Below, piece by piece: positions 1-64,000 of a stretch of 64,000 nt of DNA. The stretch comes from a phage. The stretch is from NCBI GenBank assembly GCA_025832235.1, contig GCA_025832235.1_3649.1. The stretch is one strand, 5' to 3'. The translations under genes were made by a program, and so were the position numbers. Positions within the stretch are counted from its first letter, which is position 1. Each line of letters starts with the position of its first letter. Under the pieces are notes generated by a model. It was not told where the DNA came from and did not search any database. It saw nothing but the letters and a program-made list of their open reading frames with translations.

Positions 1-122
1 CGCACCTAAAACTGTTTATACTGTTCTTAAAGAGATTGCGTTCTACGCAGATCTTAGCCCGGCACCTTTATGGGAAAAGAGCATGTATTTAAAATGGTGC
101 GTTAATTTAGGGAGGCCTTCCA

Positions 123-242
123 GTGTTTCAAGCCATGTTTATTGAGATGCTATCTGGGGTATTGTTACTGGTAGCCATCTTAGGTGGTGCAGTTCTGATG
201 TATAACTATCTTGAAAAAGGAGACAGCAATGGTAAAAAATAA
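123..242 (+). CDS. small hydrophobic peptide (about 39 aa, single predicted TM segment)
   Basis: Hand-translated ORF below the 60-aa track cut-off; GTG start 9 nt after GGGAGG (108-113); hydrophobic core LSGVLLLVAILGGAVL; overlaps next gene start. Confidence 0.3.
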   Translation: MFQAMFIEMLSGVLLLVAILGGAVLMYNYLEKGDSNGKK

Positions 243-414
243 ATCTTTAGAGCAGGCTGAAAACCTTCTCCACGAGCTGGTAAAGGAGTGGAAAGTTGAA
301 TACTCAGATTTTAATGCACGAGAGGGTGAAGATTATTGGCCTACGGAGCGCTCAGAGGGCGAATGGTATCAAGATTTTATAGAGTGGTTATATCAGACGT
401 GCGATGAGGGGTGA
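229..414 (+). CDS. hypothetical protein
   Basis: ORF track 211..414; ATG at 229 preceded by AAGGAG; no recognisable domain. Confidence 0.5.
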   Translation: MVKNKSLEQAENLLHELVKEWKVEYSDFNAREGEDYWPTERSEGEWYQDFIEWLYQTCDEG

Positions 415-881
415 CGATGTTTGTTAAATATGTAAAAACGTGCCTCAACAGTCTTGGCAGAGAGCATTGGTACACCTTGCTTGAAAAAGGGGAAATTTTA
501 ACAAAATCTGGAAAGATAACTTTGATACCTCTTGATAGTAAAGGTAAAGACCCGTCACGACTTGTTATAGATGATTACGTTACAGGTGTGACGTTCGAGG
601 TCTCTGTGGAGAGGTTAATACGCAGAGCTGGCGGCCCTTATGACCGAAGAGAGTATGTTTTCGATTCCGTTACAGAGATGGGGGAGCATCCGTCTTTAAT
701 GTTCAGGATGGTAATCAGAGATATGAGGTCATCTATAGATAGGATCGTAAAGGACATTAAGGAACCTTTTAGAGTAAAAGTTAAGAAGTTTTTCGATTCT
801 AAGATTAACATACTCGCCGTTGCACTAGGTGTAGTTCAACTTCTGTTAATTTTGCACTATTTTGAACTACTATTTAAGTAG
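411..881 (+). CDS. hypothetical protein with C-terminal hydrophobic segment
   Basis: ORF track; start overlaps upstream stop; C-terminus ILAVALGVVQLLLILHYF is TM-like. Confidence 0.55.
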   Translation: MTMFVKYVKTCLNSLGREHWYTLLEKGEILTKSGKITLIPLDSKGKDPSRLVIDDYVTGVTFEVSVERLIRRAGGPYDRREYVFDSVTEMGEHPSLMFRMVIRDMRSSIDRIVKDIKEPFRVKVKKFFDSKINILAVALGVVQLLLILHYFELLFK

Positions 882-943
882 TAGTTGAGATATGGCACAA
901 AGGATGTGCCATAGTGAAATAAACTAAGAAAGAGGTAGAGAGA

Positions 944-1291
944 ATGCCAAAGATTAAAACGTTATTACTGTGGGTAGCTGTTTTAGCTTTTATAGGGTAC
1001 TGGACTTGGGAAACTGAATTAAAAGATATCGGATATACCAGTCTTGAGAGCAAGGCGTGCATTGGCATAACCGATGCGTTCAGGCAAAATGCTATGGATC
1101 ACGAATGTGTTGATGCAGATATAGATGAGAAACTGTCTAAGGACAAAGATTTTTACCATGGGCATGCTTTACTTGATAGTGGTGACACTGTAGAGTTCTG
1201 GTCGTGGTTTCGTGAAGATGGAACAATAAAAACAGCAGTAAAGATTTCTAACAAAGAGTTAATGCTGTTGCAGCAAAAGGAGGCTCAATGA
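944..1291 (+). CDS. hypothetical membrane-anchored protein
   Basis: ORF track; SD GAAAGAGG upstream; N-terminal TM-like LLLWVAVLAFIGYW. Confidence 0.6.
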   Translation: MPKIKTLLLWVAVLAFIGYWTWETELKDIGYTSLESKACIGITDAFRQNAMDHECVDADIDEKLSKDKDFYHGHALLDSGDTVEFWSWFREDGTIKTAVKISNKELMLLQQKEAQ

Positions 1292-1575
1292 TTTGGATAT
1301 CCTATGCTGATGGCACCATGCTGTATACTGCAGGTACCAGATATGAAGTTCAGGAGAACGATAAAAAATTTATCGTAAAAACATTTGACAAGGACGACAA
1401 CCTTTTGCTAGAATTGACTTACAAAGTTGGAGAGGTATCCAATATCCAGTTGGATTGTGGTCATAAAGATAATCCACTCAAAAAACCTGGAGTAGGTAAG
1501 GCTTCAGAAGAACGTCTGTCTCGTATTGCAGAAAGCGTTTCTCCCCAAAAATCTAAGAAGAGGACTAGAAAATGA
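1288..1575 (+). CDS. hypothetical protein
   Basis: ORF track; start overlaps upstream stop (translational coupling). Confidence 0.55.
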   Translation: MIWISYADGTMLYTAGTRYEVQENDKKFIVKTFDKDDNLLLELTYKVGEVSNIQLDCGHKDNPLKKPGVGKASEERLSRIAESVSPQKSKKRTRK

Positions 1576-1766
1576 AAAACTTACGTTTTAACACTTATTA
1601 CTACAACACATTGAATGATTTGTATTATATTGTTCGAAGTAAAAGTCCTGAAACAGTCCTATTCTGCCGCGAACCTTTCAAAGGGGAGGAAGTAGAGTCT
1701 GAGATGAATGTTAGCCAGATCACCTCTTTGTTGCTCTCAGGCGCAATGGAAGAAGCAATATTCTAA
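1572..1766 (+). CDS. hypothetical protein
   Basis: ORF track; overlapping start/stop with upstream gene. Confidence 0.5.
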   Translation: MKNLRFNTYYYNTLNDLYYIVRSKSPETVLFCREPFKGEEVESEMNVSQITSLLLSGAMEEAIF

Positions 1767-1784
1767 ACCAGGCGGGAGGGTTTT

Positions 1785-1970
1785 ATGAAGCACTATTGCC
1801 TGTCTGGTAGAATGGGTGCAGATTGTGATTGGGTTTTCTTAAAACTTGTCAGCATTCGAGAGTTCATCCCAGAGGAAGAGCAAGAAAGCGAGCTGATGTC
1901 ATGGATCAACCATTACGGTAACACTTTTCGGCATGTTAAGGTAGAAGAGTTGCCAAGCGAGGCTGATTGA
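1785..1970 (+). CDS. hypothetical protein
   Basis: ORF track; SD GGGAGGG upstream. Confidence 0.5.
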   Translation: MKHYCLSGRMGADCDWVFLKLVSIREFIPEEEQESELMSWINHYGNTFRHVKVEELPSEAD

Positions 1971-1972
1971 CT

Positions 1973-2062
1973 ATGATTGCATCAATATTAACGTTTATGG
2001 GTGGCGTGGCATTCGGATTCATTGTTTGCCTGTTTATAGTGATTATGTCTATGCGAGGCTGA
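1973..2062 (+). CDS. small hydrophobic peptide (29 aa)
   Basis: Hand-translated MIASILTFMGGVAFGFIVCLFIVIMSMRG; fills the gap between 1970 and 2066; GAGG upstream. Confidence 0.35.
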   Translation: MIASILTFMGGVAFGFIVCLFIVIMSMRG

Positions 2063-2065
2063 ATT

Positions 2066-2362
2066 ATGAAACTTTTTGAGTGGTTTAAAAAGTTTAAATA
2101 TAAAGCTGTAGCCATCGTGCCGTGGTCCATTCAGTGGGTTGATGAAGGTGGTCTACCGATACCTGGTGACAAAGATACTGGGTACTGGATTATGATGGAG
2201 AACGGGTTTGGAAAGCGAAAGTATACGTGCACAAACTCTACTCGATCTGCACTTAATAGAGTGCCTGGTTACAAACTTATGGTTGTGTGGAAAATGTCAG
2301 GCGTGCCTCCAGCCAATGCTCAATTTCTTACTGACAATCCTACCACGGTAGAGGGAGATTGA
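2066..2362 (+). CDS. hypothetical protein
   Basis: ORF track. Confidence 0.55.
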   Translation: MKLFEWFKKFKYKAVAIVPWSIQWVDEGGLPIPGDKDTGYWIMMENGFGKRKYTCTNSTRSALNRVPGYKLMVVWKMSGVPPANAQFLTDNPTTVEGD

Positions 2363-2364
2363 TA

Positions 2365-2646
2365 ATGAAAAAGATTAACAGTAGTGAAGTCGAGTTTAAA
2401 CTTGTCGGAAAAGGCACTTACTGGGAAGTTCGTCAAAAGGTATATTTGTTCGGTCTTATTCCTTACTGGTCTAAATTCTACTGGGGAGCTAACGAGTGGG
2501 GAAGATACGCCACCAAATCAATGGCACTTATTGGTATAGCAGAGTACATTGCAGCCAGAGATAGGGTTGGAGACACTTATTACTATACTGCGGACGATAT
2601 TCGTAACAGTGTTTACGTCCCACAACCACCTGATGGAGACCGTTGA
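2365..2646 (+). CDS. hypothetical protein
   Basis: ORF track 2359..2646 (TTG); ATG at 2365 is 7 nt after GAGGGAG. Confidence 0.55.
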   Translation: MKKINSSEVEFKLVGKGTYWEVRQKVYLFGLIPYWSKFYWGANEWGRYATKSMALIGIAEYIAARDRVGDTYYYTADDIRNSVYVPQPPDGDR

Positions 2647-2870
2647 TGAAAGTTAAAGTTTTAGATTCGAGCTTCTATATTGGTCAGGAGCCCTTAGTGG
2701 GGAAAGTGTTTACTGCTGTCCCTAACGAAGATTACCCCGACCTTTTAAAAATAAAAGGGGCAGATCTTATTGCCGCTGGTGCATCTCAGGAATGCTTTGA
2801 CAGTCAGTGGACCTACAACTTTGCCCTAGGTGAGGATGTAGAGATAGTGGAGGACAATCATGAAGGTTAA
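2643..2870 (+). CDS. hypothetical protein, small early family A (MKVK-LDS...GADLI-AGA)
   Basis: ORF track; paralogous to 2860..3114 (shared MKVK(V/I)LDS, GKV, GADLI(A/T)AGA, acidic VE tail). Confidence 0.6.
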   Translation: MMKVKVLDSSFYIGQEPLVGKVFTAVPNEDYPDLLKIKGADLIAAGASQECFDSQWTYNFALGEDVEIVEDNHEG

Positions 2871-3114
2871 AATTCTTGATTCTAACGTCTACTTGGGACA
2901 ATCCTTCCTGAAGGGAAAGGTCGTTCCTGCGGTATACTTTGAAGGGTTGCCGTGGGATGATCCTGTTCGGCAACATCACAGTTATGTAGGCCACAACGTA
3001 GTGTTTATCTTAGGAGCAGACCTGATCACCGCTGGTGCACCTGAATATTATTTCGGGGAAGAGTCCTATTATGCCTTTGGGGTAGGGTCAGATGCAAATA
3101 TTGTAGAGCTGTGA
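2860..3114 (+). CDS. hypothetical protein, small early family A paralog
   Basis: ORF track; paralog of 2643..2870. Confidence 0.6.
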   Translation: MKVKILDSNVYLGQSFLKGKVVPAVYFEGLPWDDPVRQHHSYVGHNVVFILGADLITAGAPEYYFGEESYYAFGVGSDANIVEL

Positions 3115-3126
3115 TGGGTAACCGTT

Positions 3127-3525
3127 GTGAAAAATAAACTGTTTAAAGTTACAATGAAAATTCGCGGAGCTTGGAGCATAAAGCAAGGGCGTATTCCAGA
3201 ATTTGAGAAAGACTTCTACGTAGTCTCCACCTCGGAGGAGGCTGCATGCTGGCAAGCTGGCTATGCCTATGCAAGAACCTGGTACGAAGGATACCAGACT
3301 GGGGGCTATGACGGAGAAATTATCAGCAAGGGTGTAGAAGAAATTAATGTGTTGACAAGTGAAAAAGTTTTTGTTATAGTGCATCCAGATTCCAGAGTGA
3401 AGCATTACTGGAATGCCAGAACAAAAACTTGGACACCGTTTGCAGATTCTGCTACACCACTTTTAAACCAGAAAGCTCTTGACTCTGTCCCGAGCTATGG
3501 GGTTGTTGAAGAAAAGCTAAACTGA
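3127..3525 (+). CDS. hypothetical protein, family B (HYWNARTKTWTP motif)
   Basis: ORF track; paralogous to 5332..5727 (YYWDVLNNEWTP). Confidence 0.6.
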   Translation: MKNKLFKVTMKIRGAWSIKQGRIPEFEKDFYVVSTSEEAACWQAGYAYARTWYEGYQTGGYDGEIISKGVEEINVLTSEKVFVIVHPDSRVKHYWNARTKTWTPFADSATPLLNQKALDSVPSYGVVEEKLN

Positions 3526-3542
3526 AACAGTGGGGTACTAAC

Positions 3543-3833
3543 ATGATGGATTTAGTTCTGGACACTGATAACACCGGAGCGTTTAAAAAGGATGGTGTAA
3601 CAAGCGTTGACCAATCCTTCCCTGCCAAGATTGACTCAAAATGGACCTACAAGTTTGATGGAGAGATCTTCGCAAATGATGAGAAGGTTGTAGATGCTGC
3701 AGCCATTTTGAACGCTCTAGGGTACGACCCTGTGAATTCTTTGATCAAGGATCCTGTTGAGTTTGCAGAGTATGTTCGAAAAATGGCAGATCTTGCTGTG
3801 GATATTTTAAAAACTATCGACAACAATCTGTAA
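3543..3833 (+). CDS. hypothetical protein
   Basis: ORF track. Confidence 0.55.
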   Translation: MMDLVLDTDNTGAFKKDGVTSVDQSFPAKIDSKWTYKFDGEIFANDEKVVDAAAILNALGYDPVNSLIKDPVEFAEYVRKMADLAVDILKTIDNNL

Positions 3834-3839
3834 AAACTG

Positions 3840-3868
3840 TTGACACAACGCTTCAGATTTAGTATCAT
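3840..3868 (+). promoter_or_regulatory. sigma70-like promoter (TTGACA-N17-TATCAT) for the HPF-like gene
   Basis: TTGACA at 3840-3845, 17-nt spacer, TATCAT at 3863-3868. Confidence 0.5.
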
Positions 3869-3876
3869 TGTTTTCA

Positions 3877-3897
3877 AAGAGGGTTTGGTTCCCTCTT
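3877..3897 (+). promoter_or_regulatory. 5'-UTR stem-loop (AAGAGGG-7-CCCTCTT) followed by CTTT; possible dual terminator/leader hairpin
   Basis: Perfect 7-bp inverted repeat between promoter -10 and SD of 3916 gene. Confidence 0.45.
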
Positions 3898-3915
3898 CTT
3901 TAAAAGGAACACGTT

Positions 3916-4233
3916 ATGCAAATTGAAATCACTGGCAACGTAGAAATCACTGAAGGTATGGTGTCTTTCATTTCCAACAAAATGTCTAAACTGGAGCGTT
4001 TGCACCCCTCTGCCAACTATGCACGTGTGAGTGTAAAAGTTGAAAATGATCACCAGGAAGTTATGGCGTTCATTTTTGACAATTCTGGAAAAGAAGTTAT
4101 TGCCAAGGCTAAAGGTAGTGATGCTTACGAGGCAACTGACCGTATGGTAGATGTTGCAGCACGTCAGCTGGCTAAATGCGGTGGAAAGAAAGGTAAGGGG
4201 AAAGGCAAAGTAAAGATTGACTTTGGAAAATGA
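3916..4233 (+). CDS. hpf: ribosome hibernation-promoting factor / YfiA (RaiA) family homolog
   Basis: 105 aa; MQIEITGNVEITEGM...KLERL...VSVKVE...AKGSDAYEATDRMVDVAARQLAK parallels E. coli HPF (MQLNITGNNVEITEAL...KLEQY...VLKVE...AEGQDMYAAIDGLIDKLARQL) recalled from memory; Lys/Gly-rich tail; own promoter and SD. Confidence 0.75.
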   Translation: MQIEITGNVEITEGMVSFISNKMSKLERLHPSANYARVSVKVENDHQEVMAFIFDNSGKEVIAKAKGSDAYEATDRMVDVAARQLAKCGGKKGKGKGKVKIDFGK

Positions 4234-4242
4234 GGTGCTACA

Positions 4243-4344
4243 ATGGGTGTGATTAAGAAATTAGTCCCAAATGTAGAGATTGCATGCTTTGAAATTATGT
4301 TTGCAATCGCAGTTGTAGTTAATGTGTTAGGTTACGGCTATTAA
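4243..4344 (+). CDS. small hydrophobic peptide (33 aa)
   Basis: Hand-translated MGVIKKLVPNVEIACFEIMFAIAVVVNVLGYGY; GAGGTG SD 6 nt upstream. Confidence 0.35.
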   Translation: MGVIKKLVPNVEIACFEIMFAIAVVVNVLGYGY

Positions 4345-4370
4345 TATCAAATAATTGAGGAGACCTCTAA

Positions 4371-4640
4371 ATGAAAATTAAATTATTCAAAACTGAGCTG
4401 GCAGACAAAAACTGTGGACTGGTTGAAGGCATGATTGTTGAAGCACAACCAGTGGACTATATGAAGGTGGTTCGTGATGCCCTGGGTGAAGGTTTTGATC
4501 TGATGGAGCCAGCTCTGCGAGAAGATGTTATCGAGATGGCTAAAAAGCACACACCTGAAGGTTTGGTGGTGTTTGTTGCACCGGGTAACGGAGAAGAATT
4601 GATTGTAACTCCTGATGTGTATGAGATTGTAGAGGAATAA
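4371..4640 (+). CDS. hypothetical protein (acidic C-terminus ...VYEIVEE)
   Basis: ORF track; SD GAGGAG; C-terminal motif shared with 5000..5332, 5807..6064 and 6065..6415. Confidence 0.6.
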   Translation: MKIKLFKTELADKNCGLVEGMIVEAQPVDYMKVVRDALGEGFDLMEPALREDVIEMAKKHTPEGLVVFVAPGNGEELIVTPDVYEIVEE

Positions 4641-4731
4641 TCCTGCTTGGATTAGCATACTTCCTCGATAAGGAAGATTTGTAATTATTTGTGGGAAAGG
4701 AATCCCAATCTCTTACCAGAGGTGATACTAT

Positions 4732-4995
4732 ATGATTGTTTATTTTAAAACTTCAGGTGGATACCCTGATTCTCAAAGCTTGATCGGAAAAACGTGCACA
4801 GCATACTCACCTCTTGATGAGGAGGTAAGCGATATTCTACGAAATATGTATCGGATTGACCCCCAAGAAGCCTTTGATCAAAACCTTGTATTTGTCAAGG
4901 GTTCAGATATGAAGTCTTTGGGAGCATTCCCTGAAGCAGATGATGATGCCGTTTATTCGTTCATGACTCCTTTTGAAGCTATGGTTGTTGGGTGA
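4732..4995 (+). CDS. hypothetical protein
   Basis: ORF track; SD GAGGTG upstream. Confidence 0.55.
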   Translation: MIVYFKTSGGYPDSQSLIGKTCTAYSPLDEEVSDILRNMYRIDPQEAFDQNLVFVKGSDMKSLGAFPEADDDAVYSFMTPFEAMVVG

Positions 4996-4999
4996 TAAT

Positions 5000-5332
5000 A
5001 TGAAAGTACGCTTTATTGGTGAAACAATTCCTGTGCATCTCCGGTCTCCTGAGGATTCTGCAGATCTTGCATCTCAAAAGGCGAGAGGTTATGATAAGAA
5101 AGTAACCTCAACCGATGTAGTGCTTGAGGCTACCAGTCTACCTGACCCTGCTGCATTCTTTAATCATTATGGGTACTATTTCAGCAATCTGATGAATATC
5201 GGTGAGCTTGTGTTTATTAGTGGTGGAGAGATTGTTAGCAAGCTTGGCGGCGATCCAGATGTCTTTCATGAAACCTGTCCTTTTGCATTTGTGGTAGGTT
5301 CAGATGTGGAAGTTATTGAGGAGGTGCGGTAA
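5000..5332 (+). CDS. hypothetical protein (C-terminal ...VGSDVEVIEEVR)
   Basis: ORF track 4973..5332; in-frame ATG at 5000 avoids overlap with upstream gene. Confidence 0.5.
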   Translation: MKVRFIGETIPVHLRSPEDSADLASQKARGYDKKVTSTDVVLEATSLPDPAAFFNHYGYYFSNLMNIGELVFISGGEIVSKLGGDPDVFHETCPFAFVVGSDVEVIEEVR

Positions 5333-5727
5333 TGGTAAGCCTATACCGTGTTGAGTATAGCTCAGATACTGTATACAACGTAAGAAGCAAAGATCGCAGC
5401 GACAGAGTGCAAGAAATGTATGTTCTTGCCGACAGTCCGTTATCTGCAGCGTTCAAGGCAGGGGCTCTTGCATCTCGTTGGAAATTTGAAGGGGGATCTT
5501 TCTATGAAGAAACCCTTGAAGATTCTGTTGTTATTTCTTCTGTAGAGGTTTCAGACGACTACGAAGGGAAAAAGTTCGTAATGCGGCACCCACACAGCAA
5601 CATTGCGTACTACTGGGATGTTCTGAACAACGAGTGGACCCCAGATCTTCAGAAGGCTACTGTGCTAACACCGTTTTTGGCAGATAAGTTCCCACCAGAA
5701 GGTAATTTATCCGCACTGTTTCAGTAA
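5332..5727 (+). CDS. hypothetical protein, family B paralog (YYWDVLNNEWTP)
   Basis: ORF track; paralog of 3127..3525. Confidence 0.6.
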   Translation: MVSLYRVEYSSDTVYNVRSKDRSDRVQEMYVLADSPLSAAFKAGALASRWKFEGGSFYEETLEDSVVISSVEVSDDYEGKKFVMRHPHSNIAYYWDVLNNEWTPDLQKATVLTPFLADKFPPEGNLSALFQ

Positions 5728-5745
5728 TTTTCTTGCACACAGGTG

Positions 5746-5776
5746 TTGACAACGCCAACCCTGTGTGAAATAATAC
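5746..5776 (+). promoter_or_regulatory. sigma70-like promoter with -35 TTGACA embedded between an 8-bp inverted repeat (CACACAGG/CCTGTGTG)
   Basis: TTGACA 5746-5751; AT-rich -10 region AATAATAC 5769-5776; IR arms 5736-5743 and 5760-5767. Confidence 0.45.
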
Positions 5777-5806
5777 CTTCATCTTAACAAGACAGGAGAC
5801 CGATTG

Positions 5807-6064
5807 ATGAAGATTAAATTGAAAAACCTTGAAACGGCAGAGATTCAGGACGGTGTTGATTTCCGTTCTAAAGATGGTGACATCTTAGAGGTAAATATTC
5901 CAACCTACGAGCTGATTAAAGGTTTTGGCAACGTTCCGGAAGAGGATATTACAGAAATTCTTATGATGTTGATTCTTGACGGAACTGTGTTTGTAGGTGA
6001 AGGTGAGAACGCTATTGCAATCCCAGGCCATTTTTATGAAGTAGTTGACGAAGAGGTGCTGTAA
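5807..6064 (+). CDS. hypothetical protein (C-terminal ...FYEVVDEEVL)
   Basis: ORF track (TTG 5804); ATG 5807 after SD CAGGAGA. Confidence 0.6.
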   Translation: MKIKLKNLETAEIQDGVDFRSKDGDILEVNIPTYELIKGFGNVPEEDITEILMMLILDGTVFVGEGENAIAIPGHFYEVVDEEVL

Positions 6065-6415
6065 ATGAAAGTAGAAATTACCGGTTTTGATGTGAATGTG
6101 GTTCCGGAAGATATTTTAGCTAAACTTCCAGAAGGTTTTGGTAACGGCGTTGTGGTGGATGCTGTTCCTCCTACCAAAGACATTCTGCTGCAGTATGGTG
6201 TAGCAGAGGAAGATGTCGATAAAGTTCTTACAATGATGGCAATCGATCGTGTTGTCGTTGTTAAAGGTCTCGATAATTTTGAGAGTGATCCCCTGATTAT
6301 TCGTGGAGATGACTACAAAATCATCGATAATGAAGGCCAAGAGTTCTATGAACCTTGTGCAGAAGATATTCTTAACTTATTACTGGAAGCAGGTACCGAA
6401 GAGGAGGACGAATAA
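6065..6415 (+). CDS. hypothetical acidic protein
   Basis: ORF track; tightly coupled to neighbours. Confidence 0.6.
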   Translation: MKVEITGFDVNVVPEDILAKLPEGFGNGVVVDAVPPTKDILLQYGVAEEDVDKVLTMMAIDRVVVVKGLDNFESDPLIIRGDDYKIIDNEGQEFYEPCAEDILNLLLEAGTEEEDE

Positions 6416-6744
6416 TGAAGATTGACCCGTTACTGAAGGCTCGTGCAGAAAAAGCGTACACCATTAAGCTGACCAACCTGGTTCCTACTTGTCATCCAGA
6501 TGTAGGTTGGCCTGAAGGTCTGGTAGAGGGGACTGTAACAGCTGCATACCTCCCTAACATCAAATACCTTATGGAAATCTTGGAGCTGGATGAGGAAACG
6601 GCAGAAGAGTTCCAGTTGGACATGAAACAAAGTGGGACTCTGGTTATTCACGGGTGGTATAATACTAAAGACGCAGAAGACCCTCTGGTAACTTCTAATC
6701 TGGCATATGAAATCTTAGGGCCTTTGAACCTGGAGGAAGACTAA
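6415..6744 (+). CDS. hypothetical protein
   Basis: ORF track; ATGA overlap with upstream gene. Confidence 0.6.
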   Translation: MKIDPLLKARAEKAYTIKLTNLVPTCHPDVGWPEGLVEGTVTAAYLPNIKYLMEILELDEETAEEFQLDMKQSGTLVIHGWYNTKDAEDPLVTSNLAYEILGPLNLEED

Positions 6745-7031
6745 TGAAAGATCTGGTTAAGATTAAGATTAAAGATACCAATGGAGAACTCAGCCATTTT
6801 GGAATTAATGATGGTGACGAGCTGATCGCACACCTGCCTACCAAGGAGGTTGTAAGCAAAGCAGTTGCCGGAGAAGAAGCTGCAATGCAGGCTGCAGGTG
6901 TGGATGAAAACTATGTAGCTATGTGCATGTGCCGAGATCAGGTTGTTCTGTATAAAGCGTATCGACCAAACGGAGCCACGGAGTGGCTTGTATTCCGACC
7001 CGAAGGATATGAAATCTTAGAGGCACTATGA
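6744..7031 (+). CDS. hypothetical protein
   Basis: ORF track. Confidence 0.6.
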   Translation: MKDLVKIKIKDTNGELSHFGINDGDELIAHLPTKEVVSKAVAGEEAAMQAAGVDENYVAMCMCRDQVVLYKAYRPNGATEWLVFRPEGYEILEAL

Positions 7032-7111
7032 TAAATCTTGCCAAGGTTGCAACGGCACTGTTAATTATTTGCTGGTCAGTAACCTTAACACTGTGTCTTG
7101 TATTTCAGTGA
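7028..7111 (+). CDS. small hydrophobic peptide (27 aa)
   Basis: Hand-translated MINLAKVATALLIICWSVTLTLCLVFQ; ATGA overlap with upstream stop. Confidence 0.3.
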   Translation: MINLAKVATALLIICWSVTLTLCLVFQ

Positions 7112-7120
7112 GGTGCTTGT

Positions 7121-7384
7121 ATGAACATCCTGATGTGGGTTATAGCAGTGGCGTTTGTTGCATGTTTTTGCTGCTGGGTTGCGGTGAGGATTTCTGTAGC
7201 TACCCTTCGGAAGTTGGGGTTCTCAGAATGGGATATTAATATCCTTTCTTTTCGCAATGAAACAATCTCAGCCGCCCTGCTTTGTAAGAAATTTAAGTGG
7301 GAACCTTGTGAGGTCATGAGCTATCTAAGAACAGGCGATATCCCTGAAAGATTTAAAAAAGTTCTTGACGGCAAGGATAAATGA
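7121..7384 (+). CDS. hypothetical membrane protein
   Basis: ORF track; N-terminal TM-like WVIAVAFVACFCCWVAV. Confidence 0.55.
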   Translation: MNILMWVIAVAFVACFCCWVAVRISVATLRKLGFSEWDINILSFRNETISAALLCKKFKWEPCEVMSYLRTGDIPERFKKVLDGKDK

Positions 7385-7437
7385 CAGTATAGTGACTAAC
7401 AAGAGGTGAGGGGGTGACTGATTTTACTGAAGCTTTA

Positions 7438-7554
7438 ATGATGGCCTTGTCTGTTTTAGCGCTATCGGTGTGTTTTGGGGCGTTATTCACATCTCTGGTT
7501 AAAGTTTTACATACAGTATTATTACCCAAGGAGCGCAGTAATGACGAAGATTGA
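7438..7554 (+). CDS. small hydrophobic peptide (38 aa)
   Basis: Hand-translated MMALSVLALSVCFGALFTSLVKVLHTVLLPKERSNDED; overlaps start of 7541 gene. Confidence 0.3.
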   Translation: MMALSVLALSVCFGALFTSLVKVLHTVLLPKERSNDED

Positions 7555-7792
7555 CTTGAATGCTGGTGATCATGTTGTTGTCAAATGCATTGGAGATTAT
7601 CTTGGATTCACAATCGGCAATACTTACGAGGCGGTAGTGGCGAAGGTTTATCATGATAAAGTCCTCAGTCTTGTATTTGACTGTGATGATGACGGAGATG
7701 ACCGTTACGTCTGTGAGGTGCTGGCTCGTGACGATAGTGAAGACCAGAAATTCCTGGTTATTGAACTGAACGGTATTTTTGTAGAACGTTAA
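7541..7792 (+). CDS. hypothetical protein
   Basis: ORF track 7475..7792; ATG 7541 (MTKIDLNAG...) follows AAGGAG. Confidence 0.55.
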   Translation: MTKIDLNAGDHVVVKCIGDYLGFTIGNTYEAVVAKVYHDKVLSLVFDCDDDGDDRYVCEVLARDDSEDQKFLVIELNGIFVER

Positions 7793-7820
7793 TTTAAAAC
7801 AACATAAGGAGACTCTTACT

Positions 7821-8126
7821 ATGGCTAAATCTAAAGTTGAACTGTTCACCTCTCTTCCTTCTGACACTGCAGAACGTGATCGCCTTCGCAAAACAATTGA
7901 AGAACTGGTGGAACTCCAGCTTCAGATTAAAGATTTGAAAGATGCCATCAAGGATATCATTCTTGTTGAGAAGCAGGATCATCTGTATTCTCCTAAATTC
8001 ATCAAATCTTTGGTGGCTACAGAGTTTGATATCCGCTACGAAGCTGAAAAACGTCGCGCTAAGATTGAAGAAGAGGTTGAGCACATGTCTGAGGCAGACA
8101 TTCTGTTCAAACGCTCTGTAGAATAA
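7821..8126 (+). CDS. hypothetical protein (predicted coiled coil)
   Basis: ORF track; SD AAGGAG upstream. Confidence 0.6.
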   Translation: MAKSKVELFTSLPSDTAERDRLRKTIEELVELQLQIKDLKDAIKDIILVEKQDHLYSPKFIKSLVATEFDIRYEAEKRRAKIEEEVEHMSEADILFKRSVE

Positions 8127-8178
8127 TATGGCAGAGGGGCTACGGCCCCTCTTTCACTATTTGCAAAAGGAACCAGCT

Positions 8179-8505
8179 ATGAGAATGCCAATCACTGTGA
8201 AAGAGCTAAATGAACGTGATGCAGGTGGTCTATGGCCTGCACGAAAAATCCGCTGCGTCTATATGAAAGAGAATCTTGAACATCTTGATCAACAGATCAA
8301 GGTCGGTGATATTTTCGAGGTCTTCTATTCCAATCGTCGCAACTGGGAAACCATTCAGCCTTCTGGTTTTGTTCTTGCCAAACTTGACACTGGAGAAGTG
8401 ATTATTCCTGGGTTGGATATTGTCTTCGAAATTATCCAGGAGTGGGATCCGGATAAGATTAGATATGAAGAGTTATTCGGTGAAGGTATTATCAAACCTG
8501 TGTGA
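8179..8505 (+). CDS. hypothetical protein
   Basis: ORF track 8128..8505; ATG 8179 follows AAGGAA. Confidence 0.55.
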   Translation: MRMPITVKELNERDAGGLWPARKIRCVYMKENLEHLDQQIKVGDIFEVFYSNRRNWETIQPSGFVLAKLDTGEVIIPGLDIVFEIIQEWDPDKIRYEELFGEGIIKPV

Positions 8506-8513
8506 GGTGGATT

Positions 8514-8813
8514 ATGTCTACAAAGGCGGCTAAATACTCCTATATGCCATCAACCTCTGCAGAGGTAGACTTTAGTTTCGATGTGTTTCCACTGTTTGAG
8601 GTGGTTCTGGCATACCCAACAATACTATCTACTCCTGAATCACTTGTGCCTGTTAAGTTGCAGAACGCTATGCATTCCATGCACTACAACAACAAATGTA
8701 GGCACAGATGGTGTCAGGACGAGGAAAAAGATTTGGATAGTTTGAGAGATTTTGACAGTCACCTTTTGACACCTTTCAGCTACTCCAACCTTGATAAGCC
8801 CTCGTGGGTATAG
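8514..8813 (+). CDS. hypothetical protein
   Basis: ORF track 8502..8813 (GTG); ATG 8514 follows GAGGTGG. Confidence 0.55.
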   Translation: MSTKAAKYSYMPSTSAEVDFSFDVFPLFEVVLAYPTILSTPESLVPVKLQNAMHSMHYNNKCRHRWCQDEEKDLDSLRDFDSHLLTPFSYSNLDKPSWV

Positions 8814-8837
8814 CAAAATATCAAATTTAAGACACCT

Positions 8838-8865
8838 AGGACGCTCTGTGGCGTCCTTTTCTTTA
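8838..8865 (+). terminator. rho-independent terminator (AGGACGC-loop-GCGTCCT + TTTTCTTT)
   Basis: 7-bp stem, 6-nt loop and T-tract immediately after stop of 8514..8813. Confidence 0.6.
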
Positions 8866-9026
8866 TCTGGTGCACGATTGCATACCTTGGGTAGTTAATC
8901 TCATTACAGAGCGTTTAAGAGCTCCCTACAAACAACTCCATATTTCGAGCGTAGCGAGAACGCACGTCCGTTTTGACCCAAATCACCATACGCTCGGATT
9001 TTAACCAAACCCTCGCGGCGTTTCTG

Positions 9027-9055
9027 TTGACACATTACCGCTCTCGTGATAGTAT
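9027..9055 (+). promoter_or_regulatory. sigma70-like promoter (TTGACA-N17-TAGTAT)
   Basis: TTGACA 9027-9032, 17-nt spacer, TAGTAT 9050-9055, about 20 nt upstream of 9076 start. Confidence 0.5.
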
Positions 9056-9075
9056 CCACACATCGTTTGGAGAAT

Positions 9076-9177
9076 ATGGGATACACAATGAGAACATTGT
9101 CTGAAGTTTTAGTGGTGATCCTGATGATCATTACGTCCATAGCGGCTGTTGCCGGAATACTCACGGGTGGAACATGA
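9076..9177 (+). CDS. small hydrophobic peptide (33 aa)
   Basis: Hand-translated MGYTMRTLSEVLVVILMIITSIAAVAGILTGGT; SD GGAGA; ATGA overlap with next gene. Confidence 0.35.
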   Translation: MGYTMRTLSEVLVVILMIITSIAAVAGILTGGT

Positions 9178-9386
9178 TCAACACACATGCATCTGAAGAG
9201 ACATCCGAAGGAGTGACCATATGTCCCTTGGATGAGCCAGTTAAAGAGGAAAACTTCGATTCTGAAGATTCTCCATCTTCGCTCCAGGTAGATCCTGAGG
9301 CTGATGACTTGACGTGGGGAGACATCGTAGATATCTGGTTCTCTATTATGCCTGAGCACGAAGAGTTCAGAGGTGGTAGACTATGA
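9174..9386 (+). CDS. hypothetical acidic protein
   Basis: ORF track; coupled to upstream peptide; preferred over antisense ORFs 8904..9359 and 9161..9400. Confidence 0.45.
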   Translation: MINTHASEETSEGVTICPLDEPVKEENFDSEDSPSSLQVDPEADDLTWGDIVDIWFSIMPEHEEFRGGRL

Positions 9387-9507
9387 AGCACCGAGCCCAC
9401 ACAGGTTCCTCATGCTAAAGCATGGCCTGAAGAGGCAAACGTGCATAATTCCTGTGCATCGGAGCGTATAAAACCCTGTTCACACTCTCATTTCCAGAGG
9501 AGATTTC

Positions 9508-9723
9508 ATGAAGATAGAAATATTTGGTGGAGCTGACAACACTCGTGGCCTGATTTACCTTGAATTCGATGAATCATACCTGCCAGAGGTGTTAAATATA
9601 GACTCTGTTGCTGAGGCTTTGGGAGTAAACCCTAAAGAACTCCACTCTTGTGCTGAGATCGATGGTTGGGAAGAGACCATGAACATTGATTTCAGTGAAG
9701 TAGAGGATGAACCGCTGGACTGA
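9508..9723 (+). CDS. hypothetical acidic protein
   Basis: ORF track; SD GAGGAG upstream. Confidence 0.55.
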   Translation: MKIEIFGGADNTRGLIYLEFDESYLPEVLNIDSVAEALGVNPKELHSCAEIDGWEETMNIDFSEVEDEPLD

Positions 9724-11220
9724 CACACAATATTAGCTGCCCGGCTAAAGTGCTGGAAGCACCTATAACACATCTTTCAACTAAATTTCCTACCACCACA
9801 ATCACTTACCTCCCATACATGACTGTTTGCTTGTTTAGTGAGCAGTCATGCCTTGACATTCTTGCCTATCCTGATAAAATTAAGTTCTTCTCTTTTCTTT
9901 TACCGAGTAATTCGGGTTTTCTGTTCTCTTCGGTTTGAAGGGGTATGGAGATACACCTGAGTGAACAGGGTGAACAACCGAACCATTGGCTATGGCATTA
10001 GCATGGCGAAGCGGACGGGTGACGAAAGAGGGGCCGGAGGACACCAGTCACTGCCATATGATATATGGGTGATAACCTGAAGAGTCTGAATAAGTGTTTA
10101 AGTACCAGTCAGAGGAAAAGGTGAATGGTAGCCGAAGGGGGAGGGGGGTTTCTTGTATCTTTAATTTGTATATTATGTATACACTTGTAAACCAATTTCA
10201 TCTGAATCTGTTTACCACACAAAGTGGATAGAGACAAATATTACCTATTAAACTTGAATTATTTATAGAAAATACCACAACACCACTTAAGTCTTTGATT
10301 TTACACACAAATCTTACAGATATTCAACCTCCATATTTAACATACCTGTAACATATTCCATACTCTACCTGTCTGATCAATCTACCCAACCACATCCTTC
10401 ATATTTTCCCTGTCTGTACCACCCCTGCCCCGCCGGGAGTCCCGTCATATCTGGCTTTCCAGCAAATATCACACCCACAAATATCATTGCCTGAAGAGGG
10501 TTTCATCCCATAATACATGCCTTACCTGAAGAGCGCTTCATACACCACGTAAATTTTTTAATTGACCTGCAATTTTCCCGTCATGACCCCCTGCCCCGCC
10601 GGAGAGGTTGGCTTTTCCCACACAGACCTGAAGAGTCAGCCAGAAATATCTGAACAGGCCCAATTCTACCACGATTTTGACCTGACCTACAGGAGTGCTG
10701 CCAGGCGGACGAAATGGGAATACTTCTCATTCTTATAACAATTCTCAAATATCAAGGCAGTGAGGCAAATTAATAGGCTAGGCCGTTCACACAGTGGCAC
10801 AACATTTGCAATCTATTTTGTGTGGGGGAATGAGAATACATATCATTGTGAGAACCATTATCATTACGGGCAATTTAACATAATACCCATTATGCGCACC
10901 ACTGGCGATACATACAGGGATTGATAACATGAGTTACTGTTTACGCATATAACAATTATATTTATTACTATTTGTGTGGGATATAGTTAGCAGCCGATAG
11001 ATTAGATATTGACCTGCGGACTTCTGACCGTCTAGACGTCTAAACGCCCACACAGCAAGGGTTATACATACATCGCTGAATGTAAACAGGGCCGCAAAAA
11101 TGCTACCATACCAGTTTGTAAATTTTCAATGCAGCACTTGACAAAGAGGAGAAAAACTTGTCTGACACCTTATACACTTTCGATACAATAACGACTGTTA
11201 TTATTTCATGTTTCACTGTT

Positions 11221-11295
11221 CACGTATAGATTGTTCCCGCATAGACTGTTTACGCCTGGATAGTTTACACCTTGACAGTTTACGCATAGATGATA
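11221..11295. repeat. five tandem 15-bp iteron-like repeats (consensus NNCGCATAGAcTGTT)
   Basis: cacgtatagattgtt / cccgcatagactgtt / tacgcctggatagtt / tacaccttgacagtt / tacgcatagatgata in perfect 15-bp register. Confidence 0.6.
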
Positions 11296-11297
11296 AG

Positions 11298-11544
11298 CCA
11301 TGCCATTCGTTTGCATGAAAACAATTAGCAAGTTAACAATTAACAAGTTAATAATATATGACATAATATAAAAGCAGGGCAACTATTATTAGATCTATAG
11401 TTGCCTTGCTTATTATGTCATGATTAACTGAATATAAGGCAACTATGATCTGATTAATAGATTGCAGACAAACTATCACGGGGGTGATGGTTACTGCTTT
11501 TATATTATGTCGCGACTCCGTCGCGCCATGCCATTCGTTTGCAT
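11298..11544. repeat. 19-bp direct repeat CCATGCCATTCGTTTGCAT (11298-11316 and 11526-11544) bracketing an 18-bp inverted repeat
   Basis: Exact direct repeat; inverted arms GACATAATATAAAAGCAG (11360-11377) and CTGCTTTTATATTATGTC (11494-11511); inner palindrome GGCAACTAT/ATAGTTGCC (11378-11405). Confidence 0.55.
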
Positions 11545-12170
11545 AGTTGCCTTATTGTTACAGGTAAAACAATTACATTGTTAACTATTTCTTATCTTTC
11601 TCTTAGTCATCTAATGATTCCAGTCAGTATAGTTATGTGCAGTAAACATTAGACGACTAAAGATTTCTCTGATTATAGTAACCTATCGTGACAATTTCGA
11701 ACTGTTTACGAAAAATGTTGACACCTGGGCAGGTTTATGTTATGCAGTTTGTACGAATAATTATTTTGTACAGGTATTGACTATTCCGTTATTCTGTGGT
11801 TGGAATAAATACTTTGCAGGCTATAGAATGGTGATCGTACGTGGATTCTGAGATCTGTCGGCTATAGTTACACCCGATTTTTCACGTAGGACACGCTTTT
11901 TGGTTTGTGTAAGTGTATGACTTATAAGGGTTTTTAATTGTTGACAGTATACTGAAGATGTGCATCAGGTTAAATTTTGTGCAATAGCTGCATTACGTGC
12001 AATTTTGGGAGAGAAAACGGGTAAAAATAGCACCGCTACCACACAATGAAAGGTTATGCAATAGCTATTTTACATGTATATTTGTACAGTGTGCGGGATT
12101 GATGGCTCGTCAATTATTCCACTTGTCAGGTAGGGCCGTTTATGGTAGGAAAAGAGCAAACAAAAAGAAA

Positions 12171-12185
12171 GGGGCCTAAGCCCCT
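12171..12185 (-). terminator. rho-independent terminator ending the leftward unit
   Basis: GGGGC-CTAA-GCCCC stem-loop; on the minus strand it is followed by a U-rich tract; just downstream of stop of 12199..12462. Confidence 0.55.
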
Positions 12186-12198
12186 TGATAATGTTGTA

Positions 12199-12462
12199 TT
12201 ATTTGTTGCTCATCCAGTTTTCCCAAGCTGCCTGATAATCTGCCTCACTGCGGCGGATCTCTTCTTGTTCTTCAAGCCGGATCTCTTCTTCCAGGTACCC
12301 AAGGATGTCGGATTTTTTGGTCTGGCGTAACATCCAATCATCTTTTTTACGAGTAAAGATCTTGTACGCTTTCTCGCAAACCTCTTTTTTACTACCTTTT
12401 TGTACTTCAAGAACTTTGTAGGCCATGTACTGAACTAGTTTGAGCTGATCAAGACGTTTCAT
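12199..12462 (-). CDS. hypothetical protein
   Basis: ORF track; SD AAGAGG before ATG. Confidence 0.55.
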   Translation of the reverse strand: MKRLDQLKLVQYMAYKVLEVQKGSKKEVCEKAYKIFTRKKDDWMLRQTKKSDILGYLEEEIRLEEQEEIRRSEADYQAAWENWMSNK

Positions 12463-12494
12463 GATGTTTACCTCTTTATGCGGTTCTGATTAGT

Positions 12495-12508
12495 GGGCCT
12501 TTTGGCCC
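12495..12508 (-). promoter_or_regulatory. 5'-UTR stem-loop (GGGCC-4-GGCCC), member of recurring hairpin family
   Basis: GC stem about 30 nt upstream of start codon. Confidence 0.4.
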
Positions 12509-12522
12509 GTGTCATTATCTTA

Positions 12523-12795
12523 TTACTTATGGCGGCAGAATTCAAGCGTTTTTAATTGATAATCTTCCTCAGCCTGGAGTACGACCGCCTCGATCATTTC
12601 GTTGGCATTGTTAAAGCCATAACCTTTAGCGAAATCATCCGCGCCACCTTCGTGATCATGTTCTGCGTTCATCGCTTCCACAAAATGGAATTCAAGATTA
12701 TTGAGGTAAGGGCTTGATGTTCCGTCCTCTTTTTCGATGAGATTCCAAATAGCATTAAAACGTGATTCGACTTCTTGATTAATCCAGCTTGACAT
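12523..12795 (-). CDS. hypothetical protein
   Basis: ORF track; SD AGAGAGGAAAAC before ATG. Confidence 0.55.
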   Translation of the reverse strand: MSSWINQEVESRFNAIWNLIEKEDGTSSPYLNNLEFHFVEAMNAEHDHEGGADDFAKGYGFNNANEMIEAVVLQAEEDYQLKTLEFCRHK

Positions 12796-12824
12796 GATGT
12801 TTTCCTCTCTTCTGGTTGTTGTGT

Positions 12825-12838
12825 GGGCACTTTTGCCC
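12825..12838 (-). promoter_or_regulatory. 5'-UTR stem-loop (GGGCA-4-TGCCC)
   Basis: Hairpin followed by CA-rich spacer and SD. Confidence 0.4.
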
Positions 12839-12848
12839 CTTCAAGATA

Positions 12849-12877
12849 ATGTTACCCCACCCCCTGGCAGATGTCAA
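12849..12877 (-). promoter_or_regulatory. sigma70-like promoter (TTGACA-N17-TAACAT)
   Basis: TTGACA (plus-strand TGTCAA 12872-12877), 17-nt spacer. Confidence 0.35.
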
Positions 12878-12902
12878 CGGTTTTTATAGTTCTTATATGA
12901 CA

Positions 12903-12945
12903 GGCAGGCCCGGTGATTGTCTCCACCCGTCGCCAGGTGCCTGCC
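12903..12945. repeat. GC-rich element copy C: GGCAGGC...GAGACAATCACCGGG...GCCTGCC (7-bp terminal inverted repeat)
   Basis: Reverse-complement matches copies at 21536-21571 and 21688-21716. Confidence 0.5.
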
Positions 12946-13005
12946 GTGTAATAAGTATAACAAAAAACAGGACCATAGCAAGCCCTGTTTTGTAGTTTAT
13001 AAATA

Positions 13006-13197
13006 TTATATTTTTTCGCCTATGTAGTCCGGTCGGTTTTTCTCTGTCATGCGCTTTAGCAATTCTTGCATGTTACTTATGGCTTGTAGCGTATCCTCTT
13101 CCAGACTTGAATCAACATAATCAGGATCGTCTATAACCTTTCTATGATTATGATAACGCAGTACCGCCAATACCTTTCTAACTTGTTCGGTATTCAT
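13006..13197 (-). CDS. hypothetical protein
   Basis: ORF track. Confidence 0.5.
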   Translation of the reverse strand: MNTEQVRKVLAVLRYHNHRKVIDDPDYVDSSLEEDTLQAISNMQELLKRMTEKNRPDYIGEKI

Positions 13198-13346
13198 TTT
13201 TATCGCTCTTTAAAACAAGGTGCCAACCGTTTCCAATAGATCACTGACTATCAGGACAATACTGATCAGCACATACCTAACCATAAAGGGAAAGATCGCC
13301 AACATTGCCGCCACGATTCCCATGGTGATAATTATCTTTCTCATGA

Positions 13347-13631
13347 TTAACGGGTCACGTAAGTTTTCCCGTTTACGGTTATCTGCAGATCCTCCAGGTC
13401 TGGATCTTCTTTAAGGTCGCGAGCAAGCTCACCGCACCGGATACCCTCGAATCCGTAGTACTCTGTTGTACCGTCATTAAAAGTTTTAGCGGCAAGGCAT
13501 AAGCGATAAGTAACCCCGATTTGATTGACGGCATGAATATCCGTTAGATTAACCTCTTTTGCCAGCTCTTTAGCCATTACAGGCGCATTAAGTCCAACAA
13601 CCAGGGCAACCACTGCGATCATCTTTTTCAT
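13347..13631 (-). CDS. hypothetical secreted/periplasmic protein
   Basis: ORF track; N-terminal signal-peptide-like MKKMIAVVALVVGLNAPVMA. Confidence 0.6.
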   Translation of the reverse strand: MKKMIAVVALVVGLNAPVMAKELAKEVNLTDIHAVNQIGVTYRLCLAAKTFNDGTTEYYGFEGIRCGELARDLKEDPDLEDLQITVNGKTYVTR

Positions 13632-13722
13632 TGTGTCTATCCTCTTTCTGCTACGTTTAAGGCGGCGGTAACCGCCTGTTTAAGCTTTGTTGGTTAATTT
13701 TCGGGTATCGGTATAAATTAAA

Positions 13723-13938
13723 CTATGCTGTACGCTCAACTATAACAACGGTTTGGGGGATCTCCCCCTCCACCACTAGTAAGGCCTTTTTCTGCGTGAT
13801 AGATATCTTTACCCGTTGCAGCGTGGCGGTGAAGTCTTTCATTTCGTCACGCGGTGTTTTAGTGCAGTACCAGATCTCAGGCTTGCCGATCTGTAAGTTG
13901 CGTAAAAATTCTGTTTTGCCTGTTTTGTTAGTGATCAT
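13723..13938 (-). CDS. hypothetical protein
   Basis: ORF track. Confidence 0.5.
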   Translation of the reverse strand: MITNKTGKTEFLRNLQIGKPEIWYCTKTPRDEMKDFTATLQRVKISITQKKALLVVEGEIPQTVVIVERTA

Positions 13939-13947
13939 TTGTCAACC

Positions 13948-14052
13948 TCACCCGATACCGTTGGAAGACAAGATCACATTAGCCATGGTTGCAATCAGGC
14001 CAATACCCAGGGCAATAACCAGGATCACCGCATCAATTAATTTCTGTTTCAT
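13948..14052 (-). CDS. small hydrophobic peptide (34 aa)
   Basis: Hand-translated MKQKLIDAVILVIALGIGLIATMANVILSSNGIG; SD GAAGAGGAAAAC. Confidence 0.3.
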   Translation of the reverse strand: MKQKLIDAVILVIALGIGLIATMANVILSSNGIG

Positions 14053-14142
14053 TTTGTTTTCCTCTTCTTGTTCCAGGTGGCGGACCATTCCACCGCCTTA
14101 TGTATTATGCTTTGTAAGATGGTTGTTTGTTTTCAAACTATT

Positions 14143-14322
14143 TTAACGATAATCATCGTACGCTTTATTAACCTGGCGAATATAACATTCAAAAGCCAGA
14201 TCAATAGATTTATATTCACGGATATACTCACCATAGGAAACCACATACATTTCTATAGCTTCCTCATATGCGAGGAGAATAGAATCCAAGCCTACGATCT
14301 CAGTCTTTGCAATAATAGCCAT
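14143..14322 (-). CDS. hypothetical protein (59 aa)
   Basis: Hand-translated ORF just under the track cut-off; SD AAAGAGGATAAAAATC before ATG. Confidence 0.4.
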   Translation of the reverse strand: MAIIAKTEIVGLDSILLAYEEAIEMYVVSYGEYIREYKSIDLAFECYIRQVNKAYDDYR

Positions 14323-14369
14323 GATTTTTATCCTCTTTGTGGTTGGTGGGGCTTGCCCCTTTGATTTAT

Positions 14370-14397
14370 ATACTACAGTCTTATATGGTCATGTCAA
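14370..14397 (-). promoter_or_regulatory. sigma70-like promoter (TTGACA-N16-TAGTAT) followed by 5'-UTR hairpin at 14348-14359
   Basis: Plus-strand TGTCAA 14392-14397; hairpin GGGG-CTTG-CCCC. Confidence 0.4.
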
Positions 14398-14627
14398 CTA
14401 TTTTCAAAAAATTTTTCTGCTGTAATATTTTTCCCGGTAGGGTTCGCTACTTTCAAAATTCTATCATGCACCGGACGCCCAAAAGAATAAGCGCCGTACA
14501 CAGTAAACCAATAATCGCCGTCAGGCTGTACTATTACCGCCGCATATGGTACGCCTTTTTCGTTTTTGCTGACAAAATAGATCACATTGCCATTAATAAC
14601 CTCAGCGCGTTTAATTTGTTCCATCAT
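14394..14627 (-). CDS. hypothetical protein
   Basis: ORF track. Confidence 0.55.
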   Translation of the reverse strand: MMEQIKRAEVINGNVIYFVSKNEKGVPYAAVIVQPDGDYWFTVYGAYSFGRPVHDRILKVANPTGKNITAEKFFENS

Positions 14628-14681
14628 GATGATTTACCTCTCTTTATTTTCATAATTGGGGCCTTTTCGGCCCCGCCAGGT

Positions 14682-14966
14682 TTATTTATTGATAGCGTGC
14701 AGCGGGAAAGCTACGCCAGGTTGATAGATAACCTTTACAACCTCATCAGGACAAAAGAAATTGCAGAACTCACCGCAATAGGCCTCATCCTCTTTTAATT
14801 CTTCATCAGCATACTCAAAAAAGTAGTCGATGCTTGGATAATCCTGCCCTGGGTTATAGTCAACCATTGTCAAGACCAGTTCAAGATCGTTGCGCAGGAT
14901 ATGCATACCCGCTTTTAAGTATTTTGCTTCCATTTCTACTACATCGCCAGCGGTAACAATAGCCAT
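14682..14966 (-). CDS. hypothetical acidic protein
   Basis: ORF track 14682..15014; internal ATG at 14966 (MAIVTAGD...) follows AGGAG. Confidence 0.5.
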   Translation of the reverse strand: MAIVTAGDVVEMEAKYLKAGMHILRNDLELVLTMVDYNPGQDYPSIDYFFEYADEELKEDEAYCGEFCNFFCPDEVVKVIYQPGVAFPLHAINK

Positions 14967-15107
14967 AGTTTTAACTCCTGTTTCTGTTAATGATTGGGGG
15001 CCGCCCCCTGACACGTACTATTATCCATATTGTAGGGCTTGATGCAAGTACTTCTTTAAAAAAATTTTTAAGCGCCTTGGAGGCCGTTGTAACGCCAAAA
15101 TAATAAA

Positions 15108-15127
15108 GGCCATGCGGTTGCATGGCC
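15108..15127 (-). terminator. rho-independent terminator (GGCCATGC-GGTT-GCATGGCC)
   Basis: 8-bp stem; on minus strand followed by UUUAUUAUUUU; downstream of stop of 15189..15494. Confidence 0.5.
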
Positions 15128-15188
15128 TTTATGTGATTATATCGCTGTAGGCCCTGCTAGGGGCCTTATTTTGCATCATTTGCCGGAA

Positions 15189-15494
15189 CTATACAGAGAA
15201 AACATCGTTCACAATAGCGATCACAATGCCGCCCACCTTGTCACGGTCAACAATGCACAAATCACCATAGATCATGTGGTAGTCTGGATGATCTTTCACG
15301 GAATAGTCAATGAGCGTTTTCTTGTCGTCCAGCTTTGTAACTTCCATTCTCATAACGATATGAGAATCATCAAAGGCATTATTCCGAAAAGTCATAGCCT
15401 GACCACCAGGGCACCCAGTGATCTCCACTTCCACACCATCTACGATCTGACCATCAAAGAAATAAAGATTATTAGCCTGGATAAACATGATCAT
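15189..15494 (-). CDS. hypothetical protein
   Basis: ORF track; SD AAGGAG. Confidence 0.55.
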   Translation of the reverse strand: MIMFIQANNLYFFDGQIVDGVEVEITGCPGGQAMTFRNNAFDDSHIVMRMEVTKLDDKKTLIDYSVKDHPDYHMIYGDLCIVDRDKVGGIVIAIVNDVFSV

Positions 15495-15535
15495 TACTCC
15501 TTGTTAACTGCGTGGTATTTTAACAGGGTTTAAAT

Positions 15536-15579
15536 TTACTTTATTGATGGCCCTAGAGTCAAGGCCATCTAAAAATAAA
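15536..15579 (-). promoter_or_regulatory. conserved 45-bp element, copy 1: hairpin GATGGCC...GGCCATC with TTGACT in the loop, then TAAATT (-10-like)
   Basis: Near-identical to copies at 19248-19292 and 19868-19912. Confidence 0.5.
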
Positions 15580-15581
15580 TT

Positions 15582-15782
15582 TTACAGGCCTACAATCTCT
15601 TTGATTCGTTTAACCGCCGCCTCAGCGCCTTGGGGGTAAAAATTATGGTAACCAATCACGCGAGTGATACTAATCGCCGTTTGATGATCTTCATAGTCGC
15701 CCTTGAAGATTTCTTGACCGTCAATCAGCACGGCAATTTTTTCTTCTTTTTTGAAGTTAATAACGCGGATATTGTTGCTCAT
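15582..15782 (-). CDS. hypothetical protein
   Basis: ORF track. Confidence 0.55.
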   Translation of the reverse strand: MSNNIRVINFKKEEKIAVLIDGQEIFKGDYEDHQTAISITRVIGYHNFYPQGAEAAVKRIKEIVGL

Positions 15783-16040
15783 TTTTGTTTCTCCTTTCTG
15801 GTTTTTGTGTTGGTGGGGATGTTTCCCCGTTGATTGTTATTATCCATATTCAGGACCGGATTGCAACACCCCGGAAGAAAAATTTTTTGAAAAAAGTTAG
15901 GCCCCCAGGGATCGGGGGCCGTTATCAGTTACTTACAGAGATAAAATACATCCCTACGCCTAACAATATTTCAAGGGCGATGATCTCAAGCCATACCATA
16001 ACACGGCGCACCTTATCGGTGCGGGGCTTATCCTTGGGTG

Positions 16041-16286
16041 TCATCGTCTCCCCCTTCCCTCCTGGTAGTAGTGACGTGGTTTACAATGGCCCCCAGGAGT
16101 ACCATCACCACGCACATCACAAGAAAAATTATCTCCGCTGTTGTTCGATCCATTGTTATAAAATTCCTCAAGATCAGGCCTGAAAATAAAGCGTTCGTTA
16201 TTGAATCCGTCACGCCAGGCGGCTGGCTTCAAATCTTCACTAAAGGGATTAATTAACGTGGCATTATTTAAACGGTTGGCCCACAT
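16041..16286 (-). CDS. hypothetical protein
   Basis: ORF track 16041..16304 (TTG); ATG at 16286; overlaps 3' end of 16264..16635 in another frame, so uncertain. Confidence 0.35.
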   Translation of the reverse strand: MWANRLNNATLINPFSEDLKPAAWRDGFNNERFIFRPDLEEFYNNGSNNSGDNFSCDVRGDGTPGGHCKPRHYYQEGRGRR

Positions 16287-16635
16287 ATTTTCTATTCCTC
16301 TCAAATAGGCGATCCGCCTCAGTTAAACATATCTCATGGGCTTGATCTCTGGTTTTAGCTTCATCGAAAACTTGTTGTGCAAGGCTGCAACGCAAGGAGA
16401 CCGGAAGATCACTATAATAGGCGTTGACAAACGTTTGAGCGTCGTACAGGTCTGAAAATACTTTACCCTTTCTATTATTCCCCTTGTCAACAATTGCAAG
16501 GATAACCAATACAATAGTTGCAACCACCCCCAGGAAAATAGATATAATAAACCATAAAAAGGCGGATCTACCCATCTTGCCAGCGATCCAGGCGTTAAAC
16601 AAGGCAACCAATACAGCCAAAATAATAAATTCCAT
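16264..16635 (-). CDS. hypothetical membrane protein (two predicted TM helices)
   Basis: ORF track 16264..16668; ATG 16635 follows AAAGAGG; TM-like MEFIILAVLVALFNAWIAG and FLWFIISIFLGVVATIVLVILAIV. Confidence 0.55.
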   Translation of the reverse strand: MEFIILAVLVALFNAWIAGKMGRSAFLWFIISIFLGVVATIVLVILAIVDKGNNRKGKVFSDLYDAQTFVNAYYSDLPVSLRCSLAQQVFDEAKTRDQAHEICLTEADRLFERNRKYVGQPFK

Positions 16636-16699
16636 TCTATGTACCTCTTTTGCAGTTCTGTTTAACAATAAGGCGGCAAATATGCCGCCTGTTACCTGA

Positions 16700-17080
16700 T
16701 TAAAAATTATCGCCGTAAATCTTTCCGCTTTCTGCCCACACCACCACGCGGGGCATACTATCCCACACGTCTTGTTTTAGATTGAGCGCGTGCAATTCTT
16801 CGGTGGTGCCCATACCTGGCACGGGCTGATTGTATACTGCAAAACGACCACCCGCATAGTCATAGGCCAGAGTTAAATCACACTGGATCATCTTTTTGAT
16901 CATGGCATTAAGCATGGCATTAGCCGCATACTGATCACGTTTTAAAGGCAACTCTTTGATTAGTTTGCGATAGTTTTCAATGTGATCGCACACTGTTTCA
17001 CGTGGAAGATCTTTCATATCCTCGCGAAAGGTAACCAGGTTAAACATGACGGTGTCAATAGCTTTAGTAGTGTTTTTCAT
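16700..17080 (-). CDS. hypothetical protein
   Basis: ORF track 16700..17113; ATG 17080 follows AGAGGAAAAC. Confidence 0.55.
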   Translation of the reverse strand: MKNTTKAIDTVMFNLVTFREDMKDLPRETVCDHIENYRKLIKELPLKRDQYAANAMLNAMIKKMIQCDLTLAYDYAGGRFAVYNQPVPGMGTTEELHALNLKQDVWDSMPRVVVWAESGKIYGDNF

Positions 17081-17171
17081 GATGTTTTCCTCTTTGTTTT
17101 GTGTGGGGGGCAAACGTCTTGCCCCCTTGAGTTTTAATATAGCAGGTTTTTAGGTTATTGCAACACTTTAT

Positions 17172-17795
17172 TTATGAAAAAGTCATCTCGCCATATTCAT
17201 CCACATCAAACCGCCAATCATTGGCCTCGATAAGGCCGATCAGGTTTTCGGTAGTGAATTGTTCAAGATAGGCTTGCTCCAGGTCTACGTAAACCTTGCG
17301 GGATAGCTCCCGTACCGTCTCGGTGATCAGCTCTTCCAGCTCTTCAACTTTATCCTCTTGCTTGGTGGTCAGGTCTAGCCAATTGGTATCGATGCACCCG
17401 CCTATTGTGTTTTCGTGGTGATAATGGCTAAACGGGATACGCTCAACGCTTGCGGATAGCTCGCCATCGTGCATTGTGCCGAACAAGTGACGAATTGAGC
17501 GGAATTTAGTCAAAGACTTGACTTTACGCAAGAATTTTTCTAAGTTTACATTTTCAGCGCTAATTGACGCGCCGTCACCCTGGCACCAAAAGCCGGACCA
17601 ATGTACATCTGTATCTTCAAGCCCGTACTCTGGAAAAACATATTCTTTATAGTATTCAATTACACTTTCTGCAAAAAAGTTATCCCCGCTGTGTTCTTCT
17701 CTTTCGCGGACCATTTCAACGGCTTTTTCTTTTTGTTCGTCGGTCAGCACGTCGAAAGATAAATTGTAACCTGTGGTAATGTTAACGGTGGTCAT
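17172..17795 (-). CDS. hypothetical protein
   Basis: ORF track; own promoter and hairpin; no motif recognised. Confidence 0.6.
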   Translation of the reverse strand: MTTVNITTGYNLSFDVLTDEQKEKAVEMVREREEHSGDNFFAESVIEYYKEYVFPEYGLEDTDVHWSGFWCQGDGASISAENVNLEKFLRKVKSLTKFRSIRHLFGTMHDGELSASVERIPFSHYHHENTIGGCIDTNWLDLTTKQEDKVEELEELITETVRELSRKVYVDLEQAYLEQFTTENLIGLIEANDWRFDVDEYGEMTFS

Positions 17796-17823
17796 GATAT
17801 TTTCTCCTATTTTCTTTGTTGGT

Positions 17824-17842
17824 GGCGGGAAGTTTTCCCGCC
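17824..17842 (-). promoter_or_regulatory. 5'-UTR stem-loop (GGCGGGAA-3-TTCCCGCC)
   Basis: 8-bp GC stem a few nt downstream of the predicted -10. Confidence 0.5.
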
Positions 17843-17852
17843 TGTGTGTTTA

Positions 17853-17880
17853 AGTATACTTATCGAGATTTACTTGTCAA
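17853..17880 (-). promoter_or_regulatory. sigma70-like promoter (TTGACA-N16-TATACT)
   Basis: -35 overlaps last codons of upstream gene 17870..18130; -10 TATACT. Confidence 0.55.
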
Positions 17881-18130
17881 CACTATTTTTTAAATTATTG
17901 TGGCGCAAAATGTTTAAAATCTCTTCAACGTCATCAACACGGCGGCAATTTTTAAACGCTACCAATTGCCCCATGATTTTAATCACTGGGCGGCCTTGCC
18001 AGTGCCCCTGAAGAAAGCGCGCCTTGACTTTATCGGTGGAACTATCACGCCACCAAATAGCCTTGTTGTTGCAGTAGTAAAAATTATTCAGGATAACATC
18101 AACTTTATCAAAATTTTTTAATTTACGCAT
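17870..18130 (-). CDS. hypothetical protein
   Basis: ORF track. Confidence 0.55.
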   Translation of the reverse strand: MRKLKNFDKVDVILNNFYYCNNKAIWWRDSSTDKVKARFLQGHWQGRPVIKIMGQLVAFKNCRRVDDVEEILNILRHNNLKNSVDK

Positions 18131-18535
18131 GGCGTTTACTCCTTTCTCTCTTTGATGTGGTTAGTATAGCTAACCTGTTGACGATGTCAATGATATTTTT
18201 AACGCCATAAAACGGCCCTGGGCGATGTTTTCAGGTTAAAGGGGGCGATTGCATAGGTGGGGGCCTTTTTGGCACTTACAGGGCCAACCAGGGGCGCTAT
18301 TCGTAGGATAGAAATAAAAAGCCCCGCACAATGGCGGGGCGTTGGTTGTTATTTGTCTTTATGGCGGTACCGTTCCGCCTGTCGTTCACGTTCCAAAAGC
18401 AGGCCCGGCAGTTTACGATCATAATGATTCCGCCAGATCTTCCCAAATCTTTTTGGCTTATTCAGTTTATTGTTCCGCTGGCGGCGTTCCGGCAGCTCTT
18501 CGGAATCATGAGATCGCTTTAAAATCTTTTCAAAA

Positions 18536-18883
18536 TTAATCTTCATATATTCCCCCCTTGCTAACTTCAATATTGGCCTGAATAGCCCGGATACGGCGCT
18601 TTATAACTTCCTGATCTGTGTGATCGTATCCCCAAAAGTCTACAATTTTTGCGCCCCCAGCTTCCAGGCGGTACAGTGTTTCCTGCATTTTGTAAGCCGG
18701 GATCGGTCGCGGTGTTACTTGGTCACCTTCTTTATTTTTATACTTTATAATATAATCTTCATTATCGTTGAATGTCCAAAATGGATATTCTGCAAGGGCG
18801 GTACTTTCCTTTTTATCCTGGATCTTGTTTACAATTAAAGCCGTAGCAATAGCGCCAATAATAAAACTAGCCCCGCTGATCAT
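18536..18883 (-). CDS. hypothetical membrane-anchored protein
   Basis: ORF track 18536..18946; ATG 18883 follows GAAAGGAG; N-terminal TM-like ISGASFIIGAIATALIV. Confidence 0.55.
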   Translation of the reverse strand: MISGASFIIGAIATALIVNKIQDKKESTALAEYPFWTFNDNEDYIIKYKNKEGDQVTPRPIPAYKMQETLYRLEAGGAKIVDFWGYDHTDQEVIKRRIRAIQANIEVSKGGIYED

Positions 18884-18958
18884 GTACTTTCTCCTTTCAT
18901 TGTGTTGATAAACTATCTTTATAGATGGCCCTGCTACCAGGACCACCGAAAAACCAGC

Positions 18959-19204
18959 TTATTTGACGATACCGACAAAACAGATCCCGCCTTCCCCTAT
19001 ATAGGCGATATCGGTAATTTGATAATTTGTCAAGATCCGCGTGTTCAGATCATTAATAAAATCGGTCATCGCGTTGGTGTAGTTGTCTTCCGTGTCTAAG
19101 GCATAATCCCAGGTGTAAACCTTTTTACGTCCGAAGCCTTTTACCATGATACGGGCGCTTTTGGTGTTGGTAGGGGCATAATATTTGGTAATTAGTGCGG
19201 CCAT
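18959..19204 (-). CDS. hypothetical protein
   Basis: ORF track; SD GAGGAG. Confidence 0.55.
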   Translation of the reverse strand: MAALITKYYAPTNTKSARIMVKGFGRKKVYTWDYALDTEDNYTNAMTDFINDLNTRILTNYQITDIAYIGEGGICFVGIVK

Positions 19205-19247
19205 TGTTTTAACTCCTCTGTATTAGTTCAGTGTTAACAGTGTAAAG

Positions 19248-19292
19248 TTTACTTTATTGATGGCCCTGGAGTCAAGGCCATCTAAAAATAAA
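19248..19292 (-). promoter_or_regulatory. conserved 45-bp element, copy 2 (hairpin with TTGACT in loop + TAAACT)
   Basis: Immediately downstream of stop of 19294..19635 and about 45 nt upstream of 18959..19204 start. Confidence 0.5.
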
Positions 19293-19293
19293 T

Positions 19294-19635
19294 TTACTCG
19301 TTTTCTTCCAGTTCTGCAAGCTCTTCTTTCACTTCTTCAAGCTCTGTTTGCAATTCCTGGTATTCTTCATCGTCCTCAATATCCAGGCTGTCGATGTAGT
19401 CGCTAAATCCGCAGCGGTAAGCGATAGGATCTAACTCCTTGAGGATACGCGACGGAAGAAAAGAAATGTTTCCGATCATAATTTCGCCATAGATCTCGTC
19501 TAACCATTCATCATAGTTTTCGTCGTACTTGTCCTCGTCGATTTCAAAATTATCGATCTTGTTCTCAAGGTCTGCGATCTGTTTTTTCAGCGCGGCGATC
19601 TGCATGGCTTTTTCTGTGGCGGTCATAGTAGTCAT
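19294..19635 (-). CDS. hypothetical highly acidic protein
   Basis: ORF track; about 30% Asp+Glu with acidic C-terminal tail; own promoter/hairpin. Confidence 0.55.
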   Translation of the reverse strand: MTTMTATEKAMQIAALKKQIADLENKIDNFEIDEDKYDENYDEWLDEIYGEIMIGNISFLPSRILKELDPIAYRCGFSDYIDSLDIEDDEEYQELQTELEEVKEELAELEENE

Positions 19636-19660
19636 AGTGTTTTCTCCTTTTGTGTGCTTT

Positions 19661-19673
19661 GGGAAGTTTTCCC
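19661..19673 (-). promoter_or_regulatory. 5'-UTR stem-loop (GGGAA-3-TTCCC)
   Basis: Same hairpin family. Confidence 0.45.
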
Positions 19674-19686
19674 GTTTACGTGTTTA

Positions 19687-19714
19687 AGTATACTGATTTA
19701 AGTTAGCTTGTCAA
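19687..19714 (-). promoter_or_regulatory. sigma70-like promoter (TTGACA-N16-TATACT)
   Basis: Plus-strand TGTCAA 19709-19714 and AGTATA 19687-19692. Confidence 0.55.
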
Positions 19715-19834
19715 TTAAAAGTTTAAGAAAAATTTTGCTACACCGTTGGCACTACCCATCAACATTTGCGCCAGGATGTAACCAATGATGCAAACGATAA
19801 TAGTTACCTTTGTGTGCTGGCGTGTAGTACTCAT
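19715..19834 (-). CDS. small hydrophobic peptide (39 aa)
   Basis: Hand-translated MSTTRQHTKVTIIVCIIGYILAQMLMGSANGVAKFFLNF; SD AAGGGGG; preceded by element copy 3. Confidence 0.4.
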   Translation of the reverse strand: MSTTRQHTKVTIIVCIIGYILAQMLMGSANGVAKFFLNF

Positions 19835-19867
19835 CTTTAAGCCCCCTTTCCGCTCAACTGTGGTTAG

Positions 19868-19912
19868 TTTACTTTATTGATGGCCCTGGAGTCAAGGCCA
19901 TCTAAAAATAAA
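19868..19912 (-). promoter_or_regulatory. conserved 45-bp element, copy 3
   Basis: Directly downstream of stop of 19914..20309. Confidence 0.5.
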
Positions 19913-19913
19913 C

Positions 19914-20309
19914 TCAGTAAGTTTTCAGTACTTTCCCGTCCAACCTGTCTAACTGAATCTCAATAGCTGCAGAAAACCTATTGTAAACCACATCGCCCAG
20001 GGAGTCCAGCCAATCTATGACGTTATACACCTGCTCTTTATTCTTGCAAGTCCGGATCCGTTTCATTACGTAAGACGGATCAATATTAGCGCTCTCGTTG
20101 TTGTGGTCATGCGCCTGGCCTGCTGCGCTAGTTATAGATTTTACAACCACCTGAAAGGGCTTTAAGGTGCCTTTTGCGTTCATCTCACGCGCTTTCGCGG
20201 CGCGGTTGTTGTATGTTACACAACGGCGGCAAATGTTGACCAAATGCATATCAATAATTTTTTCATCGTTTGCCAGTTCGTTCATGATGCGGCGTACGTT
20301 CTTATTCAT
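19914..20309 (-). CDS. hypothetical protein
   Basis: ORF track; SD AGGAAAAAAG. Confidence 0.55.
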   Translation of the reverse strand: MNKNVRRIMNELANDEKIIDMHLVNICRRCVTYNNRAAKAREMNAKGTLKPFQVVVKSITSAAGQAHDHNNESANIDPSYVMKRIRTCKNKEQVYNVIDWLDSLGDVVYNRFSAAIEIQLDRLDGKVLKTY

Positions 20310-20329
20310 GATCTTTTTTCCTTTGTGTT

Positions 20330-20348
20330 GGCGGGAAACATTCCCGCC
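20330..20348 (-). promoter_or_regulatory. 5'-UTR stem-loop (GGCGGGAA-3-TTCCCGCC)
   Basis: Same stem as 17824-17842 with a different loop. Confidence 0.5.
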
Positions 20349-20358
20349 TTTTGTGTAT

Positions 20359-20386
20359 AGTTTACTTGAATTTTGCAGCGTGTCAA
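20359..20386 (-). promoter_or_regulatory. sigma70-like promoter (TTGACA-N16-TAAACT) abutting an A18 tract
   Basis: Plus-strand TGTCAA 20381-20386; homopolymer immediately upstream on the minus strand. Confidence 0.5.
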
Positions 20387-20389
20387 TAA

Positions 20390-20407
20390 TTTTTTTTTTT
20401 TTTTTTT
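20390..20407. repeat. 18-nt homopolymer (T on plus, A on minus strand)
   Basis: Uninterrupted T run; overlaps stop codon of 20406..20804. Confidence 0.7.
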
Positions 20408-20804
20408 ATTCGTGGGCACATGTTACAATGTGCTTTTTATATCCCAGGCGGTCAGCAAGTGCCGACAAAAACTCTTCTTCGTAGATCCAGCCGTCGGCAG
20501 TGATCCCCATAGCATTTAATGCGCTCTCAAGTGCTGCGTTAGCTTTATCATAACCGTGACCGCTCGCCTTGCCGCCAGTATAGCCGTACTTATTGTTCTT
20601 GTTGTCGTGTATCCAAAAAACGCAGTAGTGAGTGTTCCCACTGGCGGCGGCATAATACCGGATCTCAGCTACTTCGTGCAAATTATTGTCATCGTCCAGG
20701 CCCACCAGATTATAAGCCTTATAAAATCCACGATCACGGCGGCAGTTCTTGACATCAGAAAAAGAAAAGTCCGCATTGTCAAAATTAAAGGTAGTGGTTT
20801 TCAT
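20406..20804 (-). CDS. hypothetical protein
   Basis: ORF track. Confidence 0.55.
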   Translation of the reverse strand: MKTTTFNFDNADFSFSDVKNCRRDRGFYKAYNLVGLDDDNNLHEVAEIRYYAAASGNTHYCVFWIHDNKNNKYGYTGGKASGHGYDKANAALESALNAMGITADGWIYEEEFLSALADRLGYKKHIVTCAHE

Positions 20805-20868
20805 GATTTTATCCTCTTAGTGTTTTTTGTGCTTTTAGTGTATTTTGTGTCAGGCTATATGTCAATAC

Positions 20869-21066
20869 TTATTTTTTATTAAACCAGTGGTTGATCTGGC
20901 CTTTTGTCAGGGCGCAACGATTAAGCTGTTGCAGGGTATAGCTATGACCGCGACGAAATTTATAAAGGCCTTGCCCGTTGTTGATGGTTACATCCGCCCG
21001 GCAAATCACTTGATTGGTGACCACCTGGCGAGTGTTGCGACGTGCTTTGATTCCGTATGCGTTCAT
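20869..21066 (-). CDS. hypothetical protein
   Basis: ORF track; SD GAGAGGACAAG. Confidence 0.45.
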   Translation of the reverse strand: MNAYGIKARRNTRQVVTNQVICRADVTINNGQGLYKFRRGHSYTLQQLNRCALTKGQINHWFNKK

Positions 21067-21144
21067 GATTTCTTGTCCTCTCTGTTAATTAGTGGGGTGT
21101 TGTTCACCTTGCGAGAATAAGAATAACAAGAACTGTCCGAGCTG

Positions 21145-21327
21145 TCAACCATTAGTTAAAATTATTTTTTGGGTAGAATTCTCCAGCCGCCGCCCCTGCC
21201 AGGTTAACCACCGTTTTTCGTACTCTTCTTTATGTTCCAACGCTCCCGCCATAGCCTTTTCAACCAGGGCGATAGCCTCAGCGTCATTAATCGCTACATT
21301 TCCCAGGTGAGTAGCATTACCTTTCAT
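21145..21327 (-). CDS. hypothetical protein
   Basis: ORF track; SD GAGGAGG. Confidence 0.4.
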   Translation of the reverse strand: MKGNATHLGNVAINDAEAIALVEKAMAGALEHKEEYEKRWLTWQGRRLENSTQKIILTNG

Positions 21328-21535
21328 TTTTGTACCTCCTCTTCAATTGTTACCTATCCTATAGCATAGGCCCACCAGGTTTGCAAGCCTTCATTCTCTC
21401 CTACCTGGTCAGTTAGGCCCTGCCAGGCTGGCCCCGCCAGGTTGCAGCGGTCAGCGCATCAGGTTAGAAATTTTTTTTTTTGAAAAGTGTTGACAGCGGC
21501 CCCGCCAGGTGGCAAAATATACCTATCGAAAGGAC

Positions 21536-21716
21536 GGCAGGCACCGGTGACGGGGGAGACAACCACCGGGGATGGGCGCTGCATAAAATGAGAACGGTTA
21601 TCATTATCATTTAAAAATTTATGCAAAAAAAAAAATCCTTGCTTTCTTTGTCCTGTGTGATACTATAATAACAAGCCGGGGCAACAGGGGCCGGGAGACA
21701 ATCACCGGGCCTGCCC
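21536..21716. repeat. GC-rich element copies A (21536-21571) and B (21688-21716), each followed by a conserved AT-rich tail
   Basis: Shared core GGGAGACAA(C/T)CACCGGG; third inverted copy at 12903-12945. Confidence 0.5.
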
Positions 21717-21957
21717 GTTATTCTGCAAACGAGAATGATTATCATTCAAAATTCTAAATGAGAACTCCTCGCATTTAATAAATTTAATTAGCATGCTAAT
21801 TACCTTCCGTAACAATCTCCTATAAAATAGTGCCCCATAAAATATTCCCATATAGAAATTTTAAAAATCCATTTCTGAAAACGAAAAATCGATTTCGTCC
21901 CCAAAAATTTCAGGTCGAGAGCTGGAACGATTTCCAGAAAATCCGATTCAGAAAACG

Positions 21958-22039
21958 AAAAACAGATCGAGTACTGAGAAATTTGTCGAGAAAAATTTTC
22001 AGAAAATCAGGTCTTTGAAATGAAAAACAGATCGAGTAC
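21958..22039. repeat. 17-bp perfect direct repeat AAAAACAGATCGAGTAC (21958-21974 and 22023-22039)
   Basis: Exact repeats 65 bp apart; related GAAAACGAAAAATCGAT at 21877-21893. Confidence 0.55.
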
Positions 22040-22351
22040 CGAAAGAGATGTGCCGAAACTTTCTGATAATAATGGACTTATTGTTATAAAAGGTCAGAGG
22101 TAAGCTGGGAAAGTTCTGGTAGAAGGGTGAGAGTATGTGCGGAAAATCTGGAATAGTGACTTAAAGTACGGTGCGAACGATAGAATGAGCAGCACATCTT
22201 ATCGTGCCTGTCTTGAAAAATCCATTTTAGTTTTCGATCCATTTTCTGATTTTCTAAGAATTTTAAAATATCTGGCCCGGTGAAATATCAAAAGGAGGAA
22301 ATCCATTTTAGAAATCCTCCTTACACTTGATATGCCAGGGATTTTCAAGTA

Positions 22352-22681
22352 TCAGCTGTCTTTGTTTTTAGGTTTGTACATGCGCAGAGGTATGGTCTTT
22401 GTAACATTCCATTTCCTCAACCCTTCCCAGCTCCAGTTGTGGGCGTGATACCCGGTTATGCATGCACTGCTGGCGTGATCATAAGCATAAGAGAACGCTA
22501 TGTGCACCAGGTGGGGCCAGTCCTTCCACGGCTGTGGACCGTAAGCCTTTCTCCAACACCGACACAAACTAATTGTCTCAAGAATAGGGAGAATAACAAT
22601 TCCATATACCACCACCAGAATGGTCAGTGCAATGATTGTCAGGAACACATACCCTGCAGTTGAAATGATGATCTCTGTCAT
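22352..22681 (-). CDS. hypothetical membrane protein
   Basis: ORF track; N-terminal TM-like ISTAGYVFLTIIALTILVVVYGIVILPIL. Confidence 0.5.
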   Translation of the reverse strand: MTEIIISTAGYVFLTIIALTILVVVYGIVILPILETISLCRCWRKAYGPQPWKDWPHLVHIAFSYAYDHASSACITGYHAHNWSWEGLRKWNVTKTIPLRMYKPKNKDS

Positions 22682-22875
22682 TTGTCGTCCCCTTTCTTAC
22701 GAATATAGATGTGAGAGCCTGCCTGTATATAAATTTCTCGACCATCTTCTGCAAAGATATGAAATACACGATCACCTTCGTACTCGATACGAGATATCTT
22801 CATAATGGTCTTTCCACCTGGGATGCGGATCTCGTCCCCCACAGCGATGTTCCATGCAGATTTAAGCTTAAACAT
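22678..22875 (-). CDS. hypothetical protein
   Basis: ORF track 22678..22941; ATG 22875 follows AGGAGGG. Confidence 0.5.
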   Translation of the reverse strand: MFKLKSAWNIAVGDEIRIPGGKTIMKISRIEYEGDRVFHIFAEDGREIYIQAGSHIYIRKKGDDK

Positions 22876-23113
22876 CCGCACCCTCCTTTGGGAGCTCGAA
22901 CTCTGGCATAGCCATATACGCCACAACAGGGTTGTAATCAAAGTAGAAATGACCGTTAATTATCCCAGTTTTGTGAGCATAGTCACCAGATCCTGCAAGA
23001 ACAACCTCGCAAGCTCCGAAATCTACATTGCCATCCTCATCAGCCATGGCTACGATATACTTTCCTAGAGGCATGTTTTTAACGCCGTCTACAAATGTCC
23101 ACCCTTTGTTCAT
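22868..23113 (-). CDS. hypothetical protein
   Basis: ORF track. Confidence 0.5.
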   Translation of the reverse strand: MNKGWTFVDGVKNMPLGKYIVAMADEDGNVDFGACEVVLAGSGDYAHKTGIINGHFYFDYNPVVAYMAMPEFELPKEGADV

Positions 23114-23133
23114 ACTTTATCTCCTGCACTTTC

Positions 23134-23466
23134 TTAAGGTAACCAGTAAACAATCTCGCCTTTCAGCTTCATGTCGTTTCCAACATAAATTTCCCAGCCA
23201 TCCATCTTAGCAACTGTAGGCCCAAAGTCATCCGCACCCCTTACCTCTTTCCAGGCTCCGTAGTCAGGTTGCCAGATATAGAATCCACCTTCTTTGTCCC
23301 ATGCTCCGTACACTACGTTTAACAGGTTTCCCATTGCAACAATGGTGGGCCGTGGGAATAATACATCTACAGATGCGCCACAATTTCGGGTATCTTTTAA
23401 GTTGCAATCCCAAAAGATGTCTGCCAGTGTGGCGGCGATAGCTTTACGTCTTTCCAATGTTACCAT
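23134..23466 (-). CDS. hypothetical protein
   Basis: ORF track. Confidence 0.5.
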   Translation of the reverse strand: MVTLERRKAIAATLADIFWDCNLKDTRNCGASVDVLFPRPTIVAMGNLLNVVYGAWDKEGGFYIWQPDYGAWKEVRGADDFGPTVAKMDGWEIYVGNDMKLKGEIVYWLP

Positions 23467-23476
23467 GGCACGATAC

Positions 23477-23668
23477 TCACTTGTTGTTAATAAGTTCTAA
23501 AACTTTCTGTCTTACTTTGTCAAGGTCTGTTGATTCAAAAACTGTGCGATATCCCCAACTTTGCCCATAGGAGTGACTGCAATCTCCGTAGCACCATTGC
23601 TCAATTTGATAGTATTCAAGGAAGGGGTGCTGTCTAACTATGATGCCATCCCGGTTAAAAATTACCAT
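23477..23668 (-). CDS. hypothetical protein
   Basis: ORF track. Confidence 0.45.
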   Translation of the reverse strand: MVIFNRDGIIVRQHPFLEYYQIEQWCYGDCSHSYGQSWGYRTVFESTDLDKVRQKVLELINNK

Positions 23669-23731
23669 AATACGTCGCTCTCTGTTAGTCTGTGCGTATA
23701 TTATACACTGTAGTTTTCAGATGTCAATCTT

Positions 23732-23983
23732 TTACAGGTTACTCCAGTATACTCGGCATTTACATTTCGGGCAATGAGGCTCTTTTATGTAATAACCATC
23801 AGTCTTTGGAACACTTTTTGGTGCAGTTTTAAGATTGTACCGAGTAAAACACCGGAAGCAGGTTACCTCTCCAACCTGTTGATCGTTTATCCACTCGCCA
23901 GAGTAAAGCTCTCTCTTGTTTCTCATAATTCTCTCCCAAATCCTCTGCAATCTTATACCAAAATCTCCAGCCAGAAAGCACAC
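23732..23983 (-). CDS. hypothetical protein with Cys-rich zinc-ribbon-like motifs
   Basis: ORF track; CFRCFTRY ... CPKCKC. Confidence 0.5.
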   Translation of the reverse strand: MCFLAGDFGIRLQRIWERIMRNKRELYSGEWINDQQVGEVTCFRCFTRYNLKTAPKSVPKTDGYYIKEPHCPKCKCRVYWSNL

Positions 23984-24176
23984 GGGAACACTTTGATGAT
24001 TGAATCTTTACCTGGTTCAGCAGTTCTTTTTCCGTAGGGTAGGTAGAAATACCCTCCTGCAGATTCGAACACAGCCCCTTCGGTTGTATCTATCACAGCC
24101 AGAATTAAGATTTTAGTCTCCATAGTGCTCCCTCTCTCAATCGTTGTGGTGACTATACCATCTCAAAAACCCGCTG

Positions 24177-24635
24177 TCAACACTTTTTGTACTCCACCAC
24201 GATAATATTCATATCAAAAGTGGCAAGGTTAATAACGTCCTCTACGTGCTCCCACTTCAAACCGCCTATGCCGCACCCGATCTTAGGGATGTAGAATGGT
24301 AAAGTCGATCCACTGAATACCTCATTGACTAGCTCAAAGCCTTTCAGGATTGAGAAATATTCAGCATTAGGTCCTGGGTAGAACTGAGTATACAGATTGA
24401 TTCCGTAGACAATACCTCTCGGAGATAAGTGCTCCCATCGGGAGAACGCACCCAGTTTACTTAGGCAACCGTGTCTGGTCTCTTTGTCAGCTGCCAATGC
24501 TTGAGGGAACTCACGGGCAATCTGTTTTGCTATCCCCTTGCCCATTGTGTGGAAGCAGTTACAACCGTGGATCAGGTGACCAGCACCGCTCTTAAAAAGG
24601 GAGATTAAATCTCCCTCTACAGTATCAATAATCAC
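24177..24635 (-). CDS. macro-domain protein (ADP-ribose binding / ADP-ribosyl hydrolase family)
   Basis: HLIHGCNCFHTMGKGIAKQIA and IPKIGCGIGGL parallel the two glycine-rich ADP-ribose-binding motifs of macro domains such as E. coli YmdB; probable GTG start at 24635 (SD GAGGAG) rather than track start 24734. Confidence 0.65.
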   Translation of the reverse strand: MIIDTVEGDLISLFKSGAGHLIHGCNCFHTMGKGIAKQIAREFPQALAADKETRHGCLSKLGAFSRWEHLSPRGIVYGINLYTQFYPGPNAEYFSILKGFELVNEVFSGSTLPFYIPKIGCGIGGLKWEHVEDVINLATFDMNIIVVEYKKC

Positions 24636-25050
24636 GGTATGCCAGCTCCTCTTCCGCAATTTCAAAAAACTCAGTCCAGCACTGTGGCATATTGGAGTTA
24701 CCGAAGTGGCTTTCATAGTAAAGGTTCTCACCACTTGGAAGATAGAAATCTGTTACCTCATAGAATCCACAATCGTCGCACTCGCCTTCTTCAAACTTAG
24801 CCTCAACCTTAATACCGAGGAAGGTGAAAAGTTTATGGATATCTTCAGTTTCGAACTCCCAGTGAATGTTGTTTTCCGCATCGGTGTAGAACTGGATCAG
24901 CAGACCATTGTCCAGTTTACCAAAATACTCTGTGAAGTAACTTCCTTCCCAGAAATCTTTATGACAAATAATATCCATGCGTTTGCCCATAATAATGGTG
25001 TGAGCGTTTTGGGCATCGTCACGAATCAGTTTTGGCATTTCATAGATCAT
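24625..25050 (-). CDS. hypothetical protein
   Basis: ORF track; coupled to macro-domain gene. Confidence 0.5.
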   Translation of the reverse strand: MIYEMPKLIRDDAQNAHTIIMGKRMDIICHKDFWEGSYFTEYFGKLDNGLLIQFYTDAENNIHWEFETEDIHKLFTFLGIKVEAKFEEGECDDCGFYEVTDFYLPSGENLYYESHFGNSNMPQCWTEFFEIAEEELAYRDY

Positions 25051-25118
25051 CTTAGTTCTCCGGGTTCAACAGGTGGTGGTGCTACAGGAAGATCATAAAA
25101 CATGGCTATCACAGTCTC

Positions 25119-25316
25119 TTACACAGGAATTGCTTCAAACAGGCCGTTATCTATACCATCCTTCAGATAAAGATTATACTCTATGTCGGTATCTGTATAA
25201 AGGGCAGCATCCAGCATTCTATCTGTGAGTCCATCCATTGGGTGGAGAAACCACCACCCACGCCAGTCAAAGTAACAACCTGGTGCATCTTCTCTTACAC
25301 GGATTCGATAAATCAT
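25119..25316 (-). CDS. hypothetical protein
   Basis: ORF track. Confidence 0.4.
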   Translation of the reverse strand: MIYRIRVREDAPGCYFDWRGWWFLHPMDGLTDRMLDAALYTDTDIEYNLYLKDGIDNGLFEAIPV

Positions 25317-25412
25317 GGGCAGTGGCCTCCTGTTAGTTATACATCCCAGTTTTCTTCGTTCATCACGTCCTCCCGTTTTATGAAGTTATAATTGCACACC
25401 TTTCAACCTGTG

Positions 25413-25829
25413 TCAACAGAAAACTTCAACAAATTCTTCCACAGTTTTAATGTCATGGGAAAAAGGTTTACGGCTATAACGGGCAATAGCACTATCAACC
25501 ACCGCCCGGTACTCCAAATCTTCAGAATATTTCATGAAGCATTGCAGCGTCTCTGGGCAGATAGCTAAATAGCTCCACCACCCCTCTTCAGATTGGTAGT
25601 CGAATCCCATACTCTCCAACCATGAAGCATACACACCTGCACCCTCAAGCCAGTGAGTATTTTCATCCAGAAACTTGTTAATAGACATGTGAGCTTCTAA
25701 GCATTTATCCAGCTCTTTTCCGTTAACCATCCACGCACTGACCGTGGCGCATCCAAGGTCTACAGATTGAGTTGACAGGTTGTATTGGTCATAGTTCTCA
25801 GGTTTAACAATGATATCTTCTAATGTCAT
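25413..25829 (-). CDS. hypothetical protein
   Basis: ORF track. Confidence 0.55.
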   Translation of the reverse strand: MTLEDIIVKPENYDQYNLSTQSVDLGCATVSAWMVNGKELDKCLEAHMSINKFLDENTHWLEGAGVYASWLESMGFDYQSEEGWWSYLAICPETLQCFMKYSEDLEYRAVVDSAIARYSRKPFSHDIKTVEEFVEVFC

Positions 25830-25891
25830 TTTTCAGATCTCCTTATACAAAAATGCCCCACCCTTTCGGGCAGGGCTATGTTAGTTATGTG

Positions 25892-26470
25892 TTAAAAGTA
25901 TTCGTATAAGTATCCATCTGGAGCTGGAATTTTTTCATGAATGTAGTAACCAATATATATTCCGGTTTCTCTGCTACAAGAGTTGTGAGATACCCATTCT
26001 TCAAGAACGTTACCATTCATGTCCAACCTCCTTACATTTTTGCACCGTCTACCGCTGGTGCTTCTATGTAACAGAATATCCTCTGTCTGCTTGTCTTTAT
26101 TTTCTCCCCAAGTCGTTAAACGGATATTATCAAAAGAGTACCCTTTGAAATCATCTATCCTGTCACAAGAAGGCTTTTTCCTTTTGTCGTATCCGCTGGC
26201 TACCCACTGATCATACAACTCTTTGTAACCGTTAAGGTATAGCCACTCCTTAAACTCTTTTTTGGTGTAAGTCGGAGGAGGGTGACCTCTTTGCTTGCTG
26301 TTGCACTTTTGAGCCTTGTACAACACACGTATTACACCTTTTTCTGAAGAGTCTTTAGCAAATTGGTCAGCCTCCCTGCTGGCCTTCTTGCAACACTCTT
26401 TGCACGTTGATTTGTTACTGGTGTAGAAGTCGGAGGCCTCCTTGTCCTCTCCACAACGTTTGCATTTCAT
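25892..26470 (-). CDS. putative HNH-family (homing) endonuclease with N-terminal zinc ribbon
   Basis: CKRCG...CKECC zinc ribbon; SCDRIDDFKGYSFDNIRLTTWGENKDK resembles HNH-type motif; same motif in 48815..49795. Confidence 0.45.
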   Translation of the reverse strand: MKCKRCGEDKEASDFYTSNKSTCKECCKKASREADQFAKDSSEKGVIRVLYKAQKCNSKQRGHPPPTYTKKEFKEWLYLNGYKELYDQWVASGYDKRKKPSCDRIDDFKGYSFDNIRLTTWGENKDKQTEDILLHRSTSGRRCKNVRRLDMNGNVLEEWVSHNSCSRETGIYIGYYIHEKIPAPDGYLYEYF

Positions 26471-26478
26471 AACTGACC

Positions 26479-27705
26479 TCAGAAAGGGATCGAGTCATCG
26501 AACTCATACTGCGCCGGATTCTGATCCATCGGGTCATCTTCCTCATCATTTACAGGAGGAGCGTCTACAGTGTTTTGCTGTAGAGCTGTTTCCTGTTTGG
26601 CAGCCTGAGGTTCTTGATGGTCAGTTGACCCAGCACCGTTCTTGATCCAATCGTACAACGGCTCAGCCAGATTAGTCAAGACATCTTTTGCTTCTGCAGT
26701 AATTGCCGCTGCAAAATCATCAACTTTAGTTTTCTTGTCAATACGGCGACAAGCGTTCAACACCGCATTACCGACACTGGCACCTACTTCATCTTCAGTT
26801 CGGTTGGTGGCTTGAGCATACTCTTTCTTAAGCTCAATAGTGACTACGTGCAGTGTTTTAGCCACGCCTAGTGGGTCGTCTACCTTAAACCCGCGATCCA
26901 GGATGATTTGCAACGCATTGATGCTATGTCCCGTCTCCACACCAATAGGGTCGTAAGAGGATTTACGCTTGCCACCAGAGCCTTGAGTGCCGTTCTCTGC
27001 CTTAGGTGGGTAGGCTTTGAAACCACTGATAATGTTTCCGGTGTCTTTGTCAACAATGGCTGCAACACGACCACCTACCACCAGGTCTTTAAGCTGCTCA
27101 TCAGTGACAACCATAGCACCTTCGCCAATCTTGTGGTCATTAACAGTAACCACGTTGCCAACAATCTGAGTCACATCACCATAGATGCGTAAAACGTCCT
27201 GATTGGCATTCTGCTGAGGTTTCTGCTTCTGGCCTTGTGATTGTGCACCTTGTTGCTGTTTTTGCTGCTGAGTCGCTGCTGGAGCCTCTCCTGCACCCAG
27301 CTTGACCATCTTAGCCAGTGAGCCTTTGTAATAGGTCTTACCGTTATGCTCGTTTGCCTTCAAAGGGATATTTACGATCCATCCCGGTGTTACGGTTTCC
27401 CACTTGTCATCAATTTTAACAGAGACAGAGTCTTGATGACCCGGTTTAAGCAGTTTATCACCCATACTGATCCAGACTTCTTCACCACCTTGAAGTAGGT
27501 TATCAGAGGAATCCAGTTCAGAAATCAGTAAAGAGATGGTGTGGCTGGATTCAATTTTCTTACCTTGCCACACAGTGGTTTTAATACCTGTTGTAGGATC
27601 AGCACCTTTGATAGGCTTGATGCTGACACGTTTAATCATGCCGTGAGCCAGTAAAACAGTTTCACGCGGATTCATCGGGTTAGCGAATTGTTGAATAACG
27701 CTCAT
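26479..27705 (-). CDS. putative single-stranded DNA-binding protein
   Basis: Gln/Gly-rich linker and acidic C-terminal tail ...EFDDSIPF like bacterial SSB ...DDDIPF; sits beside the replication module; OB fold not verified. Confidence 0.4.
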   Translation of the reverse strand: MSVIQQFANPMNPRETVLLAHGMIKRVSIKPIKGADPTTGIKTTVWQGKKIESSHTISLLISELDSSDNLLQGGEEVWISMGDKLLKPGHQDSVSVKIDDKWETVTPGWIVNIPLKANEHNGKTYYKGSLAKMVKLGAGEAPAATQQQKQQQGAQSQGQKQKPQQNANQDVLRIYGDVTQIVGNVVTVNDHKIGEGAMVVTDEQLKDLVVGGRVAAIVDKDTGNIISGFKAYPPKAENGTQGSGGKRKSSYDPIGVETGHSINALQIILDRGFKVDDPLGVAKTLHVVTIELKKEYAQATNRTEDEVGASVGNAVLNACRRIDKKTKVDDFAAAITAEAKDVLTNLAEPLYDWIKNGAGSTDHQEPQAAKQETALQQNTVDAPPVNDEEDDPMDQNPAQYEFDDSIPF

Positions 27706-28070
27706 TATTTGTCTCCTTGTTCTTCGTTAGTGTTTGCCGTGTGTGCAAACCCTGCTTGAATTAATTTGTCCTGAACTTGAGCCAGCAGGCCCATTGCAAA
27801 ACTTGTGGTCCCAGAGAGGGCCATCAGCATATCTCGTTGTTGAGCTACCCAACCTAAGGCATAGTCCAAACGACGATATTTTTCTTCTTCACGCAAAGCT
27901 TGGAATAATTGTTCAGCCTCTGGCTGTTGTGTGAGCTCCTGAAGTCTTCCCATGAAAGAAGAAAGCACTAGCAGAAGAGACACTTGATCTTTACTTAACC
28001 CTAAGAAAAATTCTTGAGGTTGTTCTTGCTCGTTCATCGCAACCGACGCTTGATCGTTCATTTGTTCCAT
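27705..28070 (-). CDS. hypothetical protein
   Basis: ORF track; coupled to SSB-like gene. Confidence 0.5.
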   Translation of the reverse strand: MEQMNDQASVAMNEQEQPQEFFLGLSKDQVSLLLVLSSFMGRLQELTQQPEAEQLFQALREEEKYRRLDYALGWVAQQRDMLMALSGTTSFAMGLLAQVQDKLIQAGFAHTANTNEEQGDK

Positions 28071-28153
28071 TATGGAATCTCCGATTTTATTTGAACAACA
28101 TAGAAGGAGACACTATTTTAGCATCCCCTTCTGTAAATTACAATAGGTATTTG

Positions 28154-28399
28154 TTAGCCAATCACTTCGAAAGTTCCCCAATTCCCGTCCAGCAGGCAGG
28201 TGATCGGATCTCCATCGTCGTCAAAGATTTCAAAGTTTTCAGCATCCAGGATGTGGCCCTCGAACACAATACTCTCGTCGCCACCACCAGAAATAACAGC
28301 GTATTCCTTACCTTGAGTCAAGTTTTGACACCCTTTGCCACCAAAACCTACTTCCACACAACGTACTTTCTGTCCTGCGCGAGCAACTACTTCAGCCAT
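28154..28399 (-). CDS. hypothetical protein
   Basis: ORF track. Confidence 0.5.
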   Translation of the reverse strand: MAEVVARAGQKVRCVEVGFGGKGCQNLTQGKEYAVISGGGDESIVFEGHILDAENFEIFDDDGDPITCLLDGNWGTFEVIG

Positions 28400-28416
28400 C
28401 TTAAGGTCTCCTGATA

Positions 28417-28737
28417 TTAATCGTCAAGTTCAAAATAGATTTTAACAGCTTCATCAAAGATTGGAATCCCGATGTTGTTGATAAGCTGCCAAACTACCAT
28501 ATCTTTACCTGGATCTGGGAGAATGTCAACCTTTCTCCATGCGCTGTATATCCAGTTCGGACCACCTTCTGCACTAACTGGCAGATTTTCACCAGCTTCC
28601 TGTAGATACTTATACAGCAAAAGATATTCTGGATACTCTAGAACACTGTCCTCTGTAGTATATAGCAGTTCACGGTATACTTTTAAAAACCCTGCGGGGG
28701 TGATGTTTTCAGTCTTCATTTGCTGCTTCTCCTGCAT
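28417..28737 (-). CDS. hypothetical protein
   Basis: ORF track. Confidence 0.5.
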   Translation of the reverse strand: MQEKQQMKTENITPAGFLKVYRELLYTTEDSVLEYPEYLLLYKYLQEAGENLPVSAEGGPNWIYSAWRKVDILPDPGKDMVVWQLINNIGIPIFDEAVKIYFELDD

Positions 28738-29101
28738 TCATCAGATCTGCCATAGCGTCACCAACGAAGAGGACAACCACATCGTTGACAGCGTCAGCAT
28801 CATCTTTGTTGACGTTGCTGAATTTAGGACACACAGCAATGATCATATAGACACCGTTGCCCACCTGAACTGTCCGTGTGGTGCACATCATGGCGGTATT
28901 TGTGCCTTCTTTGAAGGCGAAGCCTTGAAGACGCTCCTCTAGAGTGTTACCGGTAGATTTCAGAAGCGCCAGCTCGTCCAAGGCATATATGATATCTCCG
29001 GAAGTTAGTGTTGCCTTTCCATCAGACACCATAATCACTCCATCAGCACCGTCAAGCTTAGAGGCTTCAAAGATATCAATATCCCAAATATTTTTCATCA
29101 C
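28709..29101 (-). CDS. hypothetical protein
   Basis: ORF track. Confidence 0.5.
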   Translation of the reverse strand: MMKNIWDIDIFEASKLDGADGVIMVSDGKATLTSGDIIYALDELALLKSTGNTLEERLQGFAFKEGTNTAMMCTTRTVQVGNGVYMIIAVCPKFSNVNKDDADAVNDVVVLFVGDAMADLMNAGEAANED

Positions 29102-29430
29102 GCTTCCTCGTCGTCTAAGTAATCATCAAGAGAGGTGAAGATTTCACCGAAGTATTCTAAGATTTCTAGCTCACGTGTGGTGCAGCAAACATAATCTCCT
29201 TGGTCGTCCTTAATAGTGGCCTCTTTACCCAGAATATCTACTTCAAGTTCATCGTTCAACAGGACGGCCCCTGTGTAAACTTTGTCAGCTGTGCAGTCCC
29301 GAAAAGCAGAGTCCTTCTCCAGATAGTCTGGCTTAACCTTGGCTTTAATTCGTTGATATTGTTTGGTCATTGCTGTGGTCCCCTTTCGTTTTGATAGGGC
29401 CATTATAGTAGGCCCTATCACTGTTGTCAA
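29098..29430 (-). CDS. hypothetical protein, Cys-motif family (D-AF-DCT ... DDQGD-V-CT)
   Basis: ORF track; paralog of 29434..29688. Confidence 0.55.
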   Translation of the reverse strand: MTTVIGPTIMALSKRKGTTAMTKQYQRIKAKVKPDYLEKDSAFRDCTADKVYTGAVLLNDELEVDILGKEATIKDDQGDYVCCTTRELEILEYFGEIFTSLDDYLDDEEA

Positions 29431-29433
29431 GTA

Positions 29434-29688
29434 TTAATGTTCAGGTTTTACAAAAACTACTTCATTAACAGTGCACCAGACAGAGTCTCCTTCATCATCT
29501 TTAAAGGTAAGGCACTGTGCTGAGTTTTCCAGCTCATCGATCTCTTCTTGTGATAAAGGGGCCCCTTCTTCCAGGAGGGCTTTTACCAGAGGGTTCTCAC
29601 AAAACTCTGCTTCATAAATTGCACCGACTGTGCAATCTTTAAAAGCTCGGTCATTTGCAACGCATTCTGACTTCAAAGTAATTTTCAT
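29434..29688 (-). CDS. hypothetical protein, Cys-motif family paralog
   Basis: ORF track; DRAFKDCT ... DDEGDSVWCT. Confidence 0.55.
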   Translation of the reverse strand: MKITLKSECVANDRAFKDCTVGAIYEAEFCENPLVKALLEEGAPLSQEEIDELENSAQCLTFKDDEGDSVWCTVNEVVFVKPEH

Positions 29689-29764
29689 CTTAGCAGTCTC
29701 CTTAGTTATTTAAAAATCAACGCTCTGTTTGTGTAAAGCATCTTATATCTAATCTTACTTCTTG

Positions 29765-30136
29765 TCAATGACTATTTTCAATCAGCCACACAGGGTCGAG
29801 GTAAATTTGTTGGCGTGTTGCCCAATGACAAACTTCATTGTACATCTGAACCTCTTTGTCCGTCAGTTCACGAATAGGCTCATCTATACCCTCATTTTTG
29901 TGGTAATCCCAGTCGGCATCGATTTCCCACAGCCATGACTTGTTGTCACCACGCTTACGCACACAGAAGTCACCAGGACGGCCTGCCAGTGCATTTAAGA
30001 ACTCGTTCTCCGCTCGCTCCTGAAGAATACTAAGGAGCAAAACGTTGGAGCATGACCGTAAAATATGCTTCAGCTCACAATCATCAATCTCAACTTCAAT
30101 ACGTTGTTTGACTGTGTGGGTACCTTTTACTAACAT
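29765..30136 (-). CDS. hypothetical protein
   Basis: ORF track 29765..30163; ATG 30136 follows GAGGAGG. Confidence 0.55.
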   Translation of the reverse strand: MLVKGTHTVKQRIEVEIDDCELKHILRSCSNVLLLSILQERAENEFLNALAGRPGDFCVRKRGDNKSWLWEIDADWDYHKNEGIDEPIRELTDKEVQMYNEVCHWATRQQIYLDPVWLIENSH

Positions 30137-30146
30137 ACTACCTCCT

Positions 30147-30341
30147 CTAAACGAACTCTGCAAGAGTTGTGTTGTTCACTGCACCGCAGTAAATGGAGTA
30201 TCCCAGCCCATTAGAGTGCAGAAACCACGGCGTGCCGAAATTATCTTTCACGTAGACATCACCGTTGTTTGTAAAGGGCCAATATTCTTCCCCAAGGGTA
30301 AAATACCTATTCATACCTTCAGCAAGATACTTTACTTTCAT
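30147..30341 (-). CDS. hypothetical protein
   Basis: ORF track. Confidence 0.45.
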   Translation of the reverse strand: MKVKYLAEGMNRYFTLGEEYWPFTNNGDVYVKDNFGTPWFLHSNGLGYSIYCGAVNNTTLAEFV

Positions 30342-30565
30342 AGGTCCTCTTCAACAACTACAAACTTGGCAAGCAAAGTGGTTCCGTAGATATGATACTC
30401 ACCGTTTGCCAGGTGAGAGATATACCAGGCAACCCCTTCCTCGTCTTTAATCATTTTGTTTGCACGAGCTTTATCGTAATAAACCTCGTAGGTCTTTCCT
30501 TCTTTAAAGAATGACAGGTCTGTCATCTTTTCTTCTACAAAGGTAGCTTTAACCAAAGTCGTCAT
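30338..30565 (-). CDS. hypothetical protein
   Basis: ORF track. Confidence 0.5.
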   Translation of the reverse strand: MTTLVKATFVEEKMTDLSFFKEGKTYEVYYDKARANKMIKDEEGVAWYISHLANGEYHIYGTTLLAKFVVVEEDL

Positions 30566-30969
30566 TGATCAGTCTCCTTCTTGTTAAGTCTGAATACTGC
30601 AATAATAGCATTCCCAAGGTGCAGTGTCAAGTCATTTCCAAGATACCACAGCATTCCACGGTCATCTTTGATGAAAGGGTAGCAATTTGGTGCCTTCTCT
30701 TTAATGAAAGGGTGACAATCTGGTGCTTTCCAGACATTGTACACTTTCCCAACCTGAAAGAAATCAGGCCCTGTTGGGATTTTAGTGCCTGGCCACACTT
30801 GAGATACCTGAACACACTCCACCTGCATAATAACAGGGATAGTCATGGATGTAAATGTTTTTGTTGGTTCTACTACCATAAAAGTCTCCTCTTTGCTCAA
30901 CAACACTTCCATGTGTTGATAGTTTACATTAGTGACAATCACCCCAGTTACGACCACACAAGTATTCAC
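30562..30969 (-). CDS. hypothetical protein
   Basis: ORF track (GTG start overlapping end of polymerase exon 2); true start uncertain. Confidence 0.45.
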   Translation of the reverse strand: MNTCVVVTGVIVTNVNYQHMEVLLSKEETFMVVEPTKTFTSMTIPVIMQVECVQVSQVWPGTKIPTGPDFFQVGKVYNVWKAPDCHPFIKEKAPNCYPFIKDDRGMLWYLGNDLTLHLGNAIIAVFRLNKKETDQ

Positions 30970-31282
30970 CTGTGATCTGGAACGGGACTCCCATCATTTT
31001 AGAAGCTTGCCAGAAGCAATGCACCACCATTTCACCCACAGGGCTCCAGATAAGTTCAAGCTTTCCGTCATCGTTCAGGATAGGATCGTACACCGTGTTT
31101 CCGTCTCTGTCAACCACTTCGTTTCCGTTTTCATCCTTGCGTGCCTTTTTGTACTTATGACCGTCGAACACATGAAGTTTGGCTTCCTGCTCTGCCTTAA
31201 ATGCTTCCAGTTCTTCAATTGTGTCGAAGGTGTACACAGTCTTATACTTCGGTGTGTCAGGCACTTGAAGTTGGTACTCATC
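30929..31282 (-). CDS. DNA polymerase (family A, T7 gene 5-like), exon 2 (C-terminal, begins with the DE of motif C)
   Basis: Translation DEYQLQV...GEYLCGRNWGDCH; C-terminus parallels T7 DNA polymerase ...TEGKMGPNWAICH; no SD or start codon of its own. Confidence 0.7.
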   Translation of the reverse strand, partial: DEYQLQVPDTPKYKTVYTFDTIEELEAFKAEQEAKLHVFDGHKYKKARKDENGNEVVDRDGNTVYDPILNDDGKLELIWSPVGEMVVHCFWQASKMMGVPFQITGEYLCGRNWGDCH

Positions 31283-31558
31283 CAATAGTTCAGGTAGGTC
31301 GTTAAGCTACCCCGCACCATTACGTGCATAGCCATACGTTTTCACGTAGGATCGGACCATCTCATATTCCTATGATAAGCAACCACAGGAATCCTCCCAT
31401 TTCGACCGCACTTGCTGGTCTACTTCCTTTCGGAATGGCCTCTGAGCGTTCGCTCTTTTGAGCGCTTCGTTGCGGATTACCTTGCCATAAGGTTTAGGCT
31501 TCCCGCAGTTAAAGAGGTTATTCGACATAGATTACTCTATGAAGCCACAATGTTATTT
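31283..31558 (-). mobile_element. group I intron (276 nt, ORF-less) in the DNA polymerase gene
   Basis: Splits H|DE of motif C; 5' exon ends in U, intron ends in G; IGS GUGG pairs with exon CCAU; P-like AACUGCGGGAAG (31499-31510), Q-like AAUCCGCA (31471-31478), R-like GCUCAGAGGCCA (31436-31447), S-like GAGAUGGUCC in canonical order; stops in all frames. Confidence 0.7.
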
Positions 31559-34500
31559 ATGGTAATAAATAATACGACGAACACCTTCATCGTACCACCC
31601 ACGCTTCACCATCTGGCGGTGCATGAGTATTCCAACTAAGTCACACAGCGATGCACCACCATTTTGTTGGTATGCATTAAGTAAAGAGTGTTTAGATCTG
31701 GTCCAGATAGCATGACCATCAAAAGAGTAGATAAACTTCTTACCCGTTGCTTCCCAGAATTTCTCCAGATCTTCTTTACGCCCCTTAAGACCAGGGTTGG
31801 CATCCCAGAGTGCATCGATTACCCTTTGTCCCAACTCTGGAGAGATGTCCAGCATATCTGCAACTTTATCTTTTTGTGCCCCATACATAACCCCATACGT
31901 GATAGGTTTACCGTCGTTACGGGAAATCTCCTTGCCTGCTACAGAAGAGTAAGCTTTGGCGTTATTACAGTTACCGCACACTGCCACTTTACCATTCCTT
32001 CTCACAATGATTGCTCCAGAAGGGACGGTAACGCAATAAACCAAAGAACCGCTCACCTCGACAGACTCTTTAGATAGTGTCAGCAACCCTGCTCTCTGTT
32101 TGCTACCAATTGTGATTCTGTGCTGCACGGCACGACCTTTTTTGTGAATCGCCACCGTATTATTCCGTAAACCACACTGAGTAGCCAGCGCAGACACCAC
32201 CTCTACAGATTTCTTCCTGCACTCGGCCTGGGAGTAGTAAGCAACCTTTCCACCTTCGGAAGATACCCACCCGTCCCAGTTAGATAAAGAAGCTATAAAC
32301 AGGTTTTTAGATTCTTTATCAAGGTTCATCAGGTTATAGGTGAAATCCTTATTGTTGTCCAAAAACTCAAATACCCAGGACGGAACGTGGAATTGGAACC
32401 TTCTCGCCAGTAAGCCTCCTTTTGTGGTTTTCCCGCTCTGCTCTACATAACTAAGGCTTAGAGCAGAAAAAGTATCTAAAAGCGTTGCAACTTTTCTTCC
32501 CTTTCCGACCTGAATCCTGCACACGATGCTGCCGTCCTTATTTGTATGCAAGTGCCCATCATCGTGAATAGCAATAAGCAAATTAACCTGGGCAGGAGAT
32601 AAGGTTGTATTCCCATAAAACTCTGCCGCATGGATAAACCTTCTTCCTGAATTAGACCCTTTACCTGCTTTCAGGTCTTTTGCCAAATCTTCAAACAATT
32701 TATTGCTTCTGTGATCCACAGTCAGCATCCTGTGTTGATCTGTAACCATAAAATCCACACTACTGTTGTGGAAATGATACATATCCCCACAATAACTACG
32801 CTTAACGTAATTTAATGGAGTAACAAGGTTCATTGACGAGGTGTTGTGATCGTACTGGAACACTTGTGTTCCCGGATCAAGATCTTCAAACCTCACCCAC
32901 CCTTTCTCCGTGAGAATTTGTGTATCTCCTGAATAACAGTGTGCATCGCCGTTACTTACAACATCGTAATACAGGCCGTTGTCGAACTCAAAGGCACCCC
33001 AAGCCCCGATAAGCTGCTCTAAGTTGGACCCGTCAATACCGATCTCAAAGTATCCTGGAGGAACACCCCACAGACTACGCATCTCTTTACCCATAACCAC
33101 TTTAGGAGATGGTTTAGGCATGTTTGCACAAATACTGTGTTTCTGTCGGGAAGTGTTTGTTAATCCAGAACTTTTAGCAGGAAGCTTATGGTCAATCTTC
33201 AAACGTGGGTGATTAAGAAGACCAGTATCAACCTTATCCTCCTTGATTGGATCAAGGACCGATCTGCGGTTTCGCAATGATAACCACAAGACGATATCTT
33301 TAGCCATCTCTCCGTTCAATTTTTCAAGATTCGGGCATAGGTGTCCAAACGTATCTTTCAGTTGCGGAGAAGTAATAAGTGCCCTAGCTTTTCTACGTAT
33401 TTTCCCGAATACTTCCTTTTTAATCCTTTCGGAGTTAGGAAAGCTTCTGAACTTGTGCACGGTTGTCTGGAACTTAGCATCAGTTTTGTTCCAGAAGTTG
33501 ATAATTAGGTCACAATACTCTGACTCTAAAAGCTCGTCCATATATGCATACACTCGTGCATCAACATCTGCATCAGGTAGAGCTTTCTTCTTGCTGTCTT
33601 TAGTTACATCCTTAGTTCTCCACATTGTCGGAAGCCAACCAGCACTGATCAGGTATCGCTTAATATCGTCCTGATTGCTGATTTTCATAGGTATCTTGCA
33701 GTCAGGCATTCGCTTCTGCTGTAGATCACTTATTGCCTGATCCATTAGCTCTTTAGGTAAAGGTTGTGGTGTGGAGGTGCCCTTGATATAGCCCCTCAAG
33801 AAATCCGCCATCTTATCAGGGTCTTTACAGCCCATCTCTTCACACCATTTTATCCCCATCTTACTGACATCTCCTGTGGAGGTAAATGCTCGCTTAGGAG
33901 GAGCTTTGAATTCTAAAGCACTCATGTCCACAGGGTAGCCAAGCTTGTCTTTTAACCATTTCCAACCATTATTGGAGATTGTCCCATCCTGGTTAAACGG
34001 CTTTTCAGGGAACTTAGGCCGCTGAGACATTGATAACTCTTTTAAAGGAAGTTGTGGTTCAACACGATCAGCGATCTCTTTCATCCACGCATCGCAGCGG
34101 TCACGTAAAGCAATAGCCCCATCTATGTCGAAATACACACCCTGTCGAGCCTGCAGCTCCATCAGGAAATGTTGCAGCATGCCTCGGCGTAATGCATTCT
34201 TCCAGGTAATCTTCTTGAATCCTTTAGGCTTCTCTTTGGCAGGGTCATACATAAAGTTCTGCATGTCAGATTTGCCGTAGAATACACCTTTTGATTCCGC
34301 TACCAACTCTTTCCAGAGCAACTCCTGGATGATAACGTCCTCGAACACACGATCCACATATTTCCACAGCGGAAGATCGCGCCAGTCATCAATTTGAACT
34401 TTCTGGTTACCAAGGGCGTAGCCCCATGCCATAAGGCCGTGAGGACCAACAGGTTGCATTTTCTTAGTAACCGGGTTGAATACAGCGTCCGGACAACCTT

Positions 34501-34951
34501 TTGGTAAAGGGCGATCAGGCCACAAGATTCGGCTCATAGCCAACGTATCAAACAGGTTAACCTGGTGGTCGTTGATAGTCCCCATGCATTTAGGATCACG
34601 GAACATATCAAAATGAATACCGGATAATCTTTCCATTAGCATAAAGTCATAACTGTAGCAGTTATGGCAGTTCAAAGCTGTTGGTGACCAGTCAGAATTG
34701 CCTGTAAGCCAACCTTCCAACTCCGAAAAATCTGCTATGCGAACTTCAAAATCTTTATAAAGAGTTTTCTTTGCCAGAATGAAGTTCTTAGCCTTTTCTA
34801 TATCCTCCTCGGAGTAGTGTGTGCGGTCATTTAGAGGAAGGAACAGCATAAAACGGTTCTTATTCAGCTCTTTAAACAGACCGCAGTGATAATAAAGATC
34901 TGGGTCTTCCAGCAAACCGGATGACTCAAAATCGAAAGACCACATACTCAT
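31559..34951 (-). CDS. DNA polymerase (family A, T7 gene 5-like), exon 1, containing an in-frame intein
   Basis: N-terminal 3'-5' exonuclease motifs (FDFESSG, CHNCYSYD, GPHGLMAWGYALG); motif A IDGSNLEQL; motif B KPITYGVMYGAQK; ends ...RRIIYYH where HDE is expected. Confidence 0.85.
31970..32938 (-). mobile_element. intein (323 aa) with LAGLIDADG-type homing endonuclease domain
   Basis: Block A CYSGDTQILTEKGW, block B LTVDHR, LAGLIDADG-like LLIAIHDDGH and FIASLSNWDGW, C-terminal VYCVTV...VAVCGN followed by +1 Cys; flanking exteins NGDAH|CNNAKAY restore a T7-like NGDIHTKNQIA segment. Confidence 0.75.
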
Positions 34952-35009
34952 ATACAGTTCTCCTTAAAGGGGAGGCGGTTGTACTACCCCTCCCACTCTT
35001 TGTTAAACA

Positions 35010-37088
35010 TTAAAAAGGCGTTTCATCATCCTCAAAACCAGGGACCGGGTCAGAGGATGGATCATCGTACTGGAGGTCTTCCTGCGTGTCAACAGGCTTA
35101 ACAGTAGGAGTTACAACCTTATCAGCCACAACCTTGCCCATAGGTGTTTCTACAACTGCATGCTCCTGATCCTCAAACATAGCCTGAGGTCTCCAAACAA
35201 CCTCCCCACCTTCTCCGTCTGTAAACATTTGCATTTCTTTGTCCCAGTACCAATTACTGGCATCATGGAACTTACCTGTATGCGGATCCATAACTAAAGT
35301 GTCAGCAATACCTAAAGTTTTTGCTGGACGGTTTTTAAGACCTACCAGACGGACACGTCCACGAGAACGATCCACCATTTCTTCAGCCTCGACACCTATG
35401 ACTACCCAACTCAACTGTTCAAGCCCAGCCGATCCTCGCAAATTCTCTTTTCGCACAGGATACCAGAAAGGTAACGGGTTACCATCCTTGTCCTTAGGAG
35501 GCACAATCTCTGTACGTTTGAGGTGAGCGATCACCAAGATAAACACGTTAAACTGCTTACAAAACGCAGCCAGCTGAGTCATAGCCATGTCCAGTTCTTT
35601 TCGCTCATCCTTAACATTAAGCCCTGAAATTACCATGGACAGGTGATCCAGCACAATATAACGGCAATGGTACAGGCAAACCATTTGCTTAAGCTTGGTA
35701 ATCAACTCGTCCACCGGAATAGATCCGAAATGTTTGAACACTTTGATTTTTCCAGCTTTTGCCCATGATTGGTGAATCTCTGCGTGTTCTTGATCAGTTA
35801 AAAACTGGCTAGGATCTTCAACAAACTCTTTAACATCAAACCCTAACTGGTTTGCATACAAGGAGTTAATTGCTTCCTCTGGGTCCTCCTCAAGATGGAT
35901 CATACATAGACGATCATCCTCTTCATAGTCATCAGCCTTCGGGCATGTCGGGTCCATTAGGTATCTTGCAATACAATGTTCCAGTTTTTTAGCTACAGTT
36001 GTTTTACCGCCCCCTGATGGCCCTGTAAGCATTACGAGTGTCCCTTTGTGCAAGCCTTTTAGCATTTTTTGCAGTTTTGGGAACTCTGCGCTGATATCTA
36101 CCCCGTTGGAAGTCTTTTTCCGCAAAGACTCGATAGAGAAGTCTTCTAAATCCGACACAGCATCAGGCACATATTTAACAGGGTGCCGGAACATGTTGAC
36201 AATATCTTCCAGCTTTTTAGCCTTCAGCATGTCACGGATATCTTTTACCCCGTCAGGGTCATTTACTTCACCAGGGTATTCTACGTGGTAAACGTTATCA
36301 GCCATCAAAAATGCTGCGATATTGTGCGTGGCCTCAACACCTTTAATGACGTGTTTTTGCTTCTCTACCTCGTTAGCTGCATCGTTATCCATTGCCAGCA
36401 CAACTGTTCCATAGCTACGGATAAACTTCTCATTGTTTGCAAAAGTATCTACTGCGTTTGCACATCCACAGTTAATTCCAACAAAAGGCAGGCAGGGTTT
36501 TCCTGCCAGATCACCACCGTTGATAACTGCGTCGATCCCGTCCTGGACCTCTTTAGCCCACTGCTTCACCTTTGCCGGGGCTTTAGCGTTGGTGAGAATC
36601 CCTTTTACTTGTATCTGATATGCAGCCTGCCATGCTGCAATAACATCACCTTCCCCCTCACAAACGTTAATCTGCTTACGGTTGTTGGAAGATGCACACA
36701 GCTTTTGACCAAACATCTGGGAGTTGGCCTTTACGATGCCAACAACGGAGAAGTGGCCCCTTTGTTCTTTAGGAATAGTCCAGTCACGCTTTTTGAAACC
36801 GGACAGATTTCCGTAGCGGTCGTAATATGGGAAATATGTTGCAGTGACTGTCACACCGTCTTCTTGTGACAATGCTGATCGCACACCAAAATATTGTGCA
36901 GCCATCAGACCGATATTTTGTTGTGGGACAGGGACAATTTTAGTATTTTCTAAAACAGTCTCTACAGTTTCAACTTCTTTTTCATCACGATAGTCTCGTT
37001 TCACACTTCCCCCACTTTTATACTTAGTTGCTTTCGGGTTTGGCTCACCGAAACGGTTGTATGCAGATGCCATAAATTTACTTCCCAT
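35010..37088 (-). CDS. primase-helicase (toprim domain + DnaB-like helicase; T7 gp4-like)
   Basis: Toprim motifs CEGEGD and LAMDNDAANE; Walker A LTGPSGGGKTT; Walker B IVLDHL; AHLKR; acidic C-terminal tail ...FEDDETPF. Confidence 0.8.
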   Translation of the reverse strand: MGSKFMASAYNRFGEPNPKATKYKSGGSVKRDYRDEKEVETVETVLENTKIVPVPQQNIGLMAAQYFGVRSALSQEDGVTVTATYFPYYDRYGNLSGFKKRDWTIPKEQRGHFSVVGIVKANSQMFGQKLCASSNNRKQINVCEGEGDVIAAWQAAYQIQVKGILTNAKAPAKVKQWAKEVQDGIDAVINGGDLAGKPCLPFVGINCGCANAVDTFANNEKFIRSYGTVVLAMDNDAANEVEKQKHVIKGVEATHNIAAFLMADNVYHVEYPGEVNDPDGVKDIRDMLKAKKLEDIVNMFRHPVKYVPDAVSDLEDFSIESLRKKTSNGVDISAEFPKLQKMLKGLHKGTLVMLTGPSGGGKTTVAKKLEHCIARYLMDPTCPKADDYEEDDRLCMIHLEEDPEEAINSLYANQLGFDVKEFVEDPSQFLTDQEHAEIHQSWAKAGKIKVFKHFGSIPVDELITKLKQMVCLYHCRYIVLDHLSMVISGLNVKDERKELDMAMTQLAAFCKQFNVFILVIAHLKRTEIVPPKDKDGNPLPFWYPVRKENLRGSAGLEQLSWVVIGVEAEEMVDRSRGRVRLVGLKNRPAKTLGIADTLVMDPHTGKFHDASNWYWDKEMQMFTDGEGGEVVWRPQAMFEDQEHAVVETPMGKVVADKVVTPTVKPVDTQEDLQYDDPSSDPVPGFEDDETPF

Positions 37089-37872
37089 TAATTCTGCTCC
37101 TTACTACAGGCTCGTTTGCTAGGAATACGGCTTTTGCCCAGCCACGTGGTGTGAGGCTTCGAATCATCTTCGTTCTTGCACTCTTTCCACCCAGCTTGGC
37201 GTGTTGCATGGAATACCCGCTAACCGCGTCAACTATTTGCGGGACAGGTTTTGTGGCTGGGATTATAAATCCATTACCTATCCAGCCGCAAGTTATTTTT
37301 GGATAGGCATCACGTGGAGCTATAAATTCAGGAAACCATGGGTTTACATCATCTTCCGGTAAATACCCGCCATAATCCGAAGGGTGAAAACGGTAATCAG
37401 GTTTGCGCCACAGTGTGGACATAACACCCACAGGATTCTCTACATGCCACGGGCAATCGTAAATCTCTCCCAGCTCTTCCGCAACCCGAGCATCCTTTAC
37501 AGCATTAATTTGGATCATGGGGTCCTTAGCCAGCTTTTTCTTAAAATGTGCAGCACCTGATACCGCTAAATGCGTGCACGGAGGAAATGCAAGAATAAAA
37601 TCTGGAGCCGGATACATGCAAAAAGTTTCCTGAGGGAACCACGGGTCAATCCAATAGTCCACATAGTGAATGTTGGGATGATCGGTGATCACCTCTGCAT
37701 AACTGCCGTGATCAGCGCCTTCTGCATTAAAGCACAGGCACAGGTACCCAGCTTTTGCCCAGTCAATGGCTGCACCACCAGACCCGTCAAATAGACTCCA
37801 CACAACACCTTTGTGGTAGTGTTCTTTGTAGATAAATTTCAATTTGCTGTCTCCTAATGCAAAAAGCCCCAC
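37078..37872 (-). CDS. DNA (cytosine-5)-methyltransferase-like protein (tentative)
   Basis: Motif I-like LFDGSGGAA, motif IV-like FPPCTHLAVSGA (PCT instead of PCQ), motif VI-like HVENPVG, in canonical order; only 264 aa. Confidence 0.4.
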   Translation of the reverse strand: MGLFALGDSKLKFIYKEHYHKGVVWSLFDGSGGAAIDWAKAGYLCLCFNAEGADHGSYAEVITDHPNIHYVDYWIDPWFPQETFCMYPAPDFILAFPPCTHLAVSGAAHFKKKLAKDPMIQINAVKDARVAEELGEIYDCPWHVENPVGVMSTLWRKPDYRFHPSDYGGYLPEDDVNPWFPEFIAPRDAYPKITCGWIGNGFIIPATKPVPQIVDAVSGYSMQHAKLGGKSARTKMIRSLTPRGWAKAVFLANEPVVRSRINGK

Positions 37873-37893
37873 CCTTTCGGGCAGGGCCTAGTG

Positions 37894-38376
37894 TTAAACC
37901 CGGATACCTATTGTATACTCGGTGGATACCAATGTCAAATCTAAATTTAAAATTTCTTGCATCTCATAATATGCGTCCAGGGTTAGATACATTTCCCCAT
38001 CCTTTTCTGCATACTTGTCCAAGTGCTTAAGGCATTTCGGATAACTATCGAGTGCAGCTTTCAGACACTCAAATTCTGTGCTGTTAATGAATCCTTCCAT
38101 CTTAGCTACCCGTTCTGGAGTAACGATAGCACTGTAGTGAGATTTAGCTTCCTGAATGCAATGGGTCCAAGCATCAACTTTCTCTTCGAAAAGCCCGAAG
38201 AACTTCTTTTTGGTGAGCTTCAGATTCTTTAAGTGCTTAAGCACTCGGTTGCCGATCACAGCCACATCACGAAACTTAAGGATCACTTTGTCGATATCCT
38301 CGCGGCCTATTTTCACAAAGCAAGCCTCGCACATTTCAGGAGTGGCATAGCCTACTTTCCACATAAAATCTGACAT
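37894..38376 (-). CDS. hypothetical protein
   Basis: ORF track. Confidence 0.55.
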   Translation of the reverse strand: MSDFMWKVGYATPEMCEACFVKIGREDIDKVILKFRDVAVIGNRVLKHLKNLKLTKKKFFGLFEEKVDAWTHCIQEAKSHYSAIVTPERVAKMEGFINSTEFECLKAALDSYPKCLKHLDKYAEKDGEMYLTLDAYYEMQEILNLDLTLVSTEYTIGIRV

Positions 38377-38388
38377 AACACCCTCTCC

Positions 38389-38784
38389 TTATTCCTGAAA
38401 AGCAACGATATCATATGAACTTGCAGATGATCCTGGTGAAGAATGACTCCAGTCTAGGTCATCAGAGTAGTCAGCGTACTGTGCACCACTACGTAGTTTG
38501 TATTTTACCCACTTACCTGGTGCAGGGTTTTCACCACCTTCCCATACTTCCCAGCCTTCTGGCAGGCCGTCCTGAGAGTAGTCATCCACCTCACTAATGA
38601 TCTTAGGGTTTGGCACCAAGATCCCCGCAGGCTCTTCCTTCCGGATAAGTGTCCACACAGCGTAGGTGTCGGAGCAGGCGCACGATAGCAAAGTATATCC
38701 ACTGTTCAGAACTTCTGCAATCTCTTTTTCAGCATCTTCCAATTTAGTTAAGTGGTATTGGAGAATCTTCACACCTGTAATCAT
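38389..38784 (-). CDS. hypothetical protein
   Basis: ORF track. Confidence 0.55.
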   Translation of the reverse strand: MITGVKILQYHLTKLEDAEKEIAEVLNSGYTLLSCACSDTYAVWTLIRKEEPAGILVPNPKIISEVDDYSQDGLPEGWEVWEGGENPAPGKWVKYKLRSGAQYADYSDDLDWSHSSPGSSASSYDIVAFQE

Positions 38785-39086
38785 CAGAAACCTCCCACTT
38801 CTTCGGCAAATGCAGCTGCTGTCGTCGCTGCATCCAGATAGGACTCTAGTTCACGGGCTGCACGTTTGTAAATTGAGTGGCGCATATCGTTTGGCAGTTG
38901 GTGGAAGTCCACCTCTTCACCGTTGTGGTAAACATGCACATCGGTAATTTGTCTAAATCCGTAATAGTCAACATCAGAATCACGGCACTCCGGGTCTGGC
39001 AACTGGACAACTGCCTGAGCTTCCACAGTAAACATATCGTCAAGTTCGAAATCGATTTCAAAAGTGTATGGTTTATAACGTTTCAT
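38784..39086 (-). CDS. hypothetical protein
   Basis: ORF track; overlapping start/stop with neighbour. Confidence 0.55.
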   Translation of the reverse strand: MKRYKPYTFEIDFELDDMFTVEAQAVVQLPDPECRDSDVDYYGFRQITDVHVYHNGEEVDFHQLPNDMRHSIYKRAARELESYLDAATTAAAFAEEVGGF

Positions 39087-39146
39087 CGTTTAGTGCTTCC
39101 TTAGTTTTTGTGGGGAGGAGTGCCTCCCCTTTAGACCCACATCTTA

Positions 39147-39488
39147 CTACTCAAGGTCTTCAGAGTCAAGCTCAAAAAGAATCAAACTGTGCATACCTGC
39201 AGAGAGATCAACACACCCTGCAACAATAAGGGTCTGATAGTAAGGTTCAGTACCCTCGATGTCTTCGTTAAAATCCACAACAAGGTAGTCACCTTTGTTA
39301 AAGGTGTATTTGTCCGATGTAAATGCAAAACCTGCCCAGTCCCCTACTGCAGGATCTTTATCAGTCACCTTTGTTAGCAGTAGATCTTTTTCACGAGATC
39401 TTTTAGTAAAATCGTGAATCACAACATCCTTCTCTTCAGGAGTTGGATTTCCACACACGTAGTTAACTATATTTCTCCACAAACTCAT
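39147..39488 (-). CDS. hypothetical protein
   Basis: ORF track. Confidence 0.55.
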   Translation of the reverse strand: MSLWRNIVNYVCGNPTPEEKDVVIHDFTKRSREKDLLLTKVTDKDPAVGDWAGFAFTSDKYTFNKGDYLVVDFNEDIEGTEPYYQTLIVAGCVDLSAGMHSLILFELDSEDLE

Positions 39489-40855
39489 ACGTCCCCCTCT
39501 TCGGCTCTGGTTTCAAAATCTTTCCTGACAATTTTGTCTAAGTCAGGGAATGTTGTATTGTAAAACTCTACGACTCGCGGGTCAACAATAATGTCAACTT
39601 CTCTTAGTGGACGCAACAAGTTTATTCCTTGTATCGTCTTAACTCTACTCAAAGCGACATACGTCATCCCAGGAGAGAAAGCTCCGTTCTTTCCAAGGTC
39701 CAGGTTGTAACAATCTAGCGTAAGTCCTTGACTTTTATGAGATGTTACGGCGTACCCAGATTTCAGAGGGAGTTGCTTGTATGATCCAATCACTACCCTC
39801 TCTATAAACTTCTCCATCTTCCTTTCTGCAATGTTGTATCTTTGAGATGGCTTATACTCGTTATTCTCCCACAACCTTTGTTCTATGTCAACCTGTGTTC
39901 CATCTTCAAGCTCCACCACCACCGCCTTGTTCTTAAATTTAACAATTGTGGCACGTGTTCCGTTAACATAATAAGGTACTTTGTGCGTCGGGTCAACATC
40001 GTTGGCGGTTATCATAACTTTCATGCCAATTTTCAACTTCATCTCCTGCTCAACTGGCAAGGTGGAGGGAAACTTACCCTTCATTTCACCAGTGTATACC
40101 TTCTCTGGGGCGTTGATGGCATCATAGAACCTTCTGTTCACTTCCTCTGCTTGTTTGTTGGTGGCGCAAATTGTGAGAGCGTCTGTTGGTACACCTCCTT
40201 TGTAACAGCGAGCATTAAGTTCTGCTACAACCTCTTTTATACGACGACCCTCACGAACACAGTTGAGCATTGTAGCAAATCGAATAGACTCCTGTCGGAA
40301 CTGATCTATTAGGGCTATGTTGTGGAGGTCAAGCTCTTTCCAAGATTCGGTATAGCAACACAAGTCCGTATGGTAGAAATTGAAGTAGGCTTCCTTCTCC
40401 ATAGAAGAGACAACAGGAGGTGCCTGGTAAAAATCGCCAAACAATATGACCTGTATGCCTCCGAAAGGTTTGTCATTTTTTCGAAGGAAGCGGAGTTTCC
40501 TATCCATCTCTATAAACTTATCAGCACGGATCATAGAGATTTCATCGATAATTAGGATGGTAAATGCCTTGCTCTTCAAAGGCTTTGCTGTTTTTGCCCT
40601 TATTGCGGTCCAGTCTGACTCCATGCTCACACCTGCTGCAAGATCGAAGGTTCGGTGTGCTGTTGCTCCATTAACGTTTAAAGCGGCTACCCCTGTCGGG
40701 GCAACCGTTATGCAAGAGTCTCCATACATTGACTGGATCATGTTGATGAGGTACGTCTTCCCACAACCTGCGGGTCCTGAAACGAAGACATTCTCACCGC
40801 TCATGATTGCAACGAGGGCAGCATCTGTGCCTACATCATACTGCCCTTTTTCCAT
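39485..40855 (-). CDS. dda: SF1B DNA helicase (Dda/RecD/Pif1-like)
   Basis: Walker A GPAGCGKTY; Walker B ILIIDEISMI; AVTSHKSQGLTLD; YVALSRV. Confidence 0.8.
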   Translation of the reverse strand: MEKGQYDVGTDAALVAIMSGENVFVSGPAGCGKTYLINMIQSMYGDSCITVAPTGVAALNVNGATAHRTFDLAAGVSMESDWTAIRAKTAKPLKSKAFTILIIDEISMIRADKFIEMDRKLRFLRKNDKPFGGIQVILFGDFYQAPPVVSSMEKEAYFNFYHTDLCCYTESWKELDLHNIALIDQFRQESIRFATMLNCVREGRRIKEVVAELNARCYKGGVPTDALTICATNKQAEEVNRRFYDAINAPEKVYTGEMKGKFPSTLPVEQEMKLKIGMKVMITANDVDPTHKVPYYVNGTRATIVKFKNKAVVVELEDGTQVDIEQRLWENNEYKPSQRYNIAERKMEKFIERVVIGSYKQLPLKSGYAVTSHKSQGLTLDCYNLDLGKNGAFSPGMTYVALSRVKTIQGINLLRPLREVDIIVDPRVVEFYNTTFPDLDKIVRKDFETRAEEGDV

Positions 40856-42060
40856 TACGCCTCCTCGTAAAGAATGTCGATAGTGTTACCATCACGGTCA
40901 ACCACGTATTCAATCGGATCGCCATCTTTGCGTGATTCCGGTGCTGCTACGATTTCGTAGCGGCATGCACGGCACTTAGCACTGTTGTGTTGGTATGGCA
41001 CACTAACCACATCCGCAGGGTCAACCATAACCATCATTACGGTGCCATAGCCCGCTGCATACTCTTTGCTGGCGCAGTGCAGGCCATAAGAACACGCAGC
41101 TTCCGGATCATCTTCTACAAAGTTACGAGGCATGGATACAAAAGCACCCTGGTATTGTGGAACTTTACCGCTGTGCCAATCCACCCACTTGCTTCCGTTA
41201 AACTGAACCCCCTTATAGCAAATGATTCGACCATCTTCTGCAACCTGGATGTCATTAGCCTGCATGAAATCGTAGAGCATGTTCACAGATTTTGCAGACG
41301 GGTTGCGTAGCAGACGGACAAGGAATTTAACATATCGGTCGTCCAGTGTTCCATCTATATAATCTTCCTCAATTTTCTTTGCAATGGTAGATTGCATCTC
41401 TACACCGTAGTAATAGAGCTTACCATCTTTCATAATCAGGTTGTCTGCAAGTGTAGTGAACTCATTCTTGCGTTCCAACCAGACAAGGATTTCACCAATT
41501 GCCTCGTCATATTCCTGAACAGAGATATGGTCGAAGACTTTCTGGTAAACTTCCTCACTTTCGCTGCGGCGAATTTCAAAAATGCCTTCGTTGCAGGTGA
41601 TCTGGAGGAGTTCCCCACAAATAACCACCAAAGGCTCGATGTTTCGAGTCTGTTGCTGAGACACACTGCTCACCACCTCCAGCACCGGATCTTTGACTTC
41701 TACTAAAGGTTCTTCTGACTTGATTGCCACCCCAGTGAACCCCACACCGTGAACAACACACAGTGGGTATACCACGCCCCAACGTTTAACGGAACCTTCG
41801 CCTAAATCTAAGATCATAGCGTACTTACCGTTATCTTCCAGACCGTATCGAAATAAACGGGCCTCTTCGCGGGTTTCAAAATCCTCACGGGTGTAGCAGA
41901 CGCTGTCACGGTCAGGATTGAACAACTCTGGGGCACCAACTGCCAGTGTCCAGGTTGTGTCGCCTTTCTCAATGGCACATGTGAAACCCTTCTTCTCAAG
42001 TTCTGCACGGCGGTCTCGTGCTTCTTTACGGGTTTTGAAATGTTCGTAGATGAAAATCAT
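40855..42060 (-). CDS. rIIB: rIIB-like protein
   Basis: Immediately downstream of rIIA-like gene (T4 order); SAKSVNMLYDFMQANDIQVAEDG and MPRNFVEDDPEAACSYGLHCASKEY...VDPADVVSVP...NSAKCRACRYEIV parallel T4 rIIB as recalled from memory. Confidence 0.6.
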   Translation of the reverse strand: MIFIYEHFKTRKEARDRRAELEKKGFTCAIEKGDTTWTLAVGAPELFNPDRDSVCYTREDFETREEARLFRYGLEDNGKYAMILDLGEGSVKRWGVVYPLCVVHGVGFTGVAIKSEEPLVEVKDPVLEVVSSVSQQQTRNIEPLVVICGELLQITCNEGIFEIRRSESEEVYQKVFDHISVQEYDEAIGEILVWLERKNEFTTLADNLIMKDGKLYYYGVEMQSTIAKKIEEDYIDGTLDDRYVKFLVRLLRNPSAKSVNMLYDFMQANDIQVAEDGRIICYKGVQFNGSKWVDWHSGKVPQYQGAFVSMPRNFVEDDPEAACSYGLHCASKEYAAGYGTVMMVMVDPADVVSVPYQHNSAKCRACRYEIVAAPESRKDGDPIEYVVDRDGNTIDILYEEA

Positions 42061-42070
42061 CTTGGTCTCC

Positions 42071-44053
42071 TTATTTGATGTTATTCTTTGTATCGATCAG
42101 CTCACGGTATTCAATCATAGCAGGGGTGTCCCAATATTTCAAGCCCACATGCTTCAAAAGTGGATATTTCTTTTCCAATCTTGCAATATAGGCCTTCCCG
42201 CACTTAACCCGGTTGGTGATTAAGATTTTGGCACGATGATTTAGCTCACTGTGCTTCCACGCGGTGTTACCTTCCCACTTGTGGAAATGTGGCCGATAAT
42301 TTCCAAAATCCTGCATGGGGATAATTTTCCCTAATTGTCTATACAAGCTGTCATATGAAGTTTCATTTGCTGCGCGAGTCAGTAAGAATTTCCAAGCATC
42401 CTCTTTCAACAAATGTTCCACATTCTTCTCTGTAACATACTGGCAATCAGGATCAGTCCAAAGCAGACGAGATTCTGATACCAAGTACAGATCTTCACCT
42501 TCAGGAATCTGGAGTGCAGCACGCACACGGTCATAATTTTGCTGGTAGATGTTACTCAGCTGTCCCAGCCAACAACTTCCACGTTGGATATCACCCTCAT
42601 AAGGAATGCAGTGCTTAATCTTCTTGAACTCTGCCTTAGTAATACGTTCACGACGGAAGTAACCATCCTTCTCAAGCTTTTTAACCCAATAACCTGGCTC
42701 GTAATGAGTTTTTGTTTCACCTTTCTTCGCAGGTCGGCGAGGGAGCTCTGATAACAATTTGACAGTATCTGCAAAGAACGGATGGTGTGCCGCCTCTTTA
42801 AACTCTTTCACCAGATCCGTGTTCCGGCAATAGAAAACGTTGCGTCCGGTGATTTCGCTTAAGTAGTTACACTTATTTCGGTTATATTTGCCGTCTCCGT
42901 CGTTAAATACAAGGTATACACCTCGTAAGAACTCCGACTTTCCGTAACAAGCGTAACCTATGCGGCCTTTATTTAAGCCGCCAGCGAAGATCTCACAGTC
43001 CCCCAAATTTCCTAGGCCTGTCTCTTCCCATCGTTCCCACATAAAATTCTTACCGAAGATGTGCCCGAACACTCCACTGTTCTTCATCATCTCGCGTGCT
43101 TCTGAGGATGTTTTTGCTGTCTCCAATTCCGCAACAACTTCTGCCCCACGTAAACGGATACCCTCTTTGACAAAAGCCTCCAGGCGATCCTGGAATCCAC
43201 CGTCGTCATGGCCCTCTATGGTCCATTCGCGCCCAGGGTTAATATTGCAATCCCCAATAGGAATCTCTACACAGATTGCAGGGTAGTCTGTCAATGTTTC
43301 CAGGAATTTAGATCGGTAAGGTTGGTGACCCATTACCACGCGACTCTCGTCAGAGCTGGTATAACCTTTCAGGATAGTCATTTTCCAACCATCTTTCTCG
43401 TAGCGATACTGAGCCTCAACCTTGTCACCTTCCAGCATCTTACTGGTCATAGGGTCGGTAACGGTAAACGGAAACTTTGCATAGCGTAGGCATGACGCAA
43501 TAGCAGTGCGATATTTCAGAACATGCTCTTTCTTAACATGGAACTGAACTTTTACCCCGTTGTGCTCTTCAGTCTTCCGCTCGCGGATCTTGGTAACGTT
43601 TGGGATACCCTGATCCAAGAACAATAGATATGTGCTTTCAACACCGTTGTGCACACTAATCACATCGAAAGTGTCCACCATGCTGAACGGGGCCTTTGAA
43701 CCTACACCTTTATTACCTACCAGAGCGTTGCTGTTGCGCTTGGTTGACTCCCCGAGGTTCATGAAAGTGTTGCGGACCATCTCTTCTGACATACCCAATC
43801 CAACGTCCTGCACAAAGAAGTATGGTTCAAGGTCTGTAGGAGAGTGAATGATGATCGGTACATCACCCCGTCCAGACTCAACATGGGAGTCCACAGCATT
43901 GAAGATTGGTTCACGGCAGCTTGCCAGCACCTTATCTTCGTAAATCCCTTTAATGATTAGCCCAAAAGTCTCTTTGTTCAGAGAAATTGAGCCCCTGGTG
44001 ACCTCCATATTTCCGGTCAGCACTGCTTTAGTTTCATTACTGTTTACAATCAT
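42071..44053 (-). CDS. rIIA: rIIA-like protein (N-terminal GHKL/HATPase domain)
   Basis: Bergerat-fold motifs: N-box IFNAVDS, G1 VQDVGLGMS, G2 VGNKGVGSKAPFS; 660 aa; upstream of rIIB-like gene. Confidence 0.7.
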   Translation of the reverse strand: MIVNSNETKAVLTGNMEVTRGSISLNKETFGLIIKGIYEDKVLASCREPIFNAVDSHVESGRGDVPIIIHSPTDLEPYFFVQDVGLGMSEEMVRNTFMNLGESTKRNSNALVGNKGVGSKAPFSMVDTFDVISVHNGVESTYLLFLDQGIPNVTKIRERKTEEHNGVKVQFHVKKEHVLKYRTAIASCLRYAKFPFTVTDPMTSKMLEGDKVEAQYRYEKDGWKMTILKGYTSSDESRVVMGHQPYRSKFLETLTDYPAICVEIPIGDCNINPGREWTIEGHDDGGFQDRLEAFVKEGIRLRGAEVVAELETAKTSSEAREMMKNSGVFGHIFGKNFMWERWEETGLGNLGDCEIFAGGLNKGRIGYACYGKSEFLRGVYLVFNDGDGKYNRNKCNYLSEITGRNVFYCRNTDLVKEFKEAAHHPFFADTVKLLSELPRRPAKKGETKTHYEPGYWVKKLEKDGYFRRERITKAEFKKIKHCIPYEGDIQRGSCWLGQLSNIYQQNYDRVRAALQIPEGEDLYLVSESRLLWTDPDCQYVTEKNVEHLLKEDAWKFLLTRAANETSYDSLYRQLGKIIPMQDFGNYRPHFHKWEGNTAWKHSELNHRAKILITNRVKCGKAYIARLEKKYPLLKHVGLKYWDTPAMIEYRELIDTKNNIK

Positions 44054-44550
44054 TTATTGCGCTCCTTGTAGTAGATATGGCTCCCGAATTGAGCTGTCCT
44101 CTGCATCTTTTTTGCCCATTTCGGTCGTACTTTGGTTGTATGGTAGTGTGTTGCTCCACCTGTTATGTCCATAGCCATGTATGCAACATGGTTGTTATTA
44201 TAGACCTTTAGAAGCATCTTTGCAAGACTTTTAGCGTGATCCCATGAATCTTTTTCTGTCACCTTAAAAGTTTTGCCGTGGTTTGTCCACGAAAACTGGT
44301 TAGGTTGGTAGACAATCTTTCTTATAGTGTCTGGGTATTTGGGGTGAGATTTCCTGTTTAGTGTGGCAAACCCTGATGCCAGCATACCCATCGTGCCATC
44401 CCCTCTAGCCTCCCTGTAGATATTGCATGCCAGAATGTTTTCCTTAGTATCTGAGGGCTTGCAAGTATGATATACTTTTTGTTTTGGTGCTGCAACAACA
44501 GGCAGCGATAAAAATGCGCTCAAAATAATAGCAAAGATCTTAATTTTCAC
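44050..44550 (-). CDS. secreted cell-wall hydrolase (SleB/Hydrolase_2-like); candidate endolysin
   Basis: N-terminal signal peptide MKIKIFAIILSAFLSLPVVAAP; motifs NIYREARGDG and YQPNQFSW; start overlaps rIIA stop. Confidence 0.6.
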   Translation of the reverse strand: MKIKIFAIILSAFLSLPVVAAPKQKVYHTCKPSDTKENILACNIYREARGDGTMGMLASGFATLNRKSHPKYPDTIRKIVYQPNQFSWTNHGKTFKVTEKDSWDHAKSLAKMLLKVYNNNHVAYMAMDITGGATHYHTTKVRPKWAKKMQRTAQFGSHIYYKERNK

Positions 44551-44599
44551 AATAACTCCAAATAGAAAATCCCCGCCGAAGCGGGGGAGGTCTTAGAAA

Positions 44600-44980
44600 T
44601 TAATCGTAGTGTGCCAAAATCTCTCCATCGTTGCAAGTTCCCTCTACAAAGTTATGAAGATTCATGCACTCATCTTGATAGAAGAATTTACCGCTTTTCA
44701 GCCGTAAGCCAAACAACTCCGCATCTCCACGATGGCAAGCCTCTACAAGTTCATAGATTTCATACGGCAACTCTCCGTCGTCATGGAAGAACCCAGCCTT
44801 ATCGTTGACATAGATGAAGAAATAATCACTGCTATCGCAAGCGTCCAATATTTTAAACCAGATTTCATCTACATCTTTTTCTCGGATATCAATCACGCAA
44901 GTGGAGCTGCATTCGTACTCCTTCTCCGGCTCCTCGGTCAATACCACCCGGTAATTTCCCCGCTTACCTACTTTAGCCAT
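44600..44980 (-). CDS. hypothetical protein
   Basis: ORF track. Confidence 0.55.
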   Translation of the reverse strand: MAKVGKRGNYRVVLTEEPEKEYECSSTCVIDIREKDVDEIWFKILDACDSSDYFFIYVNDKAGFFHDDGELPYEIYELVEACHRGDAELFGLRLKSGKFFYQDECMNLHNFVEGTCNDGEILAHYD

Positions 44981-44989
44981 ACAACCCCC

Positions 44990-46174
44990 TTAAGCTTTAG
45001 CTAAAATGGCGCTAAACTCTTCACCAAACTCTTTTACAATCTTCATCAGGTTTGGGTACGCTTTGATCAGTTGAGCAACGATCTTGTCACGCCCTTTACC
45101 GATAAGCAAGGCATTTCCTAAGGCGTTAGGTTTCATCATCGCCATAAAGACTGAGAATACAAAATCTCGGTTCTCGTCCTTGAAATTTTCCCAAAGGAAA
45201 TCGAGGAAGTTTGCCACACAGCTAACAAGATCTTCGTCAGAGATACTTGCATTTTCCATCATATTACGAATAGCGATACAACCTTCAGATCCAAGAATCC
45301 ACAAGATGTCTGGCTGCTTAGGCCCTACGTATTCTTTGCAACCCCCTGCCATAATCCGACCGATTTCCGGTAAATTGCGTTTCTTGGTGTGGTAGGTCCA
45401 GATCTCTACCGCTGCAGTGTGACCAATAGCACCTTGCAGAAGAACACGGGCCATAGCGTCAGAAATAATACCGCTGTCAAAATCGTGCAGGATATCAGAT
45501 GCAGCAACCCAAGATCGCGGTGTGGCAAAAGATGGGCAATTAATTTCAGCCATAGCCTCATAATTATCAATAGCTGATGGAACTCTTTTCAGATACCCAA
45601 TTACAGAGGAGTGAACCCCGTTGAGGAATGCGTAGTCCTCAATAAACACCTCTGCATTGCTTGTAACCTCTACAATGATAAAACGGTTAGCCAGAGGGGC
45701 TTCGAGCGCCGAAAGAACCGCACCATCTGTAGAACGGTTACCCGCAGCCACAAAAACAGAACCCTTAGGGAATGCATAGGTGCCGCACTTGTGGTCAAGC
45801 ATAATTTGCATTGCAACCTTTTGCAGGTAGTTATCTGCATGAGTGAGCTCATCCAGAAAGATAATTCCGCTCCAGTCAGGATCCGCAGGCCAAAATTCTG
45901 GAATTGCAAACACTGTACGTGTAGTTCCATCCGCTTCTACAGGGATAGGTAGCCCAGATAAGTCGGCAGGATCTTTATCTGACAGTCGCACGTCAACAAG
46001 GTTGTCATCTCGCTCACCGAACATATTATCAGCGATCTGCTTCATCACCTGGCTTTTACCCACACCCATTGGTCCCAAAATTAGGACAGATCGGCTATGA
46101 CGTTGGGCAAACTGAATAATAGCTGGCAACTCACGGACAGTGATTTGACCACTTTCGAATACGTTTCTTGACAT
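44990..46174 (-). CDS. AAA+ ATPase (MoxR/AAA_5-like)
   Basis: Walker A LILGPMGVGKSQ; Walker B IIFLDELTHA; 394 aa. Confidence 0.6.
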   Translation of the reverse strand: MSRNVFESGQITVRELPAIIQFAQRHSRSVLILGPMGVGKSQVMKQIADNMFGERDDNLVDVRLSDKDPADLSGLPIPVEADGTTRTVFAIPEFWPADPDWSGIIFLDELTHADNYLQKVAMQIMLDHKCGTYAFPKGSVFVAAGNRSTDGAVLSALEAPLANRFIIVEVTSNAEVFIEDYAFLNGVHSSVIGYLKRVPSAIDNYEAMAEINCPSFATPRSWVAASDILHDFDSGIISDAMARVLLQGAIGHTAAVEIWTYHTKKRNLPEIGRIMAGGCKEYVGPKQPDILWILGSEGCIAIRNMMENASISDEDLVSCVANFLDFLWENFKDENRDFVFSVFMAMMKPNALGNALLIGKGRDKIVAQLIKAYPNLMKIVKEFGEEFSAILAKA

Positions 46175-46443
46175 TAGTAAAAGTCCTCTACTTGTGTGTA
46201 AGTGTTTTCAAAGTTTTCCAAAACAGATATCACATCGGATCTGTCAATATTATACGTGACTTTCCAGTTGAACGCAACCCTTTCTGCTGTTGCCTCTTCT
46301 GGCGCTAGTCGTCTGCTGGCATAAAAGAGTGTTGGAGTACACTTTCTTGCTTGCCCTCTAACTTTCCCATAATAATATCTGTGAATATCTTTGTCAAAAT
46401 TTAACTCTTTTTCTGCACGAAGTTCATATTGCTGGTATAACAT
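46174..46443 (-). CDS. hypothetical protein
   Basis: ORF track; ATGA-type coupling with upstream gene. Confidence 0.55.
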   Translation of the reverse strand: MLYQQYELRAEKELNFDKDIHRYYYGKVRGQARKCTPTLFYASRRLAPEEATAERVAFNWKVTYNIDRSDVISVLENFENTYTQVEDFY

Positions 46444-46487
46444 CTCTACTACTCCTTAAGCAGCATCCTTGCCGCCATTCCTGCCCA

Positions 46488-46868
46488 CTAGAATGCAGTC
46501 CGAATCCAGACAAGGTTCTTATCTGCCCAATCATAGAGGCAAGTCATTGCACTATTGAATTGCTCACACGGAGGATAATCTTCTTCCATCTGGCGCATAG
46601 CAGAGCCTTGTGGGTAAAGCTCCCGTGCTGCAAACCACGCATCGTAGTCATCCACGGTATCGAAGTAGTATACAACATCCTCCAACTCAGGATCGAACTT
46701 TGAACTATCAGGATCCAGTTGTTCAGGGAACTTGGAGCGTAACTTACCAGCCACAATACTTGCCAACTCGCTAACATGCTTATTGTCCCACTCCACTAGC
46801 TTCCCGTCTTCAGTGATGCGTCCTAACCACTGATCATGCAGGTCAACTGTTGTCTTCCACCGGGCCAT
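46488..46868 (-). CDS. hypothetical protein
   Basis: ORF track. Confidence 0.55.
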   Translation of the reverse strand: MARWKTTVDLHDQWLGRITEDGKLVEWDNKHVSELASIVAGKLRSKFPEQLDPDSSKFDPELEDVVYYFDTVDDYDAWFAARELYPQGSAMRQMEEDYPPCEQFNSAMTCLYDWADKNLVWIRTAF

Positions 46869-46870
46869 TA

Positions 46871-47128
46871 TCAGTCCACCTCTTCTTCTCGTTGTAGTTC
46901 AAGATACCCGTAGGTCTGGATATCTTCAAGAGTGTGGAACTCCCCATCTGCCGCTAAGGCACGAACAACTTGGCACAAAACCTTATGAGGAACTTCATCC
47001 AGACCCATATTCAGTGCAGGGAACACCTTATCTAAGTCAACAAAATAAATGAACTGTAGCTCACCAGCTTCAAAAGGTGTATCTTCAATAAACATCTTCT
47101 CGGCATTGGTCAAGATCTGCACTTTCAT
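46871..47128 (-). CDS. hypothetical protein
   Basis: ORF track. Confidence 0.55.
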   Translation of the reverse strand: MKVQILTNAEKMFIEDTPFEAGELQFIYFVDLDKVFPALNMGLDEVPHKVLCQVVRALAADGEFHTLEDIQTYGYLELQREEEVD

Positions 47129-47505
47129 TATTCTACCTCCTCTTCTTTTTCTTCGGCATTAGTTTCAGAGCTACCCCACTCTGGAGTTTCCACCTCGATA
47201 GTGAACTCACGCACTACACGGTAATTGCCCATGAAGCGCTCCACTTCGTCAAGGTTTATGGAGAGGCCATTGGCAACCAGGTCTGCAGCACCCTCTTCTA
47301 CCAGGTAGTCCAGATTGGCTTCCAAAGCTTCAGGCTCAAACCCTGTCAATGCAATCAGATAACCTTTCCCTTCATCAGGGAGGACAATACAGCCCAACTG
47401 ATTTTCTTTAAAAAGACAGTGACCATCATTATTGATTGGGTGTTCATTGCAGTAAATAGCTGCACGATAAGTAACTTTAGACATCGGTAAGGCCTCCTTA
47501 GGCAA
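47128..47505 (-). CDS. hypothetical protein
   Basis: ORF track. Confidence 0.55.
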   Translation of the reverse strand: MPKEALPMSKVTYRAAIYCNEHPINNDGHCLFKENQLGCIVLPDEGKGYLIALTGFEPEALEANLDYLVEEGAADLVANGLSINLDEVERFMGNYRVVREFTIEVETPEWGSSETNAEEKEEEVE

Positions 47506-47776
47506 TTGTCATTTTACATTCTTGAAATTTTAACACAAGACGGTGATTGTGTCTAGTGTCTAAAAAGATTTTTTCAACCATCAGGCACACGGTATAACCG
47601 TCCATCTTGTTAACAACAAAATCTCCAGGGTGAGGGAGGATGTCTCCCGGGTTGGGGAAACATAGTCCGCTCAAGAAGGCATCGTCGGTGGTAGACTTAA
47701 TAGATTTCCACACGCTATCTGCCTGAACATTCTCACCCACATAGTATACGCTACCACATGTCTTCATCATAGTCAA
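47498..47776 (-). CDS. hypothetical protein
   Basis: ORF track. Confidence 0.55.
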   Translation of the reverse strand: MTMMKTCGSVYYVGENVQADSVWKSIKSTTDDAFLSGLCFPNPGDILPHPGDFVVNKMDGYTVCLMVEKIFLDTRHNHRLVLKFQECKMTIA

Positions 47777-48672
47777 ATCTCCGCGTAAATTAAACTGGAA
47801 TCAGTATACTTCTTTAATGGGTAAATATCCTGTCCATAGATGCAGTCATTAAACACCTCATCTACCCAAAGGCTACACTTATATCCCATCATTTCTAAAA
47901 CGCCCATCTCTTCTTCGGTGAACTTATCACCGCTCTTGCAAGATGTCAATACCTCATTCTGTACTCTTGCTACCTCGAAGCGGTTATTGGCAATATCACT
48001 ATTGGCAATCAAATACTCACCTAAAGGGTGTGCAGCATTAAAGATGCACAGTGGACGGTTGACGTAATAGTCTCCCGGTGTATAAAAATTGTTGAGATCC
48101 TTCACCAGAACATTCTTATCAGTCACTTCATTTATAACATCATGCATATCACACATCTTTATATGTTTGAGGATTCCATCCCCCATCACAAAATAAAAAC
48201 TTGCTGAGACACTCTCGGCATAGATCTTACTAGATCCGTTGTAGTTGTATTTTACGCGAATGCTTACAGGGGTTTTGCCTGTCGCGTTAGCCATCATCCA
48301 AAGGAACGGAAGTTCAAACCTCTCCTCTGAGGAAACAAAAGGTGAAGTTGCCAGAGATCGGAAACCTCCAGAAAAGTTGAAAGTTACAGAGCCGCTCCGG
48401 CGATATGATACCGCATATTCTACTTTTATATCGACATAGCCGTTGGAGTAAGTGTGGCCTCCATTATCCAGATATGTCCACTTATCAGATCCGGATACCA
48501 GCCTACGCTCAATAACCTTCATTACTATAGGAATTAGCGGGTTGGTACAAACCGATTTTGAAGTAGCTTTATCATCCAAAGCCTCGTAAATTGCAGAAAG
48601 GATATCACCTGCTGAGAGATTGGTTGTGATATCTTGTTTCCACCGAGTGCTAAAGCTGTTAAGATTTGCCAT
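47773..48672 (-). CDS. hypothetical protein (first gene of the leftward operon)
   Basis: ORF track 47773..48714; ATG 48672 follows CAGGAG and lies downstream of the predicted leftward promoter. Confidence 0.55.
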   Translation of the reverse strand: MANLNSFSTRWKQDITTNLSAGDILSAIYEALDDKATSKSVCTNPLIPIVMKVIERRLVSGSDKWTYLDNGGHTYSNGYVDIKVEYAVSYRRSGSVTFNFSGGFRSLATSPFVSSEERFELPFLWMMANATGKTPVSIRVKYNYNGSSKIYAESVSASFYFVMGDGILKHIKMCDMHDVINEVTDKNVLVKDLNNFYTPGDYYVNRPLCIFNAAHPLGEYLIANSDIANNRFEVARVQNEVLTSCKSGDKFTEEEMGVLEMMGYKCSLWVDEVFNDCIYGQDIYPLKKYTDSSLIYAEI

Positions 48673-48712
48673 GATTAAGTGCTCCTGTGTTCGTTTTCTT
48701 TCGAATGGGTGC

Positions 48713-48741
48713 ACTATATCGTAGATTTATAGTAAAGTCAA
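48713..48741 (-). promoter_or_regulatory. leftward sigma70-like promoter (TTGACT-N17-TATAGT)
   Basis: Plus-strand AGTCAA 48736-48741 and ACTATA 48713-48718; -35 lies in one arm of palindrome GTCAAC-N11-GTTGAC. Confidence 0.5.
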
Positions 48742-48754
48742 CACGTTTTTGAGG

Positions 48755-48783
48755 TTGACATCTGTCGAGGCACTTGATAAGAT
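48755..48783 (+). promoter_or_regulatory. rightward sigma70-like promoter (TTGACA-N17-TAAGAT)
   Basis: TTGACA 48755-48760 in the other palindrome arm; TAAGAT 48778-48783. Confidence 0.5.
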
Positions 48784-48814
48784 TTCTTCACCTACAGAGC
48801 ACGAGAGACAACTC

Positions 48815-49795
48815 ATGAATCTTGAAAAATATTATACACCAGAAGAGTTAGAGCGCCTGCTCAAAAAATACAGACGCAAACAAAATAATGCACGGAAACG
48901 AGATATAGAGTTCAACCTGTCATGGGAAGAATACCTCCTATTTGGTAAAAAACTTTTAGGAGAGGGGGTATGCGACTATACCCTTATACCTTTCGACATG
49001 CACACAGATGAAAACGGGCTGGGGAATCCTTTCTACCCATCTCTGGAGCGGATAGATGATGAAGGTCCTTACGCAATTGACAATTGTTGTGTGGTAGGGT
49101 TGAGGTGCAACGCTCTGAAAGACTGTCTGGTAGATAAAAAGACTGCAATATTGATAAAAGACAAAACTGATCGAAAAATTGTCCAGCAGATGATGCTTCA
49201 CCTGAGCGAAGAGCGTATGGAGAAATTGAAAGGTGATTATACTTTTGAAGATTTCATCTTGCAATACGGGACAGAAGAAGATAAACTAGCACTTTTTGAC
49301 GAAGAGGAAGAAGATATGTCACCAATGCAGGACTTTAAAAATTTCATGGCTGATCGTGCAGCCAACAAACACATTTCAGACATCGTAAACGAAACTGTGA
49401 CAGAAGAAATTGGAGAACAGAACTCTGAAGAGGAAAAAGAGCCTCAGGAGGTCGAAGAGGAGATTGCAGAAGAGGTTCCTGCACTGCCTGACGATGTTGA
49501 GATTGCCAAAGCTTACACTTTCTATTGCCAGACGTTCTACGATGCAGGTATGAAAGTTGATCTGTCATTCAGCCAGTTTAAGAGCACATACATTCGAAAA
49601 TGTTGTGCTTTAACTGGTGAACGTCTCGGTGCCGGACTTAAACCCCTATTAGTTACCGACTGGAACAAAGGTTTCACCAAAGGTAACTTCATGGTAGTAT
49701 CTCCAATCATGGAGAAGGCTATGACAGACCTTATGAAGACCACTCGCATGACAATGACCGAGTTGGCTGGTATTTTCAAGCACGTTAAACAATGA
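48815..49795 (+). CDS. hypothetical protein with HNH-like motif and acidic linker
   Basis: ORF track 48749..49795; ATG 48815 is downstream of promoter; PSLERIDDEGPYAIDNCCVVGLRCNALK shares motif with 25892..26470. Confidence 0.45.
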   Translation: MNLEKYYTPEELERLLKKYRRKQNNARKRDIEFNLSWEEYLLFGKKLLGEGVCDYTLIPFDMHTDENGLGNPFYPSLERIDDEGPYAIDNCCVVGLRCNALKDCLVDKKTAILIKDKTDRKIVQQMMLHLSEERMEKLKGDYTFEDFILQYGTEEDKLALFDEEEEDMSPMQDFKNFMADRAANKHISDIVNETVTEEIGEQNSEEEKEPQEVEEEIAEEVPALPDDVEIAKAYTFYCQTFYDAGMKVDLSFSQFKSTYIRKCCALTGERLGAGLKPLLVTDWNKGFTKGNFMVVSPIMEKAMTDLMKTTRMTMTELAGIFKHVKQ

Positions 49796-49804
49796 CAGGG
49801 GCCA

Positions 49805-51286
49805 ATGGCCCCTTCTGGAGTTTTAATGGATAGCAGAAGTTCAGAAATCATTACCGCACAAAAAGATGATGCCTTGCGAATGCTGCAGGCCGCTCGCATG
49901 TACCTTCTTGAAAAGCTGCCGTTTTATGGCACACTGTTGTCAGGGTTGCAGTTCGTAGAAAACCACACATGGTGCTCCACCATGGCAACAGACCATAAAC
50001 GCATCTACTACAGCCCTGAGTTCATTATGGGGTTGGCAGATGAGCGTAAAACCATTCTTAAAGCATCTCTGACTGACAAGCAGTTTGAGATGGCTGAGGT
50101 TTTCTATTCCCCAAAATCTGTGAAAGAGGTGGCCTTTCTTCTGTCACATGAGGTGGGGCATATTATCTGTGATCATCTGGTCCGTGGTAAAAGCTTTGAG
50201 CCGGAACTGTTCAATATTGCTTGTGATCACGTTATCAACACAGGTCTTGTGGTTGACTTTAGCAAGCCTCCTTGTGTTTTCTTCCCGAAGGGGAAAAGCA
50301 CTGAGTTCGTAAAAGGTAAGCCTTTTGGCTTCTTAGCTAATTGCTACTGCGACATGAGGTTTCATGGATGGATTGCTGAGAACGTCTATGCAGTTCTTGA
50401 TAAACAAAGAGATCAGAATGGCGGTAAAAGTAAGAACGGTAAAGGTGAGAACTCCCAAGGAGATAAACGACAAACCGATGATCACATGAGCGGGAACGGT
50501 GGCACTAGTGATGATCTTGGAAAGGCTATGGGGTATGATCAGCCGCAACCAGTAATCAGTCAATCTGACAAAGATCAGGCCATGCAGGACTCTGGTGACA
50601 TGTTGGAAGCAGCAATGCAAGCTTCAGGAGGTCGTTGCCCCGAGGCGGTGCGCGAGTTTGTCAAAAACAGAGGCAAGCCTGTAATCAATTATATAGATAT
50701 TATTAAGCAACGTATGTTATCTAAAAGAAAGGCTGAGTTAACCTACAGAAAACCTGGTCGCCGATCTGGGTCTTTGACCACCACAATGCGAAAAGTTGGA
50801 GCTATAAACAAGAATCAACACGTTATTGTTCCTGGTCGTAATCCGGAAAACACTATAGATATTGTAGTGGCTTTAGACGTTTCTGGGTCGATCTCACAAA
50901 GAACTTTAAAGAAAATGTTCAATGAGATCACCGGGTTGTGCAATTTGTATAAAGAGTTTAAGGTTACTATGTTCTGTTGGTCAACGGAGGTTGGAGAGGT
51001 TAAAGTATACACTCGCGGTAACATCGATGAGATGATTAACTATGAGGTCCACTCAACATGGGGCACAACAGCCGCCTGCGTGTTCGAGTATCTGGATGCT
51101 AACATACCGAATGCAAAAGATGTCATCGTCCTTACCGACCTCTACTTTGAGCATAACTTTGAACAAAAGGCTGTTGACAACAAGTGGAAAAAGTACGATA
51201 CTTTATGGGTTCTCACCGAAGGGTATAATAAAAATTATATCCCGAGCTTTGGGAAAACTGTGGAATTAATCGAGTACGCTAAGTAA
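49805..51286 (+). CDS. VWA-domain protein with N-terminal zinc-metallopeptidase-like HExxH motif
   Basis: SHEVGHIICDH (HExxH); VWA MIDAS-like IVVALDVSGSIS; 493 aa. Confidence 0.6.
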   Translation: MAPSGVLMDSRSSEIITAQKDDALRMLQAARMYLLEKLPFYGTLLSGLQFVENHTWCSTMATDHKRIYYSPEFIMGLADERKTILKASLTDKQFEMAEVFYSPKSVKEVAFLLSHEVGHIICDHLVRGKSFEPELFNIACDHVINTGLVVDFSKPPCVFFPKGKSTEFVKGKPFGFLANCYCDMRFHGWIAENVYAVLDKQRDQNGGKSKNGKGENSQGDKRQTDDHMSGNGGTSDDLGKAMGYDQPQPVISQSDKDQAMQDSGDMLEAAMQASGGRCPEAVREFVKNRGKPVINYIDIIKQRMLSKRKAELTYRKPGRRSGSLTTTMRKVGAINKNQHVIVPGRNPENTIDIVVALDVSGSISQRTLKKMFNEITGLCNLYKEFKVTMFCWSTEVGEVKVYTRGNIDEMINYEVHSTWGTTAACVFEYLDANIPNAKDVIVLTDLYFEHNFEQKAVDNKWKKYDTLWVLTEGYNKNYIPSFGKTVELIEYAK

Positions 51287-51292
51287 GAGAGG

Positions 51293-51559
51293 GTGGTATT
51301 TATGGCAACAGAGGTAGTAATTAAAGCTGAACGCCCAGTTAAAAAAGCTATCAACACGTTCCCTGTAGGAACCATTGTGAGCATGATTACAGAGTCAGGC
51401 CGTGTATCTACACTGCTAATCGTGAAATCTGCATGCTCATCTTGTGTGTGGGCATACGATCTTGACGAGAAAGAACTGAAAGATTTTGTTGGGGAGCTGA
51501 AAGCAACAGAGCTTGACGCTCGTATCGAAGTATTTGGTGAAACTATGAAGGAAGAGTAA
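51293..51559 (+). CDS. hypothetical protein
   Basis: ORF track; SD GAGAGGGTGG. Confidence 0.55.
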   Translation: MVFMATEVVIKAERPVKKAINTFPVGTIVSMITESGRVSTLLIVKSACSSCVWAYDLDEKELKDFVGELKATELDARIEVFGETMKEE

Positions 51560-51822
51560 TGACTACAAAAATCACTATTGCAGAACCAAAAGCTAACACG
51601 CAACCTATCGAAAAGTTTAAATGCGGTGAGGTGGTAACATTCACACCGGATAATGAAGATGCTAAGATTTTTGCCATGGTCACAGCCGAGTGGATGTGTG
51701 ACAATACCACACAGGTGCTGCGTTTTGACACCTATCTTACAGATGAAATCAGGAACGACAAGATCGTGACTGGTGTGGATACTGAGATTATTTTCTACAA
51801 GAGCTTTTTAGAGGGTTTCTGA
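51559..51822 (+). CDS. hypothetical protein
   Basis: ORF track. Confidence 0.55.
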   Translation: MTTKITIAEPKANTQPIEKFKCGEVVTFTPDNEDAKIFAMVTAEWMCDNTTQVLRFDTYLTDEIRNDKIVTGVDTEIIFYKSFLEGF

Positions 51823-51823
51823 T

Positions 51824-52057
51824 ATGGCAAAAATTCGTAAATTATCCAGCAATCAGGTTGTGAAAGACTTTGAATCTGGAGAGATTTTGTATGTTCGTGA
51901 TGCAGATGAGGAAGGTGAAGATCTTGTTATGCTGGTAGGGCACGCTGAAGACGGATGCATACAGGCTGTTTTTCTTGAAACAGCTATGGTGCACTGGATA
52001 GAGCTGGACCTGAAAGCACGAAAACCTAAAGCAGAGATCCTGATTTACGAAGATTAA
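51824..52057 (+). CDS. hypothetical protein
   Basis: ORF track. Confidence 0.55.
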   Translation: MAKIRKLSSNQVVKDFESGEILYVRDADEEGEDLVMLVGHAEDGCIQAVFLETAMVHWIELDLKARKPKAEILIYED

Positions 52058-52073
52058 CAAAAAGGAGATAGCC

Positions 52074-52523
52074 GTGTTGAGCAAGCGTGAATGCGACAGC
52101 ATTAGCCGGAATTCTTATAAGAAACAATGGTTTGGGGTAGAAGTTTGCCGACTGCGGCTAGGCTCCTACCTGAACTTCGTTTATTATGAGAGCGATAGTC
52201 GTATCGTTTCTTATGAAGTGTTCTACACTAAGAACACCTTCGAACTGCGCCGTAAAGTGGAGGGTGGGAGAACTACCCCCCAGAATAATTGGGAAACTAT
52301 CCTACCTACAGATGTTATAGGAAGTCCCCTGAATGTATCTGAAGATGAAAATCTTATGGTTCATGCTATGATGGGACTTGACAGCTTAGAGCTGGCGATC
52401 TATGATATGTCCATCGAAGCAGTTAAGCTGGACTACATCGAAAACACTTTAGAGGAAGGTATCAAGAGGTTTCTCAGTGAGAAATTAAAAGACCACTTTC
52501 ATAAGGAGCTATACCTGTTATGA
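52074..52523 (+). CDS. hypothetical protein
   Basis: ORF track; SD AAAGGAGA upstream. Confidence 0.5.
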   Translation: MLSKRECDSISRNSYKKQWFGVEVCRLRLGSYLNFVYYESDSRIVSYEVFYTKNTFELRRKVEGGRTTPQNNWETILPTDVIGSPLNVSEDENLMVHAMMGLDSLELAIYDMSIEAVKLDYIENTLEEGIKRFLSEKLKDHFHKELYLL

Positions 52524-52765
52524 AGACCCGTAAAGAACGTAACAAAATTTTACCTGGAGCTCTAGAACACCTGATGAAGTGCAGATCTATCTGGCACTCT
52601 GCCAAGGAAGGGCAGAAGGTGGTTGTGGTTAGTGACAATACCAACCCGTTTGGAGATTATACCACCATGATGGCCCCATATGTCCGTGATGGCGTTGTGG
52701 AAGTGGTCCCTTACAACGGTCTGCATGAACGGCACTTTGAAAGCACTTTGCTAGTGGAGCTATAG
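52520..52765 (+). CDS. hypothetical protein
   Basis: ORF track. Confidence 0.55.
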   Translation: MKTRKERNKILPGALEHLMKCRSIWHSAKEGQKVVVVSDNTNPFGDYTTMMAPYVRDGVVEVVPYNGLHERHFESTLLVEL

Positions 52766-52767
52766 TC

Positions 52768-53334
52768 ATGGCGGTCAATGTGGCTTACAACACAGGAAAG
52801 CTTGACAGAGACATTGGGTGTCTTGTCCTTTCAGATACAGAAGAGTATTGGGGTTATGGGTTGCTGTCAGACCCACACCCGAGCAACCTTGTATCAACAG
52901 TGCTATACCGCTACGACCCTGTGCCAACGGTACACGACAAAGACATTCACGACCTTCGGATCAAGTGTCTGGAAGATCTGCTGAACAATGGTTGCAATGA
53001 TCTGAGGGTAGCCAAAGAGAAGCTTACAAACATTCACAAAGAGGAAGTGATGAGCACCCTCAGTAAGAGATCAGTGCACAAAAAGATGATGCTGAACTTT
53101 GCAATGGGTATCTACATGGACGGGTATAAGGGAGGTGATCCGATTCTCAAGCTTCGCTGCCCAACACTGTGGGAAAGGGTGGTTGACAGTAAGGACGGCA
53201 CTGCCCTGCTTGAGCTTCACACTGCAGGTTGGATATGGCGGTATGTTGATGGATACCCTCTATGGGCATGTGGGCCTGGGGAATTTGTTGACAGGCCTAG
53301 TGCGGTGGTGGACTTGCTATTGCAGTTTGAATAA
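52768..53334 (+). CDS. hypothetical protein
   Basis: ORF track. Confidence 0.55.
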   Translation: MAVNVAYNTGKLDRDIGCLVLSDTEEYWGYGLLSDPHPSNLVSTVLYRYDPVPTVHDKDIHDLRIKCLEDLLNNGCNDLRVAKEKLTNIHKEEVMSTLSKRSVHKKMMLNFAMGIYMDGYKGGDPILKLRCPTLWERVVDSKDGTALLELHTAGWIWRYVDGYPLWACGPGEFVDRPSAVVDLLLQFE

Positions 53335-53389
53335 AAGTGAGATATAAGGTGTTCATGCACCTACTAACAATACAACAAGAGAGACTGAG

Positions 53390-53665
53390 ATGACGAAAGA
53401 AGAAGCTGACGTATTAGACTTTGCACTGGAGGCTACGCAAGAGGCTCTGGTGTTAGCTTGGAAAATGAACCAGCGTGCTGCAGAATGCAACCGCCGAATC
53501 AATGAGATCCTGGGCATGTCTATGTATGATTTCACCATGCATGCTGGAGAGATTCCTGAATTAACTGCTGAGATGAATGATCTTGACGATAAAATTAATA
53601 TCATTCTGAAGACAGCAGAAACAACTCACCAAACCGCCCGTAAATTTATCAACGAGAAGGTGTGA
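53390..53665 (+). CDS. hypothetical protein
   Basis: ORF track. Confidence 0.55.
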   Translation: MTKEEADVLDFALEATQEALVLAWKMNQRAAECNRRINEILGMSMYDFTMHAGEIPELTAEMNDLDDKINIILKTAETTHQTARKFINEKV

Positions 53666-54132
53666 ATATGGACTACAGCTACTGCGGGGAAGAGGTCCCT
53701 TTTAACTACAGCAATCTTACCACAAGCAATCCATATGAGACACGCCACGGCACACACATCATTGCCATTGACTTTGATGGAACATTTAATGCGAGTCCTT
53801 TCATCTTCTCCCGCCTGATCAGGGACCTGAAGAAGGAGAGGTGGACAGTATACCTTGTGACTTTCCGATTCATTACTCAAGACAATGTGGACATTGAGTA
53901 TTGGCGCAAGGAGCTTGATGTTGGTGTGTTTTATACTGGAGGTATTCAGAAGGCAGCCTATCTGGCGCAGTTTGATATCTACCCAGATATTTGGATTGAT
54001 GATTCTCCGGCATGTATTCCGGCTAAAAATCAGTTAGAGTTTGCAATGAAGGAGATCGAGTATAAGTCTGAGGCTAAGCGGAACGGATGGCCTTTTATTA
54101 TTGAAGATTACCCAGATCCTGAACCGGAGTAA
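53662..54132 (+). CDS. HAD-superfamily phosphatase-like protein (possible nucleotidase)
   Basis: Motif I HIIAIDFDGTF (DxDGT) and motif IV-like IWIDDSP. Confidence 0.5.
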   Translation: MNMDYSYCGEEVPFNYSNLTTSNPYETRHGTHIIAIDFDGTFNASPFIFSRLIRDLKKERWTVYLVTFRFITQDNVDIEYWRKELDVGVFYTGGIQKAAYLAQFDIYPDIWIDDSPACIPAKNQLEFAMKEIEYKSEAKRNGWPFIIEDYPDPEPE

Positions 54133-54137
54133 GAGCC

Positions 54138-54308
54138 ATGAGGCGAAGATATCATTACCTGATGTGGAAGTTATATCATGGTGCTGCTAAAGCTTACCGC
54201 ACCGTGTTTAGTAATGACAATCACTGCATTATGTTACGCCTTGCCGCCATTGGACATCACAATGAGTGGATTCGTGCAATCGTAATAGGTGACAAAGATT
54301 TTAAGTAA
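54138..54308 (+). CDS. hypothetical small protein (56 aa)
   Basis: Hand-translated ORF below track cut-off; GGAG 8 nt upstream. Confidence 0.3.
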   Translation: MRRRYHYLMWKLYHGAAKAYRTVFSNDNHCIMLRLAAIGHHNEWIRAIVIGDKDFK

Positions 54309-54338
54309 AGTATTGCTTTCTAGATGGAGACTGATTAA

Positions 54339-54719
54339 ATGTGCAAGTGTAAATCCTATAATTGGAAAGTGAAAGGTGCCAAGCATCAAAATGTTATCGT
54401 TGATGTGCCTAAAAAGCTCCGTGACGGCAAAAAACATGTGTGCCTTGATAAGTGCATGGCTAAGCCTATCATGAGTCTATGGGCGGCAGGATTGAAAACT
54501 CTAAACTGCTGCTGTGGTCATAACAAAGATGTTCCAAGTATCATTATCCCAGAAGATGCAGACCCTAAAGCTTATGCCAAAATACTGACCCGCTACCCCA
54601 GCACCTTCCTGATCGGAAAATGGTGTCACGATGAACTTCAATGGTGGGTAGCATACGGTAGTATAGGTACTGCTTTTGGCTTTCCAGCCCTGTCAGAGCG
54701 CTACGTAAAAGTGTCATAA
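54339..54719 (+). CDS. hypothetical Cys-rich protein
   Basis: ORF track; CKCKSYNW...CLDKC...NCCCGHN. Confidence 0.55.
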   Translation: MCKCKSYNWKVKGAKHQNVIVDVPKKLRDGKKHVCLDKCMAKPIMSLWAAGLKTLNCCCGHNKDVPSIIIPEDADPKAYAKILTRYPSTFLIGKWCHDELQWWVAYGSIGTAFGFPALSERYVKVS

Positions 54720-54884
54720 TCGATTTTAAGGCCTCAAACGAGGCCTGTGCCTTCATAAATTGTCCTACCCTATGTGATTACCCACCCTGAACAAAATACC
54801 TCTCCAAAATCGTTTAAAATTAAGCTTGACCCCAACATCAGATCTATGTATGATTACCTCACCAACCAAACAGAGGAGATCGTC

Positions 54885-55292
54885 ATGAACAATCTTGCAG
54901 ATGTAAATGTCGAAATTGTTAAACTAAAGTTCTTGGGCTTTCGAGACCCTTATTCTTTAACAGCTATACTAATGGGCACTCACTTCACACCAGGTAAAGA
55001 GTACACAGCCTTCCGTTATATTTGTGGAGATCACGAATCAGCTTATAGTGTGAATACAAACCTCGGCGAGGGATATTTCATCAGAGATATCACAGATCAC
55101 TTATGGGGAATGTGGGAGTTGGTGGAAGAAGAGAATAAATCCCTTCCTAAAGAGATTTGGGTGCACACCTTCCACACAGGTAAGTTTGGAGGTACGGAAC
55201 ATAAGTCTATCCACTATGATGAAGAAAGTGCCATCAAACAACAAGCTGTGCTTGGTGGATCTGTAGAAAAATTTTTTAAATGCGAGGACTGA
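54885..55292 (+). CDS. hypothetical protein
   Basis: ORF track 54774..55292; ATG 54885 follows CAGAGGAG; upstream hairpin AGGCCTC-AAAC-GAGGCCT at 54731-54748. Confidence 0.55.
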   Translation: MNNLADVNVEIVKLKFLGFRDPYSLTAILMGTHFTPGKEYTAFRYICGDHESAYSVNTNLGEGYFIRDITDHLWGMWELVEEENKSLPKEIWVHTFHTGKFGGTEHKSIHYDEESAIKQQAVLGGSVEKFFKCED

Positions 55293-55295
55293 GAA

Positions 55296-55496
55296 ATGGC
55301 TGATTTTTGTAAAGATTGCTCTGAAGAGTTGTTTGGCTTTGACTGCAAAGATTTGGAAGGTCTGATCACTGAGGATCAGTGGAAGGAAGGCTATGCAGCA
55401 CCTGTTATTTGTGAAGGTTGTGGCTATACCTATGTTGACCATAAAGGTAAGCGCGTCAAGCCGTCTGAAGATGGGGCATGTTGGGAGTATTACTAA
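55296..55496 (+). CDS. hypothetical Cys-containing small protein
   Basis: ORF track; CKDC...CEGCGY. Confidence 0.55.
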   Translation: MADFCKDCSEELFGFDCKDLEGLITEDQWKEGYAAPVICEGCGYTYVDHKGKRVKPSEDGACWEYY

Positions 55497-55508
55497 CTAT
55501 AAAAAGAA

Positions 55509-55526
55509 AGGGGCCGTTTGGCCCCT
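55509..55526. terminator. bidirectional rho-independent terminator between convergent units
   Basis: AGGGGCC-GTTT-GGCCCCT flanked by A-rich (left) and T-rich (right) tracts. Confidence 0.65.
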
Positions 55527-55542
55527 TTTTATTTACCCCTTG

Positions 55543-58500
55543 TTAACGAGAAAAGGTTGCGTAGGCTTCTAGACGATACTGCTGGTCACCAGGGAACATA
55601 ACACCTATAGAGGCTGTCCCTAGAATCCTGCCTTCCCTTCCAGACTCCATTCTGAACCCTACCCATCCTGAACTCCTTGCAGCCTCGATGTTGTCGCTAT
55701 ACCCGAAAGTGGCAAGATCGTCAACACCAGCCCCAAACAGCAACTGAAGCTGACTTCTCGGAAGCCCTATAATTTCAGGAATATACGCACCAAAGTACAC
55801 CATCTGCCCTACCTTAGGACCGCTGCCGTACTCCATCGGTTTGCTTGTAGAGAAAGTCTTCATACCAGAAGTACCTGCCGGATTAGGGTATGCCCCGTTT
55901 GTTGCTGTACCTATCCACATTCTCCACTGTGGTGCCATCTGTTTAACAGTAAAAGATGTTGAGGACGTTTTGCGGCCTGCATCATCTGTAACTACAAACT
56001 TTATGGTGACATTCCCAGTAGCTTTAAATGTTACCAGTCCTGTGGTAGCATCCACTGTTGCAATGTTGGTATTGCTACTTTCCCAAGTCTTTCTAATCCC
56101 AGATACGTTGGAAGGGGTAATAGAAGGTTCCTGCATCTGCAGTTTACCGCCCACAATCCCTATGCCGTTGCCAGGATTATACAGTGCACCAACCTCGTCT
56201 ATAATGTTCCCTGCTTTGAGACTATACTTCCTTGAGAAATTGTAGGTTCCGTTATAAGTGTGTGTCCCTGAGAAGGTGACATCTGCCTTCCCGTAAGAGA
56301 TGCAAACCAACGCATACTTCCTGTCAGGCAACGTTTCTCCAGTCTCTGGGTGAGTTTTACCTACCTGGAACACACTCGGGTCAGCAGAGTCGTGACTATC
56401 ACTAACGGAGCTTGGACCGCCCATCAACTGTGACAAACAATTCCTTACCCATGTCCAGTTATTATCGCTGGAGAAGTCCACAGTCAAATCAAACACAACC
56501 CACTCATTTGGCTTCCACACAGGTGTTGTAATGGACTTGCCTACACCACCTCCTTGGAGTGTTGCCGACTGTTCAGTGATCAGGGCCGCATAGGCCAGAG
56601 TTCCTAAACTCAGAGTCTGGCTTGCTGTCCTCACTACCTTAGAATCAGCATCTGTGAAGTTGTTGATGATTTGGAATGTGCCATAAGTGTTTTTACAGGT
56701 AATTCTGGCGTTCAGTGTGTCAATCTTCCTCACATCTGCCATAGCAGTGTTAGACACAGAGAAGTCAGAAGCTTTAGCTGAGTTTGCCGCAACAGCAGGA
56801 TCAACGTTAAGAGTTGCGTTGAACTGACAAGCAGGAGTAACCAGTAGCTTGTTATCGCCTATTTGCTTCCATGAAACACTTTGAACAGGGAGATTCCATT
56901 TAATACCTGAGAAAACCTTAGCAACCCTTGGCCCCAAAGCTCCAGCCCTGTTGTCTTTACAGCACATAGACATGGTGATCGTTGACGGAGTGGCCTGACC
57001 AAATAATTGCTGTGCTTTTGCAGAGGACATAGTGTAGAAATTGTCCTTAACAAACTCATCAGCAGCTAAAGATCCATCAGCTCTCCACCACTGAACCTGA
57101 TACCCTGTTTTGTCCCAACCACCGACCTGCTTCAAGTCCTCCCAGGAGATTTCCAGATCCCCGGTGGTAGGATTGATTGCAGCAGTTCCTGGTGTTCCAG
57201 ATGACCATATTGGAATATCGAACCACGCTGGTTTAACCGACTGCACTGCGCTGGGACCTATTGCGGCAGCAAGTTGCTGGCCCATCAATACGCGAGCATC
57301 TTTCACATAACCCCACTCGATCATAGACCCAGAGTAACCCTCTTTCTTATACGCGGATGACCCATTCAAGTGAATAAGTCTACTTGTGCCGAAGTTATAC
57401 GCCCCACCACCATTATCATCTGCAAAATTGTATATGATTCTATCCCTAATATCTTTCCATGCCCTACCGCCAATCTCGTAGTCATGGTCATAGCATCTTT
57501 GCAGCGTTGTCCAGCAGATGATTGCCATCCTTCTACCGTTACTGAAGCCGAAAGCCTGATCGTTAAGCTCTCTCCACAAGTAGCAGTTGGTGGTCCACAT
57601 GGCTCTGTGAATGTTGTACCAGTTTATAGATTTGGCAGAGTTGTTCCACTGAGTTCCGGGTAATTCAGGCCATACTGCATTAACCAGCATGTCCTCTGTC
57701 CCTGCATCTATCAAGAAGCCTCTCACCTTCTTACCCATACCTACTCTGTCTTTGGCAATCCATGTGCCAAACAATCTCAGTTTTGGACCGTAAACATCCT
57801 CTTCGCGATGCTCAAGAGAAACATACTTTAGATATACCGTAGGGTCACCGTAGGTACCATCACAAACACTTTTATGCATGTTCTCACCAAGGTCCAGACG
57901 GATACCTGTGAGAGTTTTGGTATCATCTGTGAACTTATCTGTCAAATCAAACTCGTACCACCACCACCCGGCTCCAAGTAAAACTTTCTTACAGCGCTTA
58001 GAGTCTGTGTCGGATATTCTTTTATCCCCTGCATATGGTGAGTCTGCAAACTGGTAGTGCAGAGCAACTTCAAAAGGATGTGTGGATGTTCCGTTTTCTG
58101 CAAGAACTTGCTTCCCGATCAGATCGCATTTAATAATCATCACGACACGTTTGTACCCCCAGGTTAACGGAACAACAAACGGATATCTCCCTCCATCCAT
58201 ATTAGCATGTATAGCTGCGAAATTTATGTACGGGTCAACAGCATTACCTAAAGTTTCAGGTCCAGGAATCATCTTGTACTTCTTGACCTGACCCATAATA
58301 TAGTCACTGCCATAGGTTGCAGCCTCGAAGCAAGAACCACTATCAGGCAGTTCACCAGGTCCCCAAAATATTGCTCCGGAACAGTTGTAGAACCACTTGT
58401 TAGGATCATAGTTGTTCTTGAAGGTCTGAACCTCGTTTGCCTGTTTCAACAAGAAAACATGAGTATCTGTGAAGATTGCAGGATTCACTCTTGCCTGTCG

Positions 58501-61179
58501 ATCAGCATATCCAGGTTGGTTAAACCACTGATTGCAAGAATAGTCCCGCATATAGTCATAATCAGAGTATTTGTTGTTTGCATCCTCGTTCCAACACAAG
58601 TTCAGGTTGGTGCCGCCCATGCACACAATATATTCTTCAACGTATTTATCACTTCGGGTGGGAATACCTATGAACCATCTGTTAACAGGTTCGTCCCAAG
58701 CTGTGCGCTCATCTTTAACGCAGATAGCAATCCAGTCATGTGTTCCTGTTTTCTTGCACACATCGCGCTTCATACCGTAGTAGAACTCTTTAGTATTTGG
58801 CTCAGGTGCGCTTATCAGGTAGCTCCACGCCTGGTCTGCATAGGTTCCGTTGGTGCGAGGGTCATGATCAAAGGCATACATGATGATCCTTTCCCCACCA
58901 AGATGTTCGCCAAGAGTAACTTTGACATTCACATCGCCGTAACCGTTGCGAACAACATCCATATTGTCAATAGAGATGCCTCTAGGGGTGTAGGCAATTT
59001 TCAGTGAGTTATCCTCACTAGTGCCACCAAGGGTGATCCCTATGTTATTTGTTGTCCCGTCGGCATATCTTACTGTAGCTTCCCAGCGTATTCCGAAATA
59101 TCCTGCATCATGGCTAACAATTTTCAGTGTACGAGCACCAGAGTTAGGTTTTCCAGGATCAGGCCAAGGGTTTGGGTGTTCGTGAACAGTCAACGATGTC
59201 CCGTTTTGTTCATTGACCTGCAACATTTTACCACCTCTGCCGTTTGGGTTGAACTCCCATAAGGCCTGTGTCTGCACCAAGTTATCATAGGTATTTCGTC
59301 GCTGATTATAAATCTCTTGGGTAACATCATAAGTTACTGATCCAGCATCCATTCTGTGGAGTCTGACCATATACGATGTATCCCCTTCTACTGCAGGCTG
59401 AGCCGCATTCAGCCCAAAGTATACAGTATCATTAACATGGAACTGTTTGTTTCTACCGACAGTATGCCATTTACCATCAGACGGGTACGCTGGGACGATA
59501 GTGTTCCAGTTCAAAGTCCTTGTTGTGTGGGTTCTGCCTGTGCCATGTTTGTCATGATAGGTTATTTTTACAGAGTACAGTCCACGTCTGTTAACATTTC
59601 TGTTATATTGGGTAATAACAACTTCGTTGGCCCCGCCGTGGTTCCAGTTGGTGGAGAATTGGTAATTTGCATCTGTAACAACCGTGCCTGCAGCATTTAC
59701 CAGTTCAATCTTGTCAATAATGAACGTAGCCCCCTCTGGCTGAGGCTTCAATTTCATCTTGACCGTGTCACCAATGTAAATATTGCTAACGCTGCTAACA
59801 CCGTTAACTTCGAAAATATCATCAACACCCCAACTGTCTACTGGGACATTTTTATACCAATTCTCAGGAACCTCTGTGAACCCCTGGCTATTAAGTCTGC
59901 CGCCAAACAGGTTGTTAGATCCTGCAAAACTTCCCCTTGGGATGCCTGACCACCAAAGTTTACCATTAACAACAGTAAAGGTTCCTAAGAAACCTTCTCT
60001 GTGGATGCCTTGGAAATAAACACTCTCTGTCCAGCTAACTGGCAGGCGTTGCTCAACATATTTAGCTGTAGCAAGAGCTTGATAGTGGATAAAATTAGCC
60101 CTAGGGCTATTGTTTGCAGATTGTGCACCAATATCATTACACAAGTTGCGAGAGAATCCACGATACTGTTTAGTGCCATTATTGAAGAAAATGCCACTTG
60201 TGCCATATCCACGAGCCATTATCACCTCATGGGTGTAGGTGATATTTAAGGAACGCCATGTGTCATCTCCCCAGACGTCTTGCCCGTAGAATACGTTAAC
60301 AAGCTGCTGGTCATTGGGTTTGTGCATCCTCTGTGTGGCAATTATTGCCCCGTTAGGGCCACACATAAACCCTTTCCACTCCTCATCTGCAGGAATGCCC
60401 CTCAAATCGTTACGAGTAATCTGCACAGGGGGCCAAACAAGGTCGTTTCTACTGTTATTTCTCAGAAAGTCGTATCCAGCAATCCAGAAACCCCTAGGAC
60501 CACCGAAAATAACAGAATTGTCATGCACCTCGCAGTTGATGCTTGGGTTTTTCCAAGGTCCTGTTTCAGGATTTTCCGATGTCTCACCAATCTTCACAGG
60601 GGTTGCATGCTGATTTTTATCTACATGTAAAGATCCGTAGGTGTTGTTACCAGATCCATACAGGTTAAGTATGCCAGTACCTTCTGCCTCTGCAATAACC
60701 CAGACAGTGTTGTTAATACCGCCCATCACCTCAATAAGGCGTTCTGGGTGGGTGTCAAGGTGCAATCCTTTAACAATCTGCTCTGGGAGTGGTGTCCACT
60801 CGTTTACGCAAACATCATTACCGCCTGCAGCAGTGGATCCGATAAGACCTGCAGTGCAGCCGATGTAGAAAAACTGGTTATCAAAAGTCCGGATCACAAA
60901 CGCGCGGTCTGCTCTCCACACATGATCAACATTCCAGGCTGTTTCGCTCGGATAGTTTATAGGGCTACGATCCCCAGTGCGGCACTCTCCGAACTTGTTA
61001 TAGCCGGTAATATTAAGCTGACCATCATCAAAAAGTATAGCTAAGCTATTTACATAGGATACTGTGTTGCTTGTACCATCACTGTTGTCTATTGGGTATG
61101 ACAGAACAGCAAGTTCCTTAATTCCACCCCTCTTATCGAGGAAATGACGACCAAGTTTTAGCAAAGGGATTGGAAGCAT
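55543..61179 (-). CDS. large structural protein, probable tail fibre / host-recognition protein with Ig-like domain
   Basis: 1878 aa, Gly/Asn/Thr/Trp-rich; Big_2-like segment SNTNIATVDATTGLVTFKATGNVTIKFVVTDDAGRKTSSTSFTV. Confidence 0.5.
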   Translation of the reverse strand: MLPIPLLKLGRHFLDKRGGIKELAVLSYPIDNSDGTSNTVSYVNSLAILFDDGQLNITGYNKFGECRTGDRSPINYPSETAWNVDHVWRADRAFVIRTFDNQFFYIGCTAGLIGSTAAGGNDVCVNEWTPLPEQIVKGLHLDTHPERLIEVMGGINNTVWVIAEAEGTGILNLYGSGNNTYGSLHVDKNQHATPVKIGETSENPETGPWKNPSINCEVHDNSVIFGGPRGFWIAGYDFLRNNSRNDLVWPPVQITRNDLRGIPADEEWKGFMCGPNGAIIATQRMHKPNDQQLVNVFYGQDVWGDDTWRSLNITYTHEVIMARGYGTSGIFFNNGTKQYRGFSRNLCNDIGAQSANNSPRANFIHYQALATAKYVEQRLPVSWTESVYFQGIHREGFLGTFTVVNGKLWWSGIPRGSFAGSNNLFGGRLNSQGFTEVPENWYKNVPVDSWGVDDIFEVNGVSSVSNIYIGDTVKMKLKPQPEGATFIIDKIELVNAAGTVVTDANYQFSTNWNHGGANEVVITQYNRNVNRRGLYSVKITYHDKHGTGRTHTTRTLNWNTIVPAYPSDGKWHTVGRNKQFHVNDTVYFGLNAAQPAVEGDTSYMVRLHRMDAGSVTYDVTQEIYNQRRNTYDNLVQTQALWEFNPNGRGGKMLQVNEQNGTSLTVHEHPNPWPDPGKPNSGARTLKIVSHDAGYFGIRWEATVRYADGTTNNIGITLGGTSEDNSLKIAYTPRGISIDNMDVVRNGYGDVNVKVTLGEHLGGERIIMYAFDHDPRTNGTYADQAWSYLISAPEPNTKEFYYGMKRDVCKKTGTHDWIAICVKDERTAWDEPVNRWFIGIPTRSDKYVEEYIVCMGGTNLNLCWNEDANNKYSDYDYMRDYSCNQWFNQPGYADRQARVNPAIFTDTHVFLLKQANEVQTFKNNYDPNKWFYNCSGAIFWGPGELPDSGSCFEAATYGSDYIMGQVKKYKMIPGPETLGNAVDPYINFAAIHANMDGGRYPFVVPLTWGYKRVVMIIKCDLIGKQVLAENGTSTHPFEVALHYQFADSPYAGDKRISDTDSKRCKKVLLGAGWWWYEFDLTDKFTDDTKTLTGIRLDLGENMHKSVCDGTYGDPTVYLKYVSLEHREEDVYGPKLRLFGTWIAKDRVGMGKKVRGFLIDAGTEDMLVNAVWPELPGTQWNNSAKSINWYNIHRAMWTTNCYLWRELNDQAFGFSNGRRMAIICWTTLQRCYDHDYEIGGRAWKDIRDRIIYNFADDNGGGAYNFGTSRLIHLNGSSAYKKEGYSGSMIEWGYVKDARVLMGQQLAAAIGPSAVQSVKPAWFDIPIWSSGTPGTAAINPTTGDLEISWEDLKQVGGWDKTGYQVQWWRADGSLAADEFVKDNFYTMSSAKAQQLFGQATPSTITMSMCCKDNRAGALGPRVAKVFSGIKWNLPVQSVSWKQIGDNKLLVTPACQFNATLNVDPAVAANSAKASDFSVSNTAMADVRKIDTLNARITCKNTYGTFQIINNFTDADSKVVRTASQTLSLGTLAYAALITEQSATLQGGGVGKSITTPVWKPNEWVVFDLTVDFSSDNNWTWVRNCLSQLMGGPSSVSDSHDSADPSVFQVGKTHPETGETLPDRKYALVCISYGKADVTFSGTHTYNGTYNFSRKYSLKAGNIIDEVGALYNPGNGIGIVGGKLQMQEPSITPSNVSGIRKTWESSNTNIATVDATTGLVTFKATGNVTIKFVVTDDAGRKTSSTSFTVKQMAPQWRMWIGTATNGAYPNPAGTSGMKTFSTSKPMEYGSGPKVGQMVYFGAYIPEIIGLPRSQLQLLFGAGVDDLATFGYSDNIEAARSSGWVGFRMESGREGRILGTASIGVMFPGDQQYRLEAYATFSR

Positions 61180-61227
61180 TGTGTTCTCCAGATAAGAAAA
61201 CCGCCCCGTCAGGAGCGGTTAGATATA

Positions 61228-62973
61228 TTAACGTTGTGCAATTACTACGTCTACGATATCACCAACACCACAATACGTTAATTGCAGCAAGGTAACACTG
61301 TTAGCCTTGTTGTTAATAACAGGTGTTGCCGACAGGATAGCATACTTATCGTGCAAAGTCACGTTGTGACCTACAGCATCCTGAATTACATAGATAACCG
61401 CAGTGAATGGATAAGGTTTATCTTCCGCTGATGTCCCAGGCCACTGTCCTATTGTAAAATCCCCTTTCGCGTGAACAACATACATACTGGCCTGCCCGTT
61501 AGGTGTCCATGTCCCACTGGACGCGTCAACCTCCTCTAAATCAAAATCTACCTTTCCTGCGTGGAAAGTAGGGGCAGTAATGGTTTTACCCGCCTCAATT
61601 TCTTGAGAGGTGGTTATCTTGCCACTGGAGTTAATGCCATTACAGACAAAGTTGACATTAGAGAAGTCAGGCAACCACCCAGTCACCGTGCCGGATATTT
61701 CAAGGTTGTGAACAGAGGTGGTGCCAGTCCCTGCTGCGTTTAAACTGACATCTCCATTTACCTGCAAGTTGCGGGTAACGTTGCAGTTTTCAGAGTTTGC
61801 AGTTGTTGCAGTTAAAGTGGTTGTTGTCAGCTCGGTAATTACACCTTTGTTGGCTGTAAGCCCTTCTCCTTCAAAAGTTGCACGCTCATTGACTCTTAAG
61901 GTATTCAGAGCTATGTTTTGGATAGAGGCCGTACCTCGAATAACTACAGACCCGCCAATCTCCAAATCGCCATTTATCAATGCATCACCAGTGCTTTCAA
62001 TATAGCTAGGGTAGATCATGGTGCCATCGACAGAGTATGTTATCCCTGTAACGGTACCTGTCACCTCAAGGTTCTTAACCCTGGTGGTCCCATCGACCTG
62101 CAATGTCGGTTCGGTTGCTGCCTTCATGGCATTACCACGAATGTACACGTAGTCAAAAAAGTTATTACCCAGACCATCAAAATGCACATCGTTATTATTA
62201 GCCACTGGTTTCCCAGAAGTTATAGTGTCAGCTATAACCCTGTGGGTGGACACTTCATGAGGTTGCAGCTCTGTACTTCTCCAGTCTGCATGCTTAGGAT
62301 CGCTCCACGCAAAAGTAAGTGTAGAAGTATTTGCCGTGAGGATTAGATTCCTAAAGCGTGCAGTAGAATCTGCCCCATTAACAGGTCCATGTAAGGTAAG
62401 GGTGCCACCAACTATAGTGTTAGCGAGTTCTGTAAGACCTTTTACCACCAAAGATCCTACAGTAACTTTCATCCCCTCCATGGCTTTAAATATGCTATCA
62501 ACATAGTCAACAACAAACTCTGTGTTTGCTATGGACTCTGACTTATCGTCCATTGGAGGTGTAGGTACTCGCGGGTCACCTTCGAACCTTGGGCTGTTAA
62601 GTTTTGCGTAGTATTTTGCCATTACTGCAGAGTCGGTGTATAATCTCCAGTTTGGAGATTGTGAAGGATCTGCTGGCATTCTAACCGGGTTAGATTTTGA
62701 TGCTGCTGGGGCGTACCACCACTGAGTGCCTGTATCCCCTTTAAACTCATACAACTGGTTAAAAACTGTTGTGGATGCACCATACGCCCAAGGGATTGGT
62801 GGCGTTTTAAAATAAAGGGTGTCAAGCATGGCTTTTCGTACCGTAGGGATAGTGGTCCCATCCTCTACGACAACTTCATCCACAGCGTTACCGTTGACAA
62901 TCAAGTGCAAACGTTCAGAATCAACAATTACTTGATCTACCGCCTGCTCGAAGCTTGTCATGTCTTGCGCCAT
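61228..62973 (-). CDS. tail fibre-like protein
   Basis: 581 aa; repetitive beta-rich Thr/Gly/Asn segments. Confidence 0.5.
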   Translation of the reverse strand: MAQDMTSFEQAVDQVIVDSERLHLIVNGNAVDEVVVEDGTTIPTVRKAMLDTLYFKTPPIPWAYGASTTVFNQLYEFKGDTGTQWWYAPAASKSNPVRMPADPSQSPNWRLYTDSAVMAKYYAKLNSPRFEGDPRVPTPPMDDKSESIANTEFVVDYVDSIFKAMEGMKVTVGSLVVKGLTELANTIVGGTLTLHGPVNGADSTARFRNLILTANTSTLTFAWSDPKHADWRSTELQPHEVSTHRVIADTITSGKPVANNNDVHFDGLGNNFFDYVYIRGNAMKAATEPTLQVDGTTRVKNLEVTGTVTGITYSVDGTMIYPSYIESTGDALINGDLEIGGSVVIRGTASIQNIALNTLRVNERATFEGEGLTANKGVITELTTTTLTATTANSENCNVTRNLQVNGDVSLNAAGTGTTSVHNLEISGTVTGWLPDFSNVNFVCNGINSSGKITTSQEIEAGKTITAPTFHAGKVDFDLEEVDASSGTWTPNGQASMYVVHAKGDFTIGQWPGTSAEDKPYPFTAVIYVIQDAVGHNVTLHDKYAILSATPVINNKANSVTLLQLTYCGVGDIVDVVIAQR

Positions 62974-62982
62974 GATTTCTCC

Positions 62983-63249
62983 TTAAGCTTTTTGCTCTTC
63001 GTTTTTAACGTGGTCAGGGTGCTGGCAACCCCACCGGAGCGAGATGAATTTGCTAATAAGCTGGGGGCAGGCTACTGAAGGTGCATATATCCACGCATAC
63101 CATTCAGGAAGCGTATCATTATACCCCATATGAATAAACACCCCAGTCATCACCGCCATGCCTATGTTCGACCATAGCTTAGATTGGGATACTTTCGTAG
63201 GGTCATCAGATGCCGCAACCAGTCCCCATAAAAACTGAGTTAGTTTCAT
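62983..63249 (-). CDS. hypothetical protein with hydrophobic segments
   Basis: ORF track; 88 aa. Confidence 0.45.
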   Translation of the reverse strand: MKLTQFLWGLVAASDDPTKVSQSKLWSNIGMAVMTGVFIHMGYNDTLPEWYAWIYAPSVACPQLISKFISLRWGCQHPDHVKNEEQKA

Positions 63250-63260
63250 TTACCCTCTTT

Positions 63261-63998
63261 TTAAGCATAAGATATAGTGATCCATTGACCGTTTACAAGT
63301 TTTTGGATAGCACCTGTCCAGTAATCACCTTGATAAGGGTGTTTATAAGCGTAGTTACCAGAGCACATCACATGTCCAGGGTAGACTCTTGACTCTCTGT
63401 AGGTGGTTTTGAAACGGTTTGCTATCCTTACATCGTCAACCCCTCTACTGGGCATAGGGACAGTAAGGTTACCACTACCGTCTGCGCTGTTACCGTTTAC
63501 CCTGCGGACCACGTTTCTTCCACCAACGGTTGCATATTGGCCTCTAACGGTTTCATCGTTACAATCAACTCTTCCACCTATTTGAGCGCTTCCGCAGGAT
63601 TGTTGTCCGTTAACAGTGGCTCTTGGTATCGTGACCGCATTGGCATTTGCAGAGGAACTTTTTGCATCGTTGCATTCAAGATTTCCTTGGATAGCCAGTC
63701 TTGCACGGTTGGCAGTTATAGCATTGAGCTTCATAGCCGAAAACACAGGCTGCCCACCAGAAGGTTGAAATCTCCAACGGAACCCGTCTATTTGGTGAGA
63801 AGGATCATCAAGGTCTGTGCCGTCAGCACCACCGATGTTGTCCATAATCCAGAAATCCATCGTCGTCTTGTCTGGCGTTATGGTGGTATATATTGCCGCA
63901 CTGTCTGTTGACGCAGATGCAAACTCGATTCTTTGGAGACCTAAAGTTTGAGTCTGAGTCATTATGTCTCCAGACTTGTCAACATATAGATCGTCCAT
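63261..63998 (-). CDS. tail fibre-like / structural protein
   Basis: ORF track; Gly/Asn/Ser-rich; transcription unit continues past window end. Confidence 0.45.
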   Translation of the reverse strand: MDDLYVDKSGDIMTQTQTLGLQRIEFASASTDSAAIYTTITPDKTTMDFWIMDNIGGADGTDLDDPSHQIDGFRWRFQPSGGQPVFSAMKLNAITANRARLAIQGNLECNDAKSSSANANAVTIPRATVNGQQSCGSAQIGGRVDCNDETVRGQYATVGGRNVVRRVNGNSADGSGNLTVPMPSRGVDDVRIANRFKTTYRESRVYPGHVMCSGNYAYKHPYQGDYWTGAIQKLVNGQWITISYA

Positions 63999-64000
63999 TT

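Follow-up and report, generated by a model that had tools for sequence, protein, structure and literature searches.

An unannotated intein with a LAGLIDADG endonuclease domain and a Gly-Asn ending in the DNA polymerase of an rV5-like E. coli phage

In an rV5-like E. coli phage (Vequintavirus), the gene for the DNA polymerase contains an insert that begins with cysteine and ends in Gly-Asn. The question is whether this insert is a working intein, a decaying one, or not an intein at all. A preliminary description had proposed an intein with a LAGLIDADG endonuclease. It had also considered the ending as an oddity, due to either unusual splicing or decay. We analysed the insert within a stretch of 64,000 nucleotides (the window; contig GCA_025832235.1_3649.1 of assembly GCA_025832235.1). 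The insert is an intein with a LAGLIDADG endonuclease domain, placed in a T7-like family A DNA polymerase. We identify it as such because the presence/absence polymorphism, the family homology, and a confident structure model agree.

The translation shows that the coordinates given previously, 31970-32938, are exact. The strand, not mentioned before, is the minus strand. These 969 nt consist of 323 codons with no stop and encode CYSGDTQILTEKGW...VAVCGN. The protein opens with CYSGDT and ends with VAVCGN/C (a slash marks a junction here and below), as the codon that follows Asn323 (31967-31969) encodes cysteine. Both ends had been correctly read in the preliminary description. The host gene is arranged as follows.

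32939-34951, minus strand: N-extein of the DNA polymerase, 671 aa, ending in ...NGDAH (from the alignment with T7 DNA polymerase).
31970-32938, minus strand: intein coding sequence, 323 aa, 35.9 kDa, pI 9.1, residues 672-994 of the 1248-aa polymerase precursor (from the exact absence in rV5 and about 109 relatives, family homology, and the model).
31559-31966, minus strand: C-extein in exon 1 after the +1 Cys codon, with motif B inside, ending in ...IIYYH, whose His is the first residue of motif C (from the alignment).
31283-31558, minus strand: group I intron, 276 nt, without ORF, splitting motif C between its His and Asp codons (Rfam RF00028, 64.7 bits, E 4e-14).
30929-31282, minus strand: polymerase exon 2, 117 aa, DEYQLQV...GDCH, followed by the stop codon (joined directly to exon 1 in NHEP1).

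In the alignment with T7 DNA polymerase, GIDGSNLE corresponds to GID475ASGLE, NGDAH/C to NGDIH506/T507, and RNDGKPITYG to R518..K522..Y526. The insertion point is between the equivalents of T7 His506 and Thr507. More precisely, it lies in the fingers/active-site region, directly after the conserved histidine of the D-x-H motif (T7 His506). This bears out the earlier placement of the insert between polymerase motifs A and B. The boundaries of the intron are exact, since they come from the intron-less NHEP1 allele; it has a U at -1 and a terminal G. No further inteins were seen in the other large ORFs of the window, and no tRNAs were found in it.

GenBank labels the whole ORF only as DNA polymerase or hypothetical protein, and the intein is unannotated in every record examined. 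The group I intron of the polymerase gene is likewise unannotated. We found no published description of an rV5 or Vequintavirus polymerase intein in the literature, and the Mangalyan genome announcement does not mention an intein, an intron, or the polymerase.

We compared about 116 to 136 related genomes. Exactly 969 nt are missing in rV5 and about 109 related phage records, where the polymerase frame is continuous. The insert is present in 7 sequenced relatives. One protein cluster holds both a 1132-aa and an 809-aa form, and the difference is exactly 323 aa. The intein-less alleles have the empty-site sequence ...GDAH/QNNAEAYTK..., and the rV5-type DNA at this site is GGAGACGCACAC/CAAAACAATGCTGAGGCATATACAAAAGTA.

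A word-indexed protein search with the intein returned nothing at E<=1e-3. An exhaustive HMMER search at the same threshold found 7,698 homologues, typically inside unrelated host proteins. The best 150 of these 7,698 are full-length inserts in PolA, RNR, helicases, NAMPT, and RuvB. With these homologues and the precise absence of the 969 nt in about 109 relatives, the insert stands far above chance. Thymidylate synthase is also among the unrelated hosts of homologous sequence. The intein matches PHROG 32482 (7e-19), and its family was found in 209 phage records.

Across 132 family members, Cys1, the histidine at B:10, and the cysteine at F:4 are invariant (132/132 each). Position G:6 is glycine in 127 of the 132. 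Position G:7 is asparagine in 119, glutamine in 12, and aspartate in one, so Asn or Gln occurs in 131/132. The residue at +1 is Cys in 79 members, Ser in 40, and Thr in 12. D127, D222, and K149 are each kept in at least 126 of the 132. Distant PolA proteins carry inteins of this family at the same site, such as P0009 (exteins 46% and intein 40% identical) and P0007 (39% and 37%). Judged by these alignments, the Gly-Asn ending is the consensus of a large known phage intein family. It is not the oddity of one element that it first appeared to be, and Gly-Asn relatives splice efficiently (PMC7891396, PMC5050341). The features of the intein are the following.

32897-32938, minus strand: block A, CYSGDTQILTEKGW, with the Cys1 codon at 32936-32938, the presumed first nucleophile (Cys1 in 132/132 family members).
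32726-32743, minus strand: block B, T66-D-Q-H69-R70-M71 (B:7, B:10, B:11, B:12 for the numbered residues; Thr or Ser in 132/132, His in 132/132, Arg or Lys in 90/132).
32708-32725, minus strand: the string LTVDHR, residues 72-77, no conserved motif (at its family column, His76 is not one of the common residues).
32084-32620, minus strand: nested LAGLIDADG homing-endonuclease domain, roughly residues 107-285 (Foldseek matches; dN/dS 0.10).
32555-32584, minus strand: LAGLIDADG motif 1, NLLIAIHDDG, residues 119-128, with the putative catalytic Asp127 (126/132) and Gly128 (113/132).
32270-32299, minus strand: LAGLIDADG motif 2, FIASLSNWDG, residues 214-223, with the putative catalytic Asp222 (127/132) and Gly223 (117/132).
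31988-32044, minus strand: block F, LVYCVTVPSGAIIVRRNGK, with Cys302 at F:4 (132/132), Pro306 (113/132), and R313 (Arg or Lys in 130/132).
31967-31987, minus strand: block G and residue +1, VAVCGN/C, with Gly322 as the penultimate residue, Asn323 as the cyclising residue, and Cys+1 as the extein nucleophile (kept in 8 Vequintavirus alleles).

The family also conserves T10, G13, and W14 of block A. The assignment of block B had to be moved. The preliminary description placed it at LTVDHR, a string that exists, but His76 is unconserved across the 132 family members and we rejected LTVDH for this role. Block B is VTDQHRM, seven residues away, with Thr66 and His69. In the alignment with the AceL NrdHF intein, these block B residues fall on S65/H68/R69/M70 and block F on C124/P128/G129. 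An intein is expected to have a nucleophile (Cys, Ser, or Thr) at position 1 and at +1, and a C-terminal Asn (or Gln/Asp); the window and 7 more alleles have Cys1, Cys+1, and Asn323. A penultimate histidine (G:6), typical of inteins but not obligatory, is absent, and Gly322 takes its place.

We modelled the intein with AF2 from a 41-sequence alignment, which gave a pLDDT of 94 and a pTM of 0.91; single-sequence AlphaFold gave a pLDDT of only 34. Foldseek matched the model to the TliVMA intein (6e-15), PI-SceI (1e-14), PI-PfuI (1.5e-12), and also PI-TkoII. The Hint part of the model lies at an rmsd of 1.3-2.2 Å from AceL NrdHF (6ZGQ), and the fold is thus that of a Hint domain. The middle domain matches I-DmoI (E about 1e-6, TM 0.57-0.60 on target), as well as the nuclease domains of PI-SceI, PI-PfuI, and TliVMA. 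Both LAGLIDADG-like strings pointed out previously are present. In the model they close the helices H115-127 and H208-222, with D127-G128 and D222-G223 at the C-terminal helix ends. Two such motifs, each closed by an acidic residue and Gly, are expected about 90-100 residues apart in an alpha-beta-beta-alpha-beta-beta-alpha pseudo-dimer.

The profile search suggested in the preliminary description gave a partial answer. It touched the N-terminal Hint region, below threshold: Pfam Hint_2 scored 23.6 bits on the query (threshold 28.4 bits) and TIGR01445 had an E of 0.056. The LAGLIDADG and intein C-terminal models of Pfam and NCBIfam did not match the query itself. Among 41 family members, Pfam recognised Intein_splicing in 8, LAGLIDADG_3 in 2, and Hint_2 in 2. 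The annotation is missing because curated models cover this intein family poorly. The boundaries, the fold, and the family membership of the element are established here. What is new is an unannotated intein of a known family; Gly-Asn inteins and the chemistry of the family are already documented.

The intein is under purifying selection. Between the inteins of the window and of WM, dS is 0.47 and dN 0.046 (omega 0.098). By part, omega is 0.06 in Hint-N, 0.10 in the nuclease domain, and 0.12 in Hint-C. Every key residue, including both catalytic aspartates and Lys149, is kept in 8/8 alleles. The divergence of the intein and that of its host gene are discordant. In six phages, the inteins are 98.7-99.8% identical and the exteins 93.2-97.1%. 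WM shows the converse: its intein shares 88-89% identity with the others, and its exteins about 96% with several of theirs. This disagreement in both directions suggests recent mobility. Nevertheless, part of it could come from ordinary recombination of co-infecting phages and not from nuclease-driven homing. N-extein haplotypes are common to intein-bearing and intein-less phages.

The start of the C-extein is linked to the intein.

31925-31969, minus strand: intein-linked C-extein tract, +1 to +45, CNNAKAYSSVAGKEI; compared with rV5, 19 of 45 nt and 6 aa differ, including Gln to Cys at +1.

The tract is found in 8/8 intein-bearing alleles and in 0/4 aligned intein-less alleles. It is sharply bounded and of donor type, and 5 of its codons differ only synonymously. 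The best identity of the composite junction in any intein-less record is at most 82.5%. Among 116 records, there was no intein-less allele with the intein-type C-extein (Cys+1), as a precise loss or a pre-adapted site would present.

Taken as a whole, we consider with a probability of about 0.85 that the element is a functional, mobile, and bifunctional intein of the polymerase, composed of a Hint domain and a nested double-motif LAGLIDADG nuclease. After transcription, splicing of the group I intron would restore motif C (H/DE), and the mRNA would yield a polymerase precursor of 1248 aa. The intein would then leave by the standard four-step route, as its residues suggest. Cys1, aided by Thr66 and His69, would perform the N-S acyl shift; the N-extein would be moved to Cys+1; Asn323 would cyclise; and an S-N shift would join DAH-CNNAKAY, giving a polymerase of 925 aa.

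In this route, glycine would replace, as a fixed family trait, the penultimate histidine that usually helps the cyclisation of asparagine. By analogy with AceL NrdHF, Arg70 (B:11) may occupy the space of this histidine and polarise the C-terminal scissile carbonyl, with no room left for a His side chain. This role is borrowed from a relative that is only 24-25% identical, and in the family just 90/132 members have Arg or Lys at B:11. Asp is the usual residue at F:4 in inteins (PMC4031507). Cys302 lies where this Asp normally coordinates the two junctions, and it might activate or position the nucleophiles or serve as a relay thiol.

The freed 36-kDa intein would act as a homing endonuclease on intein-less alleles during co-infection. 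During repair, about 45 bp of donor C-extein would be copied along with the intein. Because intein-less alleles have Gln at +1, this co-converted tract would supply the obligatory Cys+1 codon. We infer protein splicing from the essential host gene, the viable phages, the purifying selection, and the tested relatives. Likewise, site-specific cleavage and homing seem probable from the omega of 0.10 in the nuclease domain, the intein/extein discordance, and the co-conversion-like tract.

The best sequence match in the PDB is the AceL NrdHF intein, from an Ace Lake metagenome and probably of a phage (6ZGQ; E 1.8e-4, 24-25% identity). The likeness includes Ser/Thr at B:7, His at B:10, Arg at B:11, Met at B:12, Cys at F:4, the Pro-Gly kink of block F, the lack of a His at F:13, Thr/Cys at G:5, Gly at G:6, and Asn at G:7. 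AceL NrdHF has Gly145-Asn146, Arg69 at B:11, and Cys124 at F:4; it splices within minutes, G145H abolishes the reaction, and the arginine at B:11 compensates for the missing histidine (Hoffmann et al. 2020, PMC7891396). However, it has Ala1 and Ser+1, is a proven class 3 intein, is naturally split, lacks a nested endonuclease, has a GIY-YIG gene between its halves, and resides in the RNR subunit NrdF. The present intein is contiguous, with Cys1, Cys+1, and a LAGLIDADG domain.

Another relative is the Bethlehem RDF (phosphoesterase) intein of a mycobacteriophage, a LAGLIDADG intein of 317 aa. It aligns with residues 6-323 of the present intein (30 bits, identity about 24%) and shows Cys1, TANHR, VWCLRVP (with the F:4 Cys), and TGN/S. 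With its penultimate glycine it splices completely, G316H slows it, and the nuclease has a toxic effect on E. coli (Kelley et al. 2016, PMC5050341). The ET08 gp3 intein and the Thy intein of Corynebacterium phage P1201 have in common the signature VTPNH[RK]M / VYC.TVP / RRNGK / GN. These Bethlehem-type inteins differ in their host proteins and sites. They belong to actinobacteriophages, and none is in PolA.

PI-SceI (Sce VMA), PI-PfuI, and TliVMA present the same two-domain fold (Foldseek E 6e-15 to 1.5e-12, TM 0.6-0.7 on query) and the same inferred life cycle. They differ in being only 11-14% identical and larger (366-454 residues in the solved chains), and they have the canonical His-Asn ending. 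Gly-Asn endings occur elsewhere too and have been known since the Ceu ClpP intein. In 2000, Chen, Benner and Perler reportedly found one in the Mja RpolA' intein. The Ceu ClpP, Ctr/Cpa ThrRS, Pno RPA2, and Cre RPB2 inteins are further cases, several of them with LAGLIDADG (PMC1635734). Unlike the present family, all of these are eukaryotic, organellar, or archaeal.

Closest in position are inteins of metagenomic phages at the same PolA D-x-H site: P0007, P0009, P0015, P0021, P0026, P0050, P0076, P0087, and P0133. They share the D-x-H / [CST]xNA insertion, the intein family, and the Gly-Asn ending, with 37-40% identity in P0007 and P0009. Their host polymerases, however, are 23-46% identical, and their +1 residue is usually Thr or Ser.

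Other explanations have to be weighed against a functional, mobile intein. The bare GenBank labels (DNA polymerase or hypothetical protein) would suit a lineage-specific polymerase domain or an unrelated insertion, and the preliminary description had foreseen that the insert might align as a normal polymerase domain in related phages. Nevertheless, most close relatives (about 109) have an intact polymerase frame without it, homologues occur inside unrelated proteins (RNR, helicases, NAMPT, thymidylate synthase), and the fold is that of an intein-endonuclease. We find it scarcely credible that this is not an intein. It is also very improbable that the penultimate glycine is disabling and the intein decaying or splicing-defective, as had been suggested before, even though it lacks the penultimate His and scores poorly with curated intein HMMs. 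For the Ceu ClpP Gly-Asn intein, splicing in E. coli is reported to have required a replacement of Gly by His (Wang and Liu 1997, as related in PMC5050341 and PMC4031507), the reverse of what is seen in the present family. Here, glycine is kept in 127/132 members, omega is about 0.1 in each sub-domain, and there are signs of mobility; we rejected decay on the dN/dS values and the catalytic residues retained in the 8 alleles. Gly-Asn relatives are harmed by the change of Gly to His (PMC7891396, PMC5050341). Furthermore, the insert lies in an essential polymerase, beside the active-site His, where an unspliced 36 kDa should be lethal; yet eight viable phages from independent isolations have it. 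It is improbable, too, that splicing works while the endonuclease is dead or the intein immobile, with vertical descent and ordinary recombination only. That just 7 carriers occur among about 116 to 136 related genomes could be understood in this way, and recombination among co-infecting vequintaviruses could yield mosaic patterns. Against immobility stand the omega of 0.10 in the nuclease domain, both Asp and Lys149 kept in all 8 alleles and in over 95% of family members, near-identical inteins in polymerases that differ by 3-7%, and the constant pairing of the intein with a short donor-type C-extein tract.

A different doubt concerns the chemistry. The intein may be functional but not plain class 1, with Cys302 as the true nucleophile, either in a class 3 start (Cys1 being dispensable) or in a relay from Cys1 to Cys302 to Cys+1. 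We regard this as rather unlikely. In class 1, a Cys, Ser, or Thr at position 1 forms the linear (thio)ester intermediate, a part that the invariant Cys1 may play here. In class 3, position 1 is typically Ala, Pro, or a similar residue. Tori and Perler are said to have described, in 2011, WCT inteins with Ser1 or Cys1 that splice by the class 3 route. Class 3 is characterised by no nucleophile at position 1, the WCT triplet (Trp B:12, Cys F:4, Thr G:5), and Ser or Thr at +1 (Tori et al. 2010, PMC2807308). In our intein, position 1 is Cys, as in 132/132 members, and +1 is Cys. At the WCT positions, F:4 is Cys, G:5 is Cys (Thr, Ser, or Cys in 120/132), and B:12 is Met instead of Trp, an MCT variant like that of the class 3 AceL NrdHF intein (PMC7891396). 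The last is the closest solved Hint relative. It shares the R-M at B:11-12, the F:4 Cys, the Pro-Gly kink, and the T/S-G-N end, and its F:4 thiol is modelled 3.0 Å from the N-scissile carbonyl (PMC7891396). However, an invariant Cys1 is hard to square with a dispensable one. The invariant Thr/Ser at B:7 is a class 1 TxxH trait, and this position shows no conservation in class 3 inteins (PMC7891396). At +1, 60% of the family have Cys; in class 3 this position is almost always Ser or Thr (PMC5222942). Moreover, the Bethlehem RDF relative was treated as class 1 by Kelley et al. (PMC5050341). It is equally a tentative idea that the family is an intermediate between classes 1 and 3, that is, a three-Cys relay or a living progenitor of AceL-type class 3 inteins by loss of Cys1.

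Nothing is overturned by the Vequintavirus intein. With the intein and the group I intron unannotated, Vequintavirus polymerase genes are routinely mis-split or mis-sized in the annotations of phages intended for therapy. The intein family is probably under-counted in surveys, because curated intein HMMs miss it. The locus offers a clean natural intein polymorphism in a cultivable group of E. coli phages. It has near-isogenic intein-bearing and intein-less partners, a second diverged lineage at the same site, and a Cys+1 codon that travels along; it is therefore a good system for measuring homing in phage co-infections. The active site formed by Gly-Asn, Arg at B:11, and Cys at F:4 could be tested in the same system. 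If the family does stand between class 1 and class 3, the transition could be studied in a cultivable E. coli phage with tractable genetics, and so could a redox control that the three active-site cysteines might exert on polymerase maturation.

The DNA polymerase gene, of the T7-like family A, contains an insert of 323 amino acids (CYSGDTQILTEKGW...VAVCGN) that translates without a stop. A Cys codon comes next. The coordinates given in the preliminary description stand, and the strand is minus. The features of the locus are as follows.

31553-34951 (-): open reading frame of 1132 codons containing the insert
31970-32938 (-): insert, 323 amino acids
31925-31969 (-): C-extein tract, +1 to +45
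31283-31558 (-): group I intron, 276 nt, without an ORF (Rfam RF00028, 64.7 bits, E 4e-14)
30929-31282 (-): polymerase exon 2, DEYQLQV...GDCH

By DNA similarity, the window groups with the rV5-like E. coli myophages of the genus Vequintavirus (top match 96.7% identical across 3.8 kb). The alignment with T7 DNA polymerase pairs GIDGSNLE with motif A (D475), NGDAH|C with NGDIH506|T507, and RNDGKPITYG with motif B. These matches place the insert between motifs A and B, as had been proposed, and directly after the conserved D-x-H histidine. In the T7 ternary complex, this histidine contacts the incoming nucleotide.

We compared the 3.8-kb DNA query with phage records, and 136 matched. Most of them, including rV5, cover only 72-74% of the query; the part uncovered by rV5 is exactly 969 nt. 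The rV5 junction reads ...SNGDAH|QNNAEAYTKVAGREV..., and in the window the intein stands between ...SNGDAH and CNNAKAYSSVAGKEI.... The comparison shows a discrete insert in the polymerase. It is present in only seven records (Mangalyan, JEP1, NHEP1, 241Ecol014PP, EPFV3-03/2025, YP-6, and VB-EcoM-WM, hereafter WM), none of which carries an intein annotation. In the phage collection, 16 related genomes bear the label 'Campylobacter phage' despite an identity of 96-97% with E. coli vequintaviruses.

The curated models detect the insert poorly. Pfam Hint_2 scores below threshold (23.6 bits), TIGR01445 gives E 0.056, and no Pfam or TIGR model matches the C-terminal or nuclease parts. However, the assignment as an intein with a LAGLIDADG nuclease is borne out by other evidence. 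It is matched over its whole length by PHROG families that derive from PhoH and RNR proteins containing inteins (7e-19 and 5e-9). HMMER, run exhaustively against 1.84 billion representatives, returned 7,698 matches at E<=1e-3; nearly all of the best 150 are full-length (1-323) and lie inside longer proteins. The hosts are typical for inteins: PolA, RNR small subunit, UvsW/DEAD/SNF2/DnaB helicases, NAMPT, and RuvB. The AlphaFold model rests on an alignment of 41 sequences and has high confidence (pLDDT 94, pTM 0.91). With Foldseek against the PDB, it matches the TliVMA intein (6e-15), PI-SceI (1e-14), PI-PfuI (1.5e-12), and PI-TkoII. The middle domain matches I-DmoI, and the Hint part matches the AceL NrdHF intein (rmsd 1.3-2.2 A). 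In the model, helices H115-127 and H208-222 terminate in the two LAGLIDADG strings, at D127-G128 and D222-G223.

Conservation was measured on an alignment of 132 extracted full-length homologous inteins. D127 is kept in 126 of 132 members and D222 in 127. Block B had been assigned to LTVDHR (residues 72-77), a choice that fails because His76 is not conserved in the family. The true block B is V-T66-D-Q-H69-R70-M71, with Thr or Ser at the T66 position and His at the H69 position in all 132. Position 1 is always Cys, B:10 always His, and F:4, usually Asp in standard inteins, always Cys (132/132 each). At the C-terminus, G:5 is Thr, Ser or Cys in 120 inteins, the penultimate G:6 is Gly in 127, and the last residue is Asn (119), Gln (12) or Asp (1). 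The +1 residue is Cys in 79, Ser in 40, and Thr in 12. With Gly at G:6 in 127/132 relatives, Gly-Asn is the family consensus and not a lesion, contrary to the earlier suggestion of decay. Twelve of the aligned inteins end in Gly-Gln instead. Many relatives hold at least two inteins of this family per protein, for example the homologs P0004, P0008, P0010, P0014, P0017, and P0020. The Pfam intein and LAGLIDADG models pick up only a small minority of family members.

Both the Gly-Asn ending and the architecture were already known. Gly-Asn termini have long been on record in the Ceu ClpP, ThrRS, RPA2, and RPB2 inteins (PMC1635734). The inteins of mycobacteriophage ET08 gp3 and of the Corynebacterium phage P1201 thymidylate synthase show the same constellation as the family (VTPNH[RK]M / VYC.TVP / RRNGK / GN). 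It recurs in a third catalogued phage intein, Bethlehem RDF (C1, TANHR, VWCLRVP, TGN|S), which aligns to residues 6-323 of the window intein. With its native Gly it splices completely, and G316H causes precursor accumulation (Kelley et al., PMC5050341). The AceL NrdHF intein, with S65, H68, R69, M70, C124, P128-G129, and T144-G145-N146, splices in minutes. Its Arg69 is 2.5 A away from the C-scissile carbonyl; R69A slows the reaction, and G145H leaves no activity, owing to a predicted clash with Arg69 (Hoffmann et al., PMC7891396). The counterparts in the window intein are T66, H69, R70, M71, C302, P306, C321, G322, and N323.

Selection also speaks against decay, which we reject. Every key residue is retained in the eight Vequintavirus alleles. 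For the window compared with WM, the most diverged allele, dS is 0.47 and dN 0.046 (omega 0.098; Hint-N 0.06, nuclease domain 0.10, Hint-C 0.12).

The divergence of the intein and that of its host gene are discordant in both directions. Six phages have inteins 98.7-99.8% identical, with polymerase exteins of just 93.2-97.1%. Conversely, the WM intein shares 88-89% identity with the other inteins, and its exteins reach ~96% identity with those of the window and of several further phages. Intein-bearing and intein-less phages have N-extein haplotypes in common. Every intein-bearing allele has the sharply bounded C-extein tract, in which 19/45 nt differ from rV5. Six amino acids are changed, one of them from Gln to Cys at +1; five codons differ only synonymously, and the N-extein side is almost unchanged. 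The tract is absent from the four aligned intein-less alleles, and the composite junction found nothing above 82.5% identity among ~109 intein-less records. Likewise, no precise loss (an intein-less allele with the tract) was seen among 116 records. We read the tract as a co-conversion tract from a diverged donor. Since resident alleles have Gln at +1, co-conversion of at least this codon would be obligatory for splicing. We consider it highly probable (roughly 85%) that the insert is a functional, mobile intein.

Judged from its residues, the splicing route is most likely class 1-like. Cys1 would undergo the acyl shift, assisted by T66 and H69, and the N-extein would pass to Cys+1. Asn323 would then cyclise with the help of Arg70 in place of the G:6 His, and an S-N shift would finish ligation. 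A class 3 or relay route through the invariant Cys302 is unlikely. The F:4 cysteine is the initiating nucleophile of class 3 inteins (PMC2807308, PMC4031507), and AceL NrdHF, the closest relative with a solved structure, belongs to class 3. However, Cys1 is invariant, the B:7 Thr is conserved, and Cys is frequent at +1, all of which speaks against a class 3 route.

The polymerase reading frame stops after ...IIYYH because the group I intron lies within motif C, with His before it and Asp after it (T7 H653|D654). The nucleotide at -1 is U, and the intron ends in G. NHEP1 lacks the intron, and its fused 1248-aa gene fixes the exact exon junction. The gene of the window thus depends on RNA splicing as well as protein splicing, and the mature polymerase is predicted to have 925 aa. 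The intron is polymorphic: without an ORF in the window and rV5, absent in NHEP1, and with an HNH homing-endonuclease ORF in Mangalyan (L002 4022-4528) and WM (L008 4021-4527). An extra HNH gene lies downstream of exon 2 in 241Ecol014PP (L005 4531-5178). Intein and intron states combine differently across the insert-bearing phages and rV5.

Mis-annotation of exon 2 and the intron is systematic across Vequintavirus genomes. rV5 (L001, DQ832317, 1230-1829) and most related records end the polymerase CDS at the stop inside the intron and list exon 2 and the intron sequence as small hypothetical proteins of their own (in rV5, ORFs 225-227). The exact exon 1 product has a public entry, MCV8988943.1 ('hypothetical protein [Escherichia coli]'), from a contig of 137,669 bp. 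The window apparently belongs to a complete Vequintavirus genome that was deposited as part of an E. coli assembly.

Our literature search found no description of an intein at this PolA site, and the window intein is an unannotated addition to a known family. Inteins of the same family occupy the D-x-H site in distant PolA genes, such as those of the homologs P0009 (46% identity to the window in the exteins and 40% in the intein) and P0007 (39% and 37%). The D-x-H site of PolA is therefore an old and recurrent intein home.

What the first reader, a model, noticed from the sequence alone, without database searches (positions are those of the whole stretch)
37078..37872. Short C5-methyltransferase-like protein with PCT in place of PCQ
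Motif I-like FDGSGG, motif IV-like PPCT and motif VI-like ENPVG occur in canonical order, but the protein is only 264 aa and lacks an obvious target-recognition domain. Its start overlaps the end of the primase-helicase gene. It could be a DNA or nucleotide-modifying enzyme involved in evading restriction.
Basis: partly seen in the sequence, partly recalled or inferred. Interest (0 to 1): 0.5.

Follow-up and report, generated by a model that had tools for sequence, protein, structure and literature searches.

The report
Phage short Dcm-like cytosine methyltransferase
This gene encodes an already annotated, very widespread family of unusually small phage DNA cytosine-C5 methyltransferases, one member of which has been shown experimentally to make 5-methylcytosine, so the finding is real but ordinary.

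Summary
The ORF exists on the minus strand at 37078-37872, and FDGSGG, PPCT and ENPVG occur in that order. The true start is probably the TTG at 37842, giving 254 aa. The window is a Vequintavirus (rV5-like) E. coli phage.

The protein is 253/254 identical to the gene annotated "Dcm-like C5 cytosine methyltransferase" in BASEL phage Bas51. It hits PHROG 757 "DNA methyltransferase" at E = 3e-87 and has relatives in 1504 phage records.

It is 53% identical to the KarlJaspers/K42 phage Dcm. That enzyme's C82/E128 align with C99/E145 here. It deposits 5mC on retron Ec86 msDNA and triggers that defence (Wang et al., bioRxiv 2023; Cell Rep 2024).

So this is a known orphan DNA C5-methyltransferase with a minimal target-recognition region, sitting in the replication module. 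Its recognition sequence is still unproven, and the loop in the TRD position differs from K42's. Any anti-restriction benefit is also unproven.

Interest is low.

The parts
37078..37842 (-). Most likely CDS of the Dcm-like C5-cytosine DNA methyltransferase (254 aa, TTG start). The maximal ORF runs to the GTG at 37872 (264 aa).
   Evidence: ORF. RBS and TTG. 253/254 identity to Bas51 bas51_0074. Annotated 765-nt CDS in MaxTheCat. PHROG 757 at E = 3e-87.
37851..37855 (-). Shine-Dalgarno AGGAG, 8 nt upstream of the TTG start
   Evidence: Read directly from the sequence.
37774..37791 (-). Motif I-like FDGSGG (aa 28-33 in 264-aa numbering), the SAM-binding loop after strand beta-1
   Evidence: It aligns with M.HaeIII FSGAGG.
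37573..37584 (-). Motif IV PPCT (aa 97-100) with the catalytic Cys99, equivalent to C82 of K42 Dcm
   Evidence: C in 105/113 sequences, T in 97/113. It aligns with M.HaeIII PPCQ and E. coli Dcm FPCQ.
37426..37440 (-). Motif VI ENPVG (aa 145-149) with Glu145, equivalent to E128 of K42 Dcm
   Evidence: E in 110/113, N in 103/113, P in 111/113.
37195..37257 (-). The only hypervariable loop (aa 206-226), located where the TRD of canonical enzymes lies. Here it is of the G-Y-S-x-Q-H type with a clade-specific 4-aa insertion (QIVD).
   Evidence: two loop types. pLDDT dips to 68-80 in this stretch.
37114..37161 (-). Conserved C-terminal block RSLTPRGWAKAVFLAN (aa 238-253), a merged motif IX/X-like helix that ends the protein
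   Evidence: R238 in 104/113, P242 in 103/113, G244 in 104/113, A248 in 100/113. Helices 232-239 and 243-263.
37078..37088 (-). 11-nt overlap between the methyltransferase stop codon and the primase-helicase ATG, suggesting translational coupling
35010..37088 (-). Downstream DnaB-like primase/helicase gene
   Evidence: Pfam DnaB_C and AAA_25. PHROG 239.
37864..37889 (-). 11-bp GC-rich hairpin followed by a U-run (terminator-like) between the upstream gene and the methyltransferase RBS. It contains the GTG of the maximal ORF.
   Evidence: (-22.8 kcal/mol, z = -2.6).

Best explanation
The gene encodes an active, SAM-dependent, orphan DNA cytosine-C5 methyltransferase of the compact phage 'Dcm-like' family (PHROG 757).

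Mechanism, inferred from the family chemistry: the target cytosine is flipped out. Cys99 of PPCT attacks C6, and Glu145 of ENP protonates or holds N3/N4. The methyl group of SAM, bound by the FDGSGG loop, is transferred to C5.

The protein is essentially a bare catalytic domain. Only a short, mostly conserved Lys/Arg-rich segment plus one variable loop (aa ~200-237) stands in for a target-recognition domain.

The gene is expressed within the replication module and is probably translationally coupled to the primase-helicase. It would therefore methylate replicating phage DNA, and any other DNA in the cell. The usual pay-off would be protection from methylation-sensitive restriction enzymes. The cost is that retrons of the Eco1/Ec86 type sense such methylation.

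The target motif is probably CCWGG-like by analogy with phage K42 Dcm, but this step is inferred, not shown.
For: Shown here:
- The protein is 253/254 identical to the annotated 'Dcm-like C5 cytosine methyltransferase' of Bas51.
- It hits PHROG 757 'DNA methyltransferase' at E = 3.3e-87.
- 6 of 30 close homologues hit PF00145 at E <= 0.01. Three of the 8 tabulated individually score above the gathering score.
- The profile aligns motifs I and IV with M.HaeIII.
- The AF2 model has pLDDT 86.2 and pTM 0.87.
- C99, E145, N146 and P147 are conserved in 91-98% of 113 sequences, i.e. the query plus 112 family representatives.
- The protein is 53% identical (E = 7e-86) to KarlJaspers bas06_0055. C82, E128 and K175 there align with C99, E145 and K192 here.

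From the literature:
- The K42 orthologue of bas06_0055 (a 711-bp gene) is lost in all four Ec86 escaper phages.
- Its expression is toxic only when Ec86 is present.
- LC-MS shows raised 5mC on msDNA with the wild-type enzyme. The C82A/E128A/K175A/K176A mutant does not give this (bioRxiv 10.1101/2023.08.16.553469). The work was published as Wang et al., Cell Rep 43:114857, cited.

Context: the gene sits between a PIF1/Dda-like helicase and a DnaB-like primase-helicase plus DNA polymerase. The same order is seen in MaxTheCat and WalterGehring.
Against: - The protein itself has no Pfam or NCBIfam hit. hhalign against E. coli Dcm gives only 24 columns at negligible probability.
- Activity has not been measured for any Vequintavirus member.
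- The variable loop in the TRD position is of a different type from K42's and carries a 4-aa insertion. K193 is Ile here, where K42 has K176.
- CCWGG specificity was assumed by analogy with host Dcm even for K42. It was supported only by loss of defence when the msDNA CCTGG was mutated. That experiment used a dcm+ strain (MG1655; strain status from my own knowledge), and control msDNA there carried little 5mC. This sits uneasily with a plain CCWGG specificity.
- The BASEL study saw no simple relation between methyltransferase genes and restriction resistance in Drexlerviridae.
- CCWGG is not clearly avoided or enriched in the window: 135 sites against about 158 expected under a Markov model.
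Confidence: 0.8

Rival explanations
1. It is a true DNA C5-methyltransferase, but its specificity is not CCWGG. With so small a recognition element it may methylate a very short motif, as DNMT3 does with CG and CmoX with GC. Alternatively it may prefer hairpin or single-stranded DNA. The Vequintavirus clade may also differ in target from K42 Dcm.
For: - About 194 of 264 residues are accounted for by the catalytic fold.
- The best structural relatives are DNMT3A/B, the C5-MTases with the smallest TRD.
- The only variable loop comes in two types, and the window's type differs from K42's.
- K42's CCWGG assignment is by analogy.
- In dcm+ MG1655, control msDNA carried little 5mC (strain status from my own knowledge).
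Against: - Mutating CCTGG in the msDNA stem to AATGG, ACTGG or CATGG abolished Ec86 defence against K42.
- The recognition-region blocks outside the loop are highly conserved between the window protein and K42 Dcm.
Confidence: 0.3
2. It uses the C5-MTase fold to transfer a group other than methyl, for example carboxymethyl from Cx-SAM as CmoX does, as a first step towards hypermodified cytosine.
For: - CmoX carries an S-P-P-C motif, and this family has F-P-P-C.
- E. coli makes Cx-SAM through its own CmoA.
Against: - LC-MS found 5mC for the K42 homologue.
- Identity to 8yf3 is only 17%, and ordinary methyltransferases score about the same.
- No CmoA or amide-ligase hit was found among the nine neighbouring proteins scanned.
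- Ser of SPPC is Phe here. The position of the diagnostic Arg (R350 in CmoX) could not be mapped without a structural superposition.
Confidence: 0.04
3. It methylates RNA (a DNMT2-like tRNA m5C enzyme), or it is a catalytically dead regulatory or decoy protein (DNMT3L-like).
For: - The protein has no canonical TRD.
Against: - DNA methyltransferases score higher than DNMT2.
- The catalytic Cys/Glu and the SAM loop are under strong conservation, which argues against a dead protein.
- The K42 homologue methylates DNA and needs those residues.
Confidence: 0.04

Closest known systems
Phage K42 / KarlJaspers (Bas06) Dcm, the trigger of retron Ec86/Eco1 (Wang et al., bioRxiv 10.1101/2023.08.16.553469; Cell Rep 2024)
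   Same: Same family. It is 53% identical over the whole length (E = 7e-86). It has the same short architecture (236 vs 254 aa) and the same PPCT, ENP and RSLTPRG blocks. The catalytic residues C82 and E128 align with C99 and E145.
   Different: - The host phage family differs (Drexlerviridae siphovirus vs Vequintavirus myovirus).
- The loop in the TRD position is of the NPGW type in K42 and the GYSxQH type with a 4-aa insertion here.
- K176 is Ile here.
- The gene neighbours differ.
- No experiment exists on the Vequintavirus protein.
Canonical bacterial C5-MTases, Pfam PF00145 (M.HhaI, M.HaeIII)
   Different: - The protein is about 70 aa shorter.
- There is no separate TRD/small domain of about 80-100 aa.
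- It has PCT and ENP rather than PCQ and ENV.
- Motif VIII QxRxR and motif X GNAV are not recognisable.
- The protein is below Pfam detection.
DNMT3A/DNMT3B catalytic domain
   Different: Identity is only 12-15%. The DNMT3 enzymes are eukaryotic, work as oligomers and are CpG-specific. The resemblance is probably convergent reduction or very distant common ancestry, not family membership.
E. coli Dcm (EcoKDcm, CCWGG)
   Same: It shares the name used in annotations, the presumed chemistry and possibly the target.
   Different: E. coli Dcm is 472 aa and is paired with Vsr. The profile comparison finds only 24 aligned columns around motif IV. The window protein is not an orthologue.
CmoX, phage DNA cytosine C5-carboxymethyltransferase (PDB 8yf3; PMC12783734)
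   Different: CmoX is 333 aa and is linked to cmoA and ligase genes. It is defined by SPPC plus R350. None of these was found here.

Membership tests
PHROG 757 / phage 'Dcm-like' short C5-MTase family | Full-length sequence match to the family profile | tested here: met
   E = 3.3e-87, aa 10-261 against profile positions 3-226 of 247. 53% identity to KarlJaspers bas06_0055. 99.6% identity to bas51_0074.
PHROG 757 / phage 'Dcm-like' short C5-MTase family | Family signature blocks: (F/Y)D-x-(S/T)-G, FPPCT, ENP, W-R-K-P-D, D-x-Y-x-K-x-T-x-x-W, R-S-x-T-P-R-G | tested here: met
   All are present in the window protein. Conservation was counted in 113 sequences, i.e. the query plus 112 representatives, and in 30 close relatives.
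PHROG 757 / phage 'Dcm-like' short C5-MTase family | 5mC formation on DNA | not testable with these tools
   Shown by LC-MS only for the K42 homologue.
C-5 cytosine-specific DNA methylase (Pfam PF00145) | Score above Pfam's gathering threshold (22 bits) | tested here: not met
   The window protein has no hit even at E <= 10. Homologues P0054, P0067 and P0068, which are 54-56% identical, score 24.7-28.5 bits, but only over profile positions 4-94.
C-5 cytosine-specific DNA methylase (Pfam PF00145) | Class I methyltransferase fold with C5-MTase topology | tested here: met
C-5 cytosine-specific DNA methylase (Pfam PF00145) | Motif I FxGxG, motif IV Pro-Cys nucleophile and motif VI ENV glutamate, in that order | tested here: met
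   FDGSGG, PPCT and ENPVG. Motifs I and IV align with M.HaeIII. Q to T and V to P are family-wide substitutions.
C-5 cytosine-specific DNA methylase (Pfam PF00145) | Motif VIII QxRxR, a distinct TRD between motifs VIII and IX, and motif X GNAV | tested here: inconclusive
   No QxRxR or GNAV string is present. Candidate equivalents are W-R156-K-P, K192 and RSLTPRGWAKAV. Only about 35-40 residues remain outside the aligned core and termini. Model coordinates could not be superposed residue by residue.
E. coli Dcm orthologues (CCWGG, with Vsr) | Sequence orthology to EcoKDcm and CCWGG specificity | tested here: not met
   hhalign probability is 0.39% with 24 columns aligned. No vsr neighbour is present. 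Specificity is not testable here.
CmoX carboxymethyltransferases | SPPC motif, conserved Arg (R350) for the carboxylate, and genomic linkage to cmoA or an amide ligase | tested here: not met
   The motif is FPPC, not SPPC. No such hit was found among the nine neighbouring proteins scanned. The Arg position could not be mapped.

The most novel reading that the evidence does not exclude
This family is a naturally minimised DNA C5-methyltransferase whose recognition sequence has never been measured directly. The Vequintavirus branch carries its own version of the only variable loop. It may therefore methylate something other than CCWGG, such as a 2-4-bp motif or hairpin/replication-fork DNA. That would make it a broad-spectrum anti-restriction device and a compact scaffold for studying how a C5-MTase reads DNA almost without a TRD.
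Probability: 0.25. Interest if true: 0.45.

Novelty: already known. Interest (0 to 1): 0.15.

Why it matters
It matters little as a discovery. The gene is annotated in published genomes and its family has a characterised member. It is useful in three ways:

- It shows that curated libraries (Pfam, NCBIfam) miss a methyltransferase family present in about 1500 sequenced phages.
- It marks this phage as a likely activator of methylation-sensing retrons of the Eco1/Ec86 type.
- The real target sequence, and how recognition works with almost no TRD, remain open. Both could be settled cheaply.

Tried and rejected
- Pfam and NCBIfam on the protein itself: no hit. PADLOC: no hit.
- phmmer and profile search against PDB sequences: only sub-threshold matches to M.HaeIII (E = 0.5-0.7), although the motif alignment was correct.
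- hhalign of the family profile against single-sequence E. coli Dcm: uninformative.
- The GTG start at 37872: rejected in favour of the TTG at 37842.
- 'Truncated or pseudogene C5-MTase': rejected because relatives are overwhelmingly short (median about 232 aa over the 270 relatives retrieved).
- Composition test for CCWGG avoidance: 135 sites observed against about 158 expected under a Markov model, too weak to tell.
- Literature search for Vequintavirus plus CCWGG: nothing found.
- The published Cell Reports version of the K42 work is not held in the library. Only the preprint was read.
- Search for a second DNA methyltransferase in the window: no homologue of the Bas51 N6-adenine methyltransferase and no DPPY-type motif in ORFs of 150 aa or more.

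Full report
**Observation**

The window holds a minus-strand ORF at 37078..37872, 264 aa from a GTG. Its translation contains FDGSGG (aa 28-33), PPCT (97-100) and ENPVG (145-149) in the canonical order of C5-methyltransferase motifs I, IV and VI. The description is therefore correct, with two refinements.

The first concerns the start codon. The GTG lies inside the 3' arm of an 11-bp GC hairpin followed by a U-run (37889-37864). An AGGAG at 37855-37851 sits 8 nt upstream of a TTG at 37842. That start gives the 254-aa protein annotated in phages MaxTheCat and WalterGehring. It coincides with the N-terminus of the 79%-identical homologue P0002.

The second concerns the overlap. The gene lies upstream of the primase-helicase (35010-37088, minus strand). 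Its stop codon overlaps the helicase ATG by 11 nt, and an AAGGAG precedes that ATG. This suggests translational coupling.

**Where the window comes from**

Window 30000-45000 is 92-97% identical to E. coli Vequintavirus (rV5-like) genomes. The protein is 253/254 identical to bas51_0074 of BASEL phage WalterGehring, which is annotated "Dcm-like C5 cytosine methyltransferase". The same gene order occurs there and in MaxTheCat: PIF1/Dda-like helicase, four small unknown genes, the methyltransferase, the DnaB-like primase-helicase, then the DNA polymerase.

**How widespread the family is**

tblastn finds the protein in 1504 phage records, and 1455 of them cover at least 80% of the query. They include Vequintavirus, Drexlerviridae, Klebsiella Webervirus-like phages, and Salmonella, Vibrio and Shewanella phages. 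The large protein collections give 3551 clusters at 90% identity and 1033 at 50% identity. Nearly all members are 210-260 aa, so the small size is a family property and not a truncation.

**What it is**

Curated general libraries miss it: Pfam and NCBIfam return nothing. PHROG 757, "DNA methyltransferase", matches at E = 3.3e-87. The link to classical C5-MTases rests on four results.

- Six of 30 close homologues hit PF00145 at E <= 0.01. Of the 8 tabulated individually, three score above the gathering score, but only over profile positions 4-94, i.e. motifs I-IV.
- The family profile aligns FDGSG...PPCT with FSGAGG...PPCQ of M.HaeIII, although below significance.
- Across 113 sequences (the query plus 112 representatives of the wider family), C99 is Cys in 105, E145 is Glu in 110, N146 is Asn in 103 and P147 is Pro in 111. 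T100 is Thr in 97. PCT and ENP are thus family signatures, not oddities of this gene.

**Architecture**

The segment between the ENP strand and the final helices is mostly highly conserved: W-R-K-P-D, D188, Y190, K192, W197, and K-L-G-G-K-S-x-R-T-K-x-I-R-S-L-T-P-R-G. Only one loop (aa 206-226) is variable. It comes in two types. The window protein has the G-Y-S-x-Q-H type with a 4-aa insertion confined to the Vequintavirus clade. The other type is N-P-G-W. The protein ends with a motif IX/X-like helix, RSLTPRGWAKAVFLAN.

**Experimental anchor**

The window protein is 53% identical (E = 7e-86) to bas06_0055 of phage KarlJaspers, a 711-bp gene. Wang et al. studied the orthologue in KarlJaspers strain K42, also a 711-bp gene (bioRxiv 10.1101/2023.08.16.553469; published as Cell Rep 43:114857, cited). 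They reported the following:

- All four escapers of retron Ec86 had lost or disrupted the gene.
- Its expression was toxic only in the presence of Ec86.
- LC-MS showed raised 5-methylcytosine on msDNA with the wild-type enzyme but not with the C82A/E128A/K175A/K176A mutant.
- Changing the CCTGG in the msDNA stem abolished defence.

In my pairwise alignment, C82, E128 and K175 fall exactly on C99, E145 and K192 of the window protein (264-aa numbering). K176 corresponds to I193. The family is thus experimentally a DNA C5-methyltransferase.

**Most likely function here**

The protein is most likely an orphan SAM-dependent DNA C5-methyltransferase made together with the replication proteins. It would methylate replicating phage DNA.

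- Shown: family membership, fold, conservation of catalytic residues, and gene context.
- Inferred: activity of this particular protein, its target sequence, and its benefit to the phage.

The anti-restriction role is the conventional expectation. However, the BASEL study found no simple relation between methyltransferase genes and restriction resistance in Drexlerviridae. A documented consequence of such enzymes is activation of methylation-sensing retrons.

**What remains open**

CCWGG specificity was taken over from host Dcm by analogy even for K42. The experiment was done in MG1655, which to my knowledge is dcm+. Control msDNA there carried little 5mC. That is not what a plain CCWGG substrate would predict.

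The window protein also differs from K42 Dcm precisely in the variable loop. CCWGG occurs 135 times in the window against about 158 expected under a Markov model, which is not informative. I give about 0.25-0.3 to a different or shorter target.

**Verdict**

The gene is already annotated in published genomes and belongs to a family with a characterised member. Novelty: already known. Interest: low (0.15). The cheapest decisive step is to call 5mC on the existing native nanopore reads of Bas51, whose protein differs from this one by a single residue.

Noticed in passing
window 31553-34951 (-): The DNA polymerase ORF is 1132 aa. It carries an in-frame insertion of about 335 aa (aa ~664-1000; it begins CYSGDTQILTEKGW and ends ...VAVCGN|C) that looks like an intein. 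Pfam Hint_2 gives a weak hit (E = 9e-4). That stretch also matches PHROG families annotated PhoH-like, ribonucleotide reductase and thymidylate synthase, consistent with a shared intein insertion. In MaxTheCat and WalterGehring the polymerase is instead annotated as a two-piece join. WalterGehring has homing endonuclease genes inside and next to it.
   Followed up: partly
window 39087-39146: Bas51/WalterGehring carries a 1.3-kb N6-adenine methyltransferase gene here, between the homologues of 38784-39086 and 39147-39488. That gene is the trigger of retrons Asa1 and Squ1 (PMC12548924). This window has only a 60-nt spacer with a GC hairpin at this site. No homologue of that methyltransferase occurs anywhere in the 64 kb.
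   Followed up: yes
window 37910-37938 (-) and 37864-37889 (-): A near-consensus sigma-70-type promoter (TTGACA-17-TACAAT, 11 of 12 matches) lies inside the end of the upstream gene. About 20 nt downstream is a strong terminator-like hairpin, just ahead of the methyltransferase RBS. Placing a promoter directly before a terminator is odd. It may be a chance match, or it may reflect read-through or attenuation control of the replication genes.
   Followed up: no
related proteins (BFVD A0A6J5SE15_1); loci: A 1397-aa 'Helicase/UvrB' protein from an uncultured phage contains a domain of this methyltransferase fold (28% identity). In several of the phage records a helicase gene is annotated under the tblastn match along with the methyltransferase (skrot, PNS1, B2, Pr121LW). 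This suggests a recurrent link between this methyltransferase and helicases.
   Followed up: no
window 37894-39488 (-): Four small genes lie between the Dda/PIF1-like helicase and the methyltransferase (160, 131, 100 and 113 aa). They match only PHROG families of unknown function and have no Pfam domain.
   Followed up: partly
whole window: CTAG (50 observed vs 123 expected) and GTAC (125 vs 196) are the most depleted of the 21 short, mostly palindromic restriction-type sites tested under a Markov model.
   Followed up: no

Follow-up and report, generated by a model that had tools for sequence, protein, structure and literature searches.

Results

A conserved hydrolase-rIIA-rIIB block in a Vequintavirus

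We analysed a window of 64,000 nucleotides of phage DNA (GenBank assembly GCA_025832235.1, contig GCA_025832235.1_3649.1). Positions 40855-44550 of this window hold three closely packed minus-strand ORFs encoding a cell-wall hydrolase, rIIA and rIIB (Table 1); a preliminary description had delimited the locus, and its extent is exact. The three gene calls are correct and none of them is a chance ORF.

Table 1. Features of the hydrolase-rIIA-rIIB locus and of the neighbouring replication genes
Feature	Position	Strand	Details
Intrinsic terminator hairpin	44571..44586	-	CCCCGC-TTCG-GCGGGG followed by ATTTTCTATTT; 6 G-C pairs; sequence reading and scan
SleB/CwlJ-family (Hydrolase_2) cell-wall hydrolase	44050..44550	-	166 aa; GTG start, GGAG 7 nt upstream
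Predicted signal-peptide coding part	44491..44550	-	aa 1-20, MKIKIFAIILSAFLSLPVVA; predicted cut between VVA and AP
Candidate sigma-70-like promoter	44197..44225	-	TTGCAA-17-TATAAT, 10/12 match; inside the hydrolase gene
rIIA	42071..44053	-	660 aa; ATG overlaps hydrolase TGA (ATGA), AAGGAG 8 nt upstream
GHKL (Bergerat-fold) ATPase-like N-domain of rIIA	43484..43978	-	about aa 26-190
rIIB	40855..42060	-	401 aa; 10 nt after the rIIA stop
Lineage-specific N-terminal region of rIIB	41755..42060	-	aa 1-102; alignment and AlphaFold model
Conserved C-terminal region of rIIB, common to T4 rIIB	40936..41547	-	aa 172-375
Dda/PIF1-like SF1 helicase	39485..40855	-	456 aa; PF05970 E=1.1e-32; phrog_325 'Dda-like helicase' E=6.4e-112
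Primase/helicase	37088..35010	-	best PDB matches are T7 gp4, E=4e-16
DNA polymerase	34951..31553	-	best matches are T7 gp5, E=7e-9

The window derives from a virulent, rV5-like E. coli myovirus of the genus Vequintavirus. Its DNA is 96-98% identical to more than 100 GenBank phages carrying the same three annotations; 121 records match, and over 5 kb the nucleotide identity to pangalan and EdH4 is 98.0%. Gene order, gene lengths and a 4-nt overlap between hydrolase and rIIA are identical to the window in EdH4, pangalan, Murica, rV5 and MaxTheCat, and the annotations are the same in MaxTheCat, pangalan and EdH4. At the protein level, EdH4 differs from the window by one substitution in the hydrolase (99.4% identity), eight in rIIA (98.8%) and one in rIIB (99.8%). 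The succession of terminator, SleB-like hydrolase, rIIA, rIIB and Dda-like helicase is a conserved block of the genus. The hydrolase-rIIA-rIIB part is already known, being annotated in more than 100 deposited Vequintavirus genomes, and rIIA and rIIB were previously reported in rV5 and PVP-SE1.

A small SleB-like hydrolase with a predicted Sec signal

By sequence comparison, the first gene of the block encodes a small single-domain SleB/CwlJ (Hydrolase_2) enzyme that retains the putative catalytic glutamate. The product matches Pfam Hydrolase_2 (PF07486) at 70.4 bits (cut-off 27; E=2.1e-19), the match spanning positions 2-100 of the 100-position profile. It also matches phrog_938, named 'endolysin' (E=1.7e-27), and, among SleB structures, the catalytic domains 4F55 and 4FET (E=2.5e-6). 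These Pfam and SleB matches bear out the SleB/Hydrolase_2 identity proposed initially; the annotation of the EdH4 counterpart is 'putative hydrolase'. With the SleB equivalog TIGR02869, the score is 48.3 bits against a cut-off of 236.5 and the catalytic part alone is matched. The enzyme is thus a member of the family and not a SleB orthologue.

The putative catalytic residue, Glu47 in YREARGD, is invariant in eight phage homologues. In 4F55 and 4FET its counterpart is the first Glu of the GESRGE motif, the catalytic residue of SleB. The protein also has two cysteines, Cys30 and Cys42. SleB itself is specific for muramic-delta-lactam in the spore cortex; since E. coli is not known to contain muramic-delta-lactam, this spore-cortex compound cannot be the substrate of the phage enzyme. 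The enzyme may cut the glycan strands of peptidoglycan in SleB fashion, by lytic-transglycosylase chemistry. Exported SleB-like enzymes of this kind turn up in 1,266 phage records, among them those of rV5-like, phi92-like, T5-like and Pseudomonas phages.

The N-terminus of the hydrolase is laid out as MKIK, IFAIILSAFLSLP and VVA before AP. It displays all features of a type I signal, namely positive charge in the n-region, 12-17 hydrophobic residues in the h-region, and small side chains at positions -3 and -1. Residues 3-21 have a mean Kyte-Doolittle value of 2.29, and no second hydrophobic segment is found in the protein. Despite diverged N-termini, six of eight aligned homologues keep this n-h-c layout with A-x-A sites; they come from Vequintavirinae (including Seunavirus and a Klebsiella relative) and from phi92-like and T5-like phages. 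In the remaining two, which are more distant and stem from a Pseudomonas phage and an IMG/VR contig, the hydrophobic N-terminus is longer and different.

SAR domains such as those of P1 Lyz and phage 21 R are weakly hydrophobic, Gly/Ala/Ser-rich transmembrane segments devoid of a cleavage site. The h-region of the hydrolase is mostly I/L/F/V and has no glycine, and an A-x-A site is present; the N-terminus is therefore closer to a cleavable signal than to a SAR anchor. The signal, initially described as cleavable or SAR-like, looks like a cleavable Sec type, and only the first of these two options is retained as a prediction. A signal peptide has also been reported for the Certrevirus homologue CB7_83 (PMC7344957). 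The enzyme would accordingly be exported to the periplasm and cut after VVA.

rIIA and rIIB belong to the T4 rII families

rIIA matches phrog_612 at E=2.5e-124, with residues 1-658 aligned on profile positions 1-724 of 725. Its N-domain scores 34.9 bits against HATPase_c_3 (cut-off 25) and contains three GHKL boxes that align with the T4 rIIA motifs, at residues 47-57 (N-box, R47-EPIFNAVD-S56-H57), 82-89 (G1, D83-V-G-L-G87) and 113-123 (G2, G113-N-K-G-V-G118). Identity to T4 rIIA is 28% over residues 1-198 (E=3e-21), and BLASTP returned no alignment to T4 rIIA for the C-terminal 460 residues. rIIA consists of a GHKL-ATPase-like N-domain followed by a variable C-terminal part.

rIIB matches phrog_609 (E=2.2e-60, residues 132-375) and is 36% identical to T4 rIIB over 204 residues (E=1e-37); its homologues are assigned to the precomputed Pfam family PF26926. 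Among 24 homologues, invariant columns concentrate in the conserved C-terminal region, most of which is modelled by AlphaFold with a pLDDT of 76-94. Two beta-alpha-beta-beta repeats make up the model of the N-terminal region; their motif is F-x-[TS]-R-x-[ED]-A-R ... R-W-x-V, and a disordered linker (aa 103-141) comes after them. We found no signal peptide or transmembrane helix in rIIB, residues 95-113 being modelled as a beta strand and linker.

No match to the T4-type N-terminal HTH was found in the window rIIB or its homologues; residues 7-50 of T4 rIIB match HTH_7, HTH_28 and Sigma70_r4. Among rIIB proteins, the N-terminal HTH varies and does not define the family. The peptidoglycan-binding SPOR domain (PF05036) matches the whole rIIB weakly (E=0.0015; 19.3 bits, where the cut-off is 21) and the isolated N-terminus weakly as well (22.5 bits, E=1.4e-4, half a SPOR domain covered). 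The rIIB homologues gave no SPOR match, and Foldseek placed CwlC SPOR at E=0.65 only, beside de novo beta-alpha-beta-beta mini-proteins. The fold search with the rIIB model gave no significant match, and sequence searches of solved structures found no relatives of rIIA or rIIB.

Taken together, profile searches (phrog_612, phrog_609) and T4 alignments uphold the rII similarity that the preliminary description had proposed, including the GHKL motifs of rIIA and the T4 order, in which rIIA precedes a co-oriented rIIB.

Gene junctions and transcription signals

The three genes and the helicase are tightly joined. The hydrolase gene lies upstream of rIIA and its TGA overlaps the rIIA ATG (...AAGGAGCGCAATAAATGATTG...). 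The coupling had been described with the opposite polarity, as a rIIA stop overlapping the hydrolase start. The AAGGAG of rIIB overlaps the rIIA stop, and the rIIB TAA overlaps the helicase ATG (TAATG).

Upstream, the terminator sits between the hydrolase start and a hypothetical gene whose stop is at 44600. The 61-nt terminator region folds at -17.5 kcal/mol (z=-2.2), and the same terminator is annotated in EdH4. With this strong terminator directly before the hydrolase and the coupling polarity reversed, the claim of one leftward operon is unsupported; the co-oriented gene block is about 36 kb long. The candidate promoter, which precedes the rIIA start by about 145 nt, is a weak lead because promoter-like matches are not enriched (19 compared to 17.4 in shuffles). 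Expression of the hydrolase is probably low: the gene begins with GTG immediately after a strong terminator, and a stem may hide its ribosome-binding site.

Neighbouring genes and synteny

The helicase directly downstream of rIIB belongs to the conserved hydrolase-rIIA-rIIB-helicase order, and replication genes of T7 type follow 4-9 kb further downstream on the same strand as rII. A combination of T4-type with T7-type genes had been put forward; the T7-like primase-helicase and polymerase are indeed there, but as a chimera the locus is nothing out of the ordinary. Of 50,697 phage records, 2,643 contain a rIIA homologue, with Felix O1-like, N4-like and Streptomyces phages among them. Finding rII next to T7-like replication genes is therefore unremarkable, and the very same hydrolase-rIIA-rIIB block recurs in more than 100 Vequintavirus genomes.

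In Seunavirus 4MG and the Klebsiella relative, the order is hydrolase, a 51-57-aa ORF with two transmembrane domains (TMD), rIIA, rIIB and helicase. The small two-TMD ORF is absent from the window, where the hydrolase overlaps rIIA directly. The ATGA overlap may represent a Vequintavirus-specific compaction of an older order of hydrolase, two-TMD protein, rIIA and rIIB.

Discussion

rII as a counter-defence module

T4 lysis inhibition proper needs rI, rIII and the holin. Among the MaxTheCat annotations, we found no rI/rIII-type antiholin gene. In EdH4, knock-down of rIIA or rIIB by CRISPRi-ART reduces plating on hosts with lambda RexAB and has no effect without Rex (PMC11879866). HIDEN-SEQ shows that T4 rII is likewise essential conditionally on Rex, and RexAB works through membrane depolarisation. 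The rII genes are a counter-defence against Rex-type abortive infection and the label 'lysis inhibition' is outdated. The description of the pair as T4-type lysis-inhibition genes consequently falls, the EdH4 rII phenotype being seen solely on RexAB hosts (PMC11879866). Shown in EdH4 and carried over to the window by the 98.8% and 99.8% protein identities, this function would make rIIA and rIIB a counter-defence module that is dispensable on ordinary hosts and permits growth on hosts with Rex-type abortive infection.

We consider it highly improbable that the locus controls lysis timing as a T4-style lysis-inhibition cassette coupled to an endolysin of the SAR or signal-peptide kind. PHROG does name both rII families 'lysis inhibitor', rII mutants were first isolated by their rapid-lysis plaques and the hydrolase is translationally coupled to rIIA. 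The Rex-dependent phenotype argues against it, as does the hydrolase N-terminus, which with no glycine, high Kyte-Doolittle values and an A-x-A site is unlike SAR. Moreover, the phage has its own lysis genes elsewhere: in MaxTheCat a 156-aa 'endolysin' is encoded separately, as are a putative holin and i- and o-spanins.

Role of the hydrolase

LysECP26, an rV5-like endolysin that has been purified, is lysozyme-like and 156 aa long (PMC9728275). Because a separate lysozyme-type endolysin, holin and spanins are encoded elsewhere, the hydrolase is predicted to be an extra exported wall enzyme. It would act as an accessory wall-degrading enzyme beside the cytoplasmic lysozyme-type endolysin, the holin and the spanins.

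Alternatively, the hydrolase could be an early or middle periplasmic wall remodeller (serving loosening, an anti-superinfection envelope change or wall-fragment release) and not a lysis enzyme. Its gene lies in the replication and host-takeover block, away from structural, spanin and endolysin genes; its Sec signal would dispense with a holin; and many large virulent phages that already possess another endolysin carry homologues with a signal peptide. We nevertheless regard this role as unlikely: a search for transcript-timing data found none, several records annotate the hydrolase as 'endolysin' and CR3_087 is said to be implicated in host lysis (PMC7344957).

Is the adjacency of hydrolase and rII meaningful?

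The hydrolase might also be a secretory endolysin similar to Lys44, held inactive by the energised membrane, with rII blocking the depolarisation caused by abortive infection and hence premature activation, so that the locus would form a membrane-integrity and lysis-timing cassette. Consistent with this, RexAB acts by depolarising the membrane, hydrolase and rIIA are coupled through ATGA, and the order hydrolase-(two-TMD protein)-rIIA-rIIB is kept in three Vequintavirinae genera. The Certrevirus homologue, which adjoins a holin-like gene, is toxic when expressed ('data not shown') (PMC7344957). The distribution of the genes makes this quite improbable. A signal-peptide SleB-like enzyme is found in all Vequintavirinae genera, including the Certreviruses, which carry the hydrolase but no rII (PMC7344957). 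Outside the subfamily the two genes are not kept together: T5-like, phi92-like and Pseudomonas phages have the hydrolase without adjacent rII, and most of the 2,643 rIIA-bearing records belong to groups (T4-like, Felix O1-like, N4-like) that are absent among the hydrolase matches listed.

The general proposition that the exported SleB-like enzyme and the rII pair are one functional cassette, in which the energised membrane restrains the hydrolase and rII prevents its premature activation, is in our judgement very improbable. If true, it would explain both the three-genus order and the ATGA coupling, and would provide a physiological read-out for the biochemical action of rII. Coupling and synteny could reflect a functional link, though we treat them as incidental and see in the overlap with rIIA no evidence of a shared biochemical pathway. 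The whole block is, in all likelihood, best read as a Vequintavirus rII counter-defence module with an accessory exported SleB-like hydrolase, their adjacency being incidental.

As a discovery the locus carries little weight, since more than 100 genomes already carry these gene annotations, published work treats the hydrolase together with its signal peptide, and rII has been tested in a near-identical phage. The tractable rV5-like EdH4, for which CRISPRi-ART tools exist, is a reasonable system for studying the role of the hydrolase and the mechanism of rII.

Comparison with known systems

T4 has rIIA and rIIB in the same order, with the same GHKL boxes and a shared rIIB C-domain, and its anti-Rex function is common with the EdH4 orthologues. 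Upstream of rIIA, T4 carries rIIA.1 and gene 60, whereas the window has the hydrolase; compared to T4 rIIB, the window protein has two beta-alpha-beta-beta repeats in place of the HTH.

Bacillus SleB/CwlJ (4F55, 4FET) are of the same catalytic-domain family, the Glu of their Y-G-E-S-R-G-E aligning with E47. Unlike Bacillus SleB, the phage hydrolase has no N-terminal peptidoglycan-binding domain, and it has a predicted Sec signal and a Gram-negative phage context.

CB7_83 (Certrevirus), CR3_087 and Seunavirus 4MG gp079 share family, size, signal peptide and position upstream of the helicase region with the window hydrolase. Their genera have, directly after the hydrolase, a holin-like ORF of 51-65 aa with two TMDs, whereas the window has none.

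Finally, secretory endolysins (Lys44 of fOg44) and SAR endolysins (P1 Lyz, phage 21 R) reach the periplasm via Sec with no holin, the route also predicted for the window hydrolase. The catalytic family differs, and in contrast to these systems the window-type phage also has a conventional endolysin.

Gene block and its relatives

Four closely packed genes on the minus strand encode, in order of reading, a cell-wall hydrolase, rIIA, rIIB and a helicase. The first three span exactly 40855-44550, as the preliminary description had placed them. It had also held that the rIIA stop overlaps the hydrolase start; this order is reversed, since the hydrolase lies upstream and its TGA shares ATGA with the rIIA ATG (...AAGGAGCGCAATAAATGATTG...). 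At the rIIA/rIIB junction an AAGGAG overlaps the rIIA stop, and rIIB and the helicase meet at TAATG. For the gene matches of all four ORFs, chance is excluded. The initial observation was essentially right but for this one reversed detail, and its interpretation is partly correct.

Coordinates of the features discussed (positions in the window unless a locus is named)
Feature	Position	Strand	Remarks
Hydrolase ORF, 166 aa	44550..44050	minus	GTG start; GGAG 7 nt upstream
rIIA ORF, 660 aa	44053..42071	minus	ATG inside ATGA overlap with hydrolase stop
rIIB ORF, 401 aa	42060..40855	minus	10-nt gap after rIIA
rIIB N-terminal region, aa 1-102	41755-42060	minus	two beta-alpha-beta-beta repeats (AlphaFold2 model, alignment)
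Dda/PIF1-like helicase ORF, 456 aa	40855..39485	minus	profile matches
Intrinsic terminator, CCCCGC-TTCG-GCGGGG and T-run	44586..44571	minus	perfect hairpin, directly upstream of hydrolase start
Candidate sigma-70-like promoter, 10/12	44225..44197		inside hydrolase gene
Group I intron	31568..31333	minus	Rfam RF00028, 64.7 bits, E=4e-14
MoxR-like AAA+ ATPase	44990-46174	minus	phrog_1297; annotated MoxR in relatives
DUF2201_N metallopeptidase and VWA-like domain protein	49805-51286	plus	few kb from MoxR-like gene
51-aa ORF	L009 (Klebsiella relative) 5536-5691		two hydrophobic segments, holin-like
57-aa ORF	L011 (Seunavirus 4MG) 5536-5709		two hydrophobic segments, holin-like

Across the 5-kb stretch, 121 phage records show 96-98% identity; almost all belong to Escherichia phages in the Vequintavirus genus (rV5-like myoviruses, ~136 kb), and pangalan and EdH4 are the best DNA matches (98.0%). 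Protein identities to EdH4 are 99.4% (hydrolase), 98.8% (rIIA), 99.8% (rIIB) and 99.8% (helicase). In annotated relatives the three genes agree with these in length and in the 4-nt hydrolase/rIIA overlap, and carry the names 'cell wall hydrolase (SleB/CwlJ)', 'rIIA protector' or 'membrane integrity protector', and 'rIIB'; the terminator upstream of the hydrolase is annotated in the EdH4 record too. Separately, 16-24 GenBank records named 'Campylobacter phage' (MG065635.1, MG065659.1 and others; host C. jejuni) match the window sequence at 97-99% identity, which points to wrong host labels or contaminating phages in the submission.

The rIIA and rIIB proteins

The rIIA ORF matches the rIIA family phrog_612 end to end (E=2.5e-124). 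Its N-terminal domain is GHKL ATPase-like, with HATPase_c_3 above threshold and boxes at residues 47-57, 82-89 and 113-123, and residues 1-198 align with T4 rIIA at 28% identity (E=3e-21); a rIIA-like gene with GHKL motifs, as first described, is thereby borne out. The same is true of the rIIB-like gene, which matches the rIIB family phrog_609 (E=2.2e-60) and shares 36% identity with T4 rIIB across 204 residues (E=1e-37). Sequence searches of solved structures with the two proteins returned sub-threshold noise only (TRAP1/HSP90 GHKL, E~0.1; influenza M1, E=0.11). Because phrog_609 matches both, rIIA and rIIB were considered as paralogues; direct BLASTP gave no similarity (E=1.1), and fused or mixed members in phrog_609 probably account for the double match.

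T4 rIIB has a helix-turn-helix at its N-terminus, whereas rIIB here has beta-alpha-beta-beta repeats. These carry an invariant pattern, F-x-[TS]-R-x-[ED]-A-R ... R-W-x-V, kept in homologues down to 35% identity, and are followed by a disordered linker in the AlphaFold2 model (mean pLDDT 72.8). A Foldseek search of the PDB with the model gave no match at E<=0.001. We do not favour the idea that a SPOR domain and a transmembrane segment place the rIIB N-terminus in the periplasm beside the hydrolase. The SPOR match is marginal and not significant, homologues give none, and in Foldseek SPOR appears at E=0.65 alongside generic beta-alpha-beta-beta mini-proteins; the hydrophobic stretch 95-113 is modelled as a beta strand and then disordered linker (pLDDT 25-28). 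As rIIB here is without an export signal, we do not propose peptidoglycan binding. One 498-aa database protein (P0005) joins TPR repeats to a rIIB C-terminal half 95% identical to that here; it sits on a 3.3-kb metagenome contig, and chimeric assembly or faulty gene calling is the probable cause.

An exported SleB-like hydrolase

Profile searches confirm the proposed SleB/Hydrolase_2-like enzyme: its single domain belongs to Pfam Hydrolase_2 (PF07486) and scores 70.4 bits where the cut-off is 27 (E=2.1e-19), and the protein also matches PHROG 938 'endolysin' (E=1.7e-27). The nearest solved structures are the Bacillus SleB catalytic domains 4F55 and 4FET (E=2.5e-6). With Bacillus SleB the enzyme shares the catalytic-domain family and an aligned glutamate: Glu47 of YREARGD corresponds to the first Glu of SleB GESRGE and is invariant in 8 phage homologues. 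Orthology to SleB is ruled out (TIGR02869, 48 bits against 236; no peptidoglycan-binding domain).

The preliminary description left open a cleavable or a SAR-like signal. A signal sequence is present, laid out as MKIK / IFAIILSAFLSLP / VVA-AP (the hyphen marking the predicted cleavage site), with a positive n-region, and a strongly hydrophobic h-region free of glycine (Kyte-Doolittle mean 2.29); positions -3 and -1 are occupied by small residues. In 6/8 aligned homologues, among them those of Seunavirus, the Klebsiella relative, two phi92-like phages and a T5-like phage, the sequences differ and the layout and A-x-A sites are alike; the two most distant homologues, one from a Pseudomonas phage and one on an IMG/VR contig, begin with hydrophobic segments that are longer and differ from these. 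The Certrevirus homologue, too, has been described as having a signal peptide (PMC7344957). The n-h-c layout, the shared A-x-A sites and the Certrevirus signal peptide together speak for a Sec signal with predicted cleavage rather than for a SAR anchor.

This hydrolase is probably not the main endolysin of the phage. In MaxTheCat, a carefully annotated relative, the genes for an 'endolysin' (471 nt, 156 aa), a putative holin and baseplate lysozymes are separate from the hydrolase block and far from it, as is an i-spanin/o-spanin pair adjoining the terminase; the purified rV5-like endolysin LysECP26 is lysozyme-like and also 156 aa (PMC9728275). The SleB-like enzyme would thus be an extra exported wall enzyme of putative function. 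A homologue is present in 1,266 phage records, from T5-like, phi92-like, Pseudomonas and Vibrio phages among others, several of which also have another endolysin; for these phages we found no functional test of the SleB-like enzyme in the literature.

Gene order in related phages

Seunavirus 4MG has the order hydrolase, 57-aa ORF, rIIA, rIIB, helicase, its record being split between the small ORF and rIIA. The Klebsiella relative is ordered alike, with a 51-aa ORF and an HNH endonuclease gene between rIIB and the helicase. Both small proteins resemble the holin-like CB7_82 beside the Certrevirus hydrolase. A small two-TMD ORF between or inside hydrolase and rIIA is absent from the window, where tblastn with the two proteins gave nothing significant (best E=0.038, at an unrelated site). 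Since the small ORF is present in the sister genera and missing here, the direct ATGA coupling appears to be a compaction specific to Vequintavirus.

Outside the subfamily, the hydrolase and the rII genes do not appear to be linked. The phi92-like, T5-like and Pseudomonas phages carry the hydrolase without adjacent rII, and rIIA homologues number 2,643 records, including T4-like, Felix O1-like, N4-like and Streptomyces phages. A scan of IMG/VR with the hydrolase gave 3 loci only, one of them a distant relative (38% identity) without rII nearby and with a DNA ligase gene ~0.5 kb downstream, past two small ORFs. Because of this lack of linkage, we take the genes to be neighbours by inherited gene order, which is no proof of a common pathway. 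A functional tie, in which the energised membrane restrains the exported hydrolase and rII protects the energised state, seems to us improbable.

Expression of the block

Co-oriented genes run from ~48.7 kb down to ~10 kb. The claim that the block belongs to one leftward operon is unsupported, as the terminator directly precedes the hydrolase. The hydrolase GTG lies right behind this strong terminator, with no space for a promoter between. In the MFE fold of 44545-44605 (minus; -17.5 kcal/mol, a weak z=-2.2), the GGAG is base-paired to sequence around the stop codon of the upstream gene, beside the terminator hairpin, and this pairing may dampen hydrolase translation. From the GTG start, the adjoining terminator and the GGAG pairing we infer low expression, which would fit a toxic periplasmic enzyme. 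From the candidate promoter inside the hydrolase gene, rIIA could be transcribed separately; the region has 19 promoter-like matches against 17.4 in shuffled sequence, which is no enrichment. In an Rfam scan of the whole window the flagged region gave no match, and a literature search on transcript timing in rV5-like phages gave nothing usable.

The strand-switch region 48713-48783 holds back-to-back sigma-70-like promoter matches (TTGACT-17-TATAGT on minus, TTGACA-17-TAAGAT on plus). It separates the leftward block from a rightward gene annotated as anti-sigma factor in MaxTheCat, with PHROG matches to HNH endonuclease and Srd anti-sigma factor. The MoxR-like ATPase and the VWA-like protein could be a MoxR-VWA pair split across this switch.

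Replication genes

T7-like replication genes do lie nearby, as had been noted: the best PDB matches of the primase/helicase (37088..35010) are to T7 gp4 (E=4e-16), and those of the DNA polymerase (34951..31553) to T7 gp5 (E=7e-9). The helicase adjoining rIIB is Dda-like, of a T4-type family. On these matches, the replication set is itself mixed, as is usual for large phages.

The family A polymerase gene (31333-34951, minus) bears two selfish insertions. One is intein-like (~330 aa, ~aa 672-994, ...GDAH/CYSGDTQIL...VAVCGN/CNN..., slashes marking the boundaries), in place of which the MaxTheCat polymerase has 27 nt. The other, the group I intron, breaks the frame at ...IIYYH/K and a stop, where motif C is expected from the T7 polymerase alignment; exon 2 (DEYQLQV...) lies in the ORF 31285..30929, and the MaxTheCat CDS is annotated as a two-piece join.

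Comparison with known systems

According to the Certrevirus CB7 study, every genus of Vequintavirinae has a SleB-like hydrolase that carries a signal peptide; the CB7 protein is reported to be toxic on expression, its CR3 homologue was earlier implicated in lysis, and rIIA/rIIB are found in rV5 and PVP-SE1 and absent from Certreviruses (PMC7344957). The block is already known from annotation and comparative genomics, and its rII genes also from experiment.

The preliminary description had called the rII pair lysis-inhibition genes. Lysis inhibition proper in T4 depends on rI, rIII and the holin. With CRISPRi-ART, rIIA and rIIB were knocked down in EdH4, one of five phages studied; there was no effect in Rex-free E. 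coli, and plating was lowered on cells expressing lambda RexAB (PMC11879866), so that the lysis-inhibition label is not borne out. A bacterial gasdermin system is, moreover, triggered by rIIB (PMC10312443). HIDEN-SEQ found a like conditional essentiality in T4. From the EdH4 and T4 data, the rII pair here is best described as a putative counter-defence module against Rex-type abortive infection, not as a lysis-inhibition device.
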